A stretch of DNA of 64,000 nucleotides, taken from positions 159,095-223,094 of the forward strand of contig JBOEGD010000004.1 in assembly GCA_050633245.1 (NCBI GenBank), read 5' to 3'. The notes under the pieces are model-generated. The model saw only the letters and a program-made list of their open reading frames with translations. It was not told the origin of the DNA and searched no databases. This document shows, one piece after another, positions 1-64,000 of the stretch. The translations under genes were made by a program, and so were the position numbers. The stretch is from Calditrichia bacterium (GTDB lineage: Bacteria; Calditrichota; Calditrichia; RBG-13-44-9; J075). Numbering within the stretch: position 1 is the stretch's first letter; every line of letters begins with the position of its first letter.

Positions 1-1
1 A

Positions 2-1057
2 AGAAATAACGTTCAATCGATAGAATAAATCTTCGCGAAACCGACCCGCTTGGGATTCTTCCCAAAGATCCTTATTCGTCGCAGAAAGAATTCGCACATC
101 AACCTTACGCATTGAGTTTTCGCCAACGCGTTTGATTTCACCTTCTTGCAAAACACGCAAAAGTTTGGTTTGAACGGTTGGACTGATGTCGGCAATTTCA
201 TCAAGAAATAGCGTGCCGCCATCAGCTTCCTCAAATAGACCGGGCTTGTCTTCACTTGCCCCGGTAAAGGAGCCCTTTTTATGTCCAAAGAGTTCACTTT
301 CTAGCAAGTTTTCGCTCAGGTTTCCGCAAAAGAGCGGTATGAATAGCTTCTCATTTCGCAGCGAGTTGTTGTGTATCGCTCTGGCAACCAGTTCCTTCCC
401 GGTGCCACTTTCTCCTTCAATTAAGACTGACACATTTGATTCGGCAACATCCTGAATGGTAGACAAAACAGTCTTAATTCCAGCACTCTTGCCAACGATA
501 TCCGGTGCGATAGTGGTGCTGGCAATATCGCGACGTAGTTGCTTGTTTTCTGTCGATAACCGCTCGAACTCCGCAGCATTGCTTAATGCAATGGCTGCTT
601 GTCTGGCAAAGGCCTGCAGAAACAGAAGATTTTCCTGATTGAACTTTCCGGCTCCGGAGCGCGAGTCCATATAAATGGCACCAATAAGCGAAGTATTGCT
701 GACAATGGGAGTGCACATTACGGAGCGAATATTGTGAAGCATGATGCTCGCCGCTCCAGAGAAGCGTTGATCTTCCTGCGCATCAACGGCCAGCAGTGGC
801 TCTCCCTCTGCGAGCACTTTATTGACAACACTGCTAGACAGATCGCGAATAGAGGCAATAATGTCGCTGCTTATATTGCGTGCCGTTACAGCCTTAAACT
901 CGCTTTCGCCTGTCGACTTTAACAGCAGGAATCCACGTTCAGCCTCCACTGCACCCATTGCCATATCCATTATCCGATCTAAAAGTAGATCAGAGGCCAG
1001 CACAGAATTCAATTCCTCGCCGATTGAAAGTAATGCGTCGTATGTATTTGTTGGCAT
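2..1057 (-). CDS. GAF-domain sigma-54-dependent transcriptional activator (3' end outside window)
   Basis: Not in the ORF track. Manual translation from ATG at 1057: [17 protein letters not shown]..., GAF segment ([16 protein letters not shown]), then Walker [48 protein letters not shown]. Frame stays open to the window edge. Confidence 0.93.
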
Positions 1058-1067
1058 GTAGTATCCG

Positions 1068-2327
1068 CTATTTTACGTATATCAGTCTGGTTATTGCCGA
1101 GCTGAAATCGCCTTTAAAGACTGCAAAATAGAGCCCGGACGGGTTTTCTGAATTATCTGAACTGGTATTCCAAAGAACTGTAGACTTACCTGCAGGAAAG
1201 ACCTCATTTGCAAGGGTGGTCACCAGTCGACCGGCAACATCAAAGATTTTCAGAGTGGCTTTCTGTCGTCGCTGCAAATTAATTTCGAGTGTGGCCTGAC
1301 CATTGAATGGATTTGGATAAGCTCGCAGCAGAGAAAAACCTTCGATAATTTCCGTTCTGTCTTCTATACCGGTTTTAATAGACTGAAATACTTCAACCCG
1401 GTTCAACGGTTGGAGCGGGTCGGCGCTATAGCCGCCGATTATATAAGGCCGCCCCATAATGGTCGCTCCACTTGCACCAATTCTGCCGGAAGTTAAGGCG
1501 GTGCCTTCTTCGATCTCTCCCGAGGTCTTGTTATAAATCTCGACTCTGTCGCTGGGGCCGCTTGTGGTAACTCCACCCATCATAAAAATACTATCGCCAA
1601 CTACCGCCGTCGCCCCATTTCCGCGACTACCGAGCAGCTGCGGTAGCGGAGAGAATAGCAGGCTGTCTGCAGAAGTGATTGCGCTGAATCCACTTCTTAT
1701 TGGAAGGACAAAGATGCCTCCCATAACAAAAGTTGTGTTGCCTATCGTTGCACTGAACGGGGCTGCTCTAGGGGATGCAACAACACCGCTGGATACTTGC
1801 CAAAAACCACCACCGGTTTGTAAGTATTCGATGCTATTGAGATAATCTTCATTTGAGCCAATTCCGGCGAAGATAAAAAGCGACCCGGAAATTACGCTGG
1901 CCACATGCCCCTCTCTAATACTTGCCAGCATGTTACTGGTTCGCCAGTTGTCAGAAACAGGATTATATATTTCAATACTGTTGAGCACATTACCGGTTGA
2001 GTCACGTCCACCAATTAAATAGAATTCGTCTTCGAAAAGTGTTGCGCTTGCGTTAACCCGAGGCGTTTTAAATGTCGGGATGGCCGTTGTGTCCCAGCTG
2101 TTCTCAATAGGGCTATAAACTTCAACAGACTTTAAGGTTTCTCCGCTTTCGGAATTTCCACCGAAAATGTAGATTTTGTCCTGATATGAAATCGCCGATG
2201 CGCCATGTCGCGCCAGGTTCAACGTAGCTACTTCAAACCAGTCGCCCTGCTTATTCGTCTCTTGCGCATGTGCATGTAGAATGCCCATCAGCACAGCGAA
2301 CAACAATATGTAGCGGAAACAGGTCAT
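1068..2327 (-). CDS. Kelch-repeat secreted protein with T9SS-type C-terminal domain
   Basis: Repeated YIFGG/YLIGG..VEVY..W Kelch motifs and C-terminal AYPNPFN...SGLYF. Signal peptide fits a start at ATG 2327 ([15 protein letters not shown]) rather than 2498, which overlaps the upstream gene. Confidence 0.85.
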
Positions 2328-2340
2328 AGTTTCAGGAACC

Positions 2341-3321
2341 TTAGTTTTGTAAAATCGAAAAAGCTGCCGGCTTTGAGCGACTGCTATTGCCAAATTCATC
2401 CACAATATATAGCACCCAAAATAGAGGTTTTTCCTCGGGCAACTGTGGATCGATAGGTGTCGAATATGTATAACGGGTTGTGCCGGGACGAAATCCATCG
2501 ATTTCTACGAGAAGTAGAGTCGTGTCGATCTGGATTTCATAGATTTCAATTTTATAAGTAAAATCTACAAGTTGCGTTACAAGTTCCCACTCCATGACAA
2601 ATGGAATAGTCACCACATCGTCTGCTATAGGGCGGCTTGTAACGGGTGTTGTGTCAATTATCCGGCTAATAAATTTGTCTTCTGATGCGGTTATACTGCC
2701 TTCTGAATCTTCTATAAAAAAGGTGAACGGTTTGCCGATCAAGCGCCTGATCGAGCTAATACCAATGTCAGTCGCCTCGAGCCGACCGAGGTAGAGATTC
2801 GACTGCAGAGAATCTTCCGTCAATGTATCAGCAAAAGCGAACGATGGCAGCTCATACCAACCGGTTAGCTGACCTCCGGTTTGATCGGGGTCAATGCCCT
2901 GAAGTTCTACATCAATATAGAACTCATCTTCGGCAGGAAAAAAGCGTGAAACATGTCTTGTTAAAAGAGAGGCGCTCGCAAGTTGGGGAAGCGCATTTAG
3001 CTCGAACTCTATCGAGATCCCCTTGGTGAGATCGACAGACTGCTCAGTTGGAGCAAAACCTTCTGCCTCACAAGAAATCGTATACGAACCGGATTGAATA
3101 TTTTGTATCGCGAAGAAACCATTGTTATCGGTAATGGTTCCGACATTGGAGGGAGTTAAACTGATAAGCGCACCTGACACGGGATTTTTACCGATTGAGG
3201 TTAATACTTGACCTGTAATGGAAAATCCATCTTTTGAATCGAAGGGATTCTCACGCGGTGCATCAGAGAAACAGCCAGCCATAAGCAGGCAAAATGCAAT
3301 ATTTGCAACGCGTTTAAGCAA
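2341..3321 (-). CDS. Lipoprotein with carboxypeptidase-regulatory-like domain
   Basis: Lipobox LMAGC, then PRENPFD, ITGQV..PVSGA.I..TDNNGFF.I..G.YTI..GF. Probable TTG start at 3321 after a GGGGGA RBS. Confidence 0.75.
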   Translation of the reverse strand: MLKRVANIAFCLLMAGCFSDAPRENPFDSKDGFSITGQVLTSIGKNPVSGALISLTPSNVGTITDNNGFFAIQNIQSGSYTISCEAEGFAPTEQSVDLTKGISIEFELNALPQLASASLLTRHVSRFFPAEDEFYIDVELQGIDPDQTGGQLTGWYELPSFAFADTLTEDSLQSNLYLGRLEATDIGISSIRRLIGKPFTFFIEDSEGSITASEDKFISRIIDTTPVTSRPIADDVVTIPFVMEWELVTQLVDFTYKIEIYEIQIDTTLLLVEIDGFRPGTTRYTYSTPIDPQLPEEKPLFWVLYIVDEFGNSSRSKPAAFSILQN

Positions 3322-3507
3322 GCGACATCCCCCAACTCGGCCGACGATAAGAAAAGACAAAGACTACTATGTTGATACGCGGTAGATAAGTAAAAAAGAA
3401 TCGATATTTAAAATTCTCATTGTTCCTGAAATAATATAAAGCTGTCTTGGCAATGTTACAATAGAAAATGAGTGCGTGGTTTAACAGAAGAAAGCGCTAA
3501 GTAAAAG

Positions 3508-3544
3508 AAAAACAACCCCGCCTCGGAGAATCGGGGAGGGGTTG
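3508..3544 (-). terminator. Intrinsic terminator after acs
   Basis: Minus strand CAACCCCTCCCCGA-TTCTC-CGAGGCGGGGTTG followed by TTTTTCTTTT. Confidence 0.7.
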
Positions 3545-3566
3545 CAAGACCAGATAGAAGCGGATG

Positions 3567-5495
3567 TTATTTTTTACGTTCATCCATAAGTTTTTCTACC
3601 ACGGTTGGATCGGCAAGAGTGGAAATGTCTCCGACATTATCGAGGTCACCCTCCGCAATTTTTCGCAGAATACGACGCATAATTTTGCCCGAGCGCGTTT
3701 TTGGCAGACCCGGTGTAAAATGAATTTTATCGGGCGTCGCGTGTGGTCCAATTACTGCACGGACGGATTTCTTAATATCTGCTTCAATTTGATCGCTTGA
3801 GTCTATACCGGTCATTAATGTAACGTATGCATAGATGCCTTGCCCCTTAATGTCGTGCGGGTAGCCTACCACAGCGGCCTCAGCAACGCCGTCTGCCTTT
3901 CCAATCGCCCCCTCAACTTCAGCACTGCCAATACGGTGTCCGGAAACATTCATGACATCATCAACGCGACCGGTAATCCAATAATAGCCGTCTTCATCAC
4001 GCCGAGCGCCGTCTCCTGCAAAGTAATAGCCGGGAAATCGATCGAAGTAGGTTTGGCGAAACCGCTCATGATCGCCGTAGATTGTACGCATTAGTGAGGG
4101 CCACGGGGTTTTAATGCAAAGATAACCCGATGTTGCCCCTTCCTTTTCATTTCCATTCTCATCCAGTAATACCGGTTCAATTCCGAAGAAGGGAAGCGTG
4201 GCGGAACCGGGTTTTGTGGGCGTCGCGCCGGGGAGTGGTGTAAGTAAAACGCCACCGGTCTCAGTTTGCCACCAGGTATCTATGATTGGGCAACGATCTT
4301 TGCCAACAACGTCTTTATACCACATCCATTCTGGCTCTTTGATTGGCTCGCCAACTGTGCCAAGTAACTTTAAAGAGGAAAGGTCGTGCTGGTTTGGCCA
4401 TTTATCGCCCTCCTTCATTAGTGCTCGAATTGCGGTTGGGGCAGTGTAAAACTGGTTCACTTTATGCTTTTCACAGATTGCCCAAAATCGCCCAAAGTCG
4501 GGGTAATTTGGTACGCCTTCGAACATCATCGTTGTGGCGCGGTTTATCATTGGGCCGTAAATAATATAGGAATGACCTGTGATCCAGCCGATGTCAGCTG
4601 TGCACCAATAGATATCATCTTCCTTATAATCAAAAATCATTTTGTGGGTGAACGAGGTGTAGAGAGCATAGCCGCCCTGAGTGTGAACCACGCCTTTGGG
4701 TTTACCGGTCGAGCCGGATGTATAAAGTACAAAAAGTGGGTCTTCTGCGTCGAGTTCTACTGCCGGACATTCCGAATTTGCTGAAGCCATTTCCTCATGC
4801 CACCAACAGTCGCGTCCACTGTCCATATTTACTTCATTGCCGGTTCGTTGCACAACAACGATCGTTTCAATCGAAGGGCAGTCCTTAACTGCGACATCGG
4901 CGTTGGCCTTCATCGGAATGTCTTGTTTTGCGCCGCGCACCGCGGTGTCTTGAGTAACGAGCAATTTGCAGGATGAATCGTTAATGCGGTCGATTAGCGA
5001 ATCTGCACTAAATGCTCCAAACACAATTGAATGGACTGCCCCAATTCGTGCACAGGCCATCATGGCGAAGGACAATTGCGGAATCATCTGCATATAAATG
5101 CAAACGCGATCGCCCTTTTGTATGCCTTTGGCCTTCAAAACATTAGCGAATTTTGAAACCTCTTCCAAAACTTCAGCATAGGTAAAAGACTTGGAGTCGT
5201 TTGGGTCATTGCCTTCCCAGATAATCGCGGTCTTTCCGCCGTGCCCGGATTTTATATGTCGATCTAAACAGTTGTAGGTAAGATTGATCTTGCCACCCTT
5301 AAACCAGGAGATGTTCGCTTTTACGAAGTCATATTCGCGAACCGTATCCCATTTTTTGAACCAGTGAAGCTCATCGGCTTTTTCGGCCCAGAAAGCTTCC
5401 GGATCGGCGATCGATTTTTCGTATATTTTGCGATACTGCGCCAGCGATTTAACATACGCTTTATTGGCAAAGTCTGGATTGGGCTGATACTTCAT
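3567..5495 (-). CDS. acs: Acetyl-CoA synthetase (AMP-forming)
   Basis: LYTSGSTGKPKG, DTWWQTETGG and PKTRSGKIMRR motifs; 642 aa. Confidence 0.97.
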   Translation of the reverse strand: MKYQPNPDFANKAYVKSLAQYRKIYEKSIADPEAFWAEKADELHWFKKWDTVREYDFVKANISWFKGGKINLTYNCLDRHIKSGHGGKTAIIWEGNDPNDSKSFTYAEVLEEVSKFANVLKAKGIQKGDRVCIYMQMIPQLSFAMMACARIGAVHSIVFGAFSADSLIDRINDSSCKLLVTQDTAVRGAKQDIPMKANADVAVKDCPSIETIVVVQRTGNEVNMDSGRDCWWHEEMASANSECPAVELDAEDPLFVLYTSGSTGKPKGVVHTQGGYALYTSFTHKMIFDYKEDDIYWCTADIGWITGHSYIIYGPMINRATTMMFEGVPNYPDFGRFWAICEKHKVNQFYTAPTAIRALMKEGDKWPNQHDLSSLKLLGTVGEPIKEPEWMWYKDVVGKDRCPIIDTWWQTETGGVLLTPLPGATPTKPGSATLPFFGIEPVLLDENGNEKEGATSGYLCIKTPWPSLMRTIYGDHERFRQTYFDRFPGYYFAGDGARRDEDGYYWITGRVDDVMNVSGHRIGSAEVEGAIGKADGVAEAAVVGYPHDIKGQGIYAYVTLMTGIDSSDQIEADIKKSVRAVIGPHATPDKIHFTPGLPKTRSGKIMRRILRKIAEGDLDNVGDISTLADPTVVEKLMDERKK

Positions 5496-5767
5496 GCAAG
5501 TCCTCCTTAATTGGCAAGTGACACTAACGATAGAATTTCAGTAGAAATATTTGTAGAGCTCTCAAGCAGTATATGGAGATGAATCGACATCACGAGCATA
5601 TAAGTGATGGCATAGTTTAAGAGCTATATGGTTTGTGTGAGTATTTTGCTCCACATATTGGGAAATCGTTTTTTTTATATCCCCGGAGATCAGTTGCAAA
5701 GTAGACAACCGTACAGTGTAACAAATACTGTCGCTTAGTGTAAATGAGGAATGAAATAAAGTCAAGA

Positions 5768-5798
5768 GAAATTCGGGCAGGATAAGGGCCCGAATTTC
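5768..5798. terminator. Stem-loop after actP (terminator or mRNA-stabilising hairpin)
   Basis: Perfect 11-bp inverted repeat GAAATTCGGGC/GCCCGAATTTC with a 9-nt loop; weak U-tail. Confidence 0.55.
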
Positions 5799-5813
5799 GA
5801 TGGCTGTTAAATA

Positions 5814-7598
5814 TTAGTGCAGATCAGCTGCCGAGCCAGCACCCCTCGGAATGCGGATGTTCTCGATCAACTCCTGAATTTCTTTTGGTGGTGCCGGAGT
5901 AAGACGGGAAACCGTTAGCGTTACAGCCACGTTCAGGAGCATGCCAATTGTACCGATACCCTCGGGTGAAATTCGAAACAGCCAGTTATCCGGAGTATTG
6001 GCTTCCGGACTAATAAACTTAAAGTAGATGATGTATGCGGCCGTGAAGATGATACCTGTTAGCATGCCGCTCAATGCGCCTTCTTTATTGACGCGCTTGC
6101 TGAATATGCCCAGAATTATAGCTGGAAAAAAAGAGGCTGCTGCCAAACCGAAGGCAAAGGCCACGACTTGCGCTACAAACCCGAGAGGGTAAATGCCAAA
6201 CAAACCGGCAATGATTACCGCGCCACCTGCAGCAATTCGTGCATACCGCAACTCCTGTTTGTCTGTAATATCTTTTGCGATGGTTTTGCGAATGAGGTCG
6301 TGTGCCACGGATGTTGATATTACAAGTAATAGTCCTGCTGCAGTAGATAAGGCTGCCGCCAAACCTCCTGCCGCCACCAATGCGACCACCCAGTTTGGTA
6401 AGCCGGCGATTTCCGGGTTCGCCAAAACCATAATATCCCTATCTATATAGAGCTCATTCGAGTTCGTGGTTAGTTTATTCTCGACTAATAATTGCCCCAT
6501 AGTGCCTTTTTTACCGGAATAAACGGGTTTGCCACGCTCAAGTGCATTGCCGGGAGCATAGTCGATTCGTCCGTCTTCATTCTTGTCTACCCAGGCAATT
6601 AATTCGGTGTTTTCCCAATTTTTAAACCAGGTTGGGGCAGATGAATATTCTTCTTCATGGAGTGTTTGTATCATATTGGTGCGTGCGAAAGCCGCTACTG
6701 CCGGTGCAGTTGTATAGAGCAATGCGATAAAGAGAAGCGCCCAACCTGCTGAGCTACGTGCGTCGCGAACCCGTGGCACAGTGAAGAAACGAATGATTAC
6801 GTGCGGTAATCCTGCTGTGCCAACCATCAATGCAATGGTGATCATAAGAATATCGATCATTTCCTTGGCACCCCGGCCGGTATAAGCGGTAAAGCCGAGA
6901 TCTTTATTTAAACCATCCAGCTTATCCAGCAAGTATCCGCCTCCGAATACCTCCTTCAGCTCGCTGCCAAAACCGAGTTGAGGAACCGGATTTCCGGTAA
7001 GCAGAATCGATATGAATATTGCCGGTATCAGATAGGCTACAATTAGTACGCAATACTGAGCCACCTGCGTGTAGGTAATTCCCTTCATGCCGCCAAGAGT
7101 CGCATAAAAAAAGACGATAACCATCCCAATGGCGACGCCCATATCTACCGGCACTTCCAGGAAACGTGAAAATACGATGCCTACACCGCGCATCTGACCT
7201 GCCACATAGGTGAAGGAAACGAAAATGGCGCAAACAACGGCAATGATGCGCGCAGTATCAGAATAGTAGCGTTCAGCGACAAAGTCCGGAACTGTAAATT
7301 TACCAAATTTTCTGAGATAGGGCGCCAGAAGCATAGCAAGAAGTACATAACCTCCGGTCCAGCCCATTAGATACATTGCGCCATCCCGGCCCATAAATGA
7401 AATAATGCCTGCCATAGAAATAAATGATGCTGCTGACATCCAGTCTGCAGCTGTGGCCATGCCGTTGGCAATCGGATGTACTGATTTCGCAGCAACGTAG
7501 AAGTCGCCTGTGGTCCGGGCGCGCGACCAAATTGCAATTCCAATGTAAAGTGCAAAGGTCAGCCCAACTAACAGCCATGTCCATTCCTGAATACTCAT
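5814..7598 (-). CDS. actP: Cation/acetate symporter (sodium:solute symporter family)
   Basis: NGMATAADWMSAASF and GTAGLPHVIIRFFTV motifs; many TM segments; adjacent to acs. Confidence 0.88.
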   Translation of the reverse strand: MSIQEWTWLLVGLTFALYIGIAIWSRARTTGDFYVAAKSVHPIANGMATAADWMSAASFISMAGIISFMGRDGAMYLMGWTGGYVLLAMLLAPYLRKFGKFTVPDFVAERYYSDTARIIAVVCAIFVSFTYVAGQMRGVGIVFSRFLEVPVDMGVAIGMVIVFFYATLGGMKGITYTQVAQYCVLIVAYLIPAIFISILLTGNPVPQLGFGSELKEVFGGGYLLDKLDGLNKDLGFTAYTGRGAKEMIDILMITIALMVGTAGLPHVIIRFFTVPRVRDARSSAGWALLFIALLYTTAPAVAAFARTNMIQTLHEEEYSSAPTWFKNWENTELIAWVDKNEDGRIDYAPGNALERGKPVYSGKKGTMGQLLVENKLTTNSNELYIDRDIMVLANPEIAGLPNWVVALVAAGGLAAALSTAAGLLLVISTSVAHDLIRKTIAKDITDKQELRYARIAAGGAVIIAGLFGIYPLGFVAQVVAFAFGLAAASFFPAIILGIFSKRVNKEGALSGMLTGIIFTAAYIIYFKFISPEANTPDNWLFRISPEGIGTIGMLLNVAVTLTVSRLTPAPPKEIQELIENIRIPRGAGSAADLH

Positions 7599-7646
7599 GT
7601 ATTATCCTCCGAAAGAATAGTCGTATATCCCGATTCAATTGTCACA

Positions 7647-7904
7647 TTAGTCTTCTGCTACACCGTATTTTGCGTCAAGATTATTCATAAGGCGGACATA
7701 GACGAATATTAAAATAACGAAGACAATTACCGATCCTTGTTGAGCAATCCAGAAACCAAGCTTAAAGCCGAAGAACTGGAACTTGTCCAGCTCATCAACC
7801 AGTAGAATGCCACATACTGCGGACACTAAAAACCAAATTGATAAAAGTATACCCACATAGCCCAGATTTTTCTTCCAATAGTCATTTAAATTTTTAGATG
7901 ACAT
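7647..7904 (-). CDS. Small membrane partner of the SSS transporter (DUF4212-like)
   Basis: YWKKNL...FGFKLGFWIAQQGS...MNNLD; GGAGG RBS before ATG 7904. Confidence 0.85.
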   Translation of the reverse strand: MSSKNLNDYWKKNLGYVGILLSIWFLVSAVCGILLVDELDKFQFFGFKLGFWIAQQGSVIVFVILIFVYVRLMNNLDAKYGVAED

Positions 7905-8275
7905 GATGCACCTCCAACTCACGCTATGGCGTGATTTATGATATACCGAGAGATGTAAATGATCTTAGTTTAATACAAATGCAGAAGATATTGCCTGCGA
8001 ATGATGCTTTATTAAAGCGTTTAGGCAGAATGCAGCAAACGTACGAAAACTCAATGAAACAGGCAATAGCGCGATCTCGCATGCGCCTTATTGCCGCAAT
8101 TCAGATGTTTGCAGGACCCGTATTTTTTACTTTTCACTTGATAAATGCGGGTCATATTCCTCATTATACAATGCTATATTGAAATCTACCTTTTACACCA
8201 GTTGAAACCTGTTTGTTACGATAGTAAAGAGAGAATGGTTTTGTTGGCTGTCAAGAGGCTAATCAGGAGTATGAA

Positions 8276-10699
8276 ATGATTGAAGTAATTGAAAACACAA
8301 AAAAGAGCGTAGCTCTCCAGTTGGATAAGGAAGAGATCCTGCGCGATTATCGCATTGCTTATCAAAGCAGACAAGCGAGTTTAATTGGCCGTAAAGAGGT
8401 TATGGGCGGTAAAGCCAAGTTTGGCATTTTTGGAGATGGAAAAGAAATACCACAGTTGGCACTTGCGCGTGCCTTTAAAGAGGGTGATTTTCGGTCGGGC
8501 TATTATCGTGACCAGACGCTGATGATGGCGCTGGGTGATTATCCGCTTGATGAGTTTTTTGCACAACTTTATGCCAACCCGGATGTTGAAAAAGAGCCTG
8601 CTTCAGCGGGCCGCGCTATGAATGCGCACTTTGGAACACGCTTAATTAACGATGACGGTAGCTGGAAAGATCAAACCAGCACGAAAAACACCTCGTCAGA
8701 TGTTTCGCCAACCGCTTCACAAATGCCGCGTCTTGTTGGTCTTGCCTATGCTTCCAGACTGTATCGCGAGTTGGAGGAGCTTCAATCGTTTAGCCAATTC
8801 TCTAAAGGTGGAAGCGAAGTTGCTTTTGGAACAATTGGAAACGCTTCCAGTGCTGAAGGCATGTTCTGGGAGGCAATCAATGCTATTGGCGTGTTGCAGG
8901 CACCGGTTGTTATGTCTATTTGGGATGATGAGTATGGTATTTCAGTTCCGAATGAATTTCAGCACACACGCGAGAGCCTTGCAGAAATGCTGAGTGGATT
9001 TTCACGTAAGGAAGGTGAGTCTCGTGGCTATGATATTTATGTCGTAAAAGCGTGGGATTATCCGGCGCTTCTGGAAACCTACGCCAAGGCAACCGAGGTT
9101 GCACGCCGTGATCATGTTCCGGCAATTATTCACGTTGTCGAAGTAACCCAGCCACAAGGACACTCCACATCTGGAAGTCATGAGCGCTATAAATCCAAAG
9201 AGCGGCTTGACTGGGAAAAAGAATTTGATGGCTTGCGCAAAATGCGCGAGTGGATGTTGGATAGCGATATTATAAAAGAAGCAGAGTTGGTTGCCCTGGA
9301 AAAAGAGGATCGCCTTTCCGTCGAGAAAATACGTGATGAATCCTGGGAAGACCTATTGCGTCCGATACGCGCAAAGATCGCAGAGATGAGTCTGATTCTT
9401 ACGCCTCTTCTGGGAAAGCTTTCTGATGCTGATGCCGTTTCAAGTCTTATGCAGAAATTACAGAAAAAAGCTATCCCGGCGCGCAAAGATATTATGACAA
9501 CGCTTCATAATATTCTTCTTGAAACCCGCGACAACACATCTGATGAACGTACGAAGCTGGTGGAGTGGAAGCGTAACTTTGACAAAGAAACCGGTGACAA
9601 TTATTCTTCGCACCTTTATTGTGAAGGCGATGCCTCAGCGCTGAACATTCCGCAAGTGGCACCAGTATTTTCCGAAAACTCACGCTCCATTAACGGATTT
9701 GATATTCTGAATGGCTGTTTTGACGCGGCAATGAAGCGCGATCCGCGGATAATTGCATTTGGTGAAGATGTCGGTTATCTGGGTGACGTGAATCAGGGCT
9801 TCAAAGGTTTACAAGAGAAATTTGGCGAATTGAGGGTCTCGGATACCGGTATTCGCGAGTGCACAATTATGGGGCAAGCCATTGGAATGGCCCTGCGCGG
9901 GTTAAGACCTATAGCAGAGATCCAGTATCTGGATTATGTGCTATACGGTTTGCAGATTCTATCTGATGACCTGGCTTGTCTACACTGGCGCACCAAAGGC
10001 GGCCAGAAAGCACCGGTAATTGTAAGGACGCGCGGGCATCGCCTTGAAGGCATCTGGCATGCCGGTTCTCCAATGGCGTCGATGATTCATCTGCTTAGAG
10101 GCATGCACGTACTTGTGCCTCGTAACATGACTCAGGCTGCCGGCTTTTACAATACCCTACTTCAGGCGGATGATCCTGCCATTGTTGTAGAGGTGTTGAA
10201 CGGGTATCGTCTGAAGGAAACACTACCGGATAATGTCGGTGAATTTACCATTCCGCTCGGCGTGCCTGAAACATTGAGATCTGGAAACGACGTTACCGTT
10301 GTTACGTACGGTGCCTGCTGCGCAATTGCTATGGAAGCGGCCGATCAACTCGCGAAAGTGAACATTGATCTGGAGGTGATTGATGTGCAGTCCTTGTTGC
10401 CCTTCGACCTACACGGCAAGATTAGTGAGTCGTTAAAAAAGACCAATCGCATTGTCTTTTTAGATGAGGACATTCCGGGTGGAACAACCGCTTATATGCT
10501 CCAGGAAGTAATGGAAAAGCAGAGGGGTTACTATCATCTGGACTCCCAGCCGCGCACGCTGACTGCGAAAGCGCATCGCCCGGCATTTGGTTCGGACGGA
10601 GACTATTGGTCGAAGCCAAACAGTGAGCATGTATTCGAAGTCGTTTATGAGATTATGCATGAATCGGACCCTCAAATGTATCCTTTGTTCCTTCGCTAG
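8276..10699 (+). CDS. 2-oxoacid dehydrogenase E1, fused alpha/beta subunits (probably branched-chain)
   Basis: TPP-enzyme E1 alpha (GYYRDQT, GHSTSG) fused to transketolase-like beta (FGEDVG, DTGIRE, EIQYLDY). Confidence 0.88.
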   Translation: MIEVIENTKKSVALQLDKEEILRDYRIAYQSRQASLIGRKEVMGGKAKFGIFGDGKEIPQLALARAFKEGDFRSGYYRDQTLMMALGDYPLDEFFAQLYANPDVEKEPASAGRAMNAHFGTRLINDDGSWKDQTSTKNTSSDVSPTASQMPRLVGLAYASRLYRELEELQSFSQFSKGGSEVAFGTIGNASSAEGMFWEAINAIGVLQAPVVMSIWDDEYGISVPNEFQHTRESLAEMLSGFSRKEGESRGYDIYVVKAWDYPALLETYAKATEVARRDHVPAIIHVVEVTQPQGHSTSGSHERYKSKERLDWEKEFDGLRKMREWMLDSDIIKEAELVALEKEDRLSVEKIRDESWEDLLRPIRAKIAEMSLILTPLLGKLSDADAVSSLMQKLQKKAIPARKDIMTTLHNILLETRDNTSDERTKLVEWKRNFDKETGDNYSSHLYCEGDASALNIPQVAPVFSENSRSINGFDILNGCFDAAMKRDPRIIAFGEDVGYLGDVNQGFKGLQEKFGELRVSDTGIRECTIMGQAIGMALRGLRPIAEIQYLDYVLYGLQILSDDLACLHWRTKGGQKAPVIVRTRGHRLEGIWHAGSPMASMIHLLRGMHVLVPRNMTQAAGFYNTLLQADDPAIVVEVLNGYRLKETLPDNVGEFTIPLGVPETLRSGNDVTVVTYGACCAIAMEAADQLAKVNIDLEVIDVQSLLPFDLHGKISESLKKTNRIVFLDEDIPGGTTAYMLQEVMEKQRGYYHLDSQPRTLTAKAHRPAFGSDGDYWSKPNSEHVFEVVYEIMHESDPQMYPLFLR

Positions 10700-10766
10700 T
10701 TCATAGAGGGAAACCTCCCTTGTCGGTTGCGGCACCACAAAAAATTTGGTATATTTTGCTTCATTT

Positions 10767-10797
10767 CAAAAGGCGCAGTTGCTGCGCCTTTTGTTTA
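10767..10797 (+). terminator. Intrinsic terminator
   Basis: CAAAAGGCGCAG-TTG-CTGCGCCTTTTG followed by TTT. Confidence 0.75.
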
Positions 10798-10817
10798 ATC
10801 ACAATTAAGAGATATTT

Positions 10818-12104
10818 ATGCGCGTCGCGTTCTACACATTTGGCTGTCGGCTGAACCAATCTGAAACAGCAGCTATTGAACAGGGCTTTATTAAAGACGG
10901 GCATGATATTGTAGACTATCGCGAATCTCCTGATGTTGTGGTGGTGAATACCTGCACCGTTACCGAAAACGGTGATGCCGATACCCGTCGATTAACCAAT
11001 AAAATTTCAAAGAAACATCCCAATGCCCGCATTGCGTTGGTAGGTTGCCAAGCGCAGGTGCAAAAGGAGCAATTGCTAAAGCTGCCAAATGTCCAATGGG
11101 TTGTCGGTAATGCGCGCAAGATGGATATGCACCAAATTGTTAGCGATTCGAAAAATGCTGAACCACAGCTTATTACGCCGACAATACGTAAGCAATCATT
11201 TACTATTCCCTTCGTTGGCTACGACAGTCGTCACACCCGTGCCAATTTAAAGGTGCAGGATGGCTGTGACTTCTTCTGCTCCTTTTGCGAAATTCCCTAT
11301 GCTCGAGGGCGAGCGCGCAGTCGCGAATTTGATGATATTCTGATAGAAGCAAATGCCCTAACGGCTGCCGGACATCATGAACTGATACTCACCGGAATAA
11401 ACATTGGTACGTATGACTACGAAGGCAAAACTTTGGTTGATGTGTTGGATGCCCTCGAGGTGATTGATGACCTTTGGCGAATTCGGATTTCTTCAATCGA
11501 GCCGACAACTATTCCAGATGCGATTATTGAACGAATGGTCGGAGACAGCAAGTTATGTCGCTATCTACACGTTCCGCTTCAAGCCGGAACCGATGAAATC
11601 CTTTCTGCTATGCGTCGAATTTACACGGTTGAAGCGTTTTGCCAGTTTATTGATACTGTTTACAGGGCTGTGCCCGATGTCTGTCTTGGAACGGACGTCA
11701 TTGTTGGATTTCCCGGTGAAACCGATGAGCTCTTTGAACAGACCTATCAGCTTTTACTGGATCTTCCACTTGCTTATTTTCATGTCTTCTCTTATTCCGA
11801 ACGAGATCATGCTCGCAGTAGTAAGATGAATCCGGCGCTGCGAATCGATCGAAAGAAAATTGCCGAGCGTAGTAAGCGGCTGCGTGAACTCAGTGATCGT
11901 AAAAGGCGTGTATATAACCAGCAGTTTATCGGGAAAGAAGCACATGTTCTATTCGAATCTAAAAAGAATGGCTGGTGGAACGGCGTAACCGATACGTACG
12001 TTCGCGTAAAAGTTGAATCTCAAATTGATCTCAAAAATCAATTATTACCTGTATCGTTGGAAATTGAAGATAGGCAGAGTCTTACTGGCAGCCTCATCCT
12101 TTAA
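10818..12104 (+). CDS. mtaB: tRNA t6A37 methylthiotransferase
   Basis: TFGCRLNQSE, NTCTVT, radical-SAM GCDFFCSFC, RIRISSIEP, C-terminal TRAM domain. Confidence 0.92.
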   Translation: MRVAFYTFGCRLNQSETAAIEQGFIKDGHDIVDYRESPDVVVVNTCTVTENGDADTRRLTNKISKKHPNARIALVGCQAQVQKEQLLKLPNVQWVVGNARKMDMHQIVSDSKNAEPQLITPTIRKQSFTIPFVGYDSRHTRANLKVQDGCDFFCSFCEIPYARGRARSREFDDILIEANALTAAGHHELILTGINIGTYDYEGKTLVDVLDALEVIDDLWRIRISSIEPTTIPDAIIERMVGDSKLCRYLHVPLQAGTDEILSAMRRIYTVEAFCQFIDTVYRAVPDVCLGTDVIVGFPGETDELFEQTYQLLLDLPLAYFHVFSYSERDHARSSKMNPALRIDRKKIAERSKRLRELSDRKRRVYNQQFIGKEAHVLFESKKNGWWNGVTDTYVRVKVESQIDLKNQLLPVSLEIEDRQSLTGSLIL

Positions 12105-12203
12105 TTCTTGTTTGCATCTTTTATTGCTAGGCCCCTCTGGTGTCCTGACAGATACCAAATCAGAGTGTTGAGTTGGAGAAATTGACTACCGAAAGGCATA
12201 CGA

Positions 12204-15200
12204 ATGGCAGTAAGCAAACGTGCTTCCAAAAGTAAAGCTGCATCCTCGAAGACTACCAAGCGCAAGACAAAACCCAGCATAGCAGCTACGGAAATAGCAG
12301 ACGTTCCTTATTTGTCTCAGCCTGCCCTCAGTAGCGATGGTCGTTTGCTTTGCTTCACTTACTCCTCAGATATTTGGCTGGTTGAAACCAACGGTGGCCA
12401 GGCTCGGCAGATAACCAGCAATATCCAGCGTGATGCCATGGCATCTTTTTCGCCAGACGATAAACAAATTGCCTTTATTTCTCAGCGAAGCGGCTCCCAA
12501 AATATATACATTGCGGAGATAGGCTCCAGCCAATTGCCGAGACGATTGACTTATCATACTGCATCCGGAGGACCACTTTCCTGGAGCCGTAATGGAAAGT
12601 GGATTTACTTTGGATCAAATCTTGACCGTCAGTCGCGCGGCATCTATAAAATATCCTCTGCCGGCTCCACACCTATTCGGCTTATTGCCGATCCACAAGA
12701 AGGCTACAGCGATCAGGCTATTTCTCCGGATGGAAAGAAACTAATTTTTCACAGCGACGGTGATGCCTGGTGGCGCTGTGGACCTAACCCGGCGATGGCA
12801 TCACATCTTTGGCTACTGGATGAACCATCCGGGAAGATTGAGAAAAAACTCACCTCTTATGAGGGCGTGAATATCCGACCGATGTGGGAGCGAAATGGAA
12901 AAGGTCTATATTTTCTCTCAGATCGCAGTGGACGTGAAAATATCTGGTATATGACGGTTAATGGAGATGCCCGGGCTCGCCAGATTACCCATTTCATTGA
13001 TGGACGCGTAATACGCCCGTCTATTTCCCGCGACGGCAAGTGGATTGTCTTTGAGCGTGACTTTCAAATTTGGTTGCTGAATGTCGCTGAAGGCAGTAGC
13101 AGACCTATAGACATTATCTTGCAGGCAGATGAAAAAATAAACTCGCGACGCACTCATTTTATTCCCGGCTCTATCGGTGGCTTGCGACTTTCCGGGGATA
13201 ATAAAAAAGTAGCTTTTACGGCATTTGGACAAATATTCGCTGATTTAGCGGAAAAAGGTGCGAGTGTAGATAAAAAGGGGGAAGCGTTTCGGGTTTCAAA
13301 GACAGAAGCACGGCACCGCCAAATATTTTGGCATCCTAATAACAAGCAAATCGTTTATATCTCTGACCACGATGGCCATGACGAAGTTTATCGATACGAC
13401 TTTGAAAAGCGCGAAGAGACGCGCCTGACCAATAGTGTTGAAGATAAGTATACGCCGAAGTATTCACCCGATGGTAAATGGCTTGCTTACGGCAGCGGTA
13501 AAAAAGACATTTATCTGATGAACACCTCAAGTGGTAAGCACAACCGCTTTGTTAAAAATCAGCGTTTCCTAAGAGTTGTTATACCGACGGAATTCCACTG
13601 GTCTCCCGATAGCAAGTGGCTTGCATTTACAGCCTCAAACGCTGATGCCTTTGAAAATATTTATCTGCAAAAAATCCGCACTCGGAAATCGCGACAGTTA
13701 ACCTTTCTGAATAATCTCCACTCACGCTGTGTTCAGTGGGCGCCAAACGGTAAATTCCTGATCTTCGTAACCGGGCATTATCGAAGTGAAGGTCAGATCG
13801 TGCGTGTCAACCTGAAACCCATCCCTCCGCGTTTTTATGAGGAAGATTTCGATAAGCTGTTTGCCAGTGAAGAGGCTAAGACTGAAAAGAAGCAAGATGC
13901 CGCCAAGAATGAAAAGAAACCCGTTGCAAAAGAAGCTGAGCAGGTTGACATACAGTTCAGCGGAATCAAGCGTCGCGTGCAGTATCTTTCTAAGCCGTCA
14001 CATTACGCCATTCCGCTTGCCATTCGGCCGGATAGCAAGATGTTGATCTTTCATGCTCGTCTTTCCTATGAACCATATCTGTGGTCGATGTCTTTGGAAG
14101 AAGATAAGCGTGGCGATGCACCAAGAGCGATTCTGAAAGCACGTGACTATAGTGGTGGACTGGTTTGGTCTGCTGATGGCAAAAAGGTCTTCTTCTTGCG
14201 AAGAGGCATTATCAATACGTTTGGTCTAAATGATGATGGTTCTCCAAAAGGAACACCTAAAGAGGTCCCCGTAAAAGGAGAAGTTGAACTTGATTATCAG
14301 CGTTTAAAACTTCAGGCGTTTGATGAGGGCTGGCGGATGCTCCGCGATTATTTTTATGATCCCGATTTTCATGGATGTGATTGGAATGCCATGTACTCGC
14401 GTTTTCTGCCTGCTGTTAAGGGGGCACGAACCCGCAGAGACTTTCACGATATTCTCAATATGATGGTCGGTGAATTAAATGCGTCCCACCTCGGTGCCAG
14501 TGGAAGAGGCTTCGGTCAACGCAATATTGACAGTTTTATTGGTCTCGATTTCGAACGAACGCCTCTTGAGAAGAAGGGACAGTTTAAGATTAAACATGTT
14601 GTCGCAGACTCGCCGGTGACGCATGCAGAAAAACCACCGCAAAAAGGTGAATTCCTGCTGGCCATCGATGGGCGAAAGGTTGATGGCCGAACCGAAAACC
14701 TGATCGAAAACCTTCAGAAACGCGACGGGAAACGAGTCACCCTTTTAGTCAATTCCTCCCCACGTAAGAAAGGGGCACGCGAAATAAAAGTGCAGCCGGT
14801 TCGTTCTTATCGTCTCGCGAATCTGCGCTATCGCGAGTGGGTAATGACGAACGCTGACTATGTCTCGAAGAAAAGCAAAAACCGGCTGGGTTACGTGCAT
14901 ATTCCAGTTATGTCGCACAATGCTTTTATGAACTTAATTGCAGACCTGGATGCCGAAGCATATGAGCGTGAAGGTGTTATTCTCGACGTGCGCTTTAATG
15001 GCGGTGGGCATATTGCATCGTTCATACTCGATTTCCTTTCGAGGAAGCAGTACGCCTATTCAGGTTATCGCAATGTTGTTCGCACCAGTGATGCCAATTT
15101 TGCAGGTGATCGAATCTTGAACAAACCGATAATCCTTGTTACTAATGAGCACTCCTACAGCAATGCAGAAATGTTTAGCGAAGGATTTCGACGCCTCGGC

Positions 15201-15452
15201 CTTGGCAAAATAGTTGGTCGTCCGACCGCCGGGGCAGTTATATGGACATTTGGCGTGCGGTTAAGTGATGGCACTTCATTCCGCATCCCTCGCGGCTATG
15301 TTCACACGATGGATGGCGAAAACATTGAACTTGTTGGTAGGCCAGTAGACGTTTTTGCCGATCGACCACCGGGCGAGTCCGATCGTGGTATCGATAGCCA
15401 GTTGGATGTCGCAGTTGCCGAGCTATTAAGGGATATCGACGCTAAAACGTAG
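12204..15452 (+). CDS. Tricorn-like S41 protease
   Basis: PD40/TolB propeller repeats, GELNASHLG, PDZ domain, DVRFNGGG, catalytic SYSNAEMF, GKIVGRPTAG. Confidence 0.9.
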   Translation: MAVSKRASKSKAASSKTTKRKTKPSIAATEIADVPYLSQPALSSDGRLLCFTYSSDIWLVETNGGQARQITSNIQRDAMASFSPDDKQIAFISQRSGSQNIYIAEIGSSQLPRRLTYHTASGGPLSWSRNGKWIYFGSNLDRQSRGIYKISSAGSTPIRLIADPQEGYSDQAISPDGKKLIFHSDGDAWWRCGPNPAMASHLWLLDEPSGKIEKKLTSYEGVNIRPMWERNGKGLYFLSDRSGRENIWYMTVNGDARARQITHFIDGRVIRPSISRDGKWIVFERDFQIWLLNVAEGSSRPIDIILQADEKINSRRTHFIPGSIGGLRLSGDNKKVAFTAFGQIFADLAEKGASVDKKGEAFRVSKTEARHRQIFWHPNNKQIVYISDHDGHDEVYRYDFEKREETRLTNSVEDKYTPKYSPDGKWLAYGSGKKDIYLMNTSSGKHNRFVKNQRFLRVVIPTEFHWSPDSKWLAFTASNADAFENIYLQKIRTRKSRQLTFLNNLHSRCVQWAPNGKFLIFVTGHYRSEGQIVRVNLKPIPPRFYEEDFDKLFASEEAKTEKKQDAAKNEKKPVAKEAEQVDIQFSGIKRRVQYLSKPSHYAIPLAIRPDSKMLIFHARLSYEPYLWSMSLEEDKRGDAPRAILKARDYSGGLVWSADGKKVFFLRRGIINTFGLNDDGSPKGTPKEVPVKGEVELDYQRLKLQAFDEGWRMLRDYFYDPDFHGCDWNAMYSRFLPAVKGARTRRDFHDILNMMVGELNASHLGASGRGFGQRNIDSFIGLDFERTPLEKKGQFKIKHVVADSPVTHAEKPPQKGEFLLAIDGRKVDGRTENLIENLQKRDGKRVTLLVNSSPRKKGAREIKVQPVRSYRLANLRYREWVMTNADYVSKKSKNRLGYVHIPVMSHNAFMNLIADLDAEAYEREGVILDVRFNGGGHIASFILDFLSRKQYAYSGYRNVVRTSDANFAGDRILNKPIILVTNEHSYSNAEMFSEGFRRLGLGKIVGRPTAGAVIWTFGVRLSDGTSFRIPRGYVHTMDGENIELVGRPVDVFADRPPGESDRGIDSQLDVAVAELLRDIDAKT

Positions 15453-15553
15453 CTTGCAGCATAATGGCGCCAGAGTGTCTAAGCGTGTCGTTTCGCTGTT
15501 AGCCCGGCAGTCTCCTCAAATTTTATCTTGTTATACTCTCCTTAAGGAGAGAT

Positions 15554-18538
15554 ATGCATGTTGAATTTGGAGGAGTAATGAACAATCAAAACATATATCG
15601 ACGTCTACTGTGCATGTGTCTGATAATAAGCAGCAGTATCTGCGCACAGGAAATAACGTTCAACGTCGATTCCCTTCTTTTCGGAGAAGTCCGTCTTAGC
15701 GACTCGCTAAACCGCACATTCCGTATTACCAACACCGGCTCAGCCATCTTAAACGTAGACACCGTGCTGGTTTCCGGGTCGGACGCTGCTGAGTTTACCG
15801 CCTTATCGGCAACCGGTCCATTCGTGCTGCCCTCAAATGGACGTCGAAACTTTAATTTTCAACTTAACGGCCAGTCTATTGGTATTAAAGATGCGCAGAT
15901 TGAGATTTTTGGCAATCAGCTCGGCGCGAATCCCGCCGTTCTTCATATTCAGGCAGAGGTTATTCCGATCCCGCCACCGGATATCTCCTCCAATGTGTTA
16001 GCAATCAATTATGGCACGCTTCAACTCGGTGACACACTGACTCGATTTGTTCGTTTGCAGAATGTAGGTCAGAGTAATCTTGATATTGATACTCTGATAT
16101 TAGCCGGCGCCGATACTTCTGAGTTCAGGTTGCTTACCGACCCTTCTCCCTTTACGCTTATTCCATCTGCAAGCCGCCGATTTGGTGTTGAATTCGACCC
16201 GCAAAGCCCGGGCGATAAATTTGCCAGTCTTCCAATTTATAGTAATGATCCCGATGAAAACCCTCTGGTAATAAGCTTCCAGGGATCAGCATTCGATTCA
16301 TCACGTATAGTAGTAGAGCCGGACAGATATGATTTCGGTGGCGTTCTGATAGGCGATAGCCTTGTGCATTCCTTCACTGTGAGAAATGATGGTGGTAAGG
16401 ATTTAGTCGTATCTGACTTTGAGATGCTCTGGTTGCATCGCGATGATTTTCCAATACTAACCACTCCTACACCAGTTACTTTGCCTCCTGACAGCAGCAT
16501 GATGATAGATATTATGTTCAGGCCACTTGAACTGGGAACCCGCGAAGGACAAATGAAGATATATAGCAATGATCCAAGGACGCCTGAATTACAAATCCCG
16601 GTATTCGGGGTTGGGCTGGATAGTATGCCGGAACCGGCAATCGCGATTGATCCGGTAAGCTATGATTTTGGAACTCGGGTTGTTGGAGATACAATGCCTA
16701 CTAATTTTTTGGTTAGGAACATCGGAACGGGAGATTTGACAGTTTCAACGACGGAGTTGGCAGGTATTAATCCAGGTGATTTCAAGGTGTTTAATGGTGT
16801 GGGGCCATATGTGTTAGAACCTAATGACGTACGACTACTGCAAGTTTGGTTTATTCCAAAAGCAGGTGGTCCGCGTAGCGCCGATATGCATATCCTGAGT
16901 GATGCCGTTAATACTGATACCCTGGTTGTCCCGCTATCCGGAACAGGTTTACCGCTGCCAGACATTCGTGTCGAAGACGATACGCTGGATATTGGGCTGG
17001 TCGTAGTTGGAGCCTCCGATAGCGCTGAGCTACAGATTCGCAATGTCGGTACAGCTAACCTGGAAATCAACGGGCTTCTGTTCGATCAGGCCGGCGTGAA
17101 TTACTTCTCAGCTCCCGGGGTTAGTTTGCCGCTCGTTGTGCTTCCAAATGACACCGCATTTGTTCCAGTCGCTCTGGCACCAGACTCTGTTGGCCTCTAT
17201 GAAACTGTGCTAACGGTAGTAAACAACGATTCAGATGATGATTCCGTTCTGGTGCGCGTTCTGGGCGAGGGAGTGACGATACCGGTTCCGGATATTGAAT
17301 TCGATAGAGATACTCTGAAATTCACTGAAACGGTACTTACAACTATTCGGGTAGACAGCGTATATGTGATCAACACTGGTATTGCAGAGCTTTCCGTCAG
17401 TAGCGTTATCTTTTCTGGCATCGATTCGCTGGATTTTGCCCTAACCCAACAGACGCTTCCGTTAACTGTGCCGGCTGGAGACTCCACACTTCTTTACGTT
17501 GATTTTCAGCCGCAGGCGATAGGGGAGAGGTTTGCAGTGCTTCAGCTGTTCTCTAATGACCCTGACGAAAACCCAATCGAGTTGATACTAGCCGGAAGTG
17601 CTGTTGCGATTCCGGTCTCAGATATTGCTGTCGATCCGGACTCCTTGGATTTTGGCATCATCGACTTGGGAGAGTTCACATTCCGAGAACTGTTTGTTCA
17701 CAACAATGGCAGCGCAGATCTTGAAGTAAATTCTTCGAATGTTCAAGGAATAGACTCATCTGATTTCAAGTTAACCTTTGGTGAAGCACCGTTCACGGTA
17801 GAGCCGGGAGACTCTCAACGAATTGACGTGCGTTTCTTACCATTCGATTTTGGAGCAAGAACCGCAAGCTTGAAGTTGATATCAAATGATCCTGATGGAA
17901 GGGAATTGCAAATTCCACTATTTGGTATTTCGCTCGATACCACTCTGATAGACACAATTGCCCCGGTATGTTCCGTCTTTACTACAATTATTGAAGAAGA
18001 ACGGATTCATATTATGGTGCAGGACACCGGCTCCGGGATGAGGACGATCGAGGTATTGAACGCTGTGAACCTTGATGTATCCGTGCCCGCTTTTTTCCCG
18101 GGATCAACCGATACGCTGCTGCTTACGGCAGCAAAGATTTCCGTAGAGGGTTTTGCAAAAATTCGCGTCGCTTTTACCGATAGACGCACTAACACGTCGA
18201 TCTGTGAGGCAACGCTCGATTCAACTACAGACATCGATCCTGAACCAGATGTGCCCGATGAATTTGCACTGGGACAGAATTATCCAAATCCATTTAACCC
18301 CACAACCGAGATTGAGTTTAGCATATTAGACGATGGGCAGCGTGTAACGCTGGTGGTTTATGATATTCTCGGACGACCAATAAAGAAGCTGATCGATGCC
18401 CCGCTGAGTCGTGGTTTTTATACTGCGGAATGGGATGGCCTGGATGGTTTTGGAAATCGCGCTGCAAGTGGAGTGTATGTTTATCGCTTGGCGAACCCTT
18501 CGCAGGAATTGGTGCGCAAGATGCTGCTGGTACGCTAA
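15554..18538 (+). CDS. Surface protein with 7 Ig-like (choice-of-anchor D/ASH-type) repeats and T9SS-type CTD
   Basis: Seven units of the form P.I...DFG...N.G..L...F.P..G..A.L.SNDP; C-terminal QNYPNPFNP...RKMLLVR. Alternative start at 15578. Confidence 0.85.
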   Translation: MHVEFGGVMNNQNIYRRLLCMCLIISSSICAQEITFNVDSLLFGEVRLSDSLNRTFRITNTGSAILNVDTVLVSGSDAAEFTALSATGPFVLPSNGRRNFNFQLNGQSIGIKDAQIEIFGNQLGANPAVLHIQAEVIPIPPPDISSNVLAINYGTLQLGDTLTRFVRLQNVGQSNLDIDTLILAGADTSEFRLLTDPSPFTLIPSASRRFGVEFDPQSPGDKFASLPIYSNDPDENPLVISFQGSAFDSSRIVVEPDRYDFGGVLIGDSLVHSFTVRNDGGKDLVVSDFEMLWLHRDDFPILTTPTPVTLPPDSSMMIDIMFRPLELGTREGQMKIYSNDPRTPELQIPVFGVGLDSMPEPAIAIDPVSYDFGTRVVGDTMPTNFLVRNIGTGDLTVSTTELAGINPGDFKVFNGVGPYVLEPNDVRLLQVWFIPKAGGPRSADMHILSDAVNTDTLVVPLSGTGLPLPDIRVEDDTLDIGLVVVGASDSAELQIRNVGTANLEINGLLFDQAGVNYFSAPGVSLPLVVLPNDTAFVPVALAPDSVGLYETVLTVVNNDSDDDSVLVRVLGEGVTIPVPDIEFDRDTLKFTETVLTTIRVDSVYVINTGIAELSVSSVIFSGIDSLDFALTQQTLPLTVPAGDSTLLYVDFQPQAIGERFAVLQLFSNDPDENPIELILAGSAVAIPVSDIAVDPDSLDFGIIDLGEFTFRELFVHNNGSADLEVNSSNVQGIDSSDFKLTFGEAPFTVEPGDSQRIDVRFLPFDFGARTASLKLISNDPDGRELQIPLFGISLDTTLIDTIAPVCSVFTTIIEEERIHIMVQDTGSGMRTIEVLNAVNLDVSVPAFFPGSTDTLLLTAAKISVEGFAKIRVAFTDRRTNTSICEATLDSTTDIDPEPDVPDEFALGQNYPNPFNPTTEIEFSILDDGQRVTLVVYDILGRPIKKLIDAPLSRGFYTAEWDGLDGFGNRAASGVYVYRLANPSQELVRKMLLVR

Positions 18539-18543
18539 AAAAA

Positions 18544-18569
18544 TGCCCGGCGGATAAACCTGCCGGGCA
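18544..18569. terminator. Hairpin between convergent genes
   Basis: TGCCCGGCGG-ATAAA-CCTGCCGGGCA with an A-run on the left (U-tail for the minus strand). Confidence 0.7.
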
Positions 18570-18623
18570 AGAAAAGTATGGATGTGCTCAGTGGATTTAT
18601 CCGCTGAGAATCAAATGCGTGTG

Positions 18624-20078
18624 CTAGCGTACGCCACCTTGCATTTTACTGATGGCTTTTGTGAACAGTAAGAAAATTGTTCCGGCAATTATTCCGGTTA
18701 ATGCAACGTTCGTAAAAAGCTGATCTAAAGGCAGGTTATCGAATTGTCCACCGATAAGACCGGCAAACAGATTTCCGAGTGCCGCGCCAAGAAACCAGAT
18801 ACCCATTGCCTGTCCGGCCAGTGGTTTTGGTGATAACTTGGTCACCGAGCTTAGCCCAACCGGACTAAGACAGAGTTCTCCGACCGTATGAAAGAAGTAT
18901 GTAGCTATTAGCCAGCCCATTCCAACCTTTGCACCATCGACAGTATACTGTGAAGCCCATGCCATTACCAGAAACCCGACGGCAAGCAGAAGCAAACCAA
19001 GACCGAACTTGGTGGCAATATTAGGCTCTTGGCTTCTGTTGCTGAGCCAGACCCATAGTGAACCGAATATCGGAGCAAATATAATTATAAAAAGGGCGTT
19101 TACAGACTGTAGCCACCCAGCGGGAACAAGGAAGCTTCCCATCATTCGTTCTGTCATGTCATTTGCGAATAAATTTAAAGAAGAACCAGCCTGCTCAAAG
19201 CCGGACCAAAAAACGGCTGCGCCAATGAACAATAAGAAAACTACACCCAAACGTTTTTTCTCTGCTGCATCCCATTGAGTAGAAGCCCATTGTGCAAGAA
19301 ACCAAAGAATACCCAGTGCAAGACCAAAGTAACCGATGTATTCGGCGATCTTGGTTAGATCCCATCCGGCAGTCTGATGCAGAACTGCAAAGATGCCACC
19401 GATGGCTACAAGTGCAATTACACCAAATGCGAGCTGACGCATAAGTGCCGAACGAAGTTCACCGGTCGGTGGTTCAATTTCGCCTGCGCCTTCAAGATGT
19501 TTCATACCTCTTCTGTATTGGACAAGACCAGCTACCATTCCCACACCGGCTGCACCAAAGCCCCAGTGCCAGCCAAAGCTCGGATTCTCGCCCAGATAAC
19601 TTACGATGATTGGCCCAAGAAAGGCACCAAGGTTAATTCCCATATAGAAAATCGAGAAGCCGGCGTCGCGTCGCGCGCCACCTTCTGGATAGATGTCACC
19701 AACAATTGCCGATACGTTTGGCTTTAGCAGGCCGGTTCCGACAACGATTAGCATAAGTCCCAAATAAAATGTTGCCTGCATTGGGACGGCCATGCTGAAG
19801 TGGCCCAGGGCGATGATGATACCGCCATAATAAACCGCCATTTTTTGGCCAATGAGCTTATCGGCAATCCAACCACCCGGTAATGCAAGAAGGTAAACAA
19901 GCGCTGTATACATCCCGTAAATTGCACCAGACAGTTCAGTTGTTAAACCGAACCCACCAGTGCTTACTTCAGCGGTAAGAAATAAAATCAATATGGCGCG
20001 CATTCCATAGTAGCTGAAGCGTTCCCACATTTCGGTAAAGAAAAGAACGGGTAAGCCCCGAGGCTGATCCTTGAACAT
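18624..20078 (-). CDS. POT/PTR family di-/tripeptide:H+ symporter (MFS)
   Basis: EMWERFSYYGMRA, GGWIADK, FSIFYMGINLG, GELCLSPVG motifs; probable start at ATG 20078. Confidence 0.93.
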   Translation of the reverse strand: MFKDQPRGLPVLFFTEMWERFSYYGMRAILILFLTAEVSTGGFGLTTELSGAIYGMYTALVYLLALPGGWIADKLIGQKMAVYYGGIIIALGHFSMAVPMQATFYLGLMLIVVGTGLLKPNVSAIVGDIYPEGGARRDAGFSIFYMGINLGAFLGPIIVSYLGENPSFGWHWGFGAAGVGMVAGLVQYRRGMKHLEGAGEIEPPTGELRSALMRQLAFGVIALVAIGGIFAVLHQTAGWDLTKIAEYIGYFGLALGILWFLAQWASTQWDAAEKKRLGVVFLLFIGAAVFWSGFEQAGSSLNLFANDMTERMMGSFLVPAGWLQSVNALFIIIFAPIFGSLWVWLSNRSQEPNIATKFGLGLLLLAVGFLVMAWASQYTVDGAKVGMGWLIATYFFHTVGELCLSPVGLSSVTKLSPKPLAGQAMGIWFLGAALGNLFAGLIGGQFDNLPLDQLFTNVALTGIIAGTIFLLFTKAISKMQGGVR

Positions 20079-20381
20079 ACGTGTGATCTCCCAGAAAAAG
20101 TTGAATGGAAATATTCCGATTAGATTTGCCAAATGTTATTGCAGGATAGTGCTATTCGAGGTTATGTTGATTAGCAATAATCCCTTTGGCGTTCAGCCCC
20201 CTCATGCAATAATTAACACCGAAGCAGAACGCATGTTCCATTCTATCTGTTGATAGTAGTCGTAAAAGAACAACCGAATGTAAGGAAAACCAGCAACTAA
20301 ACCAAAAATAAATAGGTGGGTAGGGCAGTTGTAAATGTTGGCCTATCTACCAGTTAAGCAAGCGAGATATGGAGGGCATGT

Positions 20382-20816
20382 ATGTTCTATGAAAGAATAC
20401 GAGACGGGTATAAAGTTGTTACTGATCTTCAGAGCCATAATCTTGATGTAATCCACGGCTATTTAAGCCGCTCTTATTGGGCAAGTGGTGTACCGCGCGA
20501 TCTTGTGGAAAAAGCGATAAAGCACTCATTGTGTTTTAGTTTGTACAAAAACGAAGAACAAATAGGCTTTGGCAGAGTGATTACAGATTATACGTCCATT
20601 GGTTATCTGGCGGATGTGTTTATTTTAGAAGGTTATCAGGGCAGGGGATTGGGTAAGTTCTTGGTGCAGTCTATTCTGGATCATCCGGAATTACAGACGC
20701 TACGCAGATTTATTCTGGTCACAGCTGATGCGCATGAACTCTATCGTAAGTTTGGCTTTGACAGCCCGGAAAAACCTGAAATGTATATGGATATGTGTCC
20801 GGCGAGGACATGGTAA
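20382..20816 (+). CDS. GNAT N-acetyltransferase
   Basis: YLADVFILEGYQGRGLGK, DAHELYRKFGF. Confidence 0.9.
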   Translation: MFYERIRDGYKVVTDLQSHNLDVIHGYLSRSYWASGVPRDLVEKAIKHSLCFSLYKNEEQIGFGRVITDYTSIGYLADVFILEGYQGRGLGKFLVQSILDHPELQTLRRFILVTADAHELYRKFGFDSPEKPEMYMDMCPARTW

Positions 20817-20821
20817 TGCCA

Positions 20822-20878
20822 GGTCGCTCATTTCATTCGCTGGTAGGTGGTTGGTCGCTCATTTCATTCGCTGGTAGG
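20822..20878. repeat. Direct repeat, 26-nt identical unit, 31-nt period
   Basis: GGTCGCTCATTTCATTCGCTGGTAGG at 20822-20847 and 20853-20878. Confidence 0.95.
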
Positions 20879-20913
20879 GAATAACGAACGGATACTGCCT
20901 ACTGCCTGTCCAC

Positions 20914-23679
20914 CTATTTCCATCGGCTAATGCGTTTGGAAGCTCCCAACTTATTTTGCTTAAGTGATTGGGCACGTGCTCGTAGCAGGATTTGCATTCC
21001 GGCAATCGTTTTGGTGTAGTGGACACTGGCTTCGCCAACATATTCTTTCCAGCGTTTTTCAAATTTGCTTGCTTGCTGTTTGTTGCGAGCCAGCAAGGTC
21101 GGGACAGTATGATAAAATTCCCGGGTAATACCACCTGAAACCAACCTCCTTACCAGCAGATAACGCGGATCGCGAATTGGATCGAACAGTTCACTAAATG
21201 CCTCAAGAAAAATAGTCTCTTCGTAATTCGTCCCGCCCTTTAGCGAAATGTAAATCAGCCCGTTGCTCTGGTAAATGGGGAGCGTTTCGTAATTGTAATC
21301 CCTGGATAATATGTTACAATCTTTCAATGTCTTAATCAGAGCATCTGCTATTTGTTCCAGGTCTTTACGTGTCGTATCCCAGGATATCTTCTCACGTTGA
21401 AAATTCATTTTATACTTCATACCGGGATTAAACATGTGCCAGACACTGGTTGTTATGCCAAGTCCTGCAATCCATGGAAATGCTGCGGGAAACAGACTCC
21501 ACGCAAAAGGCAACGCGACTAAAGTGGTTAAAGCCGTTCGACTAAATTGGGAAACCGCTTTTACAACCAGCTTCTGAGTAGCAAATGTGGGAATTCTCTT
21601 TCCGGGGATTGCTACTTCGTCGCGCTTTCTTGGTGGTGTGGTGGTGTGTCTTGTAATCGTCTTTCCTACTTGCAGTGCCTCTTCCCAACGTTTAGCGTGG
21701 AGTGAGCGTTCCGTCGCCGCTTTAGTCATAATCTGGTTATGGCTGCGTATTTCTTCTTTAGAAAGAGCTGTTTTGGCGAGATTCATTCTCTCCAGTCCGT
21801 TCTCGATGGTAGTGTCGTTAAAACTTAAGCCCATAAATGTTTTGAATCGCGAATCGATCCGTCTGATATCCGGGCCCGGATCACCACTGGTGCTGATGGA
21901 TGCGAGATGCCAAATATTTGATGACTTGTCTCCATCGTTTGCAACGGTGCGCAGTGCACGTCCACGCATCTGATTTGATGAAACATGAGAACCCACATTG
22001 TTTGCCAGAATCAGCGTGCTTACTACGGGAGCATCCCAACCCTCGCCGAGCAGCGCTCGCGTGCCTACCAAGACGGTCACGGCCCCCATTGTGAAAAGCT
22101 CGGTGACGATGGCAACGATGTGTTGACGGTTTTGATCATTGCACTCCAATGTAAAAAAGCCGCGATCGTGCGGCAGTTGTTTCATGCGCATGTCTGCTAA
22201 GGTAATGCCATAGCGAGACCCGGCAACGACTTCAAGCTCAGATAATGCGTTTGCCGGCAGGACAACCAAAGAGCCACAGAGTATGCCTAAGCGAATTTCT
22301 GCTCGGCAATCTGTGCGAAGGGATTCAAAAATTGGCACGACGCCGAGCTTCTGAAAGTTCGACGTTTCTCCCGGTTGAGGAAATAGATCGAGCCGAATTA
22401 AGTCACACAAAATTACCAGGCGAAGATCCTGCGGACGCGTTGCCGCAGCCTCTTTTTCAACAATTTGCAAAACGCTCTGTAGTTTATTCGGATCTCGAAG
22501 CAGCACTTTGTCTAGGTTCTCGGTTGAACTAAGCTTGATCTGCTTATTCTCAATGGCTCCGATCTTGCGCAGCAGCCGGCGAATGGCAACAAGAATCTCC
22601 TGTTCTTCTTCCGTATATTCATCAAACCGTTCGTAAATGCATTCATTGAGTAGCCTTTCGAGCCAGAACTTGTCGAGAGGAGGAATGTCCGTTGCTTCTA
22701 CGTCCAGAAGGCGACATAAATAAAGTTGGGGTTCGACAAGGACTTCATTAAGAAATACCAGGAGAGCGAAGAAAAACTCAGAGTGTTTAGTAATCTCGCG
22801 AAACGCTTCGTTGCGAAGTTTCTCAGCATCTTCAGAGGTGTCGGTGAGCTTCTTAAGAAATGGCGTTTCCTGCATTAAAAGTGTGAAGGCGCCATGGTTT
22901 TTTATGTCTTCAACAAAGCTATCGACACTGCTGCGAAAGCTATCGATTGCTTGTTGGCCGCTGGCGGTTGGGGGAGAGAGGAAAATAAAGTCCTGATGCG
23001 GACATAAGCTGTATTCAAGCATCATCTCGGGAATAGATATCTCGGCATCGATTGGCCCGCATAGTTCAATATAGCGTTCCCACTCACTTCCGGAAACGTC
23101 GTAGGGCGGTGTGGCGGTGAGTGCCACGACGGTATGCTCACCAATGTGCTTGCGCAGGCGGTCCATGCTTTTCCACCATTCCTTCTGCAAATGGTGGGCT
23201 TCATCGACGATTAATGTATGGATGTTCTGCCCGCTTAACGCTTGAAGGACTGCTTCTGCACGTTCGGCCTTTTTGACGCTGTTTTTTCGATGACCAAGAA
23301 TTGCATGCAGGCTTTGATAGGTCGAAACCGTAAAAAATGCCGGTGCATCCAGTGAGGTGGAAATCCAGTTTGGGGGCGTTTGCAGCTGCAAAAACAGCTC
23401 GGTGAAGCGCTCTACCCATTGATTGCGTATCGTCAATGTGGGGGCTAGTGCCAGCGTCGGTTTACCGAGATGACGCATGATTTCAAGGCCCAGCACTGTC
23501 TTGCCGGAACCAGGTGGAGCAACAACATGCAGGCGATCGTCACTTAGATGCAGCTCAAGCTCTTCCAAAACCCGCTTCTGATACGGCCGCCAGGAGAACT
23601 TGAATGTTGCGTCTTGGAAGTAGTTCAATAGTCGGTTGCTCGCTGTATTTGCTGGTAGTAGATAGTTCGTTCGTTTCAC
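20914..23679 (-). CDS. SF2 DEAH-box (ResIII-like) helicase with C-terminal hydrophobic segments
   Basis: WRPYQ, APPGSGKT, IVDEAHH, LTATPP, LGEGWDAP, QMRGRALR. Exact start uncertain because it lies within a repeat. Confidence 0.88.
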   Translation of the reverse strand: MKRTNYLLPANTASNRLLNYFQDATFKFSWRPYQKRVLEELELHLSDDRLHVVAPPGSGKTVLGLEIMRHLGKPTLALAPTLTIRNQWVERFTELFLQLQTPPNWISTSLDAPAFFTVSTYQSLHAILGHRKNSVKKAERAEAVLQALSGQNIHTLIVDEAHHLQKEWWKSMDRLRKHIGEHTVVALTATPPYDVSGSEWERYIELCGPIDAEISIPEMMLEYSLCPHQDFIFLSPPTASGQQAIDSFRSSVDSFVEDIKNHGAFTLLMQETPFLKKLTDTSEDAEKLRNEAFREITKHSEFFFALLVFLNEVLVEPQLYLCRLLDVEATDIPPLDKFWLERLLNECIYERFDEYTEEEQEILVAIRRLLRKIGAIENKQIKLSSTENLDKVLLRDPNKLQSVLQIVEKEAAATRPQDLRLVILCDLIRLDLFPQPGETSNFQKLGVVPIFESLRTDCRAEIRLGILCGSLVVLPANALSELEVVAGSRYGITLADMRMKQLPHDRGFFTLECNDQNRQHIVAIVTELFTMGAVTVLVGTRALLGEGWDAPVVSTLILANNVGSHVSSNQMRGRALRTVANDGDKSSNIWHLASISTSGDPGPDIRRIDSRFKTFMGLSFNDTTIENGLERMNLAKTALSKEEIRSHNQIMTKAATERSLHAKRWEEALQVGKTITRHTTTPPRKRDEVAIPGKRIPTFATQKLVVKAVSQFSRTALTTLVALPFAWSLFPAAFPWIAGLGITTSVWHMFNPGMKYKMNFQREKISWDTTRKDLEQIADALIKTLKDCNILSRDYNYETLPIYQSNGLIYISLKGGTNYEETIFLEAFSELFDPIRDPRYLLVRRLVSGGITREFYHTVPTLLARNKQQASKFEKRWKEYVGEASVHYTKTIAGMQILLRARAQSLKQNKLGASKRISRWK

Positions 23680-23737
23680 TTACTGGTAGTAGATAGATGA
23701 ATCATCAATCATAATTCATAACTCATCAATTTCATCA
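23652..23737. repeat. 31-nt-period repeat plus degenerate heptamers
   Basis: CTGGTAGTAGATAG at 23652 and 23683, followed by TCATCAA TCATAAT TCATAAC TCATCAA. Confidence 0.85.
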
Positions 23738-26700
23738 GTATCCCAGTATCGGCGTCAACCAGCGTTCTGTCTGTTCAACAGTGAGTCCAAGACGCTTTGC
23801 ATAACTTTCGACCTGATCTTTACCAATTTTTCCAATACCGAAATAATGTGCCTCCGGATGAGCAAAGTAAAAACCGGATACTGCTGCAGTTGGAACCATC
23901 GCGTTACTTTCAGTAAGTGTTATTCCGGTATTCTCCGTAGCGCTTAGCAGCTTGAATAAATCGGTCTTTAGACTATGGTCAGGGCATGCCGGATAGCCTG
24001 GTGCTGGTCGAATGCCTTCATACGATTCAGCAATTAGTTCCTCGTTAGACAAATCTTCACCCTCTGCATAGCCCCAGTAGTGGCGACGCGTTCGCTCGTG
24101 CATGTATTCCGCCAGTGCCTCGGCAAGACGATCTGCCAGTGCTTTGGCTAATATTGCCTTATAATCATCATTATCTTTTTCAAACTTCTCCACGATAGCA
24201 TCCAAGCCTATGCCGGTTGTTAGCGCAAATGCACCAATGTAATCCTTCGGGCCATCCTTTGCGGGAGCAACGAAATCTGCTAAACTCATGTTGGGACGAC
24301 CCTCTTGTTTTTTCATTTGCTGGCGCAGCATTGGAAAACGTTTAATAACTTCGTTTCGCTCATCATCGGCGTAGATAACAATATCATCATTTTCCGCAGC
24401 GGCAGGAAAAATTCCGATTACCGCGTTTGCCGTCAGCAGTTTTTCTTCAATGATCTCTTCCAAAAGCTCATTGGCATCTTCGTATAGACGCGTCGCCTCT
24501 TCACCTGCTACCGGATGTTCAAGAATGCCCGGAAAGCTACCCTTCATCTCCCAGGCCTGGAAAAATGGTGTCCAGTCTATTCTATCGCGCAAGCGCTCCA
24601 ATGGGATATCGTTAATCACTTTGACGCCATCTAACTTTGGCGTTGGCCGAGGAGAGTTCCAGTCAATCTTGAAATGATTCTTTTTAGCATCAACATAAGC
24701 GGAAAGCTCTCGCGAGGCAATCTTGCGTTGATGAGCCTCCCGAACCTTATTATAGTCTTCCACCAATTCTGCTGAAAAGTTCTTTTTCTGATCGGAGCTC
24801 AATAGCTTTGAAACAACACCCACACTTCGTGAAGCGTCAAGAACGTGGACAATGGGTTCGTTGTACTCCGGAACAATTTTTACAGCAGTATGTGTTCGCG
24901 AAGTTGTTGCACCACCAATAAGTAGCGGTAGCTCAATATTTCGTCGCTTCATCTCTTTGGCTACGTGTACCATCTCGTCTAGTGAGGGAGTAATTAGTCC
25001 ACTCAGACCAATGATGTCAACTTCTTCCTCCAGTGCCTTATCCAAAATGGTTTTTGCCGGCACCATAACGCCAAGATCAACAATTTGGTAGTTGTTACAG
25101 GCCAGCACCACGCCCACGATGTTTTTTCCAATGTCGTGAACGTCACCCTTAACCGTTGCCAGCAAAATTTTTCCAGCCTTTTCGCCAATCTTGCTTTCTT
25201 CTTCCATAAACGGATTCAGGTAAGCCACAGCCTTCTTCATAACGCGAGCGCTTTTAACGACCTGCGGAAGGAACATTTTTCCCGAGCCAAACAAATCACC
25301 AACTACGTTCATGCCATCCATTAGCGGTCCTTCGATAACAAGAAGTGGTCGTCCGTATTTTTGACGTGCCTCTTCAGCATCTGCTTCAATGTGCTCGGTA
25401 ATGCCCTTCACGAGTGAATAGCGCAGACGTTCTTCAATCGATTTGCTGCGCCACTCCGCCTCGGCAACCTTCTTTTTGGGATCACTCCTTAAGTTCTCGG
25501 CGTAGGTTACCAAATCCTCAGTCGCTTCATTGCGGCGGTTAAGTAATACGTCTTCCACCTTAGTTAGCAATATGTCATTGATATCTTCATAAACTGTAAT
25601 CTGACCGGCATTGACAATGCCCATATCCATTCCGGCATGAATCGCATGATAGAGAAATGCAGAATGCATAGCTTCGCGGACGGTGTCGTTGCCGCGAAAT
25701 GCGAAGGAAATATTGCTGACGCCACCACTAACGAGAGCTCCAGGGAGTTCCTGCTTAATAAAGCGCGTTCCCTCGATGAAGTCTATTGCATAGTTGTTGT
25801 GCTCTTCAATGCCGGTTGCGACGGCAAATATATTGGGATCAAAAATGATGTCGTGTGGCGGAAAGCCAATCTCTTCGGTGAGCATTCGATAGGCGCGACT
25901 ACAAATTGTTTTACGACGTTCCAGACTGTCGGCCTGACCCTCTTCGTCAAATGCCATAACAATAACTGCTGCTCCATAGCGTCGCGCCAACTCAGCCTGT
26001 TCCCTGAAGCTGTCTTCGCCTTCCTTTAAACTCACTGAGTTAACAATACACTTTCCCTGTGCATTACGTAAGCCTACTTCGATTACCGACCATTTCGACG
26101 AGTCAATCATCAAGGGTAACTTTGCGATATCTGGCTCACTTGCAATCAGGCGTACAAACTCTTCCATCGCCGCCTCAGAATCAAGAAGCCCTTCATCCAT
26201 GTTGATATCTAATACCTGAGCCCCGTTTTCTACCTGATTTAGTGCTACCTGTAGAGCTTCCTCCATTTTTCCCTGTTGAATGAGCCGGGAAAAACGACGG
26301 GAACCGGTTACATTGCAACGCTCGCCAACGTTTATAAAATTGCTTTCAGGACGTACTGTCAAAGGCTCCATGCCACTGTATTGTGGGAGTTGAGAGATTT
26401 CAGGTAGCTGGCGTGGTTTCTTGTCAGCCATTACCGTATTGATGGCATTAGTAAATTCTGGTGTGCTGCCGCAGCAGCTTCCAACAATATTTAGAAAGCC
26501 ACTTTCAGCAAATTCTCCAATCAATTCTGCCATCTCCTCAGCGGTTTGGTCGTATTCACCAAAGGCATTCGGCAAGCCGGCATTTGGATAACAGCTGATG
26601 TAAACCGAAGAGAGTTGGGAGAGTTCTTCGATATAAGGACGCATTTCAGTTGCACCCAGAGCGCAATTAATTCCGATACTGAGCAAATCAGCATGTGCAA

Positions 26701-27412
26701 CAGACACGCAGAAGGCTTCCAATGTTTGCCCGGACAATGTGCGACCGCTGGCATCAACAATCGTTACGGACAGCATAATCGGAATAGATTTACCGGTGTC
26801 CTTCATAAACTCATCGATTGCAAAAAGTGCTGCCTTGCAGTTGAGCGTATCGAAAACTGTTTCAACTAGAAGTATGTCGACACCACCGTCGACCAGCCCA
26901 CGAACTTGCTCATAATATGCGTCGCGCAATTCTTCGAATGTAATGTTGCGAAAGGCAGGTTGATTTACATCGGGTGAAAGGGATGCGGTGCGATTGGTTG
27001 GCCCGAGTGCACCGGCAACATAGCGCGGCTTCTCGGGTGTTTTTAACGTGTACTCATCGGCGGCTTTGCGCGCCAGGCGTGCTGCAGATAGATTGATTTT
27101 ATAAACCTGATCGACAAGGTCGTAGTCAAGCATGGATATAGCATTTGCACTGAAGGTATTCGTTTCAGCTATGTCTGCTCCCGCCTCAAGATATTTTCGA
27201 TGAATGTCTAAAATAACATCAGGCCGTGTTAAGCAAAGCAAATCGTTGTTGCCTTTAAGATCTAAGGGATGATCACTAAACAGATCGCCTCGAAAATCAT
27301 CCTCTCCTAATTCATAACCCTGAATCATGGTGCCCATAGCACCGTCAAGAATTAGAATTCGCTCGCGAAGAGCCTGGTGTAGCGGGTGATCGGGGTAAAA
27401 TTTATTCTTCAT
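23735..27412 (-). CDS. metH: Cobalamin-dependent methionine synthase
   Basis: [55 protein letters not shown]; 1225 aa. Confidence 0.98.
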
Positions 27413-27458
27413 ATACTTGTTCTCCGTAAGAAAAATCTAGACGCTTTAAGCTTATCGA

Positions 27459-27488
27459 TTGAAACTGTCGGACAGCTCAAAATATAAT
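27459..27488 (+). promoter_or_regulatory. Putative sigma-70 promoter for the GWxTD gene
   Basis: TTGAAA-18 nt-TATAAT. Confidence 0.5.
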
Positions 27489-27567
27489 ACGATGAACCTT
27501 TCAAAAAAATAGTATTTAATCATCTCAATTTTTCGTCGATAACTCATGCAACGCTTAACAGGGAGAG

Positions 27568-28935
27568 TTGATCATGGCAAGGATGTCGATCGAGCGGATT
27601 CTTCATTTTTTGAATCCTTTATATGTACAGTTTCGCGGCCTGACAGTACGGTTGCTAATGCTGATCTTAGTAGTACCCAGCCTTATGTTTGCTGATTCGG
27701 AAACCATGTGGATTAAGAATGATCTAAATTCACGTTTACCCTCAATTTATGTTGATAGCTGGACTGGCACATCAGATGATGGCAAAAGTTATGTCTGTCT
27801 TTTTGTCGAATTATCCCCGCTGGATATGCAGTTTCTTCGTGCCAATAATAAGTTTGTAGCGAATTATGAAATTGACATCTCTATTTGGGATGAGCAAAAA
27901 CAGCGCGTCAAGAATAAGATTTTGAAAGATAGCGTGCTCGTTGACAGTTATGAAGAGGCGGCTGATTATAATTGGAATCGATTATATCGCGCTGCCTTTG
28001 AACTTCCGGATGGACGTTTTCAGGCAATGATTGAGATTGTCGATAAAAATATCGGAAAGTCCGCACTTATGCAGCAGGATATTCTGATGAATAGTGAAGC
28101 TGTTGCGGGGATTGATGCCAGCGATATCCTGATTGCTCGCAGAGATGCCTATGGATCTACTGACACGGGTAAAGAAGATTTTGGGATTTTGCCATATCCC
28201 GGGAAAATTTATGGAGTAGAGCAGGCAGAAGTTTTCTACTATTTCGAGATATATGCGCCACAGGCATCGGTTTCTGACTCAGTAACCTACAACACGTTTG
28301 CAGTAGGGCCGGATAATAAGCAAACTCTTGTAAATAGCGGCCGCGTCAGCGTAGCTGCCGGTAAGGTGCCGGTTTTGCATAATATCCGTGTTGCAGAACA
28401 TTCTCCCGGAACCTATAGGTTAACCGTTGAGGTTGATACGCCGGATGGAATTTATCAAATTGAACGTCACGAGAAGTTTACAGTCCACCAAAACCCACTT
28501 GATCTGCGTTTCAAGCCTTATGCCAGAGTGTTAAGTGAGCTTGAATATATGGCTAGCGAAGAGGAGTTGGAGAAACTGCGCTGCGTGCCGGAGGGAAGCA
28601 GACAGGCTGCCGTTTATCGTTTTTGGGCAGACCGTGATCCCACGCCGGGAACGGAGAAGAATGAACTGTATCTGGAGTATTACGAGCGGCTCTATATTGC
28701 CCAAAGACTGTATTCGGTAAACGACTCTGACAAGAATGAAATAACTGATCAGGGGAAGATATTTATCATGCTTGGGGCACCGGATGAGGTGTTGAAATAT
28801 GCGGGTAAGGTTGACACTTTTTCAGATACTCAGGTTTGGAAATACGATTCGCAGCATCTAAAGGTTGTTTTCAGAGATGAAATTGGTGGCGGAAATTATC
28901 GTCTCATTTCGCCGTACAGTTTGCTGGACAACTAG
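27568..28935 (+). CDS. GWxTD-domain protein
   Basis: FWADRDPTPGTEKNELYLEYYER...TDQGKIFIMLGAPD, C-terminal W.Y..VF.D..G.Y.L; signal-like N-terminus. Confidence 0.8.
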   Translation: MIMARMSIERILHFLNPLYVQFRGLTVRLLMLILVVPSLMFADSETMWIKNDLNSRLPSIYVDSWTGTSDDGKSYVCLFVELSPLDMQFLRANNKFVANYEIDISIWDEQKQRVKNKILKDSVLVDSYEEAADYNWNRLYRAAFELPDGRFQAMIEIVDKNIGKSALMQQDILMNSEAVAGIDASDILIARRDAYGSTDTGKEDFGILPYPGKIYGVEQAEVFYYFEIYAPQASVSDSVTYNTFAVGPDNKQTLVNSGRVSVAAGKVPVLHNIRVAEHSPGTYRLTVEVDTPDGIYQIERHEKFTVHQNPLDLRFKPYARVLSELEYMASEEELEKLRCVPEGSRQAAVYRFWADRDPTPGTEKNELYLEYYERLYIAQRLYSVNDSDKNEITDQGKIFIMLGAPDEVLKYAGKVDTFSDTQVWKYDSQHLKVVFRDEIGGGNYRLISPYSLLDN

Positions 28936-28940
28936 CTTAG

Positions 28941-29774
28941 TTATGGGATTCGGTCGAGAAGTGCTGTTGCAAAACGCGCAGCACTTTCCGGCACCCGTGT
29001 TACAAAGAGCTCAGGTTCTATGAGCTCCAATTCCATGAGATAAAACTTATCGTCTTTCATCAGGCCGTCGACGCGAGCATATAGAGGCAGGGGAGAAAGT
29101 GTGGCGAGTAGTGCGGTCGCTGCCTGCATGGCCTCGTTTGGTGGAGCATGTACCTCGGCTATTCCGCCAAAGTCGTTCTGCACCCTGAAGTCTCCGGCTT
29201 TTGGTCGCTTAAGAACAGCATGGCTGTAGATACCGTTGAAAAACATGAGTGACCACTCACCACCAGTGATTTCTGTAAAGAATGGCTGAACCAGTACCTC
29301 AACGGTGCCCGCCGCCTCTGCAAAAGCCGTCTCCGATATTGAATTGAGTAAAACCGTCTTATGAGCACTTGCAGAAACCAGCGGCTTGACAACTGCTTTT
29401 TCTGAATTGTGGCTTTGTAGAAATGCCTTTACTTTACGATATTCATGACGCATTGCTATTATTGAAGGAACAATTCTCGTGTTTAATTCAAGCAAATAAG
29501 ATTTGTTCATATTCCAAAGAATGGTTTCAGCAGAGTTGAATACCGGGATGGCAGACTCTTGAAGATTGCTCAGCCACGATTGAAATTGCGCTTCTTTTAA
29601 ATGATAATTCCAGGTTGAGCGAATAACAATGGCATCAAAGTCCCGAAAATTGGCGGCGGCATCCCAGGGAACGGCGGAACACTGAACATTAACGGGGAAC
29701 GCCTTAGCAACCAACGCATCGCTTGGAGTGAGTTCCGGACCGCCTGAGAAAGTAGCGAAAGCAATTTTTTTCAT
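28941..29774 (-). CDS. ATP-grasp ligase (RimK/glutathione-synthetase-like)
   Basis: VIRSTWNY, WNMNKSYL, VVKP, GDFRVQ..FGG, YARVD, LMELELIEP. Confidence 0.85.
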   Translation of the reverse strand: MKKIAFATFSGGPELTPSDALVAKAFPVNVQCSAVPWDAAANFRDFDAIVIRSTWNYHLKEAQFQSWLSNLQESAIPVFNSAETILWNMNKSYLLELNTRIVPSIIAMRHEYRKVKAFLQSHNSEKAVVKPLVSASAHKTVLLNSISETAFAEAAGTVEVLVQPFFTEITGGEWSLMFFNGIYSHAVLKRPKAGDFRVQNDFGGIAEVHAPPNEAMQAATALLATLSPLPLYARVDGLMKDDKFYLMELELIEPELFVTRVPESAARFATALLDRIP

Positions 29775-29892
29775 ACAATTCGATAAAATTCATCGTTAAT
29801 AATTGTTGATACATAATACAATGGTTCATCATGGAATGGAAGATATTCAATCCTGTGAAATATAGTTGAGTTATTGGTAAATAGCGAAGATT

Positions 29893-31005
29893 TTGAGGAA
29901 CAGAATTATGATCACCGCACTGTTTATGCGTTCGATTGCCTTTGGAGGGGCGATTGTTCTACTTTCCGGGTGTTTTTCATCCGGGCAAAATGCTGTTATG
30001 CATCGGGGGAATTCCGGAAATACCGGGGTGATGAAAACTTCCGCTTTGCATACTGAGGCTCAGCCGGCATGGAAGTTTCATACGGAATCCTGGGTTCGTT
30101 CTTCTCCCGCAATGAAGGCAAATACACTGGTCTTTAGCAGCCTGAACGGCATCTTGTATGCCGTTAGCGTTGACAGTGGCGATCTGAAATGGCGATACAA
30201 GGCACCAAGTCGTATCGGCTCTTCCCCGGTTATTAATGGAAATCGCGTTTATACCGGAAGCTTTGATGGCCGGCTGTATGCGCTCAATCTATTAACTGGA
30301 AAACTGGAGTGGCAGTTTAAAACCGGCGGTCGTATCTCCTCGGCACCGGCCGTGCACAATGGTTTATTATACGTTGGCAGTTTTGATGGTTTTCTCTATT
30401 GCATCGATGAAAAGGGCGAAGAGAAATGGCGTTATAAAACAGAAAATGGCATCAGTTCCTCGCCGGCTATAGACAAGGGCACCATTTATTTTGGTGGCTG
30501 GGACGGTTATCTATACGCATTGAACATGAAGGGCAAACTAAAGTGGCGTTTTGAAACAGGCAATATGATTACCTCTGCTCCGGCGATTCACAAAAAGATT
30601 GTTACCTTTGGTAATCTGGACGGAAATTTCTTTGCAGTTAATTCCAAAAACGGTGAGAAGTTGTGGGAAATGTCTACCAAGGATCAGGTTGTGTCGTCGC
30701 CCGCAGTCCACAATGAAACGGTCTTTTTTGGCAGTAAGGACGGCTTTTTTTACGCTTTAGATTTATATACCGGGTCGCTTCGTTGGCTTTACGAAGCGGG
30801 CGTAGCGATAGAGGCCTCTCCTACAATTGCCGAGAGCCTGGTGTATTTTGGCGGTGCTAACGGCAGCTTATACGCGCTCGATACAGAATTCGGTTCGGAA
30901 GTTTGGCAATATAAAACCGCAGGCCGGATTCTTTCTGCACCGCTGATTTCTAACAGCATGGTCTATTTTGCCAGCAAAGACGGTTATGTCTACGCTCTAA
31001 AATAG
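29893..31005 (+). CDS. PQQ-like beta-propeller lipoprotein (BamB/AfsK-type repeats)
   Basis: Lipobox LLSGC; eight SSPA...GS.DG.LYAL...G..W repeats. Confidence 0.85.
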   Translation: MRNRIMITALFMRSIAFGGAIVLLSGCFSSGQNAVMHRGNSGNTGVMKTSALHTEAQPAWKFHTESWVRSSPAMKANTLVFSSLNGILYAVSVDSGDLKWRYKAPSRIGSSPVINGNRVYTGSFDGRLYALNLLTGKLEWQFKTGGRISSAPAVHNGLLYVGSFDGFLYCIDEKGEEKWRYKTENGISSSPAIDKGTIYFGGWDGYLYALNMKGKLKWRFETGNMITSAPAIHKKIVTFGNLDGNFFAVNSKNGEKLWEMSTKDQVVSSPAVHNETVFFGSKDGFFYALDLYTGSLRWLYEAGVAIEASPTIAESLVYFGGANGSLYALDTEFGSEVWQYKTAGRILSAPLISNSMVYFASKDGYVYALK

Positions 31006-31520
31006 AGATGTAGAATCTGTAAAATGCTACGGTAGACCTGTGGGCTACCGTACTGCAAGAATGACTCTCCCCATCCTATGTTTTACACTATGGACGCTTT
31101 AGTTGAGAAGAGCTTGGTGCTTGAGAGCTCTTCCTGATTGATTAAACAGGTATTTCTGAGCTCTATTTTCCATCCGGAACAATTCGTCACGAGTATGGTA
31201 AATTAGTTGCAATCAGTTTATTCAATTTATATTGAATTGCAATCCAATCTTCCGTATGTTTCGTAGCTCAATAGGAAGCAGTGATGTGTCTCTCTTAAGT
31301 CTTTCTGACAGAAGACAGATTCAATAAATAAAAGATGTAAAGTCGTTAATAATCACATCTTTTCCGTATAATTCTGCGATTTTATAGCGTCCTGTAAAAT
31401 TAAGATTAACTTTTTTCAGGATTTTTATCCGGAGTTGCAATCCTTTTAAGTTCTTAATGCTTTCAGACGACACTATAAGGACGTCACACTGCCTAAATGG
31501 CAATAACTATTGACTAGAGA

Positions 31521-33428
31521 ATGAAGACTATAGACCTTTTTGATGGAATTATCCGAATGAAAATGCCTCGTATCAAACTTATTTTTGCCTTAGTTGCTCT
31601 GCTATCGGTGACGTCGCTTTGGGCAAACACCCGTCGTATTGTGGGTGTTGTGCCTTTCGAGAACACCGGAACGGTCTCACAGAAATGGATGCAGCGCGGC
31701 ATAGATGAGGTATTTAACAATAAACTTGGCGAGCTAAGTGCTGTTTCCGTTTTTGAGAAAGAAACGCTTAGCAGAGTCCTCAAAAATCTTGAAATCGCCG
31801 ATGCCGGAGTTGTAGATGCACGTCGTGCCTTTTCAATCGGTAAAGATACCGGAATTGAAGTACTCGTTTTAGGATCTTATCAGATGAATGGTGACAGGCT
31901 TTCTATTAGTATGCGGCTCGTGAGCACGTACACCGGGTCTCCCATTTATGATGAAAGCAGAGATATACGTCTGGAACAGGTGTTTGAAACCTGCGGCAAT
32001 TTTGTGCGCAAGGGGCTGTCCATTATGCAGATCCCGATTGAAGAGGATGAAGATGAGGTTTTGACTGTGCCTCTTACGTCTTCGATGCAGGCATTTGAGG
32101 CCTATTGCAAAGCATATGATGAAATTGAAAAAGAATCACCGATGGAGAGCATCGCCGGTTATTTCCAGCGGGCACTTCAGCTGGATCCGAACTTTTGGGA
32201 AGCTCAATACAATCTGGGTGTAATCTATTACAATTTTGGTCTATACGACCGGGCACAGCGTCAGTTTAACGAGGTTATTGAAAAACAGGGACGCTTCTAT
32301 AAGCCCTACTTTGGTAAAGGCGTTATCAATTATCTGAATAAGAACTATCGCGAAGCGCAGCGTCAGCTTAAAAAGAGCGTTCAGCTAAAGAACGATCACG
32401 ACCGTAGTTACTATTATCTGGGTGTTGTTTACTCCGAAATGGACTCCATTAAGAAAGCCATCGAGTATCTTGAACGCTCCATCGAATTCAATCCCAACTT
32501 TGCAAATGCACATTACCAACTGGGCCTTGCTCAGATGAAACGCGGCTGGTATAAAAAGGCAACGACCATATTTAATCAAGCTATAAAGTTGAACTCAGAC
32601 TTCCATCTGGCACACAACGCACTTGGTGAAGCATACTATGCGCTAAACCTCTATGAAGAGTCAACGATCGAGTTTAACAAGGCAATCAAGATTAAGCCTA
32701 ATTATGCAACCGCATATTTTAACCTCGGTAATGCTACGTATAAGCGTGGAGCGTTGGAAGAGATTGTGGATGCCTTCTGGTCGCTTCTCGAAGGTCAATA
32801 CATCGAAGAAGATGGCACGAACGGAACCAACGGCACCAATGGTAGCGATTCACCTCTGTTAGGTCTTGAGCATCTTCGTGAGAAGTCCCGTATTGAAGAC
32901 TCTGATAATATTCTTCGCAGAATGGTAAATGCTTATCGCACCGCCCTGCAGTATGACAAACGTTTTTACGAGGCGAGTTATAATCTCGGTCTGACATATG
33001 AGAACCTCAGCCGACCAGACAGCTCCGAATTCTTCTATCAAATGGCAATTGCGCAGAAATCCGATCTCTCTCAGGCCCATATGCGTCTTGGTAAAATCTA
33101 TGAGCAGCAGAAGAAATACACCCTTGCTCTGGAGTCTTTTAAAAAGGTCGTCAGCATCGATCCGGACTATTTCGTTGCGAACCCCAAGCTTGGTGAGCCG
33201 TATCGCTATGTAAATATTATTGAACTGGTGTTGAAAGAAAATCAAACGCGTTTGGACAACGATCCGCAGAATAGGGAAGCTCTCACTGTTATCGGTAAGA
33301 TATATCTCAGCCTGGGACGTTTTGGCCAAGCAGAGCAGTATTATGAGCAGCTGGTTGCAACAAACCCGGATGACTCAGGTGCGCAACGTACGCTTCGACG
33401 TATTCGCAGACAACTGCGCAAGCTGTAA
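31521..33428 (+). CDS. Secreted TPR-repeat protein with N-terminal CsgG/TolB-N-like domain
   Basis: Signal peptide, VGVVPFEN...LGSYQ..L.I..RLV..TG domain, then many TPRs (AQYNLG, AHNALG, AYFNLG). Start may be 31557. Confidence 0.82.
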   Translation: MKTIDLFDGIIRMKMPRIKLIFALVALLSVTSLWANTRRIVGVVPFENTGTVSQKWMQRGIDEVFNNKLGELSAVSVFEKETLSRVLKNLEIADAGVVDARRAFSIGKDTGIEVLVLGSYQMNGDRLSISMRLVSTYTGSPIYDESRDIRLEQVFETCGNFVRKGLSIMQIPIEEDEDEVLTVPLTSSMQAFEAYCKAYDEIEKESPMESIAGYFQRALQLDPNFWEAQYNLGVIYYNFGLYDRAQRQFNEVIEKQGRFYKPYFGKGVINYLNKNYREAQRQLKKSVQLKNDHDRSYYYLGVVYSEMDSIKKAIEYLERSIEFNPNFANAHYQLGLAQMKRGWYKKATTIFNQAIKLNSDFHLAHNALGEAYYALNLYEESTIEFNKAIKIKPNYATAYFNLGNATYKRGALEEIVDAFWSLLEGQYIEEDGTNGTNGTNGSDSPLLGLEHLREKSRIEDSDNILRRMVNAYRTALQYDKRFYEASYNLGLTYENLSRPDSSEFFYQMAIAQKSDLSQAHMRLGKIYEQQKKYTLALESFKKVVSIDPDYFVANPKLGEPYRYVNIIELVLKENQTRLDNDPQNREALTVIGKIYLSLGRFGQAEQYYEQLVATNPDDSGAQRTLRRIRRQLRKL

Positions 33429-33445
33429 ACGTTATTGACCCCACT

Positions 33446-33465
33446 CGTGCCGGTGGCCCGGCACG
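33446..33465 (+). terminator. GC-rich hairpin after the TPR gene
   Basis: CGTGCCGG-TGGC-CCGGCACG; no U-tail. Confidence 0.45.
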
Positions 33466-33683
33466 CCTCCCAACCCATCCTTCATAAAAAGCACCTCAAC
33501 TTGCCCATATTTAGCAAACCTAAGCAGATTTTGTCGTCAAACGCTGCCAAAATTGCCCAAATAAATAGACCACCGTCACATCTGGATGGTCATGTGATGA
33601 CCCTCACGGTTTAACCCTGCTCTCAAAAGCTACATTGATTTCGACGCTAAGGAGGCTCAGTTTAGATAGAAGGGAAACCACAG

Positions 33684-34052
33684 ATGTACGAGATTGAAGC
33701 AGTACGACAGGATGATGTTTGCTTGAAATTTCGTTGGTTCACCACGATGGATTGTGATTTATATTTGTGGGAGAATCCGCAAACAAGCGAGATAGAACGA
33801 TTTCAATTCTGTTTCGATAAAGACTTTGACGAGAAGATTATAGAGTGGGATTCAAGTTCCGAGCGGCTTGTCCATGCTGAAGTCGATTCCAGTGGTGGCG
33901 GACGGTTTCGCGGGGCGGCAATTTTTCGACGCGGCGGAGATCTCGACCTTTCTTATGTCGTTCATCTCTTTCAGGAAAAAGCAGAAGGATTGGACAAGAA
34001 GATCTGGCGCTTTGTTACCAAGCGTCTGCGAGAACGTCTTCCACGGCGCTAA
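33684..34052 (+). CDS. Hypothetical protein
   Basis: 122-aa ORF with AAGGG RBS and a globular-looking sequence (RWF..DLYLW..FQFCFD); fills the gap between genes. Confidence 0.7.
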   Translation: MYEIEAVRQDDVCLKFRWFTTMDCDLYLWENPQTSEIERFQFCFDKDFDEKIIEWDSSSERLVHAEVDSSGGGRFRGAAIFRRGGDLDLSYVVHLFQEKAEGLDKKIWRFVTKRLRERLPRR

Positions 34053-35074
34053 CGTGGCGCTTCAATAGACTTCAGGCTCTCTAATAATGCGGTTGCCTCT
34101 GAAAACTCCGGGTAGCGCCGCATGCACTCCAAAGACATTTCTACAGCACTCGATATATAGCCCACATATTTTTTACTACCAAATCGACGATAGTTATAGG
34201 CAAATGCTCCTGCATCGTGAAGCTTGCGCTGAATGATGGAATAATCAACATATTTTTGGTATTCCTGTTTGTCCCAGTTCACGCCAAAATTTGATAGATG
34301 TTGCCTGTAGGCTTCAACTAATTCTGCTCTAAAATCAGGAGTCAAATCGATATAGGAATCCCATGCAATCGATACCAGATCGTAAACAGGTGATCCAAAG
34401 CGGGCGTCCTGAAAGTCAATTATGGTAAAGCTGTCTTTTTTCTCATCATAAAAAAGATTACTGCTCTGAAAGTCTCGATGGACGAACAGTGGATATGAAA
34501 TATCGAGAAATGTTGAAATAAGATCACCAAATCGCAGTATTAGCTCTTTGTGTTCCGGCTGTTTGTAGTAGAAAGACAGAAGTTGTTTTTGCAAATGGAA
34601 GTTAAATTCGAACATGTACTTCTCATGATCGAATCGTCTGGTAAAGGCAGGGCAGTGAGTTTCCATCTTACATTTATGCTGCATCTCTGCCATAAACTCG
34701 ATGAGCTTTAAGTAGACGTCTTTTTTGTTTGCCGGATTGCCGTGCATGTATTGTTCAAGAGTCGGGAGATGCTTAAACTCGACAAATACCCATCCCTGAG
34801 CGCGGTTCATCTCATAAACGCGCGGTGTCGCAACACCCATGCGTTTTAGATAATAATCGACATTCACATAATTGTCCATCATTGTAAGGTCGGGTTGTGG
34901 AATGGACATGAGCAGGACAGTGTTGTCTGGAAAGTAGGTTGGTGAAGAAAAATCGATGCGATAATAATTGCGCGAAGAGGCGCCACCGGGCAGTTTGCTT
35001 ATCTCTGCAATTTCGGCATTAAGAAACGACGCGAGATTCTCGCGCAGTTCCTGGTAGGTCTCGGAAGAGGTCAT
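34049..35074 (-). CDS. APH-family phosphotransferase, AmgK-like MurNAc/GlcNAc kinase
   Basis: GGASSRNYYR, VHRDFQSSNL, IDFQDARFG..YDLVS, QRKL..GAF. Confidence 0.8.
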   Translation of the reverse strand: MTSSETYQELRENLASFLNAEIAEISKLPGGASSRNYYRIDFSSPTYFPDNTVLLMSIPQPDLTMMDNYVNVDYYLKRMGVATPRVYEMNRAQGWVFVEFKHLPTLEQYMHGNPANKKDVYLKLIEFMAEMQHKCKMETHCPAFTRRFDHEKYMFEFNFHLQKQLLSFYYKQPEHKELILRFGDLISTFLDISYPLFVHRDFQSSNLFYDEKKDSFTIIDFQDARFGSPVYDLVSIAWDSYIDLTPDFRAELVEAYRQHLSNFGVNWDKQEYQKYVDYSIIQRKLHDAGAFAYNYRRFGSKKYVGYISSAVEMSLECMRRYPEFSEATALLESLKSIEAPR

Positions 35075-35082
35075 GTTTTTTA

Positions 35083-35577
35083 TTATCCTTTGTTGCTCAA
35101 TGCAAGCTGTTGTAAAGCATCTCCGTCAAGGCGATAGGTCTCCCAGCCATCCAGCGAGCTCGCACCAAGTGCCTGGTAAAAGTTGATGGCAGGTTCATTC
35201 CAGTCCAGAACATTCCACTCCATTCGCGCACAGTCTTTTTTAACGGCAATAGCAGCAAGCGCAGCTAAGAGTGAGACGCCAATTTTGTTGCCACGCATGG
35301 CAGGGTCGACAAATAAATCTTCAAGGTGTAGTGTAGGGCGTCCGGTAAATGTGGAAAACTTATAAAAATAGAGCGCAAAGCCAACCGCTTTATTTTCCGA
35401 TATGGCCAAAAGGGCATCGTAAATGCTATTCTCACCAAAGCCGTATTTGCTAAACTGCTCTTCTGTACCAACGAATTCATGTTCAAGCTTCTCATAGATC
35501 GCAAGGTCGCGTACCAGGCGAATTAAATCCGGAACGTCATTTTGGGTTGCATTGCGTATTTGAAACGTGTTTTTCAT
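35083..35577 (-). CDS. GNAT acetyltransferase (diamine/SSAT-like)
   Basis: LAIYEKL, FSTFTG..LHLEDLFV, WNVLDWNEPAINFY..LGA. Confidence 0.88.
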   Translation of the reverse strand: MKNTFQIRNATQNDVPDLIRLVRDLAIYEKLEHEFVGTEEQFSKYGFGENSIYDALLAISENKAVGFALYFYKFSTFTGRPTLHLEDLFVDPAMRGNKIGVSLLAALAAIAVKKDCARMEWNVLDWNEPAINFYQALGASSLDGWETYRLDGDALQQLALSNKG

Positions 35578-35578
35578 C

Positions 35579-37948
35579 TTATTTTACCAGTAATATTTTA
35601 CGAACCGCGTTTTGAAGCCCTGAATTAGTTTTTGCCTGCAATCGCACATAGTAAATCCCGCTGCCGATATCTTCTCCGTCATCGCTGCGAGCGTCCCAAG
35701 AATAGCGATGTTCGCCGGCAGCAAGTTGAGCACTAATAATCGTGCGCACTTCTTGTCCCAGCTGATTGTATATGTTCATCTCAACAAAACCTGATTCTTC
35801 CAGATAGAATGGAATCAGAGTTGTTCCATTAAAGGGGTTGGGATAATTTTGCGCCAGTTGAAAACTCTTTATGGAGTGTGTATTTGGATCTAGTCCTGTT
35901 GGTGAGCCGTTGCTGGTACCGGGAGACGGGGACGTTATCGAAATAAATCCGACAGCACCATCCTGTGGTCTGCCGAACGAAATATCTGTTTCCTGAAGTC
36001 CAAAAGATATGGTGTCTACCACCGAAGAGTCTGCAGCAAAAATTCCGATTTGTTCACCGTCTTTGTCCAACTTAAATGGCGCGTGGACGGCGCCCTGAGT
36101 TGGATCGTCGTCGGCCCAGATTAGCAGAAACTCACCGGGTGCTATGGTTCGATTAGGCAGTTGCCATTTTCGAGGGAGATTGAAATTGTCGCTGAGGTAA
36201 AAGTCCTCGAGCGAAATGGCTATGCTGTCTCCATTGAATATTTCAACCCAGTCGTCAAATTCTCCGAAAGGATCAGCAATTGTTGTACTATTGCTGGCCA
36301 TAAATTCGTTGATAAATAATTTTGGCTGCTCTGATCGAAGCGGAATTGAATAGACGGTTTGTGGTGCATTAAACGGATCCCGTGCCAGTCTACTCTCTGA
36401 GTCTCGTCCGGAAACATAAAATGCCAGATCACTCGGCTGAGTCAATGCAGGAATTGTCGCACCATATATACCATCATTTGCTTCTCTATCGCCACTCAAT
36501 CCATCGTCGCGCATTTCTATGGCTGTTTGCCACAGGTTATTGATGCTATAATAGAGCTGCATTGTTACCACAGCATCTTCATCTTCAACGAAAGTCGTTA
36601 CTAAAATGGGGTCGTTCAGGTCTGGCGCAGAAGGTGAATAGGTCGTTTGAGAAATAATTGGCGGAATGTTATTCAAAACCAGTTGGCTGTTTATTGAATT
36701 GCTTCTTGTTCCGATATAGGTCGTAATTCCATAGGTGACGTGTCCACCAAGGCTTTGTCCGTAGGAGTCCAGAAAGTCTTGATAAGTAAAGCCGTAATCG
36801 AGCGTGCGATAGATATCATCCAATGCCGCCGGAGCCAGTAGATCACGTGTCGCGTAGGCCTTTGGAAACAAAATACCTGCATTAAAGTGGTCGTCTGTCA
36901 GTTGCTTTAGATAGAATGAAAAGCGATCACGGAATATGTCGACGTCTAAAATACGTTCTGCCAAAGCCCGTTGAGTGCTTTTACCCCAATTGTAGATGTC
37001 GCGATTTCCCCAATCAACACCGGGCTGTATGCCATCCCACCAAATACCAAATGTATTGTCCAGATCGAATATTATATACTCGAACTTACCCGTTGCCGGA
37101 TTGTTGTAAAGGTAATAGTTGTTTTTATTGAACCAGTAATTATCCCAGTGTCCAATTGCAATCTCCAGCGCTAGTGCTTTAAGATAGCCGTTTACGTTGA
37201 ATACGTTTTGAATCGCACTTGCAAAACTACCGTCGGGAGTAAGGTTCAATACGTCTATAAAGTGTGCCAGATCGCTATAGTCATCTGCAACACGATTGGT
37301 CTTTAGATCATATGTTCGTCTACCTCCAGATTGAAACTTGTAGACATCCGGGTCATTGCCTCGCCAGGTAAGATCTGCTGGCCAAAGGCACTTGTAGAGG
37401 TTGCCGGAGTCATTTTCAAATCGTGCTTTGATAAAATTTTCGTCGATTTGCTCAACGTGAATATAGACACCATAATAACTTCCATTGATATAAAGCTGTG
37501 AATAATGAGTACGTGCAGCATTTAGTCCATAGCTTTTTGCCAACTCCCAGCTCAGGCGGCTTCGCGCGATGCTGGGGTCGTTGTGTTCTCCATTCAAATT
37601 AATCTTTTCAAGACCGAGATATTTTCTACCGGCTTCAAAGGAATTAATAGAGATCTTGAACGACTTCTTCTCGGCCGCACGTGAGGTATTGCCGCGCAGG
37701 CGAAAACCAATGTTGGGCAGCGTATCGTCAAGCGTGGTGCTGCGAACAATAACCGAAGCAGGGTATTCGTGGTCGCTCCATGGATCATTAAAAATAGCTG
37801 CAAGTGAGTCCGGATCGATGGTTACCTCAAACGACACAATTGACTCGTCTTGAAATAACGGATGCTCCGGAAGCAACTGTGCGCTAAGGGAGAAGGGGAG
37901 TAGCAGTACTGTAAGAGCGATGATGCACAGCAAAATATATGACTTCAT
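35579..37948 (-). CDS. CotH kinase-family protein with lamin-tail domain and T9SS-type CTD
   Basis: GFRLRGNTSR..KKSFKI, GVYIHVEQID, NNYYLY, FDLDNTFG; DDGLSGD..NDGIY module; INEFMASN lamin-tail domain; QNYPNPFN. Start at ATG 37948 with GAGGTG RBS. Confidence 0.88.
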   Translation of the reverse strand: MKSYILLCIIALTVLLLPFSLSAQLLPEHPLFQDESIVSFEVTIDPDSLAAIFNDPWSDHEYPASVIVRSTTLDDTLPNIGFRLRGNTSRAAEKKSFKISINSFEAGRKYLGLEKINLNGEHNDPSIARSRLSWELAKSYGLNAARTHYSQLYINGSYYGVYIHVEQIDENFIKARFENDSGNLYKCLWPADLTWRGNDPDVYKFQSGGRRTYDLKTNRVADDYSDLAHFIDVLNLTPDGSFASAIQNVFNVNGYLKALALEIAIGHWDNYWFNKNNYYLYNNPATGKFEYIIFDLDNTFGIWWDGIQPGVDWGNRDIYNWGKSTQRALAERILDVDIFRDRFSFYLKQLTDDHFNAGILFPKAYATRDLLAPAALDDIYRTLDYGFTYQDFLDSYGQSLGGHVTYGITTYIGTRSNSINSQLVLNNIPPIISQTTYSPSAPDLNDPILVTTFVEDEDAVVTMQLYYSINNLWQTAIEMRDDGLSGDREANDGIYGATIPALTQPSDLAFYVSGRDSESRLARDPFNAPQTVYSIPLRSEQPKLFINEFMASNSTTIADPFGEFDDWVEIFNGDSIAISLEDFYLSDNFNLPRKWQLPNRTIAPGEFLLIWADDDPTQGAVHAPFKLDKDGEQIGIFAADSSVVDTISFGLQETDISFGRPQDGAVGFISITSPSPGTSNGSPTGLDPNTHSIKSFQLAQNYPNPFNGTTLIPFYLEESGFVEMNIYNQLGQEVRTIISAQLAAGEHRYSWDARSDDGEDIGSGIYYVRLQAKTNSGLQNAVRKILLVK

Positions 37949-38069
37949 AAGACACCTCACTAAAAATCATTGTAGAATAGCTGGAAGCGTGAAAAGCGCC
38001 GGAGGTTCAGATTCGTAGAGTCCGGCAAGGCGTTTAATCATCTCCAAAAACTGTGCAAAATTACTTACT

Positions 38070-38117
38070 CAATTGAAGGCAGTCAAGCGGATTGTCGCTT
38101 AATACTGCCTTCAATTG
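38070..38117. terminator. Long stem-loop after dctM
   Basis: 14-bp perfect arms CAATTGAAGGCAGT/ACTGCCTTCAATTG enclosing an inner AAGCG/CGCTT stem. Confidence 0.6.
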
Positions 38118-38134
38118 TTCTAAACCGCGTTGTT

Positions 38135-39415
38135 TTATTCCGGAATAAAAATGTCTACCAGGAACAAGCTAAGTTCAGGCACATAAGTAATAATCATCAG
38201 TGCAATAAGAAGGATTATGAGAAAGGGAAAAGAGGCTGAATACAGCTGCGTGATTGGCTTACCAAAGCGGAAACTCGATATAAACAGATTGATTCCAACA
38301 GGAGGCGTAATATAGCCGATCTCAAGATTTGTCAGGAAAATGATACCAAGATGCACCGGGTCGACGCCATAGTTAATCGCTATTGGAATGATAAGCGGGA
38401 CGATGACCAAAATGGCTGAAAAGATGTCCATTAAAGCGCCGACAATAAGCAGGAAGATATTCAGCATTAACAAGAACACGATCTTACTGTCAACGTATTG
38501 CTTCATAAAGTCTAGAATGGCCGTGGGAATTTCGGCGTCAATCATGTAGTTGGCCATACCAAGTGCAGCGCCGAGGATAACCAGAATACCACCTACCAGA
38601 ACCATGCTTTCTTTCATGATGTTCGGTAGATCTTTAGTCAGACTGATATCACGGTAAATAAATACTTCTACAATCAGCACATAAAATGCAGTTACAGCTG
38701 CAGCCTCGGTTGCGGTAAAAAAGCCGCCGTAAATGCCGACTAAGATCAACAATGGAAGAGGCAACTCCCAAATTGCTCCCTTGGTCGCTTTCCAGGCCCT
38801 GCTAAACTCGAATGGCACTGTTGCTACTTTTTGATCCTTTATATACCAGATGCTGTAGGCTGAAAGAAGCACAATTAACAGAGTTCCGGGAATAAGGCCG
38901 GCAAGAAAGAGTTTGTCAATGCTCACTTCAGCGATGAGCCCGTAAACGATAATTGGTAAACTTGGAGGGAATAGCATTCCCAGATTGCCGGATGTTGTGA
39001 TCATTCCCAGCGTGAATTTTTCCGGATAGCTCTCCTTTATCAGCATAGGATAGAGAAGGCCGCCCAAAGCGATAATAGTAACTCCTGAAGCGCCGGTAAA
39101 TGCAGTGAACAGGGCGCAGGAGGTTAATGCTACAATTGAAAGCCCACCTGGTATCCAGCCAAATATGGCTTGTGCAAAGTCGATTAGCCGCTTGGGTGCA
39201 TTACTCTCGGCAAGCATATAGCCTGCGAGGGTAAATAAAGGAATAGCCAATAGCACCGGTTGGCTTGCCAGTCGGTACAGGTCGACAATTACCGTGGCAA
39301 GGCTGGTGCCGTCGAAATGCCATGCCAGTAGCGCAATGGCACTGATAATTGCAAATAGCGGTGTGCCGTAAATGGCCAGGAGAATTAACACGATTGTAAT
39401 AAGAAAAGTTGTCAT
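38135..39415 (-). CDS. dctM: TRAP transporter large permease
   Basis: LLAIPLFTLAG, G.LGMLFPPS, FTATEAA, EIGYITPPVGINLF. Confidence 0.93.
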   Translation of the reverse strand: MTTFLITIVLILLAIYGTPLFAIISAIALLAWHFDGTSLATVIVDLYRLASQPVLLAIPLFTLAGYMLAESNAPKRLIDFAQAIFGWIPGGLSIVALTSCALFTAFTGASGVTIIALGGLLYPMLIKESYPEKFTLGMITTSGNLGMLFPPSLPIIVYGLIAEVSIDKLFLAGLIPGTLLIVLLSAYSIWYIKDQKVATVPFEFSRAWKATKGAIWELPLPLLILVGIYGGFFTATEAAAVTAFYVLIVEVFIYRDISLTKDLPNIMKESMVLVGGILVILGAALGMANYMIDAEIPTAILDFMKQYVDSKIVFLLMLNIFLLIVGALMDIFSAILVIVPLIIPIAINYGVDPVHLGIIFLTNLEIGYITPPVGINLFISSFRFGKPITQLYSASFPFLIILLIALMIITYVPELSLFLVDIFIPE

Positions 39416-39466
39416 AACGTGGTCTGTCCGGTTTCAGGGATTTAGTTTAAGGCATTTGACGGCTTT

Positions 39467-39988
39467 TTAGCGAACGCTCTCTGGCGTAAATTCTTCCGGC
39501 TCTTCCTGCTCAATACCGAGAAAGCGCTCTACTATCTTTAGAAAAAAGCGGAAACCGATAAGTGCGAAGCCTATCGGTATTATCATTTGAAACGGCCATG
39601 CCGGAACCTCATTAAACAGAATGGTCTCGTATTCAATTTCTGCTTGTAAAAATACCCACCCTGCTTTAGCCAGGACGCCGCAAATAAACAACGTCGCTAA
39701 ATCAATAATTGAAGCGACGTATTTCATCAATTTCGGGGGGGTATATCGCTTCATTAGATCTATGCGAATGTGCTTGTTCTTTCGCGTCGCGATTGAGGCA
39801 CCGAGAAAGCCAACCCATAGCACAAGGTGTCTTAAGAAAATTTCTCCCCAAAGAAAACCTTCCTGAAAAACGTTGCGAAGAACTACTTGGTAGAATGCCA
39901 GAAGAACCATTGCTGTGACAATGGCGATAACAAGGCCGTTTTCGATCCAGCCCAAGAGGCGATCGACGCTTTTTACGAGTGTTTCCAT
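39467..39988 (-). CDS. dctQ: TRAP transporter small permease
   Basis: Four TM segments, QVVLRN, LWVGFLGASIA..KHIRID; probable start at ATG 39988. Confidence 0.9.
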   Translation of the reverse strand: METLVKSVDRLLGWIENGLVIAIVTAMVLLAFYQVVLRNVFQEGFLWGEIFLRHLVLWVGFLGASIATRKNKHIRIDLMKRYTPPKLMKYVASIIDLATLFICGVLAKAGWVFLQAEIEYETILFNEVPAWPFQMIIPIGFALIGFRFFLKIVERFLGIEQEEPEEFTPESVR

Positions 39989-40023
39989 GCTTTTGGTTCC
40001 GATAGGAATAAGGTGTGACAAAT

Positions 40024-40053
40024 AAAAAGGCGACGCGAGTTAACGCGCCGCCT
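40024..40053 (-). terminator. Intra-operon terminator between dctP and dctQ
   Basis: AGGCGGCGCG-TTAACT-CGCGTCGCCT followed by a T-run on the minus strand. Confidence 0.7.
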
Positions 40054-40068
40054 GAATTTTTTATACCG

Positions 40069-41067
40069 TTATTTTTCTGCTTTTTCGCTTCGGAAAGTAG
40101 TTAGAGCTTCATTGACTCTGTCCAGCATTTCCTGTGGGTAAAGGCGTCCTACCAGATCCGTGTGAGCGCTGGTGGCTGCAGCCTGGAAAGCCGCAATCTC
40201 TGCTGCAGGAACGTCAATGAGCTTTGTTCCGCTGTCGATCATCAAATCCAGTGACTTTTGATTGTCCACGCGACCGCTTTGAACGAGCTTGCTCATATAC
40301 TCGCGACCTTTTTCCAGAAGAATCGTCTGATGTTCTGGTGCAAGCTTATCAAATTGCTTCTTTGAGATTAACACGGCACCCATAACATTTGCCAGCGGCA
40401 AGTTGGTAATCGTCTTAATTCGGGTATGCCACTGTAGTGATACACAAGGCAATGGCGGAACGTAAACACCTTCAATAAGGTTTGTTTGCAAGGACGTAAG
40501 CACGTCAGTTAGCGATAGCGGAATCGCATTTACATCGAGAGATTTAAACGTTGCCTCGGCGAGTGGGTCACCTTCCCACATCCACATCTTTGTGCCCCGC
40601 AAATCTTTTAGCGAAGCAATCGGCTTCTGAGCATAAACGTAAGCAAAACCAACGTCGGCCCATCCGAGGATAATGAAGCCTTTTTCCTCAAATTTCCGCG
40701 CGAACTCGTCATTGAGGAGGGACGCGATGTGGTCAACTTCCTCATAGTTGCGATACAGCATCGGTAGTTCCATAATGCGAACTTCCGGCAGAATCTCGCC
40801 TAGACCCACACCGGTAAAGCCGGCGCTGTGGAGCTGACCGAGACGAATCTTGCGAAGCACGTCTTTCTCATCACCCTGAATCTGGCTGGGATAAATCTTG
40901 AACTTTACTTTGCCGTCAGTTAGGCTGGTTACTTCGTCTGCATACTCACGAAGCACTTTTAAATATGTTGAGCCTTCCGGAGCAACAGTTGCGAATTTAA
41001 TCCGCTGTGAATAACCGCTGCTGGCAAATAATAGGCTTAGCAATATGAGTGTTATAATTTTACGCAC
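40069..41067 (-). CDS. dctP: TRAP substrate-binding protein (DctP/TatP-type)
   Basis: Signal peptide, KFATVAPEGS, GDEKDVLRKIRLGQL, DVLTSLQT. Confidence 0.9.
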   Translation of the reverse strand: MRKIITLILLSLLFASSGYSQRIKFATVAPEGSTYLKVLREYADEVTSLTDGKVKFKIYPSQIQGDEKDVLRKIRLGQLHSAGFTGVGLGEILPEVRIMELPMLYRNYEEVDHIASLLNDEFARKFEEKGFIILGWADVGFAYVYAQKPIASLKDLRGTKMWMWEGDPLAEATFKSLDVNAIPLSLTDVLTSLQTNLIEGVYVPPLPCVSLQWHTRIKTITNLPLANVMGAVLISKKQFDKLAPEHQTILLEKGREYMSKLVQSGRVDNQKSLDLMIDSGTKLIDVPAAEIAAFQAAATSAHTDLVGRLYPQEMLDRVNEALTTFRSEKAEK

Positions 41068-41142
41068 GATAATTTTCTCCTTTAAATGTTCACTGCTGCT
41101 ATCAAAATCTACAACCAGCAGAGCGATATTTGGTTCCTTCCG

Positions 41143-42006
41143 TTACAGAATATCCTCTTTTTGCGCCATAAGTGCTGCTCCTTTTTGTTTTGCCAATGCA
41201 GTCAATAATTCAAATCCTGGCAGAATGTCCATGGGCGCATCATCAACTTTTTTTAGCAGCTCATCGAACAGTTCTTCATTGAGCGTTGGCGCAGCATAAT
41301 ATTTTGCATAATACACATAAGTAATAAGCGACTTATTGTCAGTTAGTTCTAAAACCTTTTCAAAATGCTCTTTCGCCTTGTCCGGGTCGCCACCGAGCAT
41401 GCGGGGAATAGATCCGTTAATGCTGCCCCAGAACAAGTGGGCTGCTCCAAAAAAGAAGCTCTCGTCCAGCTCAATAACCCGATTCATCATGGTCTTTACG
41501 CGGGATAGATCAAATACGGCTTCCGGTTTGTCGCGATTTAGATTTACCCAGCCGGCCCATGCAAAAGACGTCCAAAATAAACCCGGCAAATCGTCTTTGT
41601 CAAGTGTAGCCAATGCAACCTTCAATTTGTCATCGTTCTTTGGAATCCCGTTTTTAAATGCCTTTTTCTTCATTAATATCTTTTCACCAAATGCTTTGGC
41701 GCGAAGATACATGGCGCTGGCGCGTTCCGGATGTTCATCTTCCAGAAATCCCAGGCTATAGCTGGAAAAGCCTTGTGCCAATATCTCAAGAAGCTCTGTC
41801 TTGCCCGGATCGGCCAGATGAAATCCTTCAATCAGTTTCAGATTGGCAGCCGTAGCAATTTTCGCCACTTCAAGATCCGGCTCAGCATAAAGCGCATCAA
41901 TACCGTATGCAAAAAGACCGGTTGTTACATTCAACGCGATCTTTTGCGTCGCGCCACAGCTGCTGAGCAGCAGAAAAATTATGCTGAGAAAGAGATTGCG
42001 GGTCAT
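41143..42006 (-). CDS. TRAP-associated TatT-family lipoprotein
   Basis: Lipobox LLSSC, LDESFFFGAAH, P.MLGGDPDKAKEHFEK; directly upstream of dctP. Probable start at ATG 42006. Confidence 0.85.
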   Translation of the reverse strand: MTRNLFLSIIFLLLSSCGATQKIALNVTTGLFAYGIDALYAEPDLEVAKIATAANLKLIEGFHLADPGKTELLEILAQGFSSYSLGFLEDEHPERASAMYLRAKAFGEKILMKKKAFKNGIPKNDDKLKVALATLDKDDLPGLFWTSFAWAGWVNLNRDKPEAVFDLSRVKTMMNRVIELDESFFFGAAHLFWGSINGSIPRMLGGDPDKAKEHFEKVLELTDNKSLITYVYYAKYYAAPTLNEELFDELLKKVDDAPMDILPGFELLTALAKQKGAALMAQKEDIL

Positions 42007-42292
42007 ATTGCTGCCTTTTGAGTTTCTGAAAGTCGCGTCAAATATCTCAACATTCGGTATATAAATCAAGAAATATTCCAGTTAGTAAGCCTCCTCAGGA
42101 TCTACTTCCTGTAATATTAGACCGAGTAGACCCTATACATGTCACTGTCAAACGGAATGCCAAATTCTCTGCGTGGCTTTAAGAGGAATAAAAACAGTGG
42201 TTTGGGTTTGGTTTGTTTGATTGCGGAAAGATAGGGGCAAGGTGTTGGATATTAGACGATTGTCTAAAATAGTATACGTTAGAGTACCGGTC

Positions 42293-42892
42293 TCAGATTT
42301 CGCTGCGTGTTTGCAGGGCTTTTCCTAGCGTTAATTCATCCACATACTCAAGCGAACTGCCCAATGGAATGCCGCGCGCCAGTCTTGTAACCTGGATAGA
42401 TTGTGGTTTTAGCAAGCGTGCAAGATAGATGGAGGTGGCTTCGCCTTCAGTGCTGGGGTTAAGCGCAATAATTATTTCTTCGATCTCTTCACTCTCCAGA
42501 CGCCTCAGCAATTCTTTAACGCGCAGATCTTCCGGGCCAACACCTTCCAACGGGGAAATTACGCCACCAAGTACATGATAAAGACCGCGAAACTCGTTGG
42601 TCTTTTCGATCATCAATATATTCTGCGGATCTTCTACAACACATACCAGTCTGCCATCTCGATTGGTGTCTTTGCAAATTGAGCAAAGCTCTGATTCAGA
42701 GAAATTGAAGCAGCGACTACAGGTGCGAATTTCCTTGCGCACGCGCTGAATGGCATCGGAAAGGTTTTCACTCTCGCCGGGTTCACTGTTCATAATGTGA
42801 AAAGCCAGCCGGGTTGCCGTTTTACGGCCAATTCCCGGCAGACGCGATAACGAATCAATTAGCTGTTGTAGAGCCTGTGGAAGTGATTTCAT
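42293..42892 (-). CDS. recR: Recombination mediator RecR
   Basis: LPGIGRKTATRLAF, C4 zinc finger, YHVLGG.ISPL.G, Toprim EGEAT. Confidence 0.97.
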   Translation of the reverse strand: MKSLPQALQQLIDSLSRLPGIGRKTATRLAFHIMNSEPGESENLSDAIQRVRKEIRTCSRCFNFSESELCSICKDTNRDGRLVCVVEDPQNILMIEKTNEFRGLYHVLGGVISPLEGVGPEDLRVKELLRRLESEEIEEIIIALNPSTEGEATSIYLARLLKPQSIQVTRLARGIPLGSSLEYVDELTLGKALQTRSEI

Positions 42893-42894
42893 AA

Positions 42895-43227
42895 TTAGAA
42901 TCCGGGCAGTTTAAAACCACCGGGCATATTGCCCATCGGCCCCATGCTTTTCTGCATTTCTTCCTGTGAGCGTTTTGAAGCATTTTCCATTGCTTGATTA
43001 ACCGCTGCAACAATCAAGTCTTCCAGCATTTCCTTGTCTTCCGGATCGACAACTTCCTGCTCAATCTCGATACTAACTATTTGGTTCTGGCAATTGGCAG
43101 TAACTTTAACCATACCACCACCAGCAGTGCCTTCTACCGTAATTTCTGCAAGACGCTCCTGAGCTTTGGCCATGTCTTCCTGCATTTTTTGCGCTTGCTT
43201 CATTAGTTGATTTAAATTCGGCTTCAT
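42895..43227 (-). CDS. ybaB: YbaB/EbfC nucleoid-associated protein
   Basis: MKQAQKMQ, GTAGGGMVKV, EMLEDLIVAAVN; lies between dnaX and recR. Confidence 0.95.
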   Translation of the reverse strand: MKPNLNQLMKQAQKMQEDMAKAQERLAEITVEGTAGGGMVKVTANCQNQIVSIEIEQEVVDPEDKEMLEDLIVAAVNQAMENASKRSQEEMQKSMGPMGNMPGGFKLPGF

Positions 43228-43250
43228 ACCTGTCTCCTTATCTAGGATGT

Positions 43251-45281
43251 TTATTCTATATCTTCACAATCAAATGTATCGATTATCTTCTTCAGTACTT
43301 CATCTTTATCTTTAATGCTCTGTAATATCTCCTGTGGAGATTTAATCTCTTTTACAAGACCAGCTTCCGCAAAGCTTTGTTTCACACAAAGTAATTTTAG
43401 GGATGAACCAAACAAAGTGTTTAGTGCTCTTTCGACAGCATCGGCATTCTTTTGCACATGCTCGAGGTGAAATTCTGTTTTGGGATCGAATGCGACCTGC
43501 AGCTGATTATTTTCGATCTTAAACGGCACACCATCCTGCAAAAAGGAGCCAAGGGCTATCTTTTCTTTTCGGACTTCATCCACAATATCTATCCAGCGGG
43601 CTTTTATGGTATCAAAGGATGTATCATCGCTGTTTTTACTTACCGGTGGTTGTGGCAGTGGTGCTGACTTCGGCTGTGGCGGTATTACAGTCTGTGTTGC
43701 TGCCGATTCTGTGGCAGAGTCGCCGTTAGGCGCACTCGGCTTAAAGGCTAATGGTTCGACTTTCGGTTGCGTATTCTCTTCTTGCTGAATAACCGGTGCA
43801 CTTATTTTTGGCACGGGTGGAAGAAAGACCTCTTCCGAAACCAGTGTTTGTCGCACCGCTTTATTCGCCGCAGGGGGAGATGGTTCTGCAGGCTGTGGAG
43901 GCGTTACTTTAGCTGTCAGTGACTGCGGATATGTCGTTTCTGTCGGTCCATCAGTCGCGGGAGAACCGTTAATTTGAGGGGCAGTTGGCAAGGTCTTTTC
44001 TGAGGGAGCAGACTGGACATTAATGTCGGGAGCGAGCGGAAGTTTCCTGTTTTCCACTTGCTCTTCCGGAACGACAGAGGAGGATGATTGAATTGGCTCA
44101 GGGACGTCGGTTTTTTGAACTATTGGTGCCGCAGCGGGGCTTATTTCAGTTTTTTTTTGTGCCGACGCCGTGTCCGGGGCGTTTTTAAGCAACTTCATTA
44201 GTTCTTCCAGATCCGGAACCTTAGGCTTATGCGCAATCTTCAATAACAGTAGTTCAATCACCAATCTTGGATTCTCGCTAAACTTTAGCATCGATTCGCT
44301 GGTTGTCAGCAGATCCAGATACTGTAGCAAGTCGCCCTCGTCAAAACTCTTGGCATCTGCCAGATATTGATCTTTGTAGTGATCAGATATTTCCAGAAGA
44401 GTCGCATTTCCCGTAGCAGTAACAACCAGCAGATTTCGAAAATGTTCTTCCAAACCCTGTAGAAAATTTAACAGGTCGTGTCCGGTCTCGAACAGATCCT
44501 GTGCGAAATGGATTACGGCGCCACCGTCTTTTTGTTGTATCAGGCGCGTAAAGCGAAAGTAAAGCTCTTCGTTGATAACGCCCAGCGATTGCTGAACGTT
44601 TTGTATTGTCACCTTGCCATCGCTGAATGAGGCCAGCTGATCCATAATGCTGGTCGCATCGCGCATACCGCCATCAGACTTTCTGGCAATTAGCATCAGA
44701 CTGTCCTGGTCAATCTCAATCTTTTCTTCTGAGGCTATTTTACTGAGCTGTTCAGCAATTAATCGAGTTGGAATGCGTTTAAAATCAAACCGTTGACAGC
44801 GAGAGAGAATGGTAAGCGGTACTTTGTGTATTTCGGTTGTGGCAAAGATGAAGATCGCATGCGATGGTGGCTCTTCAAGCGTCTTTAGGAGCGCATTAAA
44901 GGCCTCTTTACTAAGCATGTGAACTTCGTCGATGATGTAAATCTTATGGGAAGAAGAAACAGGTGCAAAGCGAATATTCTCTCGCAGGTTGCGGATCTCG
45001 TCGATTCCGCGATTACTGGCACCATCGATCTCGATAATATCCAGGGTAGATGATGTGTCTTCGGGAGTGATACCGTTTACTGCTTTGGCAAGTAACCTTG
45101 CTGTAGATGTTTTCCCAACACCGCGTGGGCCGGCAAAAATAAAGGCATGGCCAAGGCGATTTTGCTCAAGCGCATTTACTAAGGTACGCGTTACGTGCTC
45201 TTGTCCGATTACCTCTTCGAACGTCTTTGGGCGCCATTTTCGGGCCCAAACGATATAGTTCTTTGCTCCGGAGTCGCTCAT
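43251..45281 (-). CDS. dnaX: DNA polymerase III subunits gamma/tau
   Basis: ARKWRP, GPRGVGKTS, IIDEVHMLS, SRCQRFDF, Pro-rich linker, C-terminal domain. Probable start at ATG 45281. Confidence 0.96.
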   Translation of the reverse strand: MSDSGAKNYIVWARKWRPKTFEEVIGQEHVTRTLVNALEQNRLGHAFIFAGPRGVGKTSTARLLAKAVNGITPEDTSSTLDIIEIDGASNRGIDEIRNLRENIRFAPVSSSHKIYIIDEVHMLSKEAFNALLKTLEEPPSHAIFIFATTEIHKVPLTILSRCQRFDFKRIPTRLIAEQLSKIASEEKIEIDQDSLMLIARKSDGGMRDATSIMDQLASFSDGKVTIQNVQQSLGVINEELYFRFTRLIQQKDGGAVIHFAQDLFETGHDLLNFLQGLEEHFRNLLVVTATGNATLLEISDHYKDQYLADAKSFDEGDLLQYLDLLTTSESMLKFSENPRLVIELLLLKIAHKPKVPDLEELMKLLKNAPDTASAQKKTEISPAAAPIVQKTDVPEPIQSSSSVVPEEQVENRKLPLAPDINVQSAPSEKTLPTAPQINGSPATDGPTETTYPQSLTAKVTPPQPAEPSPPAANKAVRQTLVSEEVFLPPVPKISAPVIQQEENTQPKVEPLAFKPSAPNGDSATESAATQTVIPPQPKSAPLPQPPVSKNSDDTSFDTIKARWIDIVDEVRKEKIALGSFLQDGVPFKIENNQLQVAFDPKTEFHLEHVQKNADAVERALNTLFGSSLKLLCVKQSFAEAGLVKEIKSPQEILQSIKDKDEVLKKIIDTFDCEDIE

Positions 45282-45357
45282 GTTTTCCTGCTTTTTATAA
45301 CCAGAACAGAATAGCACAAAATTTGGTGATTGTCAATTGAGAATAGACAAAAAAAAT

Positions 45358-45456
45358 ATGCCAGGCGACCCCACGGCACATAGTTCATATACCTACCGTT
45401 GCTTCCTTCCGGACCTGGCGGAGTTCGGTACTGCTCTATTGCGTGGGACCTGGCAT
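45358..45456 (-). ncRNA. ffs: Signal recognition particle RNA (small type)
   Basis: Contains CCGCCAGGTCCGGAAGGAAGCAACGG (helix 8 with GGAA tetraloop); ends pair as ATGCCAGG/CCTGGCAT; followed by a T-run; upstream of dnaX. Confidence 0.95.
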
Positions 45457-45460
45457 TTTT

Positions 45461-45520
45461 TGGTAGAGTCGCAGGGAATCGAACCCCATTAGTGTTTTAA
45501 CACCATCGCCCGATCGCTCT
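45461..45520 (-). ncRNA. 60-nt tRNA-like element (T-arm, acceptor stem, CCA; no canonical D or anticodon arm)
   Basis: AGAGCG ATCGGGCGA TGGTGT-TAAA-ACACTA A TGGGG-TTCGATT-CCCTG CGACTCT A CCA. Confidence 0.65.
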
Positions 45521-45536
45521 TTACAAATGGACGCAT

Positions 45537-45565
45537 AATATAGAATGGCCTTGAGGAAAAAGCAA
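45537..45565 (-). promoter_or_regulatory. Putative sigma-70 promoter for the tRNA-like RNA and ffs
   Basis: TTGCTT-17 nt-TATATT on the minus strand; -10 box ends 16 nt before the tRNA-like element. Confidence 0.65.
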
Positions 45566-45830
45566 CTGTAAAAAGATTGTCGTCTGTTAGACGTTGTTTG
45601 AGTGAAAAGAATCACAAGTATCTTGTCTTACGTGCGTTCAATCACACATACTTGAGTAGATGAGAAGTATCATTACATACCTCGATTGAAGCAGTTCAAA
45701 TACCTTCCTCACGGATGGGTGTCATACTCTGGGAATACCGGCTTATAGACGTACTGGAATAGGCACTGGATAATTGAAACCTTATTACTGATAAACCCCA
45801 GCTTTTTTTGGAAATTGATTTCCGGAGTTA

Positions 45831-47108
45831 TTGCGCATGAAAATTTATTTGCTGATAGCGGCAGTTGTGTTGTCAATAGGCATGCCTCTTCACAGCCAGT
45901 CAATAACGGAAAAAAGAAGCAGTACTATTTCTGCCCAAGCGGGTTGGCAAGAGTTCGAACCGCTAAGCATTGATGGTTATTTTAATATTGTGAATCGTGG
46001 CATAACGCGTCTGTACTGCGAGCTAAACGACCGTCGTTTTACGCTCACCACATTTCCAGAGGAAGTGCGGCGTGGCGATTTTATTTACTTGATCCCGGTA
46101 CGAGATACGGTGATGATCGATATTTTTGCCTATCTAAATCCCGGATTTTTTGAGATAACAAAATTGCGGATTCTTCCGCAGGGGCCTTCTGGGGCGGCAG
46201 CAGATTTGATTATTGCAGATGCCTCCGGTCGTCTTAAGGAAAACGTCGATTTTGCTCTTCAGCTGGACTTACAGAATGAAGGTGATGCAAATGGTGATGG
46301 CGCAACGCATGAAGGTGACGATCAATTTGTCGAATTGGTTAATACCGGTGACGTTCCTATCGATCTGAACGGCTGGAGAATAGATATCGACTCTGATGTC
46401 TGGCATGATTTTACTTCAGAGCGCATTGTTGAACCGGGAGAAGCTCTTGTTGTTTTTGGTGGTGGAAATCCACAGGGAATTCAAAGTGAATTTGAACTGG
46501 CCAGTAAGCCGGGCGGATTTGGACTATACTATGGTATTGGAAGTAAAACAGATGTTGTTCGTTTGATCAATGACCTGGATGTTGAGATAGACACCGCGTC
46601 TTATGACTTTACCGGGGACGTTGGTCAATCCTTAACACGGCTGCCGGAAGGCGAAGGGGCCTTTGTCTTCCATATCGACGCTGTGGGGAGTGGTAGACAG
46701 CTTTTTTCGCCGGGAACGAACGTGGCGGGTAATACCCAGTTCTCAACCTCTTCAATGGGTGGAATACGCATTAATGAGATTCACGCAGATCCAGCTGCAG
46801 ATGAACGACAGTTTCCGGAAGAAATAGATTTATTGCAAAACGCGCCAAATCCATTTAACGGTGCTACGCGCATACGATTTACCGTTCCGGAAAACCGATT
46901 GTTTGGAATTCCGGTAAAACTGCGTATTTACAATTTACTTGGCCAACGAGTTAAAACAATTGTAGATGGAACACTTTTTCCGGGAGATTTTCAGCTGACC
47001 TGGAATGCCGATGACGATGCCGGTAGACAAGTAGCTAGTGGGGTTTATATGTTGCAGTTGGAGATAGATGGTATTCAAAAGACGCGGCGAATCGTGTTAG
47101 CACGATAA
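45831..47108 (+). CDS. Secreted protein with lamin-tail-like domain and T9SS-type CTD
   Basis: Signal peptide; GDANGDG..DQFVELVN..DLNGW..ALVVFGGG..SPGT; QNAPNPFN...ASGVY. Confidence 0.82.
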   Translation: MRMKIYLLIAAVVLSIGMPLHSQSITEKRSSTISAQAGWQEFEPLSIDGYFNIVNRGITRLYCELNDRRFTLTTFPEEVRRGDFIYLIPVRDTVMIDIFAYLNPGFFEITKLRILPQGPSGAAADLIIADASGRLKENVDFALQLDLQNEGDANGDGATHEGDDQFVELVNTGDVPIDLNGWRIDIDSDVWHDFTSERIVEPGEALVVFGGGNPQGIQSEFELASKPGGFGLYYGIGSKTDVVRLINDLDVEIDTASYDFTGDVGQSLTRLPEGEGAFVFHIDAVGSGRQLFSPGTNVAGNTQFSTSSMGGIRINEIHADPAADERQFPEEIDLLQNAPNPFNGATRIRFTVPENRLFGIPVKLRIYNLLGQRVKTIVDGTLFPGDFQLTWNADDDAGRQVASGVYMLQLEIDGIQKTRRIVLAR

Positions 47109-47457
47109 ATGGCGTCATAGGGTTGTGAAATTAAATTTCTTGATTTTGTCAGCATAAGAGTTTACCCTTTTAAGGTGAAAGAATAGCTTTTGGTGCCACG
47201 TTTTTGGACCGATACCAATTCCTTCGGCCTTCCCCGTTGCTGACATAATTGTTTAAACAAGAAGTGAAAGCCAGTATGTCGGCAGATAGTTCTTTGTAGA
47301 TTAGCTCCTCTTTTGGGATGACAAATATAACTTTGTTAGTGTGGAATATTTAAGGTTCCTTCAGGTTTTTTTGAAGCCGTGGGAAACCTATATCTTTATT
47401 TATATGCGTATTGATCAGAAAAATTTGATGCGATTTGTTAACATTTAAGGAGAAAGT

Positions 47458-50400
47458 ATGGCAAACCAATACCGTTCAGCTCCGCGTATTTTGCGGCTTG
47501 CCATGTGCGCTCTCATTCTAAGCGGATGGGGATTTGCACAGAACAAAATTGAAAACAAAACACCCGTGAGCATTGAGCACTTCCTGCAGCACAACGGGCA
47601 GGGTGATATTACCTTGCAAAAGCTTGAGCGCGGAACGCCGGACAGCCGCTTTACCGTGCCTTTTGTTCGCGGCAATGTCTTTGCTGCTGTTGCAAATGGC
47701 TCGGTTCAGCACTATGATAATAATGGGAATCTGCTGGAAACGTTAGATTCCGGTCTTGGTGGTTTTACCACAGGCATGGCCTCTGATGCTGATGGTAATC
47801 TCTACATGACCAATTTTACGGGTGGATTTATTTCCCGCTTTACCGGCCCGGCAGATCCCCATACTCACTCGGTGTTCGCGACTGCTGATTTGGCATCTTC
47901 CGTTGAATCGATTCTTTTCGATCAAAATGGTGACACTTACGTGGGACAGGCTGCCGGAACGTCTGATATTATCAAATACAACGATGCCGGAACTGAAATC
48001 GCACGTTACGATGTCAGTGTCGGCCCGCGTGGTTCGGACTGGATTGATTTATCTGCGGATCAGACAACCATGTTCTACACGTCTGAGGGTTCAGATATTT
48101 TGCGCTATGACGTCGTGAATAATGTCCAGCTTACGCCCTTCGTTTCCTCACTTCCCGGAACGGCTGCTTATGCACTTCGCCTGTTACCCGGAGGCGGCAT
48201 ACTCGTTGCGGACTCCGAGCGAATTCATCGTTTGGACAGCAACGGAACGATTGCGCAGTCTTATGATGCAACCGGACAGGATAATTGGTTCGCTCTAAAC
48301 CTCGATCCCGACGGCACATCTTTCTGGAGTGGAGACTTTAATACATCGAACTTTTATCGATTCGATATCGCAAGCGGTGATATTCTTGCCGGCCCGATTA
48401 ATACCGGTACCGGCACATTTACGTTATTCGGTCTATCTGTTTTTGGCGAGATTACCGTAAGCACAAATAATCCGCCTGTTTGTGAGATTACCCCTGCCGG
48501 TCCATTTACCGTGCAGGAAGGCGATTTACTCACATTTGACATTACGGCCTTCGATCCCAACATTAATGATCCTATTACCATTGAAGTTGTTAATTTGCCT
48601 GCAAATGCTACGATGACTCCTAGCCTGCCGCTTACCGGCCCCTCTGGTGTGTCTTCAACATTCGAGTGGATACCGCAATATGGTCAGAGTGGTTCATTCG
48701 AAGTCTCTTTTACTGTCACGGATTCTTCCGGTGCAGCAGATACTTGTGATGTCTCTATCTTTGTTGAAGAACTGGAACGCTCTCCGCACTGTAGCATCGA
48801 CCCGATGGGTCCGTATGTTGTAGATGAAGGGCAACTTGTTGAATTTACCGTTACCGCGTTGGATTCAAACTTAAACGACCAGGTTACACTGAGCGTTTTT
48901 AATTCCTTACCATCTGGTGCGGGAATGACGCCAACGTTGCCAATTACCGGTGCACCCGGCATTTCTTCAGATTTTAGCTGGACTCCGGCTAGCGGACAGG
49001 CCGGCACTTATCGAGTAACCTTTTCGGTAGAAGACAATTCCGCTGGTGGAGGCGGTGGATTTCGCGCAGCCGCCGGATCGTTCGACTCCTGTTCGGTGAC
49101 AATTATTGTCAACGAGCCAAACGTCGATCCGTCCTGCGATATTAGTCCACCCGGACCATTCGTGCTAACAACAGGTGAGACCGTTGGCTTTACCGTAACG
49201 GCAACTGACCCGAATACGGGTGAAACAGTAACGATTGACTCTGGGAACCTGCCTACTGGTTCCACTATGAACCCGGCACTTCCAGCAAGTGGCTCCAGCG
49301 GCACGTCTTCAGATTTCAGTTGGACACCCGCCGTTGGTCAGGAAGGAAGTTACACCGTTAGTTATACTATTAGCGATGCTGCCGGTGCCACATCTACCTG
49401 TGATGTTTCCATCACAGTTCTGGAAGCCAATATCGACCCGACCTGTGGTATTTCCCCATCCGGTCCGTTTACTGTTACCGTTGGCAATGCACTTAGCTTT
49501 ACCGTAACCGGCACCGACGCCAATAGCAGTGACTTAATAACGATTATCAGCAGCACCTTGCCTACCGGCTCTGCGATGAACCCGGCTCTGCCATTGACCG
49601 GCCCAAGTGGGATATCCTCTGATTTTAACTGGGCACCAGTTGAAGGTCAGGAAGGCAACTACTCCATAACCTATACAATCACTGATACCAGCGGAGCGAG
49701 CTGTAGCAGCATCGTTGATATCCTGGTTGAAGCGGCACCACCGGTAAATGAGCCACCAGTATGTGTCTTTAGTTCCACCGGCCCATTTACTGTTACCGTT
49801 GGCAATGCCTTAAACTTCACTGTTGCCGGAACAGACGTCAATAACGGTGATTTGATTACAATAACCAGTAGCACACTGCCTACCGGCTCTGCGATGAACC
49901 CGGCTCTGCCTTTGACCGGCCCCAGTGGAATATCCTCAGATTTTAGTTGGACGCCTACAACAGGTCAGGAAGGTAACTATTCCATAACCTATACGATCAC
50001 GGATACCAGTGGCGCAAGTTGTGGTAATACCGTGGAAATATTAGTTGAAGCAGCGCCTCCGATCAACGTACCGCCGGTTTGTAATCTCGATCCGTCCGGT
50101 CCGTTTACGATAACCGTTGGCAACGCGCTGAACTTTACCGTCACGGGCACCGATGCCAATGCCGGCGACCTTATAACGATTAACAGTAGCACCTTGCCGA
50201 GCGGTTCGACAATGGATCCTGCACTTCCGGTGACTGGCCCAAGTGGTATCTCTTCGATATTTGATTGGATACCAACTGCTGGTCAGGAAGGTACTTATAC
50301 GATAACCTACACAACGACTGATAGCAGCGGAGCAAGCTGCAGCACCGTGGTTGATATCTTGGTTGAAGCAGCGCCTCCGATTAACGTGCCGCCGGTCTGT

Positions 50401-51606
50401 AATCTCGATCCGTCCGGTCCGTTTACGATAACTGTTGGCAACGCGCTGAACTTTACCGTTACCGGTACTGATGCCAATGCCGGCGACCTGATAACGATTA
50501 ACAGTAGCACCTTGCCGAGCGGTTCGACAATGGATCCTGCACTTCCGGTGACCGGCCCCAGCGGTATCTCTTCGTTATTTGACTGGACGCCAACTGCAGG
50601 TCAGGAAGGTAATTATACCATAACCTATACCACGACTGATAGCAGCGGAGCAAGTTGTAGCACCGTGGTTGATATCGTAGTTGAAGCAGCGCCTCCGGTA
50701 AATGAGGCTCCGTTTTGTAGTCTTGATCCTGCCGGCCCGTTCATTGTAAACGTGGGCGATGCGGTAGACTTTGTCGTAACGGGAATAGATCCAAATTCTG
50801 GCGACATTGTAACGATAGACGGCAGCAATCTGCCGACTGGTTCTGTGATGAATCCGGCACTACCGGTCAGCGGTGCTGACACCGTGAGTTCAGCGTTCAA
50901 CTGGACGCCTGTAGCGGGTCAGGAAGGTGATTATACAATTACCTACATCATTAGTGATAACAATGGTGCCAGTGATACCTGCGACGTTGCGATTACGGTG
51001 AACACCATCGGCACGGCCGGAGATTCTATTGCGCCGTTCTGCCAGATTACTGCGAACGACCCCGGACCACCGGAGACTATCGAAGTAACGGTTCAGGATT
51101 TTGAGTCTGGAATAGCTGAGGTTAACATTCTGAATACGACGAATGCCTCAATTGCCATTCCGGCTTTTAGCCCGGGAACGAATGATGCACTCATCATTAT
51201 CGCGACCAAGCTCGATCCAAATGAGTCTGCTACGGTTGTGCTTCAGGTGATTGACGTTGAAGGAAACATTACTGTTTGTGATCCGGTTTATCAGACGGTC
51301 TCAGCAGTTATTCCGGAAGGCTTCGTGCTGGAGCAAAACTTCCCGAATCCGTTTAACCCGAACACGCTGATTCGCTTTGATGTGCCTGCAACATCACTGG
51401 GTGCTCAAACGGTTAGCTTGCGTGTGTATGATATTAGCGGTCGCGAAATTCGCACGCTGATCAACGAAGCGGTTCAGCCTGGTCAGCATCAGGTTGAGTG
51501 GGATGGTCTCAGCAACAACGGTTCTCACGTCGCTGGCGGTATCTATTTCTATCGTCTGGTGTCTGGTGACTATGTCGCGACGCGGAAGATGGTCTACATG
51601 AAGTAG
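47458..51606 (+). CDS. Large surface protein: beta-propeller head, 8 Ig/cadherin-like repeats, T9SS-type CTD
   Basis: AAGGAG RBS, signal peptide, propeller-like blades, eight units of about 100-106 aa (N.PP.C..GPF..F.W.P..GQ.G.Y), QNFPNPFNP...RKMVYMK. Confidence 0.87.
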   Translation: MANQYRSAPRILRLAMCALILSGWGFAQNKIENKTPVSIEHFLQHNGQGDITLQKLERGTPDSRFTVPFVRGNVFAAVANGSVQHYDNNGNLLETLDSGLGGFTTGMASDADGNLYMTNFTGGFISRFTGPADPHTHSVFATADLASSVESILFDQNGDTYVGQAAGTSDIIKYNDAGTEIARYDVSVGPRGSDWIDLSADQTTMFYTSEGSDILRYDVVNNVQLTPFVSSLPGTAAYALRLLPGGGILVADSERIHRLDSNGTIAQSYDATGQDNWFALNLDPDGTSFWSGDFNTSNFYRFDIASGDILAGPINTGTGTFTLFGLSVFGEITVSTNNPPVCEITPAGPFTVQEGDLLTFDITAFDPNINDPITIEVVNLPANATMTPSLPLTGPSGVSSTFEWIPQYGQSGSFEVSFTVTDSSGAADTCDVSIFVEELERSPHCSIDPMGPYVVDEGQLVEFTVTALDSNLNDQVTLSVFNSLPSGAGMTPTLPITGAPGISSDFSWTPASGQAGTYRVTFSVEDNSAGGGGGFRAAAGSFDSCSVTIIVNEPNVDPSCDISPPGPFVLTTGETVGFTVTATDPNTGETVTIDSGNLPTGSTMNPALPASGSSGTSSDFSWTPAVGQEGSYTVSYTISDAAGATSTCDVSITVLEANIDPTCGISPSGPFTVTVGNALSFTVTGTDANSSDLITIISSTLPTGSAMNPALPLTGPSGISSDFNWAPVEGQEGNYSITYTITDTSGASCSSIVDILVEAAPPVNEPPVCVFSSTGPFTVTVGNALNFTVAGTDVNNGDLITITSSTLPTGSAMNPALPLTGPSGISSDFSWTPTTGQEGNYSITYTITDTSGASCGNTVEILVEAAPPINVPPVCNLDPSGPFTITVGNALNFTVTGTDANAGDLITINSSTLPSGSTMDPALPVTGPSGISSIFDWIPTAGQEGTYTITYTTTDSSGASCSTVVDILVEAAPPINVPPVCNLDPSGPFTITVGNALNFTVTGTDANAGDLITINSSTLPSGSTMDPALPVTGPSGISSLFDWTPTAGQEGNYTITYTTTDSSGASCSTVVDIVVEAAPPVNEAPFCSLDPAGPFIVNVGDAVDFVVTGIDPNSGDIVTIDGSNLPTGSVMNPALPVSGADTVSSAFNWTPVAGQEGDYTITYIISDNNGASDTCDVAITVNTIGTAGDSIAPFCQITANDPGPPETIEVTVQDFESGIAEVNILNTTNASIAIPAFSPGTNDALIIIATKLDPNESATVVLQVIDVEGNITVCDPVYQTVSAVIPEGFVLEQNFPNPFNPNTLIRFDVPATSLGAQTVSLRVYDISGREIRTLINEAVQPGQHQVEWDGLSNNGSHVAGGIYFYRLVSGDYVATRKMVYMK
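48466..51003 (+). repeat. Intragenic tandem repeats, about 309-318 bp period in the later copies
   Basis: Units starting at 50065 and 50383 are near-identical at DNA level; antisense shadow ORFs recur at 49362, 49671, 49989, 50307 and 50625. Confidence 0.92.
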
Positions 51607-51647
51607 ACATGGATGAACTTGATGAACTTCGAAAGATAGATGTTTTG

Positions 51648-51687
51648 AAAAAAGGCGCCCTGCACGATTGTGTTGGGCGCCTTTTTT
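51648..51687. terminator. Bidirectional-type intrinsic terminator
   Basis: AAAAAAGGCGCCC...GGGCGCCTTTTTT. Confidence 0.85.
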
Positions 51688-51801
51688 GTAATGAGGTTGA
51701 TTTAATGGCATTCTATGTGAACTTGATTTTTCTTTCACATTTGATTTAGTTACCATACGCGGGGGACAACAAACTATACATTATAGATGATAAGGTGAAT
51801 T

Positions 51802-52256
51802 ATGACTGAATTCAGGGTGATCTTACCTGAGGAAAAGTACACTACGTTGAAGTTTAAGCAGGAGATCTACCGGGTGTTGCAGTTGTGAATGCGAACCTTA
51901 AAACATTCGAGCCAAAAGAGGTTTTTGGTTGGCACTGCTCAATATGGATTGTATTAGAGGAGCTAATTGAAAATGGCATGCCCTCAAAAGAGGAAGTCAA
52001 AATAATTGAGGCTTTTGAAGATAAACTAGACAAGCAAATAAAAGGAGACATTGAGAAACCGAATGCATTGTTTTTAGCGCGTATTACCTGGAATGAATCC
52101 AGAGAATTAATTTGGAGGGTATTTGACCCTGAGCCAACATATTCCTTTTTAACAGAAATTATTGAAAATAGGAATCATCAACGAAGCTTTGATTTTCGAA
52201 TTGACCCGGTTAAAGAGTGGGAACTTGCTAAGTGGCACCTGGATAATGTGAGATAA
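51802..52256 (+). pseudogene. DUF695-like gene with apparent 1-nt deletion near 51863 (or sequencing error)
   Basis: ATG 51802 (TAAGGTG RBS) reads MTEFRVILPEEKYTTLKFKQ and stops at 51888; the adjacent frame continues DLPGVAVVNANLK...GMPS...RITW...WELAKWHL. Confidence 0.65.
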
Positions 52257-52322
52257 AATAAAGAATATTTGGATTTCTTGTGGTTTTAGGGCAAGGTAGA
52301 TAAATCGCGATCGAGAAAGAAT

Positions 52323-53261
52323 ATGAAAGTACACGTTTGTCTGATACAAGATAGCCCGGTGTTTTTTGACAAAGAAAAAACTTTGGCTAAAGTCGAAGAG
52401 TTGGCTGCTAAATATGCAAAGCAGGGTTGTCAACTTATCGTATTCCCGGAGTCATTTATTCCCGGATACCCGCGGGGGTTTTCCTTTGGTGCAAAAGTAG
52501 GAAGCAGGAGTGCTGAAGGTAGACAGCAGTATCTGGATTACTATCAAAATAGTGTGGATCTGGAGAGCAATGATATAACACGTCTGGAGGAATTGGCGGC
52601 GTCGCTTAATGTGTACTTGGTTATAGGCCTGACGGAAAAAAACGATAGTTCCGGCAGTCTATTCTGTTCAATGGTCTATATTTCCCCAACTGATGGCCTG
52701 CTTGGGGTGCATCGCAAAATTAAGCCGACTGGGACGGAGCGCATTGTTTGGTCGGAAGCTGCGGGCGAGTCGCTGGTTACAGTTCAGACAGAAATCGGAA
52801 GGCTTGGTGGACTCATCTGCTGGGAAAACTATATGCCACTCGCGAGAATGGCAATGTTTCAAAGGGGAGTTGAAATATACATTGCTCCAACGGCAGACTC
52901 GCGCAAGGAATGGACGGCAACGATGCAGCATATTGCGCTGGAAGGCCGCTGCTTTGTGTTGGGTTGCAATCAGTTTTTTACGAAGTCGATGTATCCGCAA
53001 AAATATCAGAATACTGTCGCAGAAGAACCTGAGAACCTTTGCCCTGGTGGAAGCGTGATTATATCGCCACTTGGCAAAATTATGGCCGGACCATTATTTG
53101 ATGAAGCCGGTGCGTTGATTGCTGAATTGGATTTGGAAGAAATTGGTCGTAGCAAGCTGGATTTCGATGTGGTTGGCCATTACTCGCGCAAAGATATATT
53201 TCAGCTTCATGTGGTAGGTCAGCCGGAGACAAAGAAAGAGAGTTTGCGCTCGAAAAAATAA
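52323..53261 (+). CDS. Nitrilase (carbon-nitrogen hydrolase)
   Basis: Catalytic triad motifs FPES, HRKIKPT and ICWENYMPLAR; DVVGHYSR. Confidence 0.92.
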   Translation: MKVHVCLIQDSPVFFDKEKTLAKVEELAAKYAKQGCQLIVFPESFIPGYPRGFSFGAKVGSRSAEGRQQYLDYYQNSVDLESNDITRLEELAASLNVYLVIGLTEKNDSSGSLFCSMVYISPTDGLLGVHRKIKPTGTERIVWSEAAGESLVTVQTEIGRLGGLICWENYMPLARMAMFQRGVEIYIAPTADSRKEWTATMQHIALEGRCFVLGCNQFFTKSMYPQKYQNTVAEEPENLCPGGSVIISPLGKIMAGPLFDEAGALIAELDLEEIGRSKLDFDVVGHYSRKDIFQLHVVGQPETKKESLRSKK

Positions 53262-53263
53262 TC

Positions 53264-53340
53264 ACTGCCTCATTGCCTTCTTCTACTCACTTTGGTTTCT
53301 TTCCTTCGTTTCTGCCCTTCGTTTCTGACTGCCTACTGCC
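53264..53340. repeat. Short-repeat tract at a convergent gene junction
   Basis: CCTTCGTTTCTG at 53303 and 53316; ACTGCCTACTGCC at 53328; ACTGCCT/ATTGCCT near 53264. Confidence 0.75.
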
Positions 53341-56300
53341 CGACTAAAACCCGTTTTCTTTTTCCTGGTAGCAATTCCCCATCCTTAAATCGAAAACCAA
53401 ACTTTGTTGTTATGCGATCGCGTTCAATTTTGAGTATCTCGGAGCGACTACCATGTTGCAGATAGTCCTGCAGAAGACGCAGATCGACGCTTTGGGTAGT
53501 CTTATTTGCAAGCCGATAGTAGAGCATTTCTCCATCATTCGAGAACATCATCTCGCGAAGCTGTTCCTTTTCATCGAGTGGAATAGTTGCTAACAATAAC
53601 TCGCGTTGCCAATCCCATAGCTCGAGGTCGCTGCTTGCCCATTTACGTGAAATGGCCAGAAGGTTGCCCTTTGGAGCAAAGCGAAGCATGCCAAGCGGTT
53701 TCTCTGATTCATTTAGCCAGCGAGCTTCTTTTTGTGTCTTTAGTTCACGCAAAACAACCGTTGCACGATCGTTACTGTACGCTAAATAGCGATTATCTGG
53801 TGAAAATGCCAATTCACTGCCACCAGCTGCGGGACAAACAAACTGCTCAATTTGAGACTTCGAGGCGATATCGAAAACATAGATGTTACCATCTGCGCAG
53901 TCTGCCGCAACGAGAGTCGCATCGGCAGAAAAGGCAATTTTACGAACCAGAGCGGGTAGGGGATAGGCAAAAAGCGAATCTCCATTCTGGGCGTTGAGCA
54001 ATTTAAATTCTCCACTCTGACGGCATATAGCAAGCATACTTCCATCGCTAGATAGTTGCACGTTGACCGCATCGTTATCCGCACGGATTAAGCGCTTACG
54101 TCCGTCAGGCAATTCTAAAACCGTTATGGTTCCATCATTCCCATAGGCAACAAACCGACTTGGTGAGGCAAAGAAATAAAGGCTATGCAGCAATTCATTC
54201 TCCGCCATAGACTTCGTTGATTCGCCAGTCTGGGCATCGAGCCAGTGCAGGCTGTCCATGGATGATGCGGCGATGATAAGACGATTTTCCTCATCAACAT
54301 AACTGCCGTGGAGCATGCGTATATTTGCCGGAAATGGCTGACTTGCCAAAGGCTTTTGTTCACTGAGATTCCAAAATGTTGCGCTGTGGTCGCGTCCGCC
54401 GCTGAACATTTTCATTTCATCCGTTGGGTGAAAGGCAAAATCCCAAATAACTCTGTGGTGTGCTTTAAAGCTCTCTATTTCCTGGCCTGCGGTTTCGATA
54501 AGTGTTATGGTTCCGTCGATATCCCCAATTGCCAACCGGGTAGAATGACGATCAAATTCTAACGAACGAATTTGACTGTTGCCGCGAAATTGTGATGTCT
54601 TTTTGATAGACGCTCCACGCAAATCATAAAGTTGAACGAGGGTGTCGCTGAGAAGCGTGGCAAAAAGCTCGGCATTAGGACTGAATTGCGAATACCAAAA
54701 GTCGACAGGGATGCTGCTCTTTTTAAGTTGCATGCGTCCGCTTTGTATATCAAAAACTCTCAGGGAGTTTTCCAGCGAAGCGGTATGCATTTTTGTGCCA
54801 TCTTCAGAAAAGGCTAGTGCAACAACGGGTGAATTGTGCTCGTCAATTTTCTTTTCTTGCTGCAGTTTGCCATTAATCAGTTTCCAGATTATAGCACTTT
54901 TATCATTTGAACCCGATGCAAAACGATTACTGCGATGATGCGCTGCCAGGGCATAAACTTGTCCGGTATGCATGTTGATCGTCTGAATACAAATCTGTGA
55001 TCCGATATCCCAAAGCCGGAGGCTGTGGTCTGCTGATGAGCTGAGTAATAAACGGGAGTCTGCGCTAAATTGCAGGTCCAGGATCTCGGCAGTATGGCCT
55101 GTTAATACAATCTTCTCAGTACCTGAAGCAGCATCCCAAATACGGATGCTTTTGTCAAATGCTCCCGTAGCGACAGTTTCTCCATCCGGGCTAACGGCCA
55201 CCGACAGCACGTCACGATGATGACCACTTAAACGTGCTACTTGCTGTAAGTCGTATGTCCAGAGGCTAATTGTTTTGTCTTCGCTGGTAACTGCAATACG
55301 CCCATTGTTACTGGCAATACTCCTGATTTTAGCTGCATGGGAAATTGCGCTGGTCGCTTTTTCACCGCTATTTACAGACCATTTTTGCAGCTCACCTTTT
55401 TCAGTTCCGACTAAGAGATTTTCTCCGTTCGGAAGGAATACTAAATCTGTCACATTACTGTTGCTGCTGAGTGTAGACTGAATCATGTTCTCCTCGATAT
55501 CCCAAATCAGCATCTGTCCGGAATTAGCAGCGATGGCTAACAGTCTGTTGTCAGGAGAGAGTGCCAGCGTAGGAACACTTCCATTTTGTTGAGGCAATGA
55601 GCTTTCTTTAATTGCCGTAAGCATATTCCAGATAAATACATTGCCATCGCGTGATGAAGAGATGAGCTTTTTGCCATCTGCGGTAAATTGAAGTGCAAGG
55701 ACGGGGCCGGTATGTCCCTGAAACTGCTTTGCAATTTTACCACTTGCCAGATCGAAAATACGAATATTGCTATCTTGCGAACCACTTGCCAACAGCTGCC
55801 GATCAGGCGAGAGCGCCAGACAGAGCACCCCGGTTTTACTAACACGAAAAATTTGCTCGGTCTTGAGTGTGTTTATATTCCAGATGGAGATGGTGCCGTC
55901 AATGCCTGCAGATGCAATTCGCTGGTCATCAATAAACAGCGCATCTATTGCCACACTACCATGTTTCTTGGCTGAACTTTTTTCAACTCCCTTTGCGATA
56001 TCCCATAAACGAATCGTGCCTGAAGAAGTTGTCGTTGCCATCAAGGTGCCGTTCGGATGAAATGCGACGCCGTAATGGCTTTCTTTACCAGGAGTGGGGG
56101 AACGCCAGATTTCTTTGTTGACCTTCCTTCGCAATTCATCTTGAAGAACTAACGACATTGCCTTAGCAGAAGACCTGTCGCTTTTCTGATTGATCGCAAG
56201 TGCTTCCAGCGCATAACCGTAAGCACGACTGTAATTTCCCGGTGTTAAAGGAGCGTCCCTGTCTGTGAGTTCTTGAGATGCCCGAAATTCAAGATGTCTT

Positions 56301-56446
56301 GCCTCTTGCCAGCTGGCCTCATGATTAATAATGTTCTCACTCCGGGCATCATTATCACTTTTACACTGATAGGCTGTTAGAGATAGCAGTAGCAATAGCA
56401 GAACGCCAGGTAAGGACAGCGAAATAACTTTTTCGTTTGTATTCAT
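53333..56446 (-). CDS. WD40-repeat protein, probably exported or a lipoprotein
   Basis: Many GH..V..V.FSPDG..LA.GS.D.SIRIWD repeats; hydrophobic N-terminus ending LTAYQC. Confidence 0.9.
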   Translation of the reverse strand: MNTNEKVISLSLPGVLLLLLLSLTAYQCKSDNDARSENIINHEASWQEARHLEFRASQELTDRDAPLTPGNYSRAYGYALEALAINQKSDRSSAKAMSLVLQDELRRKVNKEIWRSPTPGKESHYGVAFHPNGTLMATTTSSGTIRLWDIAKGVEKSSAKKHGSVAIDALFIDDQRIASAGIDGTISIWNINTLKTEQIFRVSKTGVLCLALSPDRQLLASGSQDSNIRIFDLASGKIAKQFQGHTGPVLALQFTADGKKLISSSRDGNVFIWNMLTAIKESSLPQQNGSVPTLALSPDNRLLAIAANSGQMLIWDIEENMIQSTLSSNSNVTDLVFLPNGENLLVGTEKGELQKWSVNSGEKATSAISHAAKIRSIASNNGRIAVTSEDKTISLWTYDLQQVARLSGHHRDVLSVAVSPDGETVATGAFDKSIRIWDAASGTEKIVLTGHTAEILDLQFSADSRLLLSSSADHSLRLWDIGSQICIQTINMHTGQVYALAAHHRSNRFASGSNDKSAIIWKLINGKLQQEKKIDEHNSPVVALAFSEDGTKMHTASLENSLRVFDIQSGRMQLKKSSIPVDFWYSQFSPNAELFATLLSDTLVQLYDLRGASIKKTSQFRGNSQIRSLEFDRHSTRLAIGDIDGTITLIETAGQEIESFKAHHRVIWDFAFHPTDEMKMFSGGRDHSATFWNLSEQKPLASQPFPANIRMLHGSYVDEENRLIIAASSMDSLHWLDAQTGESTKSMAENELLHSLYFFASPSRFVAYGNDGTITVLELPDGRKRLIRADNDAVNVQLSSDGSMLAICRQSGEFKLLNAQNGDSLFAYPLPALVRKIAFSADATLVAADCADGNIYVFDIASKSQIEQFVCPAAGGSELAFSPDNRYLAYSNDRATVVLRELKTQKEARWLNESEKPLGMLRFAPKGNLLAISRKWASSDLELWDWQRELLLATIPLDEKEQLREMMFSNDGEMLYYRLANKTTQSVDLRLLQDYLQHGSRSEILKIERDRITTKFGFRFKDGELLPGKRKRVLVGQ

Positions 56447-56457
56447 ATAACGTCTTT

Positions 56458-57540
56458 CTATACCTGCTGAAAATGTAGGGGTGAAAATTTGGCTAACTGG
56501 CGTAATATAGTGCTGTATACGCCAGTCCTAAAGAGATAATAGTCACAATATTCTACTGTCTGGTTGCTAAGAGAGCTCTTATATGAATGATTGCCCATCA
56601 GATCGAATATAGTGCCATGGTCGAAGTAATCTGCAATATGTTCGACCATTACCAACTTGCCGGGTGAAAGCTGTTGATAGTCGCTGCGAAACGCGGTTTG
56701 TAGTCCAAATGCTTTTCCCAAATAATTAACTGACCAGCTAATCGCAATATCTTTTTCTGCGGCCTTTAAAATAGTGCAGTGCAGGTTCCTCGAAGCCGCG
56801 AAGCCTGAAAAGATCTGCTCGAAAAAAGAACCATCGTTTGCGTTCCTTGTAATCGAGCGTGGCGAATTGTGTTTCCAGCCGGATCGATAGATGTCCAGAA
56901 AGCGTTGCCAAAGTTCGGGTATGTCATCAACCTTTTCTCCGATTGCTGTTCGCTCGAGGGTAAGAGTCTGTCCATTAAAGCTCTTTCGTAAAAAGGCTTT
57001 ATGTCGTTTAAGATGTTTTTTTGAAAGCACATTTTGAAGAAAATCTGCGCGGTTACCTGCTTCTGTTCGTTGAATAGTTTTTGGCAGTGCAAGGGCGCTG
57101 AAATGATTCCTGTTCTTCCTGATAAACGAATCGATGGCAATTATTTGTCTGCCTTGCGCGGTGATCTTAAACAAGCAGGTATTTGGAAGCAGAGCTTTTT
57201 TTTGCACAAATATAGAGTGTAAGAGTGATGGAATATAGTCTTCCCTGAGCATCAAACTACATAGATTGATGTGCTGCTCAAAAAAGTGGTAGCGGTATAC
57301 TGGCAATCCTGCGAACTGCCCGCGGGTTTTCAGAAACGGAATAATACCAACCAGTTCTTTGTCCTGATGACATATCAGGTATGTTGGTCGAGTCGAGGCA
57401 AAGTAGGATTTTCTGGCAGTCGCCTGCCAAAAATAGCTGTTACACAGATGGGGAAAGTGTTGTGTAGATAAGCGTGACCAACTTGCAGACAGATCTAACT
57501 CTGTCTTCACGTCTTCTGAATGCAGGATGTCTATCTTCAT
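56458..57540 (-). CDS. GNAT-fold protein (CelD/BcsL, Acetyltransf_6-like)
   Basis: LVGIIPF, W.....FFEQI, YQQLSPGKL, FDLMG..SYK; ATGA overlap with the upstream ATP-grasp gene. Confidence 0.75.
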   Translation of the reverse strand: MKIDILHSEDVKTELDLSASWSRLSTQHFPHLCNSYFWQATARKSYFASTRPTYLICHQDKELVGIIPFLKTRGQFAGLPVYRYHFFEQHINLCSLMLREDYIPSLLHSIFVQKKALLPNTCLFKITAQGRQIIAIDSFIRKNRNHFSALALPKTIQRTEAGNRADFLQNVLSKKHLKRHKAFLRKSFNGQTLTLERTAIGEKVDDIPELWQRFLDIYRSGWKHNSPRSITRNANDGSFFEQIFSGFAASRNLHCTILKAAEKDIAISWSVNYLGKAFGLQTAFRSDYQQLSPGKLVMVEHIADYFDHGTIFDLMGNHSYKSSLSNQTVEYCDYYLFRTGVYSTILRQLAKFSPLHFQQV

Positions 57541-58631
57541 TTGCGGGTTCCTGCCGAAGATGTCTGGTCGATGTCAAAAATAAATCGCAGGAGTGCGCCG
57601 GCACTGTCTCTGATCTCATCGCGATTATAAGCAAGATAGTGTCCATAGATGCTGGGTGTGGTATTCACTTCATTGATTTTGGAGCGTTCATCGGCAGGTA
57701 CAGAAATATCGGGAGTTATTAAATCCACTCCTCCGAAGACAATGCCCAGCGTTTTTGCGGCCTTGACGGCCATTTCTAAAAAGTCCGGATGAACTCTGGA
57801 AGTGACTTCTTCTACGGTTCCGCCCTGATGTCCATTGCAGATAGTTTTTACCTGAACCGCCATTCCATTTGGCGGTATCGATCGTAGTGACAATGAATGA
57901 CGCTTCAGCGTAAGGCCTAAGTCACGCGTATGGGCTATTTCCCATAATTTTGGCATTTCTTCCGACTTAAGTCTTCGGGCGTTTTCCAAACGTATGAGTT
58001 TTTTGATTGTAGACTTCCCATCTCCTATCACGGTGGCGGGAATTCGCTTAACCGCGCTAACGACGGTGTTGCCAAGAACCAGTAGCCGAATATTGTCCCC
58101 GGGGACAAACTCTTCAACCATAACCCGAGAGTCATAAAATGACGCCTCGTAGAATGCGCGACGCATGTCTTTTGAGTTGGCAAGACCAGCAGTAATACCT
58201 ATTCCACTGCTGGTGCCCCGGCGAGGTTTTACGACCGCGATTCCACCTAGTTCATTTCTAAAATCTTCGGCTTTTTTTAATTCATTTCTGGTAAAATCTT
58301 TTGCTGTTGGAACAGGAAGTCCGACGCGCTGAAGAAGCTCCGCACTAAGCTGCTTGTCACTCGCCATTTTTAATGAGATCGCAGGATCCAATTCCGTGAT
58401 GTTTGCTCGCAGAAATGAGGAGCGACCTCGGTATGAAAACTCCAGCATGCCACCAGAATGTCGCGTCACAGCTATTCCCAGCTTGCTCGCTGCATCTAAA
58501 AGTAAGGCGTTTTCTTTGCGCAGAGAATCAGAGAAATGATCGGTGCCGGTTGTTACTGCTGCAATTTTATTGCGCACCTTACCGAAAAGAAATTGCCAAA
58601 GCAGATAAAGGTAATCTGGGCGTAGAATCAT
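57537..58631 (-). CDS. Stand-alone ATP-grasp ligase (cyanophycin-synthetase/GshAB ATP-grasp-like)
   Basis: SDKQLS..GLPVP, VVKP..GIGIT, VEEFVPG.IRLLV, RIPATVIGDGKSTI..LI..EN, GGVDL, NEVNTTP; no Mur-ligase domain. Confidence 0.82.
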   Translation of the reverse strand: MILRPDYLYLLWQFLFGKVRNKIAAVTTGTDHFSDSLRKENALLLDAASKLGIAVTRHSGGMLEFSYRGRSSFLRANITELDPAISLKMASDKQLSAELLQRVGLPVPTAKDFTRNELKKAEDFRNELGGIAVVKPRRGTSSGIGITAGLANSKDMRRAFYEASFYDSRVMVEEFVPGDNIRLLVLGNTVVSAVKRIPATVIGDGKSTIKKLIRLENARRLKSEEMPKLWEIAHTRDLGLTLKRHSLSLRSIPPNGMAVQVKTICNGHQGGTVEEVTSRVHPDFLEMAVKAAKTLGIVFGGVDLITPDISVPADERSKINEVNTTPSIYGHYLAYNRDEIRDSAGALLRFIFDIDQTSSAGTRK

Positions 58632-58878
58632 AAGTCTATTTTGTCCTGAATAATTGAGACATCAAGCTAAGCAAAAATAGATCGTTAAACCTGAAAAGTA
58701 TCACAATTTGACGGTCTGCTTTCAAAGAGCGTCTAGCAAAACATGCCCTCTATCTTGTGCTATTGCCCACGCTTACTACTGTCGACTATTAGGTATATTT
58801 TGTTCACCGGGTTGCGAAAGATTTTGAAAAAATGTGTATTAAGAACTAACCTTCGCGTGCGTAACATAATAAAAAAGA

Positions 58879-60105
58879 ATGAAAATGATGCCGGATCAAA
58901 TCCCTCCTGAACTCTCCTCTAAATACCTGCACCCGGTAATCGTCATAGGCAATTCCTCTACAAACTCTTTAGGTGTTATTCGTGCATTTGGTCGGAGGGG
59001 TATTCCTGTTTTTACAATTTCAACAGACTCTGCACGGTCTGCGATGAACAGAAGTCGTTATGTGAAAAAGCAGATCACAATTAACTCATGGCAGGCAAAT
59101 GATCTGAAAGAAGCACTGTTGAGCATAGAAGCCCGGCAGATCGCAGAGCAGTATGTTGTCTTTCCTACTACCGATGCTGCGCTTCTTGAGTACTCATTAG
59201 TGCGCGGTGGATTAGGCGGATCTTTTGTTGATATGGTGCCGCAGCGGCGCATGGTAGAATTTTGTATCAATAAGAATCAATTTTACGACTTTTGCGAACG
59301 TTCGAATATTGCACATCCAACGAGTTTCTTTCTAAATGGTTCGCTTCCAGCTGAGGTGGAAATTCGTAAAACCAAAACGTTTCCTCTGGCAGTAAAGCCG
59401 GTGCAATCTCATGATTTTTCTATACGGTTTCAGAGGAAATTGTTTGTTGCCGACTCTTATCGGGAGTTACAGCAGCTGTATAGATTAATTAATAGCGGAG
59501 ATCCCCCAATGTTGCTTCAGGAATTAATTACCGGGGACAATTTCTATATGGTTTCATTTTTTCGCGCTAATGCCGGTAAGCAATGGGCTGCAGCTGGTTT
59601 GAAAAAAGTGAGACAGTCTCCGACGGATCACGGAACTGGAAGCATCGTCGAGATTTACAACGATGAAAAGTTAATTGAGCGCTCTGCTGAGATTTTGGAG
59701 AAGATAGGCTATGAGGGAATTGGTGAGATCGAATTTAAAATTGACCCTGTCTCTGGCGAAGCAAAGGTCTTGGAAATTAATGCGCGTTCGGTCACCTTTA
59801 ATCGACTTATAGCCCTGTCCGGTTTAGACCTTGAATATTTATATTACCTCGCCAGCCTAAAGTTACTGCCTGAGTCTTTTGTCCTAAGTGCACCGGAGAA
59901 AATATTGCGCTGGGTAGATTTTTTTAAGGACTTTGGCAGTGCGCTATCCAGTTGGCGTGATAATAGTCTTACGCTATCCGAATGGTTCCGAGAATATCGG
60001 AGGTCTGATATGGAAGGTTACTTTGCGAAGGATGATTTGCGCCCCTTTATTGTTGAGGGACGCAATTTCTTATCTTCTGGCCTAAGACATGTATTTCGAC
60101 GTTAG
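58879..60105 (+). CDS. ATP-grasp carboxylate-amine ligase (D-aspartate-ligase-like)
   Basis: LGVIRAFGRRGI, SRYV, FPTTD, NKNQFY, FPLAVKP, QELITG, EIEFKID, LEINAR, DDLRP. Confidence 0.8.
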   Translation: MKMMPDQIPPELSSKYLHPVIVIGNSSTNSLGVIRAFGRRGIPVFTISTDSARSAMNRSRYVKKQITINSWQANDLKEALLSIEARQIAEQYVVFPTTDAALLEYSLVRGGLGGSFVDMVPQRRMVEFCINKNQFYDFCERSNIAHPTSFFLNGSLPAEVEIRKTKTFPLAVKPVQSHDFSIRFQRKLFVADSYRELQQLYRLINSGDPPMLLQELITGDNFYMVSFFRANAGKQWAAAGLKKVRQSPTDHGTGSIVEIYNDEKLIERSAEILEKIGYEGIGEIEFKIDPVSGEAKVLEINARSVTFNRLIALSGLDLEYLYYLASLKLLPESFVLSAPEKILRWVDFFKDFGSALSSWRDNSLTLSEWFREYRRSDMEGYFAKDDLRPFIVEGRNFLSSGLRHVFRR

Positions 60106-61001
60106 AACTGGGTCATCTTGCGAAGGTGCTCTACTCTGGAATCGATGTCACTCTGCCGTAGGTCGCGCAGGCGATTGAAGCTGAAATCTTCTACTATAAA
60201 CGAAGCGACTACAGCGCCGTGTGCAATGGCATTGCGAAGTGTAATATCGTCAAAGTTCTTTTCTCTAGCGAGATAACCCAAAAAGCCGCCGGCAAAACTG
60301 TCTCCAGCGCCGGTAGGATCCATAACCTGTTCAACGGGATATGCCGGAGCGAGAAAAACTCCCTGACTGTCTATAAGAACTGCACCGTGTTCACCTTTTT
60401 TTACAACGATTGCTCTCGGCCCCATAGACAATACTTCGCTTGCGCCCTCATATAGGCTATGCTTGCCTGTTAAATCGAAAAGCTCTTCATCATTTACGAT
60501 AAGAACGTCAACGCGATTAATAAGCTCCAGCAATGATTCACGTGCGATGTCGATCCATAAGTTCATAGTGTCTAATACGACAAGTTCCGGCTTTGTCAGT
60601 TGATCTAAAACGTCGTGCTGAAGCTGCGGCTGAATGTTCGCCAGAAATACGAACTTATCATCTTTGTAATGGTCAGGAATTACCGGTTTGAAGTTTTCGA
60701 AGACATTCAAATCGGTAAAAAGAGTATCGCGCCGATTCATATTTTTATGATACTTGCCGCCCCAGCGGAACGTCTTGCCTTTTTCTGTGGTCAGACCGCT
60801 GAGATCAACATCATGTTGTTTAAGGAACTCTATTTTATCCCAGGGGAAATCTTCGCCGGCGATACCAACAACATGTATCGGGGCATATGTCTTTGACGCT
60901 GCGCTGAAGTGCAATGCAGAGCCACCAACAGCTTCCGGATCTTTACCAAAAGGAGTTTCAACTGAATCGATTGCTACTGAACCTACTACAAGAACGGACA
61001 T
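60102..61001 (-). CDS. PfkB-family carbohydrate kinase
   Basis: VVGSVAID, GGSA, VKKGEHGA, DPTGAGDSFAGG. Confidence 0.93.
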   Translation of the reverse strand: MSVLVVGSVAIDSVETPFGKDPEAVGGSALHFSAASKTYAPIHVVGIAGEDFPWDKIEFLKQHDVDLSGLTTEKGKTFRWGGKYHKNMNRRDTLFTDLNVFENFKPVIPDHYKDDKFVFLANIQPQLQHDVLDQLTKPELVVLDTMNLWIDIARESLLELINRVDVLIVNDEELFDLTGKHSLYEGASEVLSMGPRAIVVKKGEHGAVLIDSQGVFLAPAYPVEQVMDPTGAGDSFAGGFLGYLAREKNFDDITLRNAIAHGAVVASFIVEDFSFNRLRDLRQSDIDSRVEHLRKMTQF

Positions 61002-61106
61002 GTTTTTCCTCTCATCGCAGATGCCTGATGGTTGTACAGAAACCTCAGATTCATCGGCAAAACTGTGTGATAAATTATTTGGGGTTAACGTTGGGTGGGA
61101 ATACCC

Positions 61107-61487
61107 TTAAGACACCTCGTCAGAAATCTTGTTGGCAGGTGCTTCATCTTTTACCTCAATACGTTTTGCATCGGCCCAAAGGCGTTCCAGGTCGTAAAAA
61201 TCACGAGTACCTGGCTTAAAGATATGTAGGACCACTTCAATATAGTCAAGTAATACCCAACTCAGTTTCGTCATTCCTTCACGATGCCAGGCGCGAATAC
61301 CTTCGTTTCTTAATTCCTTTTCTACGTGAGTAGCGATAGTTCTGACATGAACATCGGATTCGCCGCTGGCAATAACAAAATAATCTGCTACATCGGATAG
61401 CGTTTGTAGATCAAGAATGACAAGATCTTTGCCTTTTTTATCAAGAATAAGGTTACATATTTTATCTGAAAGTTCTTTTCCCGTCAT
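61107..61487 (-). CDS. rsfS: Ribosome silencing factor
   Basis: DKKGKD, ADYFVIASG, WVLLDY..VVLHIF..RDFYDLERLW. Confidence 0.95.
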   Translation of the reverse strand: MTGKELSDKICNLILDKKGKDLVILDLQTLSDVADYFVIASGESDVHVRTIATHVEKELRNEGIRAWHREGMTKLSWVLLDYIEVVLHIFKPGTRDFYDLERLWADAKRIEVKDEAPANKISDEVS

Positions 61488-61495
61488 AACTTCGA

Positions 61496-62152
61496 TTATC
61501 TCCTGAAGGGGGTTAGATTGCGGTAGTCTGCGCCGAGTACTATTGTAGCGTCCAGCTGAAGATTTGAATTTTTGTTTGTGCGAACCGTTGACGCATCTAT
61601 TCCGAGCAAGTTTGCTACCTTAGAGGGAAACTCCAGATTACCGGTTCTATCAATTACTTCAGTTTTCTGTAAATTGAAATGGCGAAAATTTCCACTGGAA
61701 ACAACGTCAATGCCTTTATTACGCAGAAAGGCTGTCACCTGCTTTGCAAGACCGCTAACTCCGCAGCCGTTAAGAATTTCTACTTGAATTCTTCTGGTAA
61801 CAGGCTGAGGTTGAGGATTTTCCACCGGCTCTTCAGTCGTCGTTGCTGCCGGTTGATCATTGCCTTGAGGCTGACGACCAGATTCCATGTCATCCAATCC
61901 CGCCGGTGTTACAGGCTGTTCAGCGATCGGTTGTCCGGTGACTTCGGCTCCGAAGGCACGCAAGCTATCCCAGTTTGTGTAAAGCAGAATCGTGGTAATA
62001 CCACAGAGCAGCAGAAAGATCAACAGTGAGTAAACTGATCCGCCACCGCCGTTTTGCGGTGATCTGTGTTTACCCGAAGATGATGATCCCTGCTTTTGCG
62101 TCATGCGTTTTACAGCTGGATTAGAAAGATTTTTGCGGGTACGTTTTGCCAA
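61496..62152 (-). CDS. LytR C-terminal domain membrane protein
   Basis: One TM helix, low-complexity linker, VEILNGCGVSGLA...TIVLGADY. Confidence 0.88.
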   Translation of the reverse strand: MAKRTRKNLSNPAVKRMTQKQGSSSSGKHRSPQNGGGGSVYSLLIFLLLCGITTILLYTNWDSLRAFGAEVTGQPIAEQPVTPAGLDDMESGRQPQGNDQPAATTTEEPVENPQPQPVTRRIQVEILNGCGVSGLAKQVTAFLRNKGIDVVSSGNFRHFNLQKTEVIDRTGNLEFPSKVANLLGIDASTVRTNKNSNLQLDATIVLGADYRNLTPFRR

Positions 62153-62174
62153 CGTGTGGCCTCATTCCGTGAAA

Positions 62175-62627
62175 TTAACGTGTTCTTCTGTAGGGAGAGT
62201 AATACAGCGGAGCATATGGTGTTGATTCGACCCCAAGCGTCAAGGATACATTGGAAGAAGGTGTATACTCCAGTTCTGCTCCACCAAAGAATCGGGCATT
62301 ATTCAGAGCATTCAGCGTAGGATTATCTTTAAACGAATTATAGGGCGTATTCATAACCCCGACGTTTAAACGCAGGCTTAGTGGATCGGCAAATTGATAG
62401 TTTAACGTGCCGACATAACTATTTAATAGCATGCCTCCGCCACCAAAACCCATATAACTCGAGGAAAACGAATGATGAATATCTAATTTCGATGTGTCAA
62501 TCCAACCAAAGAGCAACGATGTGGCTGGTTGCCGTAATGCTGCTTCTGTATCGCGATTTGCGTCAGTCTTCAGCTGTGCAAAAGTAAGCGTCGGTAAGAT
62601 GAGACCGAGAAATAATAAGCGCTTCAT
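62175..62627 (-). CDS. Hypothetical exported protein
   Basis: Signal peptide MKRLLFLGLILPTLTFA, beta-strand-rich body, GGAGAG RBS. Confidence 0.75.
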   Translation of the reverse strand: MKRLLFLGLILPTLTFAQLKTDANRDTEAALRQPATSLLFGWIDTSKLDIHHSFSSSYMGFGGGGMLLNSYVGTLNYQFADPLSLRLNVGVMNTPYNSFKDNPTLNALNNARFFGGAELEYTPSSNVSLTLGVESTPYAPLYYSPYRRTR

Positions 62628-62742
62628 AAAACTCTCCACAGTTTAACACGCAGCTTACCTGCTGGTGTGGTAAAAGATAACCTTCCGGATAAGTAAAAGA
62701 AAGTGAATTCTGTTTACATCTATCCGGAAATGGTTTATGTAT

Positions 62743-63726
62743 TTACTCAACGGGGTTGTCTGCAGTTCCCGGCTCGCCGTCCAAATGTTCAAACGGCTTC
62801 TCCGTCTCTGCTGTTTCGGGCTCCTGCTGCTCGTCTGGCTGCGGAGGTGGTGCGGGATCTTCGCTTTGGCTACCCGATGCCTGGTCCCCCGTGTTATTAG
62901 CCTGGCGAACAAAATAATTAAACCAGCAGACGAAATTTTCTATGGTCATTGCCGCATTTTGATTCGCCTTTTCATAGTAGCGTTTATAGTCAGCTTGTTT
63001 GGGCGTAAGTTGCGGAATTGCTTCATTGGTGTTGCTCGATTCTTCGATCTCTACACTAGATCTGTTTTGTGCGTACCAATCGTAATCACCTGTATATAGA
63101 ACCCGACCACTTAATAAAATTCCATGAATAGGGGGAAGGTGGCGAACCTTGTGAACATTTAATTTAATTCGACTACTTGGGCTGGAAAACCTCTTTTGTT
63201 GTTTTTCAATTTCTGTACAAACGCTTAATGCGGCATTTGCCAGTCCTGTTTGATCTTCATTATTCAGAAAGTGTACATCGCTCAAAACGAAATCTACATC
63301 CAGAGTTCCATGAAGCCCGAGTTTTCCAACATTATTAAATATCTTATCATTAATAAATTTCCATTCATCGAAGCCGGAAATTGATATGACCTGAATCCTT
63401 GAATAGCCGCTCGCACTAATATCCCTGTCAATATCAGACGATATTTTTCGCGAGGCGTTCATAAAGTTAAAGAATTGACGCGCTTGCCATATATGCTCCG
63501 TTAGCAATACATAAATATTAATAATGATAACGGACAGTAGAAACAAGAAGCCGGCAACTAAAATAATTAACGCCACTGGTTTTAGGTTATAATATAATGA
63601 TGCTACTGACAAGCCGGCTAATAGACCAATAAATAGAAAACTTAATAGCATGCTGTTTTTTCTACTTTGGAGAAGAATTGTCAGCCATTGCCAAGTGTTA
63701 TTGATCTTAGTAATAAAAATTTGCAT
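62743..63726 (-). CDS. Hypothetical protein with two N-terminal TM helices
   Basis: 327-aa ORF, AGGAGA RBS, visibly AT-rich; soluble alpha/beta domain and acidic Pro/Gln tail. Confidence 0.75.
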   Translation of the reverse strand: MQIFITKINNTWQWLTILLQSRKNSMLLSFLFIGLLAGLSVASLYYNLKPVALIILVAGFLFLLSVIIINIYVLLTEHIWQARQFFNFMNASRKISSDIDRDISASGYSRIQVISISGFDEWKFINDKIFNNVGKLGLHGTLDVDFVLSDVHFLNNEDQTGLANAALSVCTEIEKQQKRFSSPSSRIKLNVHKVRHLPPIHGILLSGRVLYTGDYDWYAQNRSSVEIEESSNTNEAIPQLTPKQADYKRYYEKANQNAAMTIENFVCWFNYFVRQANNTGDQASGSQSEDPAPPPQPDEQQEPETAETEKPFEHLDGEPGTADNPVE

Positions 63727-63976
63727 TCCGTATCTCCTAAATGGATTCAGATCTAGGTTGAAGTGGCTCTGAGCAAGGACAGATGTCGGGGAGATTTTAG
63801 TCTTACGATTATTTCTAATATTATATTTATTATCCGAATTTCAATCCAGATAACAAAATTTTCGAAGTATTTACAACTTTTTGCTCCCGTTAAACAAAAA
63901 TGATTGACGGCAGGGTAATGCAAACGTAATTTATCAGTGAGCCAGATTATAGAATTGACTTCAAAAAGCAGCTAGC

Positions 63977-64000
63977 TTGACTATTGACTATTGACTATTG
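63977..64000. repeat. Heptamer tandem repeat (TTGACTA)n, truncated by window edge
   Basis: TTGACTA three times plus TTG. Confidence 0.9.

Follow-up and report, generated by a model that had tools for sequence, protein, structure and literature searches.

Immediately upstream of the SRP RNA gene (ffs) of a Calditrichia bacterium lies a 60-nt tRNA-like element that, as its position and comparison with related loci indicate, is a remodelled descendant of a tRNA-Ala(CGC) gene. The features needed for charging and decoding are lost, whereas the acceptor/T-arm half, the T loop, and RCCA are retained, and the evidence tips toward a vestigial tRNA that survives as a tRNA-like module for processing the ffs transcript. 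The window, that is, the whole stretch of DNA that was analyzed, is 64,000 nt long, and the locus is organized within it as follows.

45565-45560 and 45542-45535, minus strand: putative promoter, TTGCTT, 17 nt, TATATT(AT), from the sequence and the family alignment
45521-45534, minus strand: 5' leader, 14 nt from the end of the promoter box to the element
45461-45520, minus strand: tRNA-like element, 60 nt, read from the sequence
45456-45460, minus strand: A5 spacer (AAAAA) from the CCA to the SRP RNA, read from the sequence
45356-45455, minus strand: SRP RNA (ffs), small bacterial type (RF00169, 72.6 bits, E 3e-14)
45348-45355, minus strand: T run after the SRP hairpin, a likely intrinsic terminator judging from the sequence
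45336-45308, minus strand: promoter of dnaX itself, TTGACA-17-TATTCT, from the promoter scan
43251-45281, minus strand: dnaX (Pfam DNA_pol3_delta2, gamma3, and DnaX_C)
42895-43227, minus strand: ybaB/ebfC, 3' of dnaX (YbaB_DNA_bd)

The element itself divides into the following parts, each read from the sequence.

45520-45515, minus strand: acceptor 5' strand
45514-45506, minus strand: 9-nt GGG linker at the D-arm position
45505-45490, minus strand: hairpin of 6 bp with a 4-nt loop at the anticodon-arm position
45489, minus strand: single A, a 1-nt variable region
45488-45472, minus strand: T arm, 5 bp with the loop TTCGATT
45471-45465, minus strand: acceptor 3' strand with a bulged A at 45469
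45464, minus strand: discriminator A
45463-45461, minus strand: encoded CCA

The minus-strand string quoted in the preliminary description of this DNA and the parts named there (T loop, bulged acceptor, A, CCA, 9-nt linker, and hairpin) are exact at 45520-45461; the spacer to ffs, given there as 4 nt, is actually 5 nt (AAAAA, 45460-45456), the Rfam match to the SRP RNA starting at 45455. The acceptor stem consists of 4 bp, the bulged A, and 2 bp; the linker that replaces the D arm is 8 to 9 nt long and lacks a D stem; and the middle hairpin can be drawn either as 5 bp with a 6-nt loop or as 6 bp with a 4-nt loop. The element is present once in the genome, and this single copy rules out a repeat or mobile element. 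When the whole genome was scanned for a T-loop motif on a 5-bp T stem, 34 matches fell inside called tRNAs and 21 outside, and among the latter, read manually, the element is the sole complete non-tRNA with a strong stem and ACCA. The CCA is encoded in 2 of the 35 tRNA genes of this genome.

The element is not called a tRNA by either of the search methods applied. ARAGORN found 0 tRNA genes in the 64,000-nt window, and RF00005 gave no match at E<=10 in Rfam searches of the element region over 401 nt and over 101 nt, in which a tRNA match dropped by clan competition, if any, scored below a 7.2-bit tmRNA fragment. The best Rfam model on the element itself is mascRNA-menRNA (RF01684), at 18.4 bits against a cut-off of 42.5. 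The permuted tmRNA model (RF04321) reaches 18.6 bits with the SRP flank and 11.0 bits without it, against a cut-off of 47, in a weak match that spans the T arm, the acceptor 3' strand, and ACCA. The element lies outside every Rfam family tested. It is next to negligibly probable that the element still works as a tRNA or supplies the acceptor piece of a two-piece tmRNA. It does have a T loop, an acceptor stem, a discriminator A, and CCA, and the permuted tmRNA match, weak as it is, points the same way, but a D stem is absent, the loop in the anticodon position has 4 or 6 nt, A3-U70 replaces G3:U70, and ARAGORN and RF00005 are silent even at 101 nt. The acceptor piece in particular was rejected: the match is far below the cut-off and weakens once the SRP flank is removed, and contig C9 bears a standard one-piece tmRNA (148.3 bits) for which ARAGORN gives a tag peptide. 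A bacterial Y RNA of the YrlA kind was also ruled out, since Ro60/TROVE (PF05731) had 0 matches in this 97% complete genome, the control matching in Deinococcus and Bacteroides. The resemblance to tmRNA, Y RNA, and mascRNA that had been pointed out at the outset thus holds as analogy only.

The arrangement of the locus suggests that the element and ffs are transcribed together. The box TTGCTT-17-TATATT, previously described as a promoter and with its TATATT hexamer at 45542-45537, aligns in position and spacing with the conserved TTGAC(TTT)..TA(A/T)ATT box that precedes the tRNA-Ala(CGC) genes of the family; it is, however, absent from the boxes listed by the sigma-70 scanner, its first hexamer matching at only 3 of 6 positions. 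The leaders of family members, read manually, are 15 to 23 nt long and similar in make-up to that of the element. Neither manual reading nor the promoter scan revealed a promoter-like box between the element and ffs, which is the single SRP RNA match in the genome. Because the spacer is 5 nt long and a single promoter is shared, co-transcription is probable, and the primary transcript would consist of the leader, the tRNA-like element, A5, the SRP RNA, and the terminator. In the folded precursor, the A-run spacer is predicted to pair with the U run 3' of the SRP RNA.

The origin of the element was traced through homologous loci in relatives, which were pulled with the SRP RNA of the window as the query. 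A full-length tRNA-Ala(CGC) gene stands before ffs in 23 of 29 related loci, in 11 of the 15 other genomes of the same family (the whole family was sampled, 16 genomes), and, with G040 as a second reference genome, in 16 of the 30 loci around it; seven further genomes of family f4 that also have it were found via the junction pattern and are not an unbiased sample. Across the phylum, represented by 86 genomes in the collection, 68 other genomes were examined: 50 have a normal tRNA-Ala(CGC) before ffs-dnaX, 3 have a degenerate tRNA-like sequence before ffs, and 15, of which 4 are among the 15 genomes of the same family, have an examined ffs flank devoid of any tRNA or tRNA-like sequence. The tRNA-Ala(CGC) at the ffs locus is almost invariant across relatives. 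The genome under study (G000) encodes 35 tRNAs and a tmRNA, with alanine represented by GGC only; tRNA-Ala(CGC) was not found among the 35 tRNAs of this 59-contig, 97% complete draft, and the Ala(UGC) gene is missing too, probably together with the rRNA operon that was not assembled.

Since relatives carry tRNA-Ala(CGC) at the same place and this genome has none, the element descends from that gene, with which it shares, besides its place, homology of the promoter and leader, the T loop, ACCA, and the acceptor/T-stem framework. The homology of the promoter and leader to those of intact genes further implies that the change was internal to the gene and that the 5' side was not replaced; the same homology rules out a remnant of an integrase att site. 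A tRNA fragment of another kind, of the att-remnant type, precedes ffs in one other genome (G017). The encoded CCA was probably inherited, too, given that 5 of 11 tRNA-Ala(CGC) genes of the family encode it. By descent, the element is accordingly a tRNA-Ala(CGC) pseudogene or relic. The preliminary description had posed a choice between a mimic or processing handle and a decayed tRNA gene; the origin by decay is borne out by the full tRNAs of the relatives and the processing half looks retained, so that the two alternatives are not exclusive.

The exact path of the change is less clear-cut than its starting point. The motif AGAGCG is identical to the old acceptor 5' strand at 4 of 7 positions and to the old D-stem 3' strand at 6 of 6, and the MAFFT alignment put it in a third register. 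A deletion of tRNA positions 1 to 20, with AGAGCG as the former D-stem 3' strand, could therefore be an alternative indel history; the descent from tRNA-Ala(CGC) is independent of that history. The spacing to ffs changed as well. Spacers between the tRNA and ffs within the family, read manually, range from ~15 to 115 nt, so the tight junction between the element and ffs is specific to this lineage. In families f4 and f6, the tRNA-to-SRP RNA spacer is 0 to 4 nt, and in f4 alone it is 0 to 2 nt; tRNA ends and SRP RNA starts that lie so close together in f4 fit a single cut that makes both ends.

To see which parts were lost and which were kept, the element was compared pair by pair with a tRNA of the family (L050), the register in the anticodon arm being chosen by hand and leaning toward structure. 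The T loop is identical at 7 of 7 positions and ACCA at 4 of 4. Three substitutions in the T stem fall in two pairs, both of which are still paired, and pair 1-72 changed on both sides, from G-C to A-U. Among the 17 comparable pairs, 6 are the same, 8 are changed but paired, and 3 are broken; the broken ones are the three inner acceptor pairs in the old register, rescued only as 2 pairs plus the bulged A. Conversely, the D stem is gone and the D loop has shrunk from 17 nt to 7, the variable region has kept one base of five, and the anticodon loop, at 6 nt, has lost one base and with it the CGC anticodon, although a clean hairpin of 5 to 6 bp stands at the site of the former anticodon arm. The G3:U70 of the relatives, the identity pair for AlaRS, has become A-U. 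At 60 nt, the element is shorter than a normal tRNA gene of 73 to 76 nt, which scores 70 bits with Rfam. Thus, missing the D stem and the CGC loop, with a 1-nt variable region, A3-U70, and a bulged acceptor, and failing both ARAGORN and Rfam where the ancestral gene does not, the element is no longer able to decode.

An independent strain provides a second view of the element. A contig of 28.8 kb from run X1 aligns over 45100-45789 and differs there by 23 substitutions and 4 one-base gaps (~96% identity), among the gaps one A fewer in the A5 spacer and one T fewer at 45349. The element differs by one substitution, at 45508, an unpaired linker base; the SRP RNA has 0 differences, and the 269 nt upstream of the element contain 14 changes. 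The recurrence of the element in this independent contig excludes a misassembly. Runs X4, X5, and X6 yielded only short pieces, none of which reached the element. One change in 60 nt compares with ~3 expected from the flank, which, for a single strain pair, is not significant (Poisson P of ~0.2).

These observations bear directly on a neutral explanation, namely, that the element is a tRNA-Ala(CGC) pseudogene that is vanishing and still visible only because it is recent and wedged between ffs and a promoter that cannot be spared; the pairings left in it would then have no function. We hold this to be possible and rather doubtful. Conservation of the element against X1 is, as just noted, not significantly above the intergenic background; multiple deletions have accumulated in the lineage (D arm, variable loop, anticodon loop, and spacer), and the inner acceptor pairs are broken. 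The many complete losses of the tRNA from the ffs locus (in 15 of the 68 genomes and, within the family, in 4 of 15) and the different tRNA fragment in G017 also fit a relic, as does the predicted folding: the z-score of the minimum free energy (MFE) is −0.56, a weak thermodynamic signal, and the tRNA-like fold, at −12.1 kcal/mol, is displaced by an MFE structure of −14.9 kcal/mol in which linker and T loop are base paired, the T arm having an ensemble probability of ~0.06. What speaks against neutral decay is its uneven distribution. The middle of the element is nearly unalignable, yet the T loop and ACCA are intact and the T-stem changes all keep their pairs; by rough arithmetic that assumes 40% change, uniform decay would leave these 11 of 11 positions intact with a probability of ~0.004. 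In addition, the clean hairpin persists at the anticodon-arm position, and the parallel case described below shows that non-decoding tRNA-like sequences can be held for long at this place.

That parallel comes from genus g28, which belongs to another family. Five species of this genus have a normal tRNA 3 to 4 nt before the SRP RNA, whereas three others, G040, G043, and G046, have a degenerate tRNA-like sequence of 69 to 70 nt located 3 nt before it. ARAGORN returns nothing, tRNA-???, and nothing for the three forms, respectively, and the Rfam tRNA model gives no match to them at E<=1, compared with 70 bits for a normal neighbor gene. The three species form one clade, with a nucleotide identity on the dnaX side of 77 to 84% among themselves versus 73 to 76% to other g28 species, and are well diverged. 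Nevertheless, in an unforced MAFFT alignment of the three forms, 63 of 63 stem cells are paired even though 10 of 21 pairs vary, both partners having changed in 2 of these; slid controls are 30 to 48% paired, and a shuffle control (51/500) is not significant with three sequences. Outside the stems, the forms have diverged from a functional tRNA: their anticodon loops are 6 nt (or 8) long with letters that differ in each, position 26 is deleted, two bases of the variable region are gone, and both U8 and A14 are replaced. A3-U70 occurs in G046, and the discriminator is G in G040 and G046. The genome of G040 is complete and contains Ala(GGC) and Ala(UGC) tRNAs, CGC being absent. This reads as a non-decoding tRNA shape under selection at the position before the SRP RNA, and such retention would then occur within the phylum. 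The g28 forms resemble the element in being derived from tRNA-Ala(CGC), in not decoding, in the short A-rich loop and shortened variable region, in the retained T arm and acceptor at 3 to 5 nt before the SRP RNA, and, in G046, in A3-U70. They differ in keeping the D stem, in their length, and in lacking an encoded CCA, and they arose independently. It had initially been allowed that relatives might carry a full-length tRNA here and that this copy might be a unique deletion or a misassembly. Relatives do carry the full-length gene, but the X1 contig repeats the element and three g28 species present a parallel.

Taken with the anatomy, the processing-module reading can be spelled out as a sequence of events. 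The CGC isoacceptor was given up in this lineage, and the gene was stripped of its charging and decoding parts; what it kept is the promoter with the leader, the acceptor and T stems, the T loop, and ACCA. The promoter at 45565-45535 would drive the leader, the tRNA-like element, A5, the SRP RNA, and the terminator as one transcript; RNase P would trim the leader at the 5' end of the element; and a cut at or after the CCA, possibly together with RNase P acting on the SRP RNA itself, would free the SRP RNA, its 5' end now short and defined, and release the tRNA-like part as a by-product of ~60 nt. The retained half is what the enzymes that process tRNA ends recognize: RNase P reads the stack of acceptor and T arm together with the T loop and RCCA, and the nucleases for tRNA 3' ends work beside this region; RNase P also acts on the 4.5S RNA of E. 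coli. The genome has an RNase P RNA (218 bits), and the tRNA-like fold adjoins the SRP RNA at 5 nt in what is probably a single transcript. For RNase Z, the genome gave only sub-cut-off matches of the MBL fold, on contigs C9 and C11, the best at 76 bits versus 293. Several points weigh against a processing handle, among them the long tRNA-ffs spacers of the family, the damaged inner acceptor stem, and the predicted folding described above. Encoded CCA inhibits RNase Z in some bacteria, so that the 3' cut may fall to another enzyme; the 15 of 68 genomes without a tRNA or tRNA-like sequence before ffs imply that a handle is not generally required; and the D-armless form is seen in one lineage only. 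Selection on this copy, like the cleavages themselves, is a suggestion drawn from what has been kept.

A released RNA could instead be the point of the arrangement. On this account, the element is an independent small RNA, a 60-nt, CCA-ending mimic that acts in trans, e.g., by binding a tRNA-binding protein, with processing being secondary. The output of such an RNA would keep pace with that of an abundant one; the CCA has been kept in a genome where just 2 of 35 tRNA genes encode it; the hairpin loop is A rich here (TTAAAA) and in the g28 forms (TTAAAT, TGAAGA, and TAAACT); and the g28 forms keep D and anticodon stems that are superfluous for a pure RNase P minihelix. The account is very doubtful all the same, because no Ro60/TROVE gene was found in the 97% complete genome, the loop sequences differ between the lineages, and the D arm is present in g28 but absent here, so that the common shape is the acceptor/T half only. 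A broader scheme that joins both ideas is something of a long shot: tRNA-Ala(CGC)-SRP RNA would be a true dicistron in which tRNA end processing makes the 5' end of the SRP RNA; once CGC became dispensable, the tRNA would twice, independently, have been stripped to a mimic; and the minimal, 60-nt, D-armless, CCA-encoding product in this genome would be a stable small RNA with a function in trans, as hinted by the short A-rich loop of both lineages.

Several known systems resemble parts of this arrangement. The tRNA-like domain of tmRNA shares with the element an acceptor stem and T arm, a stemless analogue of the D loop, and CCA; in contrast, the element has no mRNA-like part, lacks G3:U70, and scores below the Rfam threshold. 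D-armless mitochondrial tRNAs are composed of the acceptor, a replacement loop, the anticodon arm, a short variable region, and the T arm, in ~55 to 60 nt. The layout is the same, but those tRNAs decode with a 7-nt anticodon loop, which the element cannot. The mascRNA is excised from the 3' end of a longer non-coding RNA, MALAT1. Like the element, it is a tRNA-like RNA of ~60 nt with a short anticodon hairpin (RF01684), a likeness of analogy and not of membership; mascRNA is a vertebrate RNA downstream of its partner RNA, with CCA added, whereas the element lies upstream and encodes its CCA. The t-elements of plant mitochondria (Forner et al. 2007, PMC1920247) are non-decoding tRNA-like sequences by transcript ends that are said to contribute to 5' and 3' end formation; they are organellar, lie beside mRNAs, and had their cleavage mapped experimentally, whereas the present element is known from sequence alone. 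A tRNA also lies upstream of a stable RNA in the tRNA-5S rRNA dicistronic genes of Yarrowia, separated from it by tRNA processing (PMC2566860), and in tRNA-snoRNA dicistrons, from which the snoRNA is released by RNase Z (PMC4247193); the tRNA is functional in both, in contrast to the tRNA-like shell found here. In full-text searches of openly accessible articles, no report was found of a tRNA-like sequence before a bacterial SRP RNA.

Gene finders miss remnants of this kind or label them pseudogenes. The present case suggests that a bacterial tRNA gene may outlive decoding as a structural cutting signal for the essential SRP RNA, a principle that, by analogy, would be the one known from the plant mitochondrial t-elements and from MALAT1/mascRNA. 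If the processing-module reading is true, the element is a natural minimal substrate that defines the in vivo needs of bacterial tRNA-processing enzymes, the widespread proximity of a tRNA gene to ffs-dnaX is explained, and the loci provide a dated series of intermediates from full tRNA through the 70-nt degenerate cloverleaf and the 60-nt D-armless form to complete loss. If it is false, the element is an ordinary decaying tRNA gene.

Relatives were also looked for through DnaX. Scans with this protein yielded none of the same genus, the best identities being 51% among metagenome contigs and 49% among genome contigs. Finally, 80 metagenome loci, which belong to other phyla and say nothing about this element, were examined; 13 of these have an SRP match, and in 9 of the 13 a tRNA-Ser lies upstream.

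The replacement of tRNA-Ala(CGC) in front of the SRP RNA gene (ffs) was also detected in a three-species clade of another genus (g28, which belongs to another family), where a 69-70-nt, non-decoding tRNA-like occupies this position, 3 nt upstream of the SRP RNA. All 21 stem pairs of these tRNA-likes are retained in each of the three species, even though 10 of the 21 are variable. The three loci are as follows.

L134:1529-1598, non-decoding tRNA-like, genome G040
L136:1520-1588, non-decoding tRNA-like, genome G043
L138:1520-1589, non-decoding tRNA-like, genome G046

Other unusual alanine tRNA copies were observed as well. For example, contig C137 of G046 carries, at L247:57-128 and distant from ffs, a second tRNA-Ala-like that ARAGORN reports as tRNA-??? 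with a two-base anticodon; its anticodon arm looks disrupted, and it may be another alanine tRNA in decay or the product of an assembly indel. In genome G017, the SRP RNA is present on two contigs, C152 (L011/L159) and C141 (8832-8923), one of which carries a full tRNA-Ala(CGC) and the other the 3' part alone, starting at the anticodon loop, with unrelated sequence 5' of it. Such a pair fits the pattern expected of the attachment site of an integrative element, or of a bin that mixes two strains.

The junction between the tRNA and the SRP RNA is tight in family f4, where 0 to 2 nt separate the 3' end of tRNA-Ala(CGC) (ACA or ACCA) from the SRP RNA start in G039, G078, G079, G080 and G085, and therefore both mature ends could be obtained by a single cut. 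Among metagenome contigs of other phyla (L054-L133), an SRP RNA was detected next to dnaX in 13 of 80 loci, 9 of which carry a tRNA-Ser (CGA or GGA) upstream of the SRP RNA. Thus, the tRNA-ffs-dnaX linkage recurs outside the Calditrichota, with a different tRNA.

Across the whole genome that contains the window (G000), CCA is encoded in 2 of 35 tRNA genes, those for SeC and one Met, and the RNase Z model yielded only matches below its cut-off (top score, 76 bits; cut-off, 293). Within the window, the A5 spacer before the SRP RNA (45456-45460) is complementary to the T run that follows it (45348-45355), and in the predicted precursor fold the two lengthen the terminal SRP helix. In the X1 strain, an independent, ∼96%-identical contig, the spacer and the T run alike show one-base variation relative to the window.

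Upstream of the tRNA-like/ffs unit, two divergently placed genes were found.

45831-47108, + strand, lamin-tail-domain/FlgD-Ig protein gene
47458-51606, + strand, gene for a 1,382-aa protein with many Ig-like repeats

The 1,382-aa protein matches a type IX secretion C-terminal sorting domain weakly, below the cut-off (E = 7e-4). Upstream of the promoter, a small stem-loop with a run of T after it (45581-45593) is terminator-like on both strands; its stem is not conserved in the X1 strain, where changes at 45581 and 45592 break pairs.
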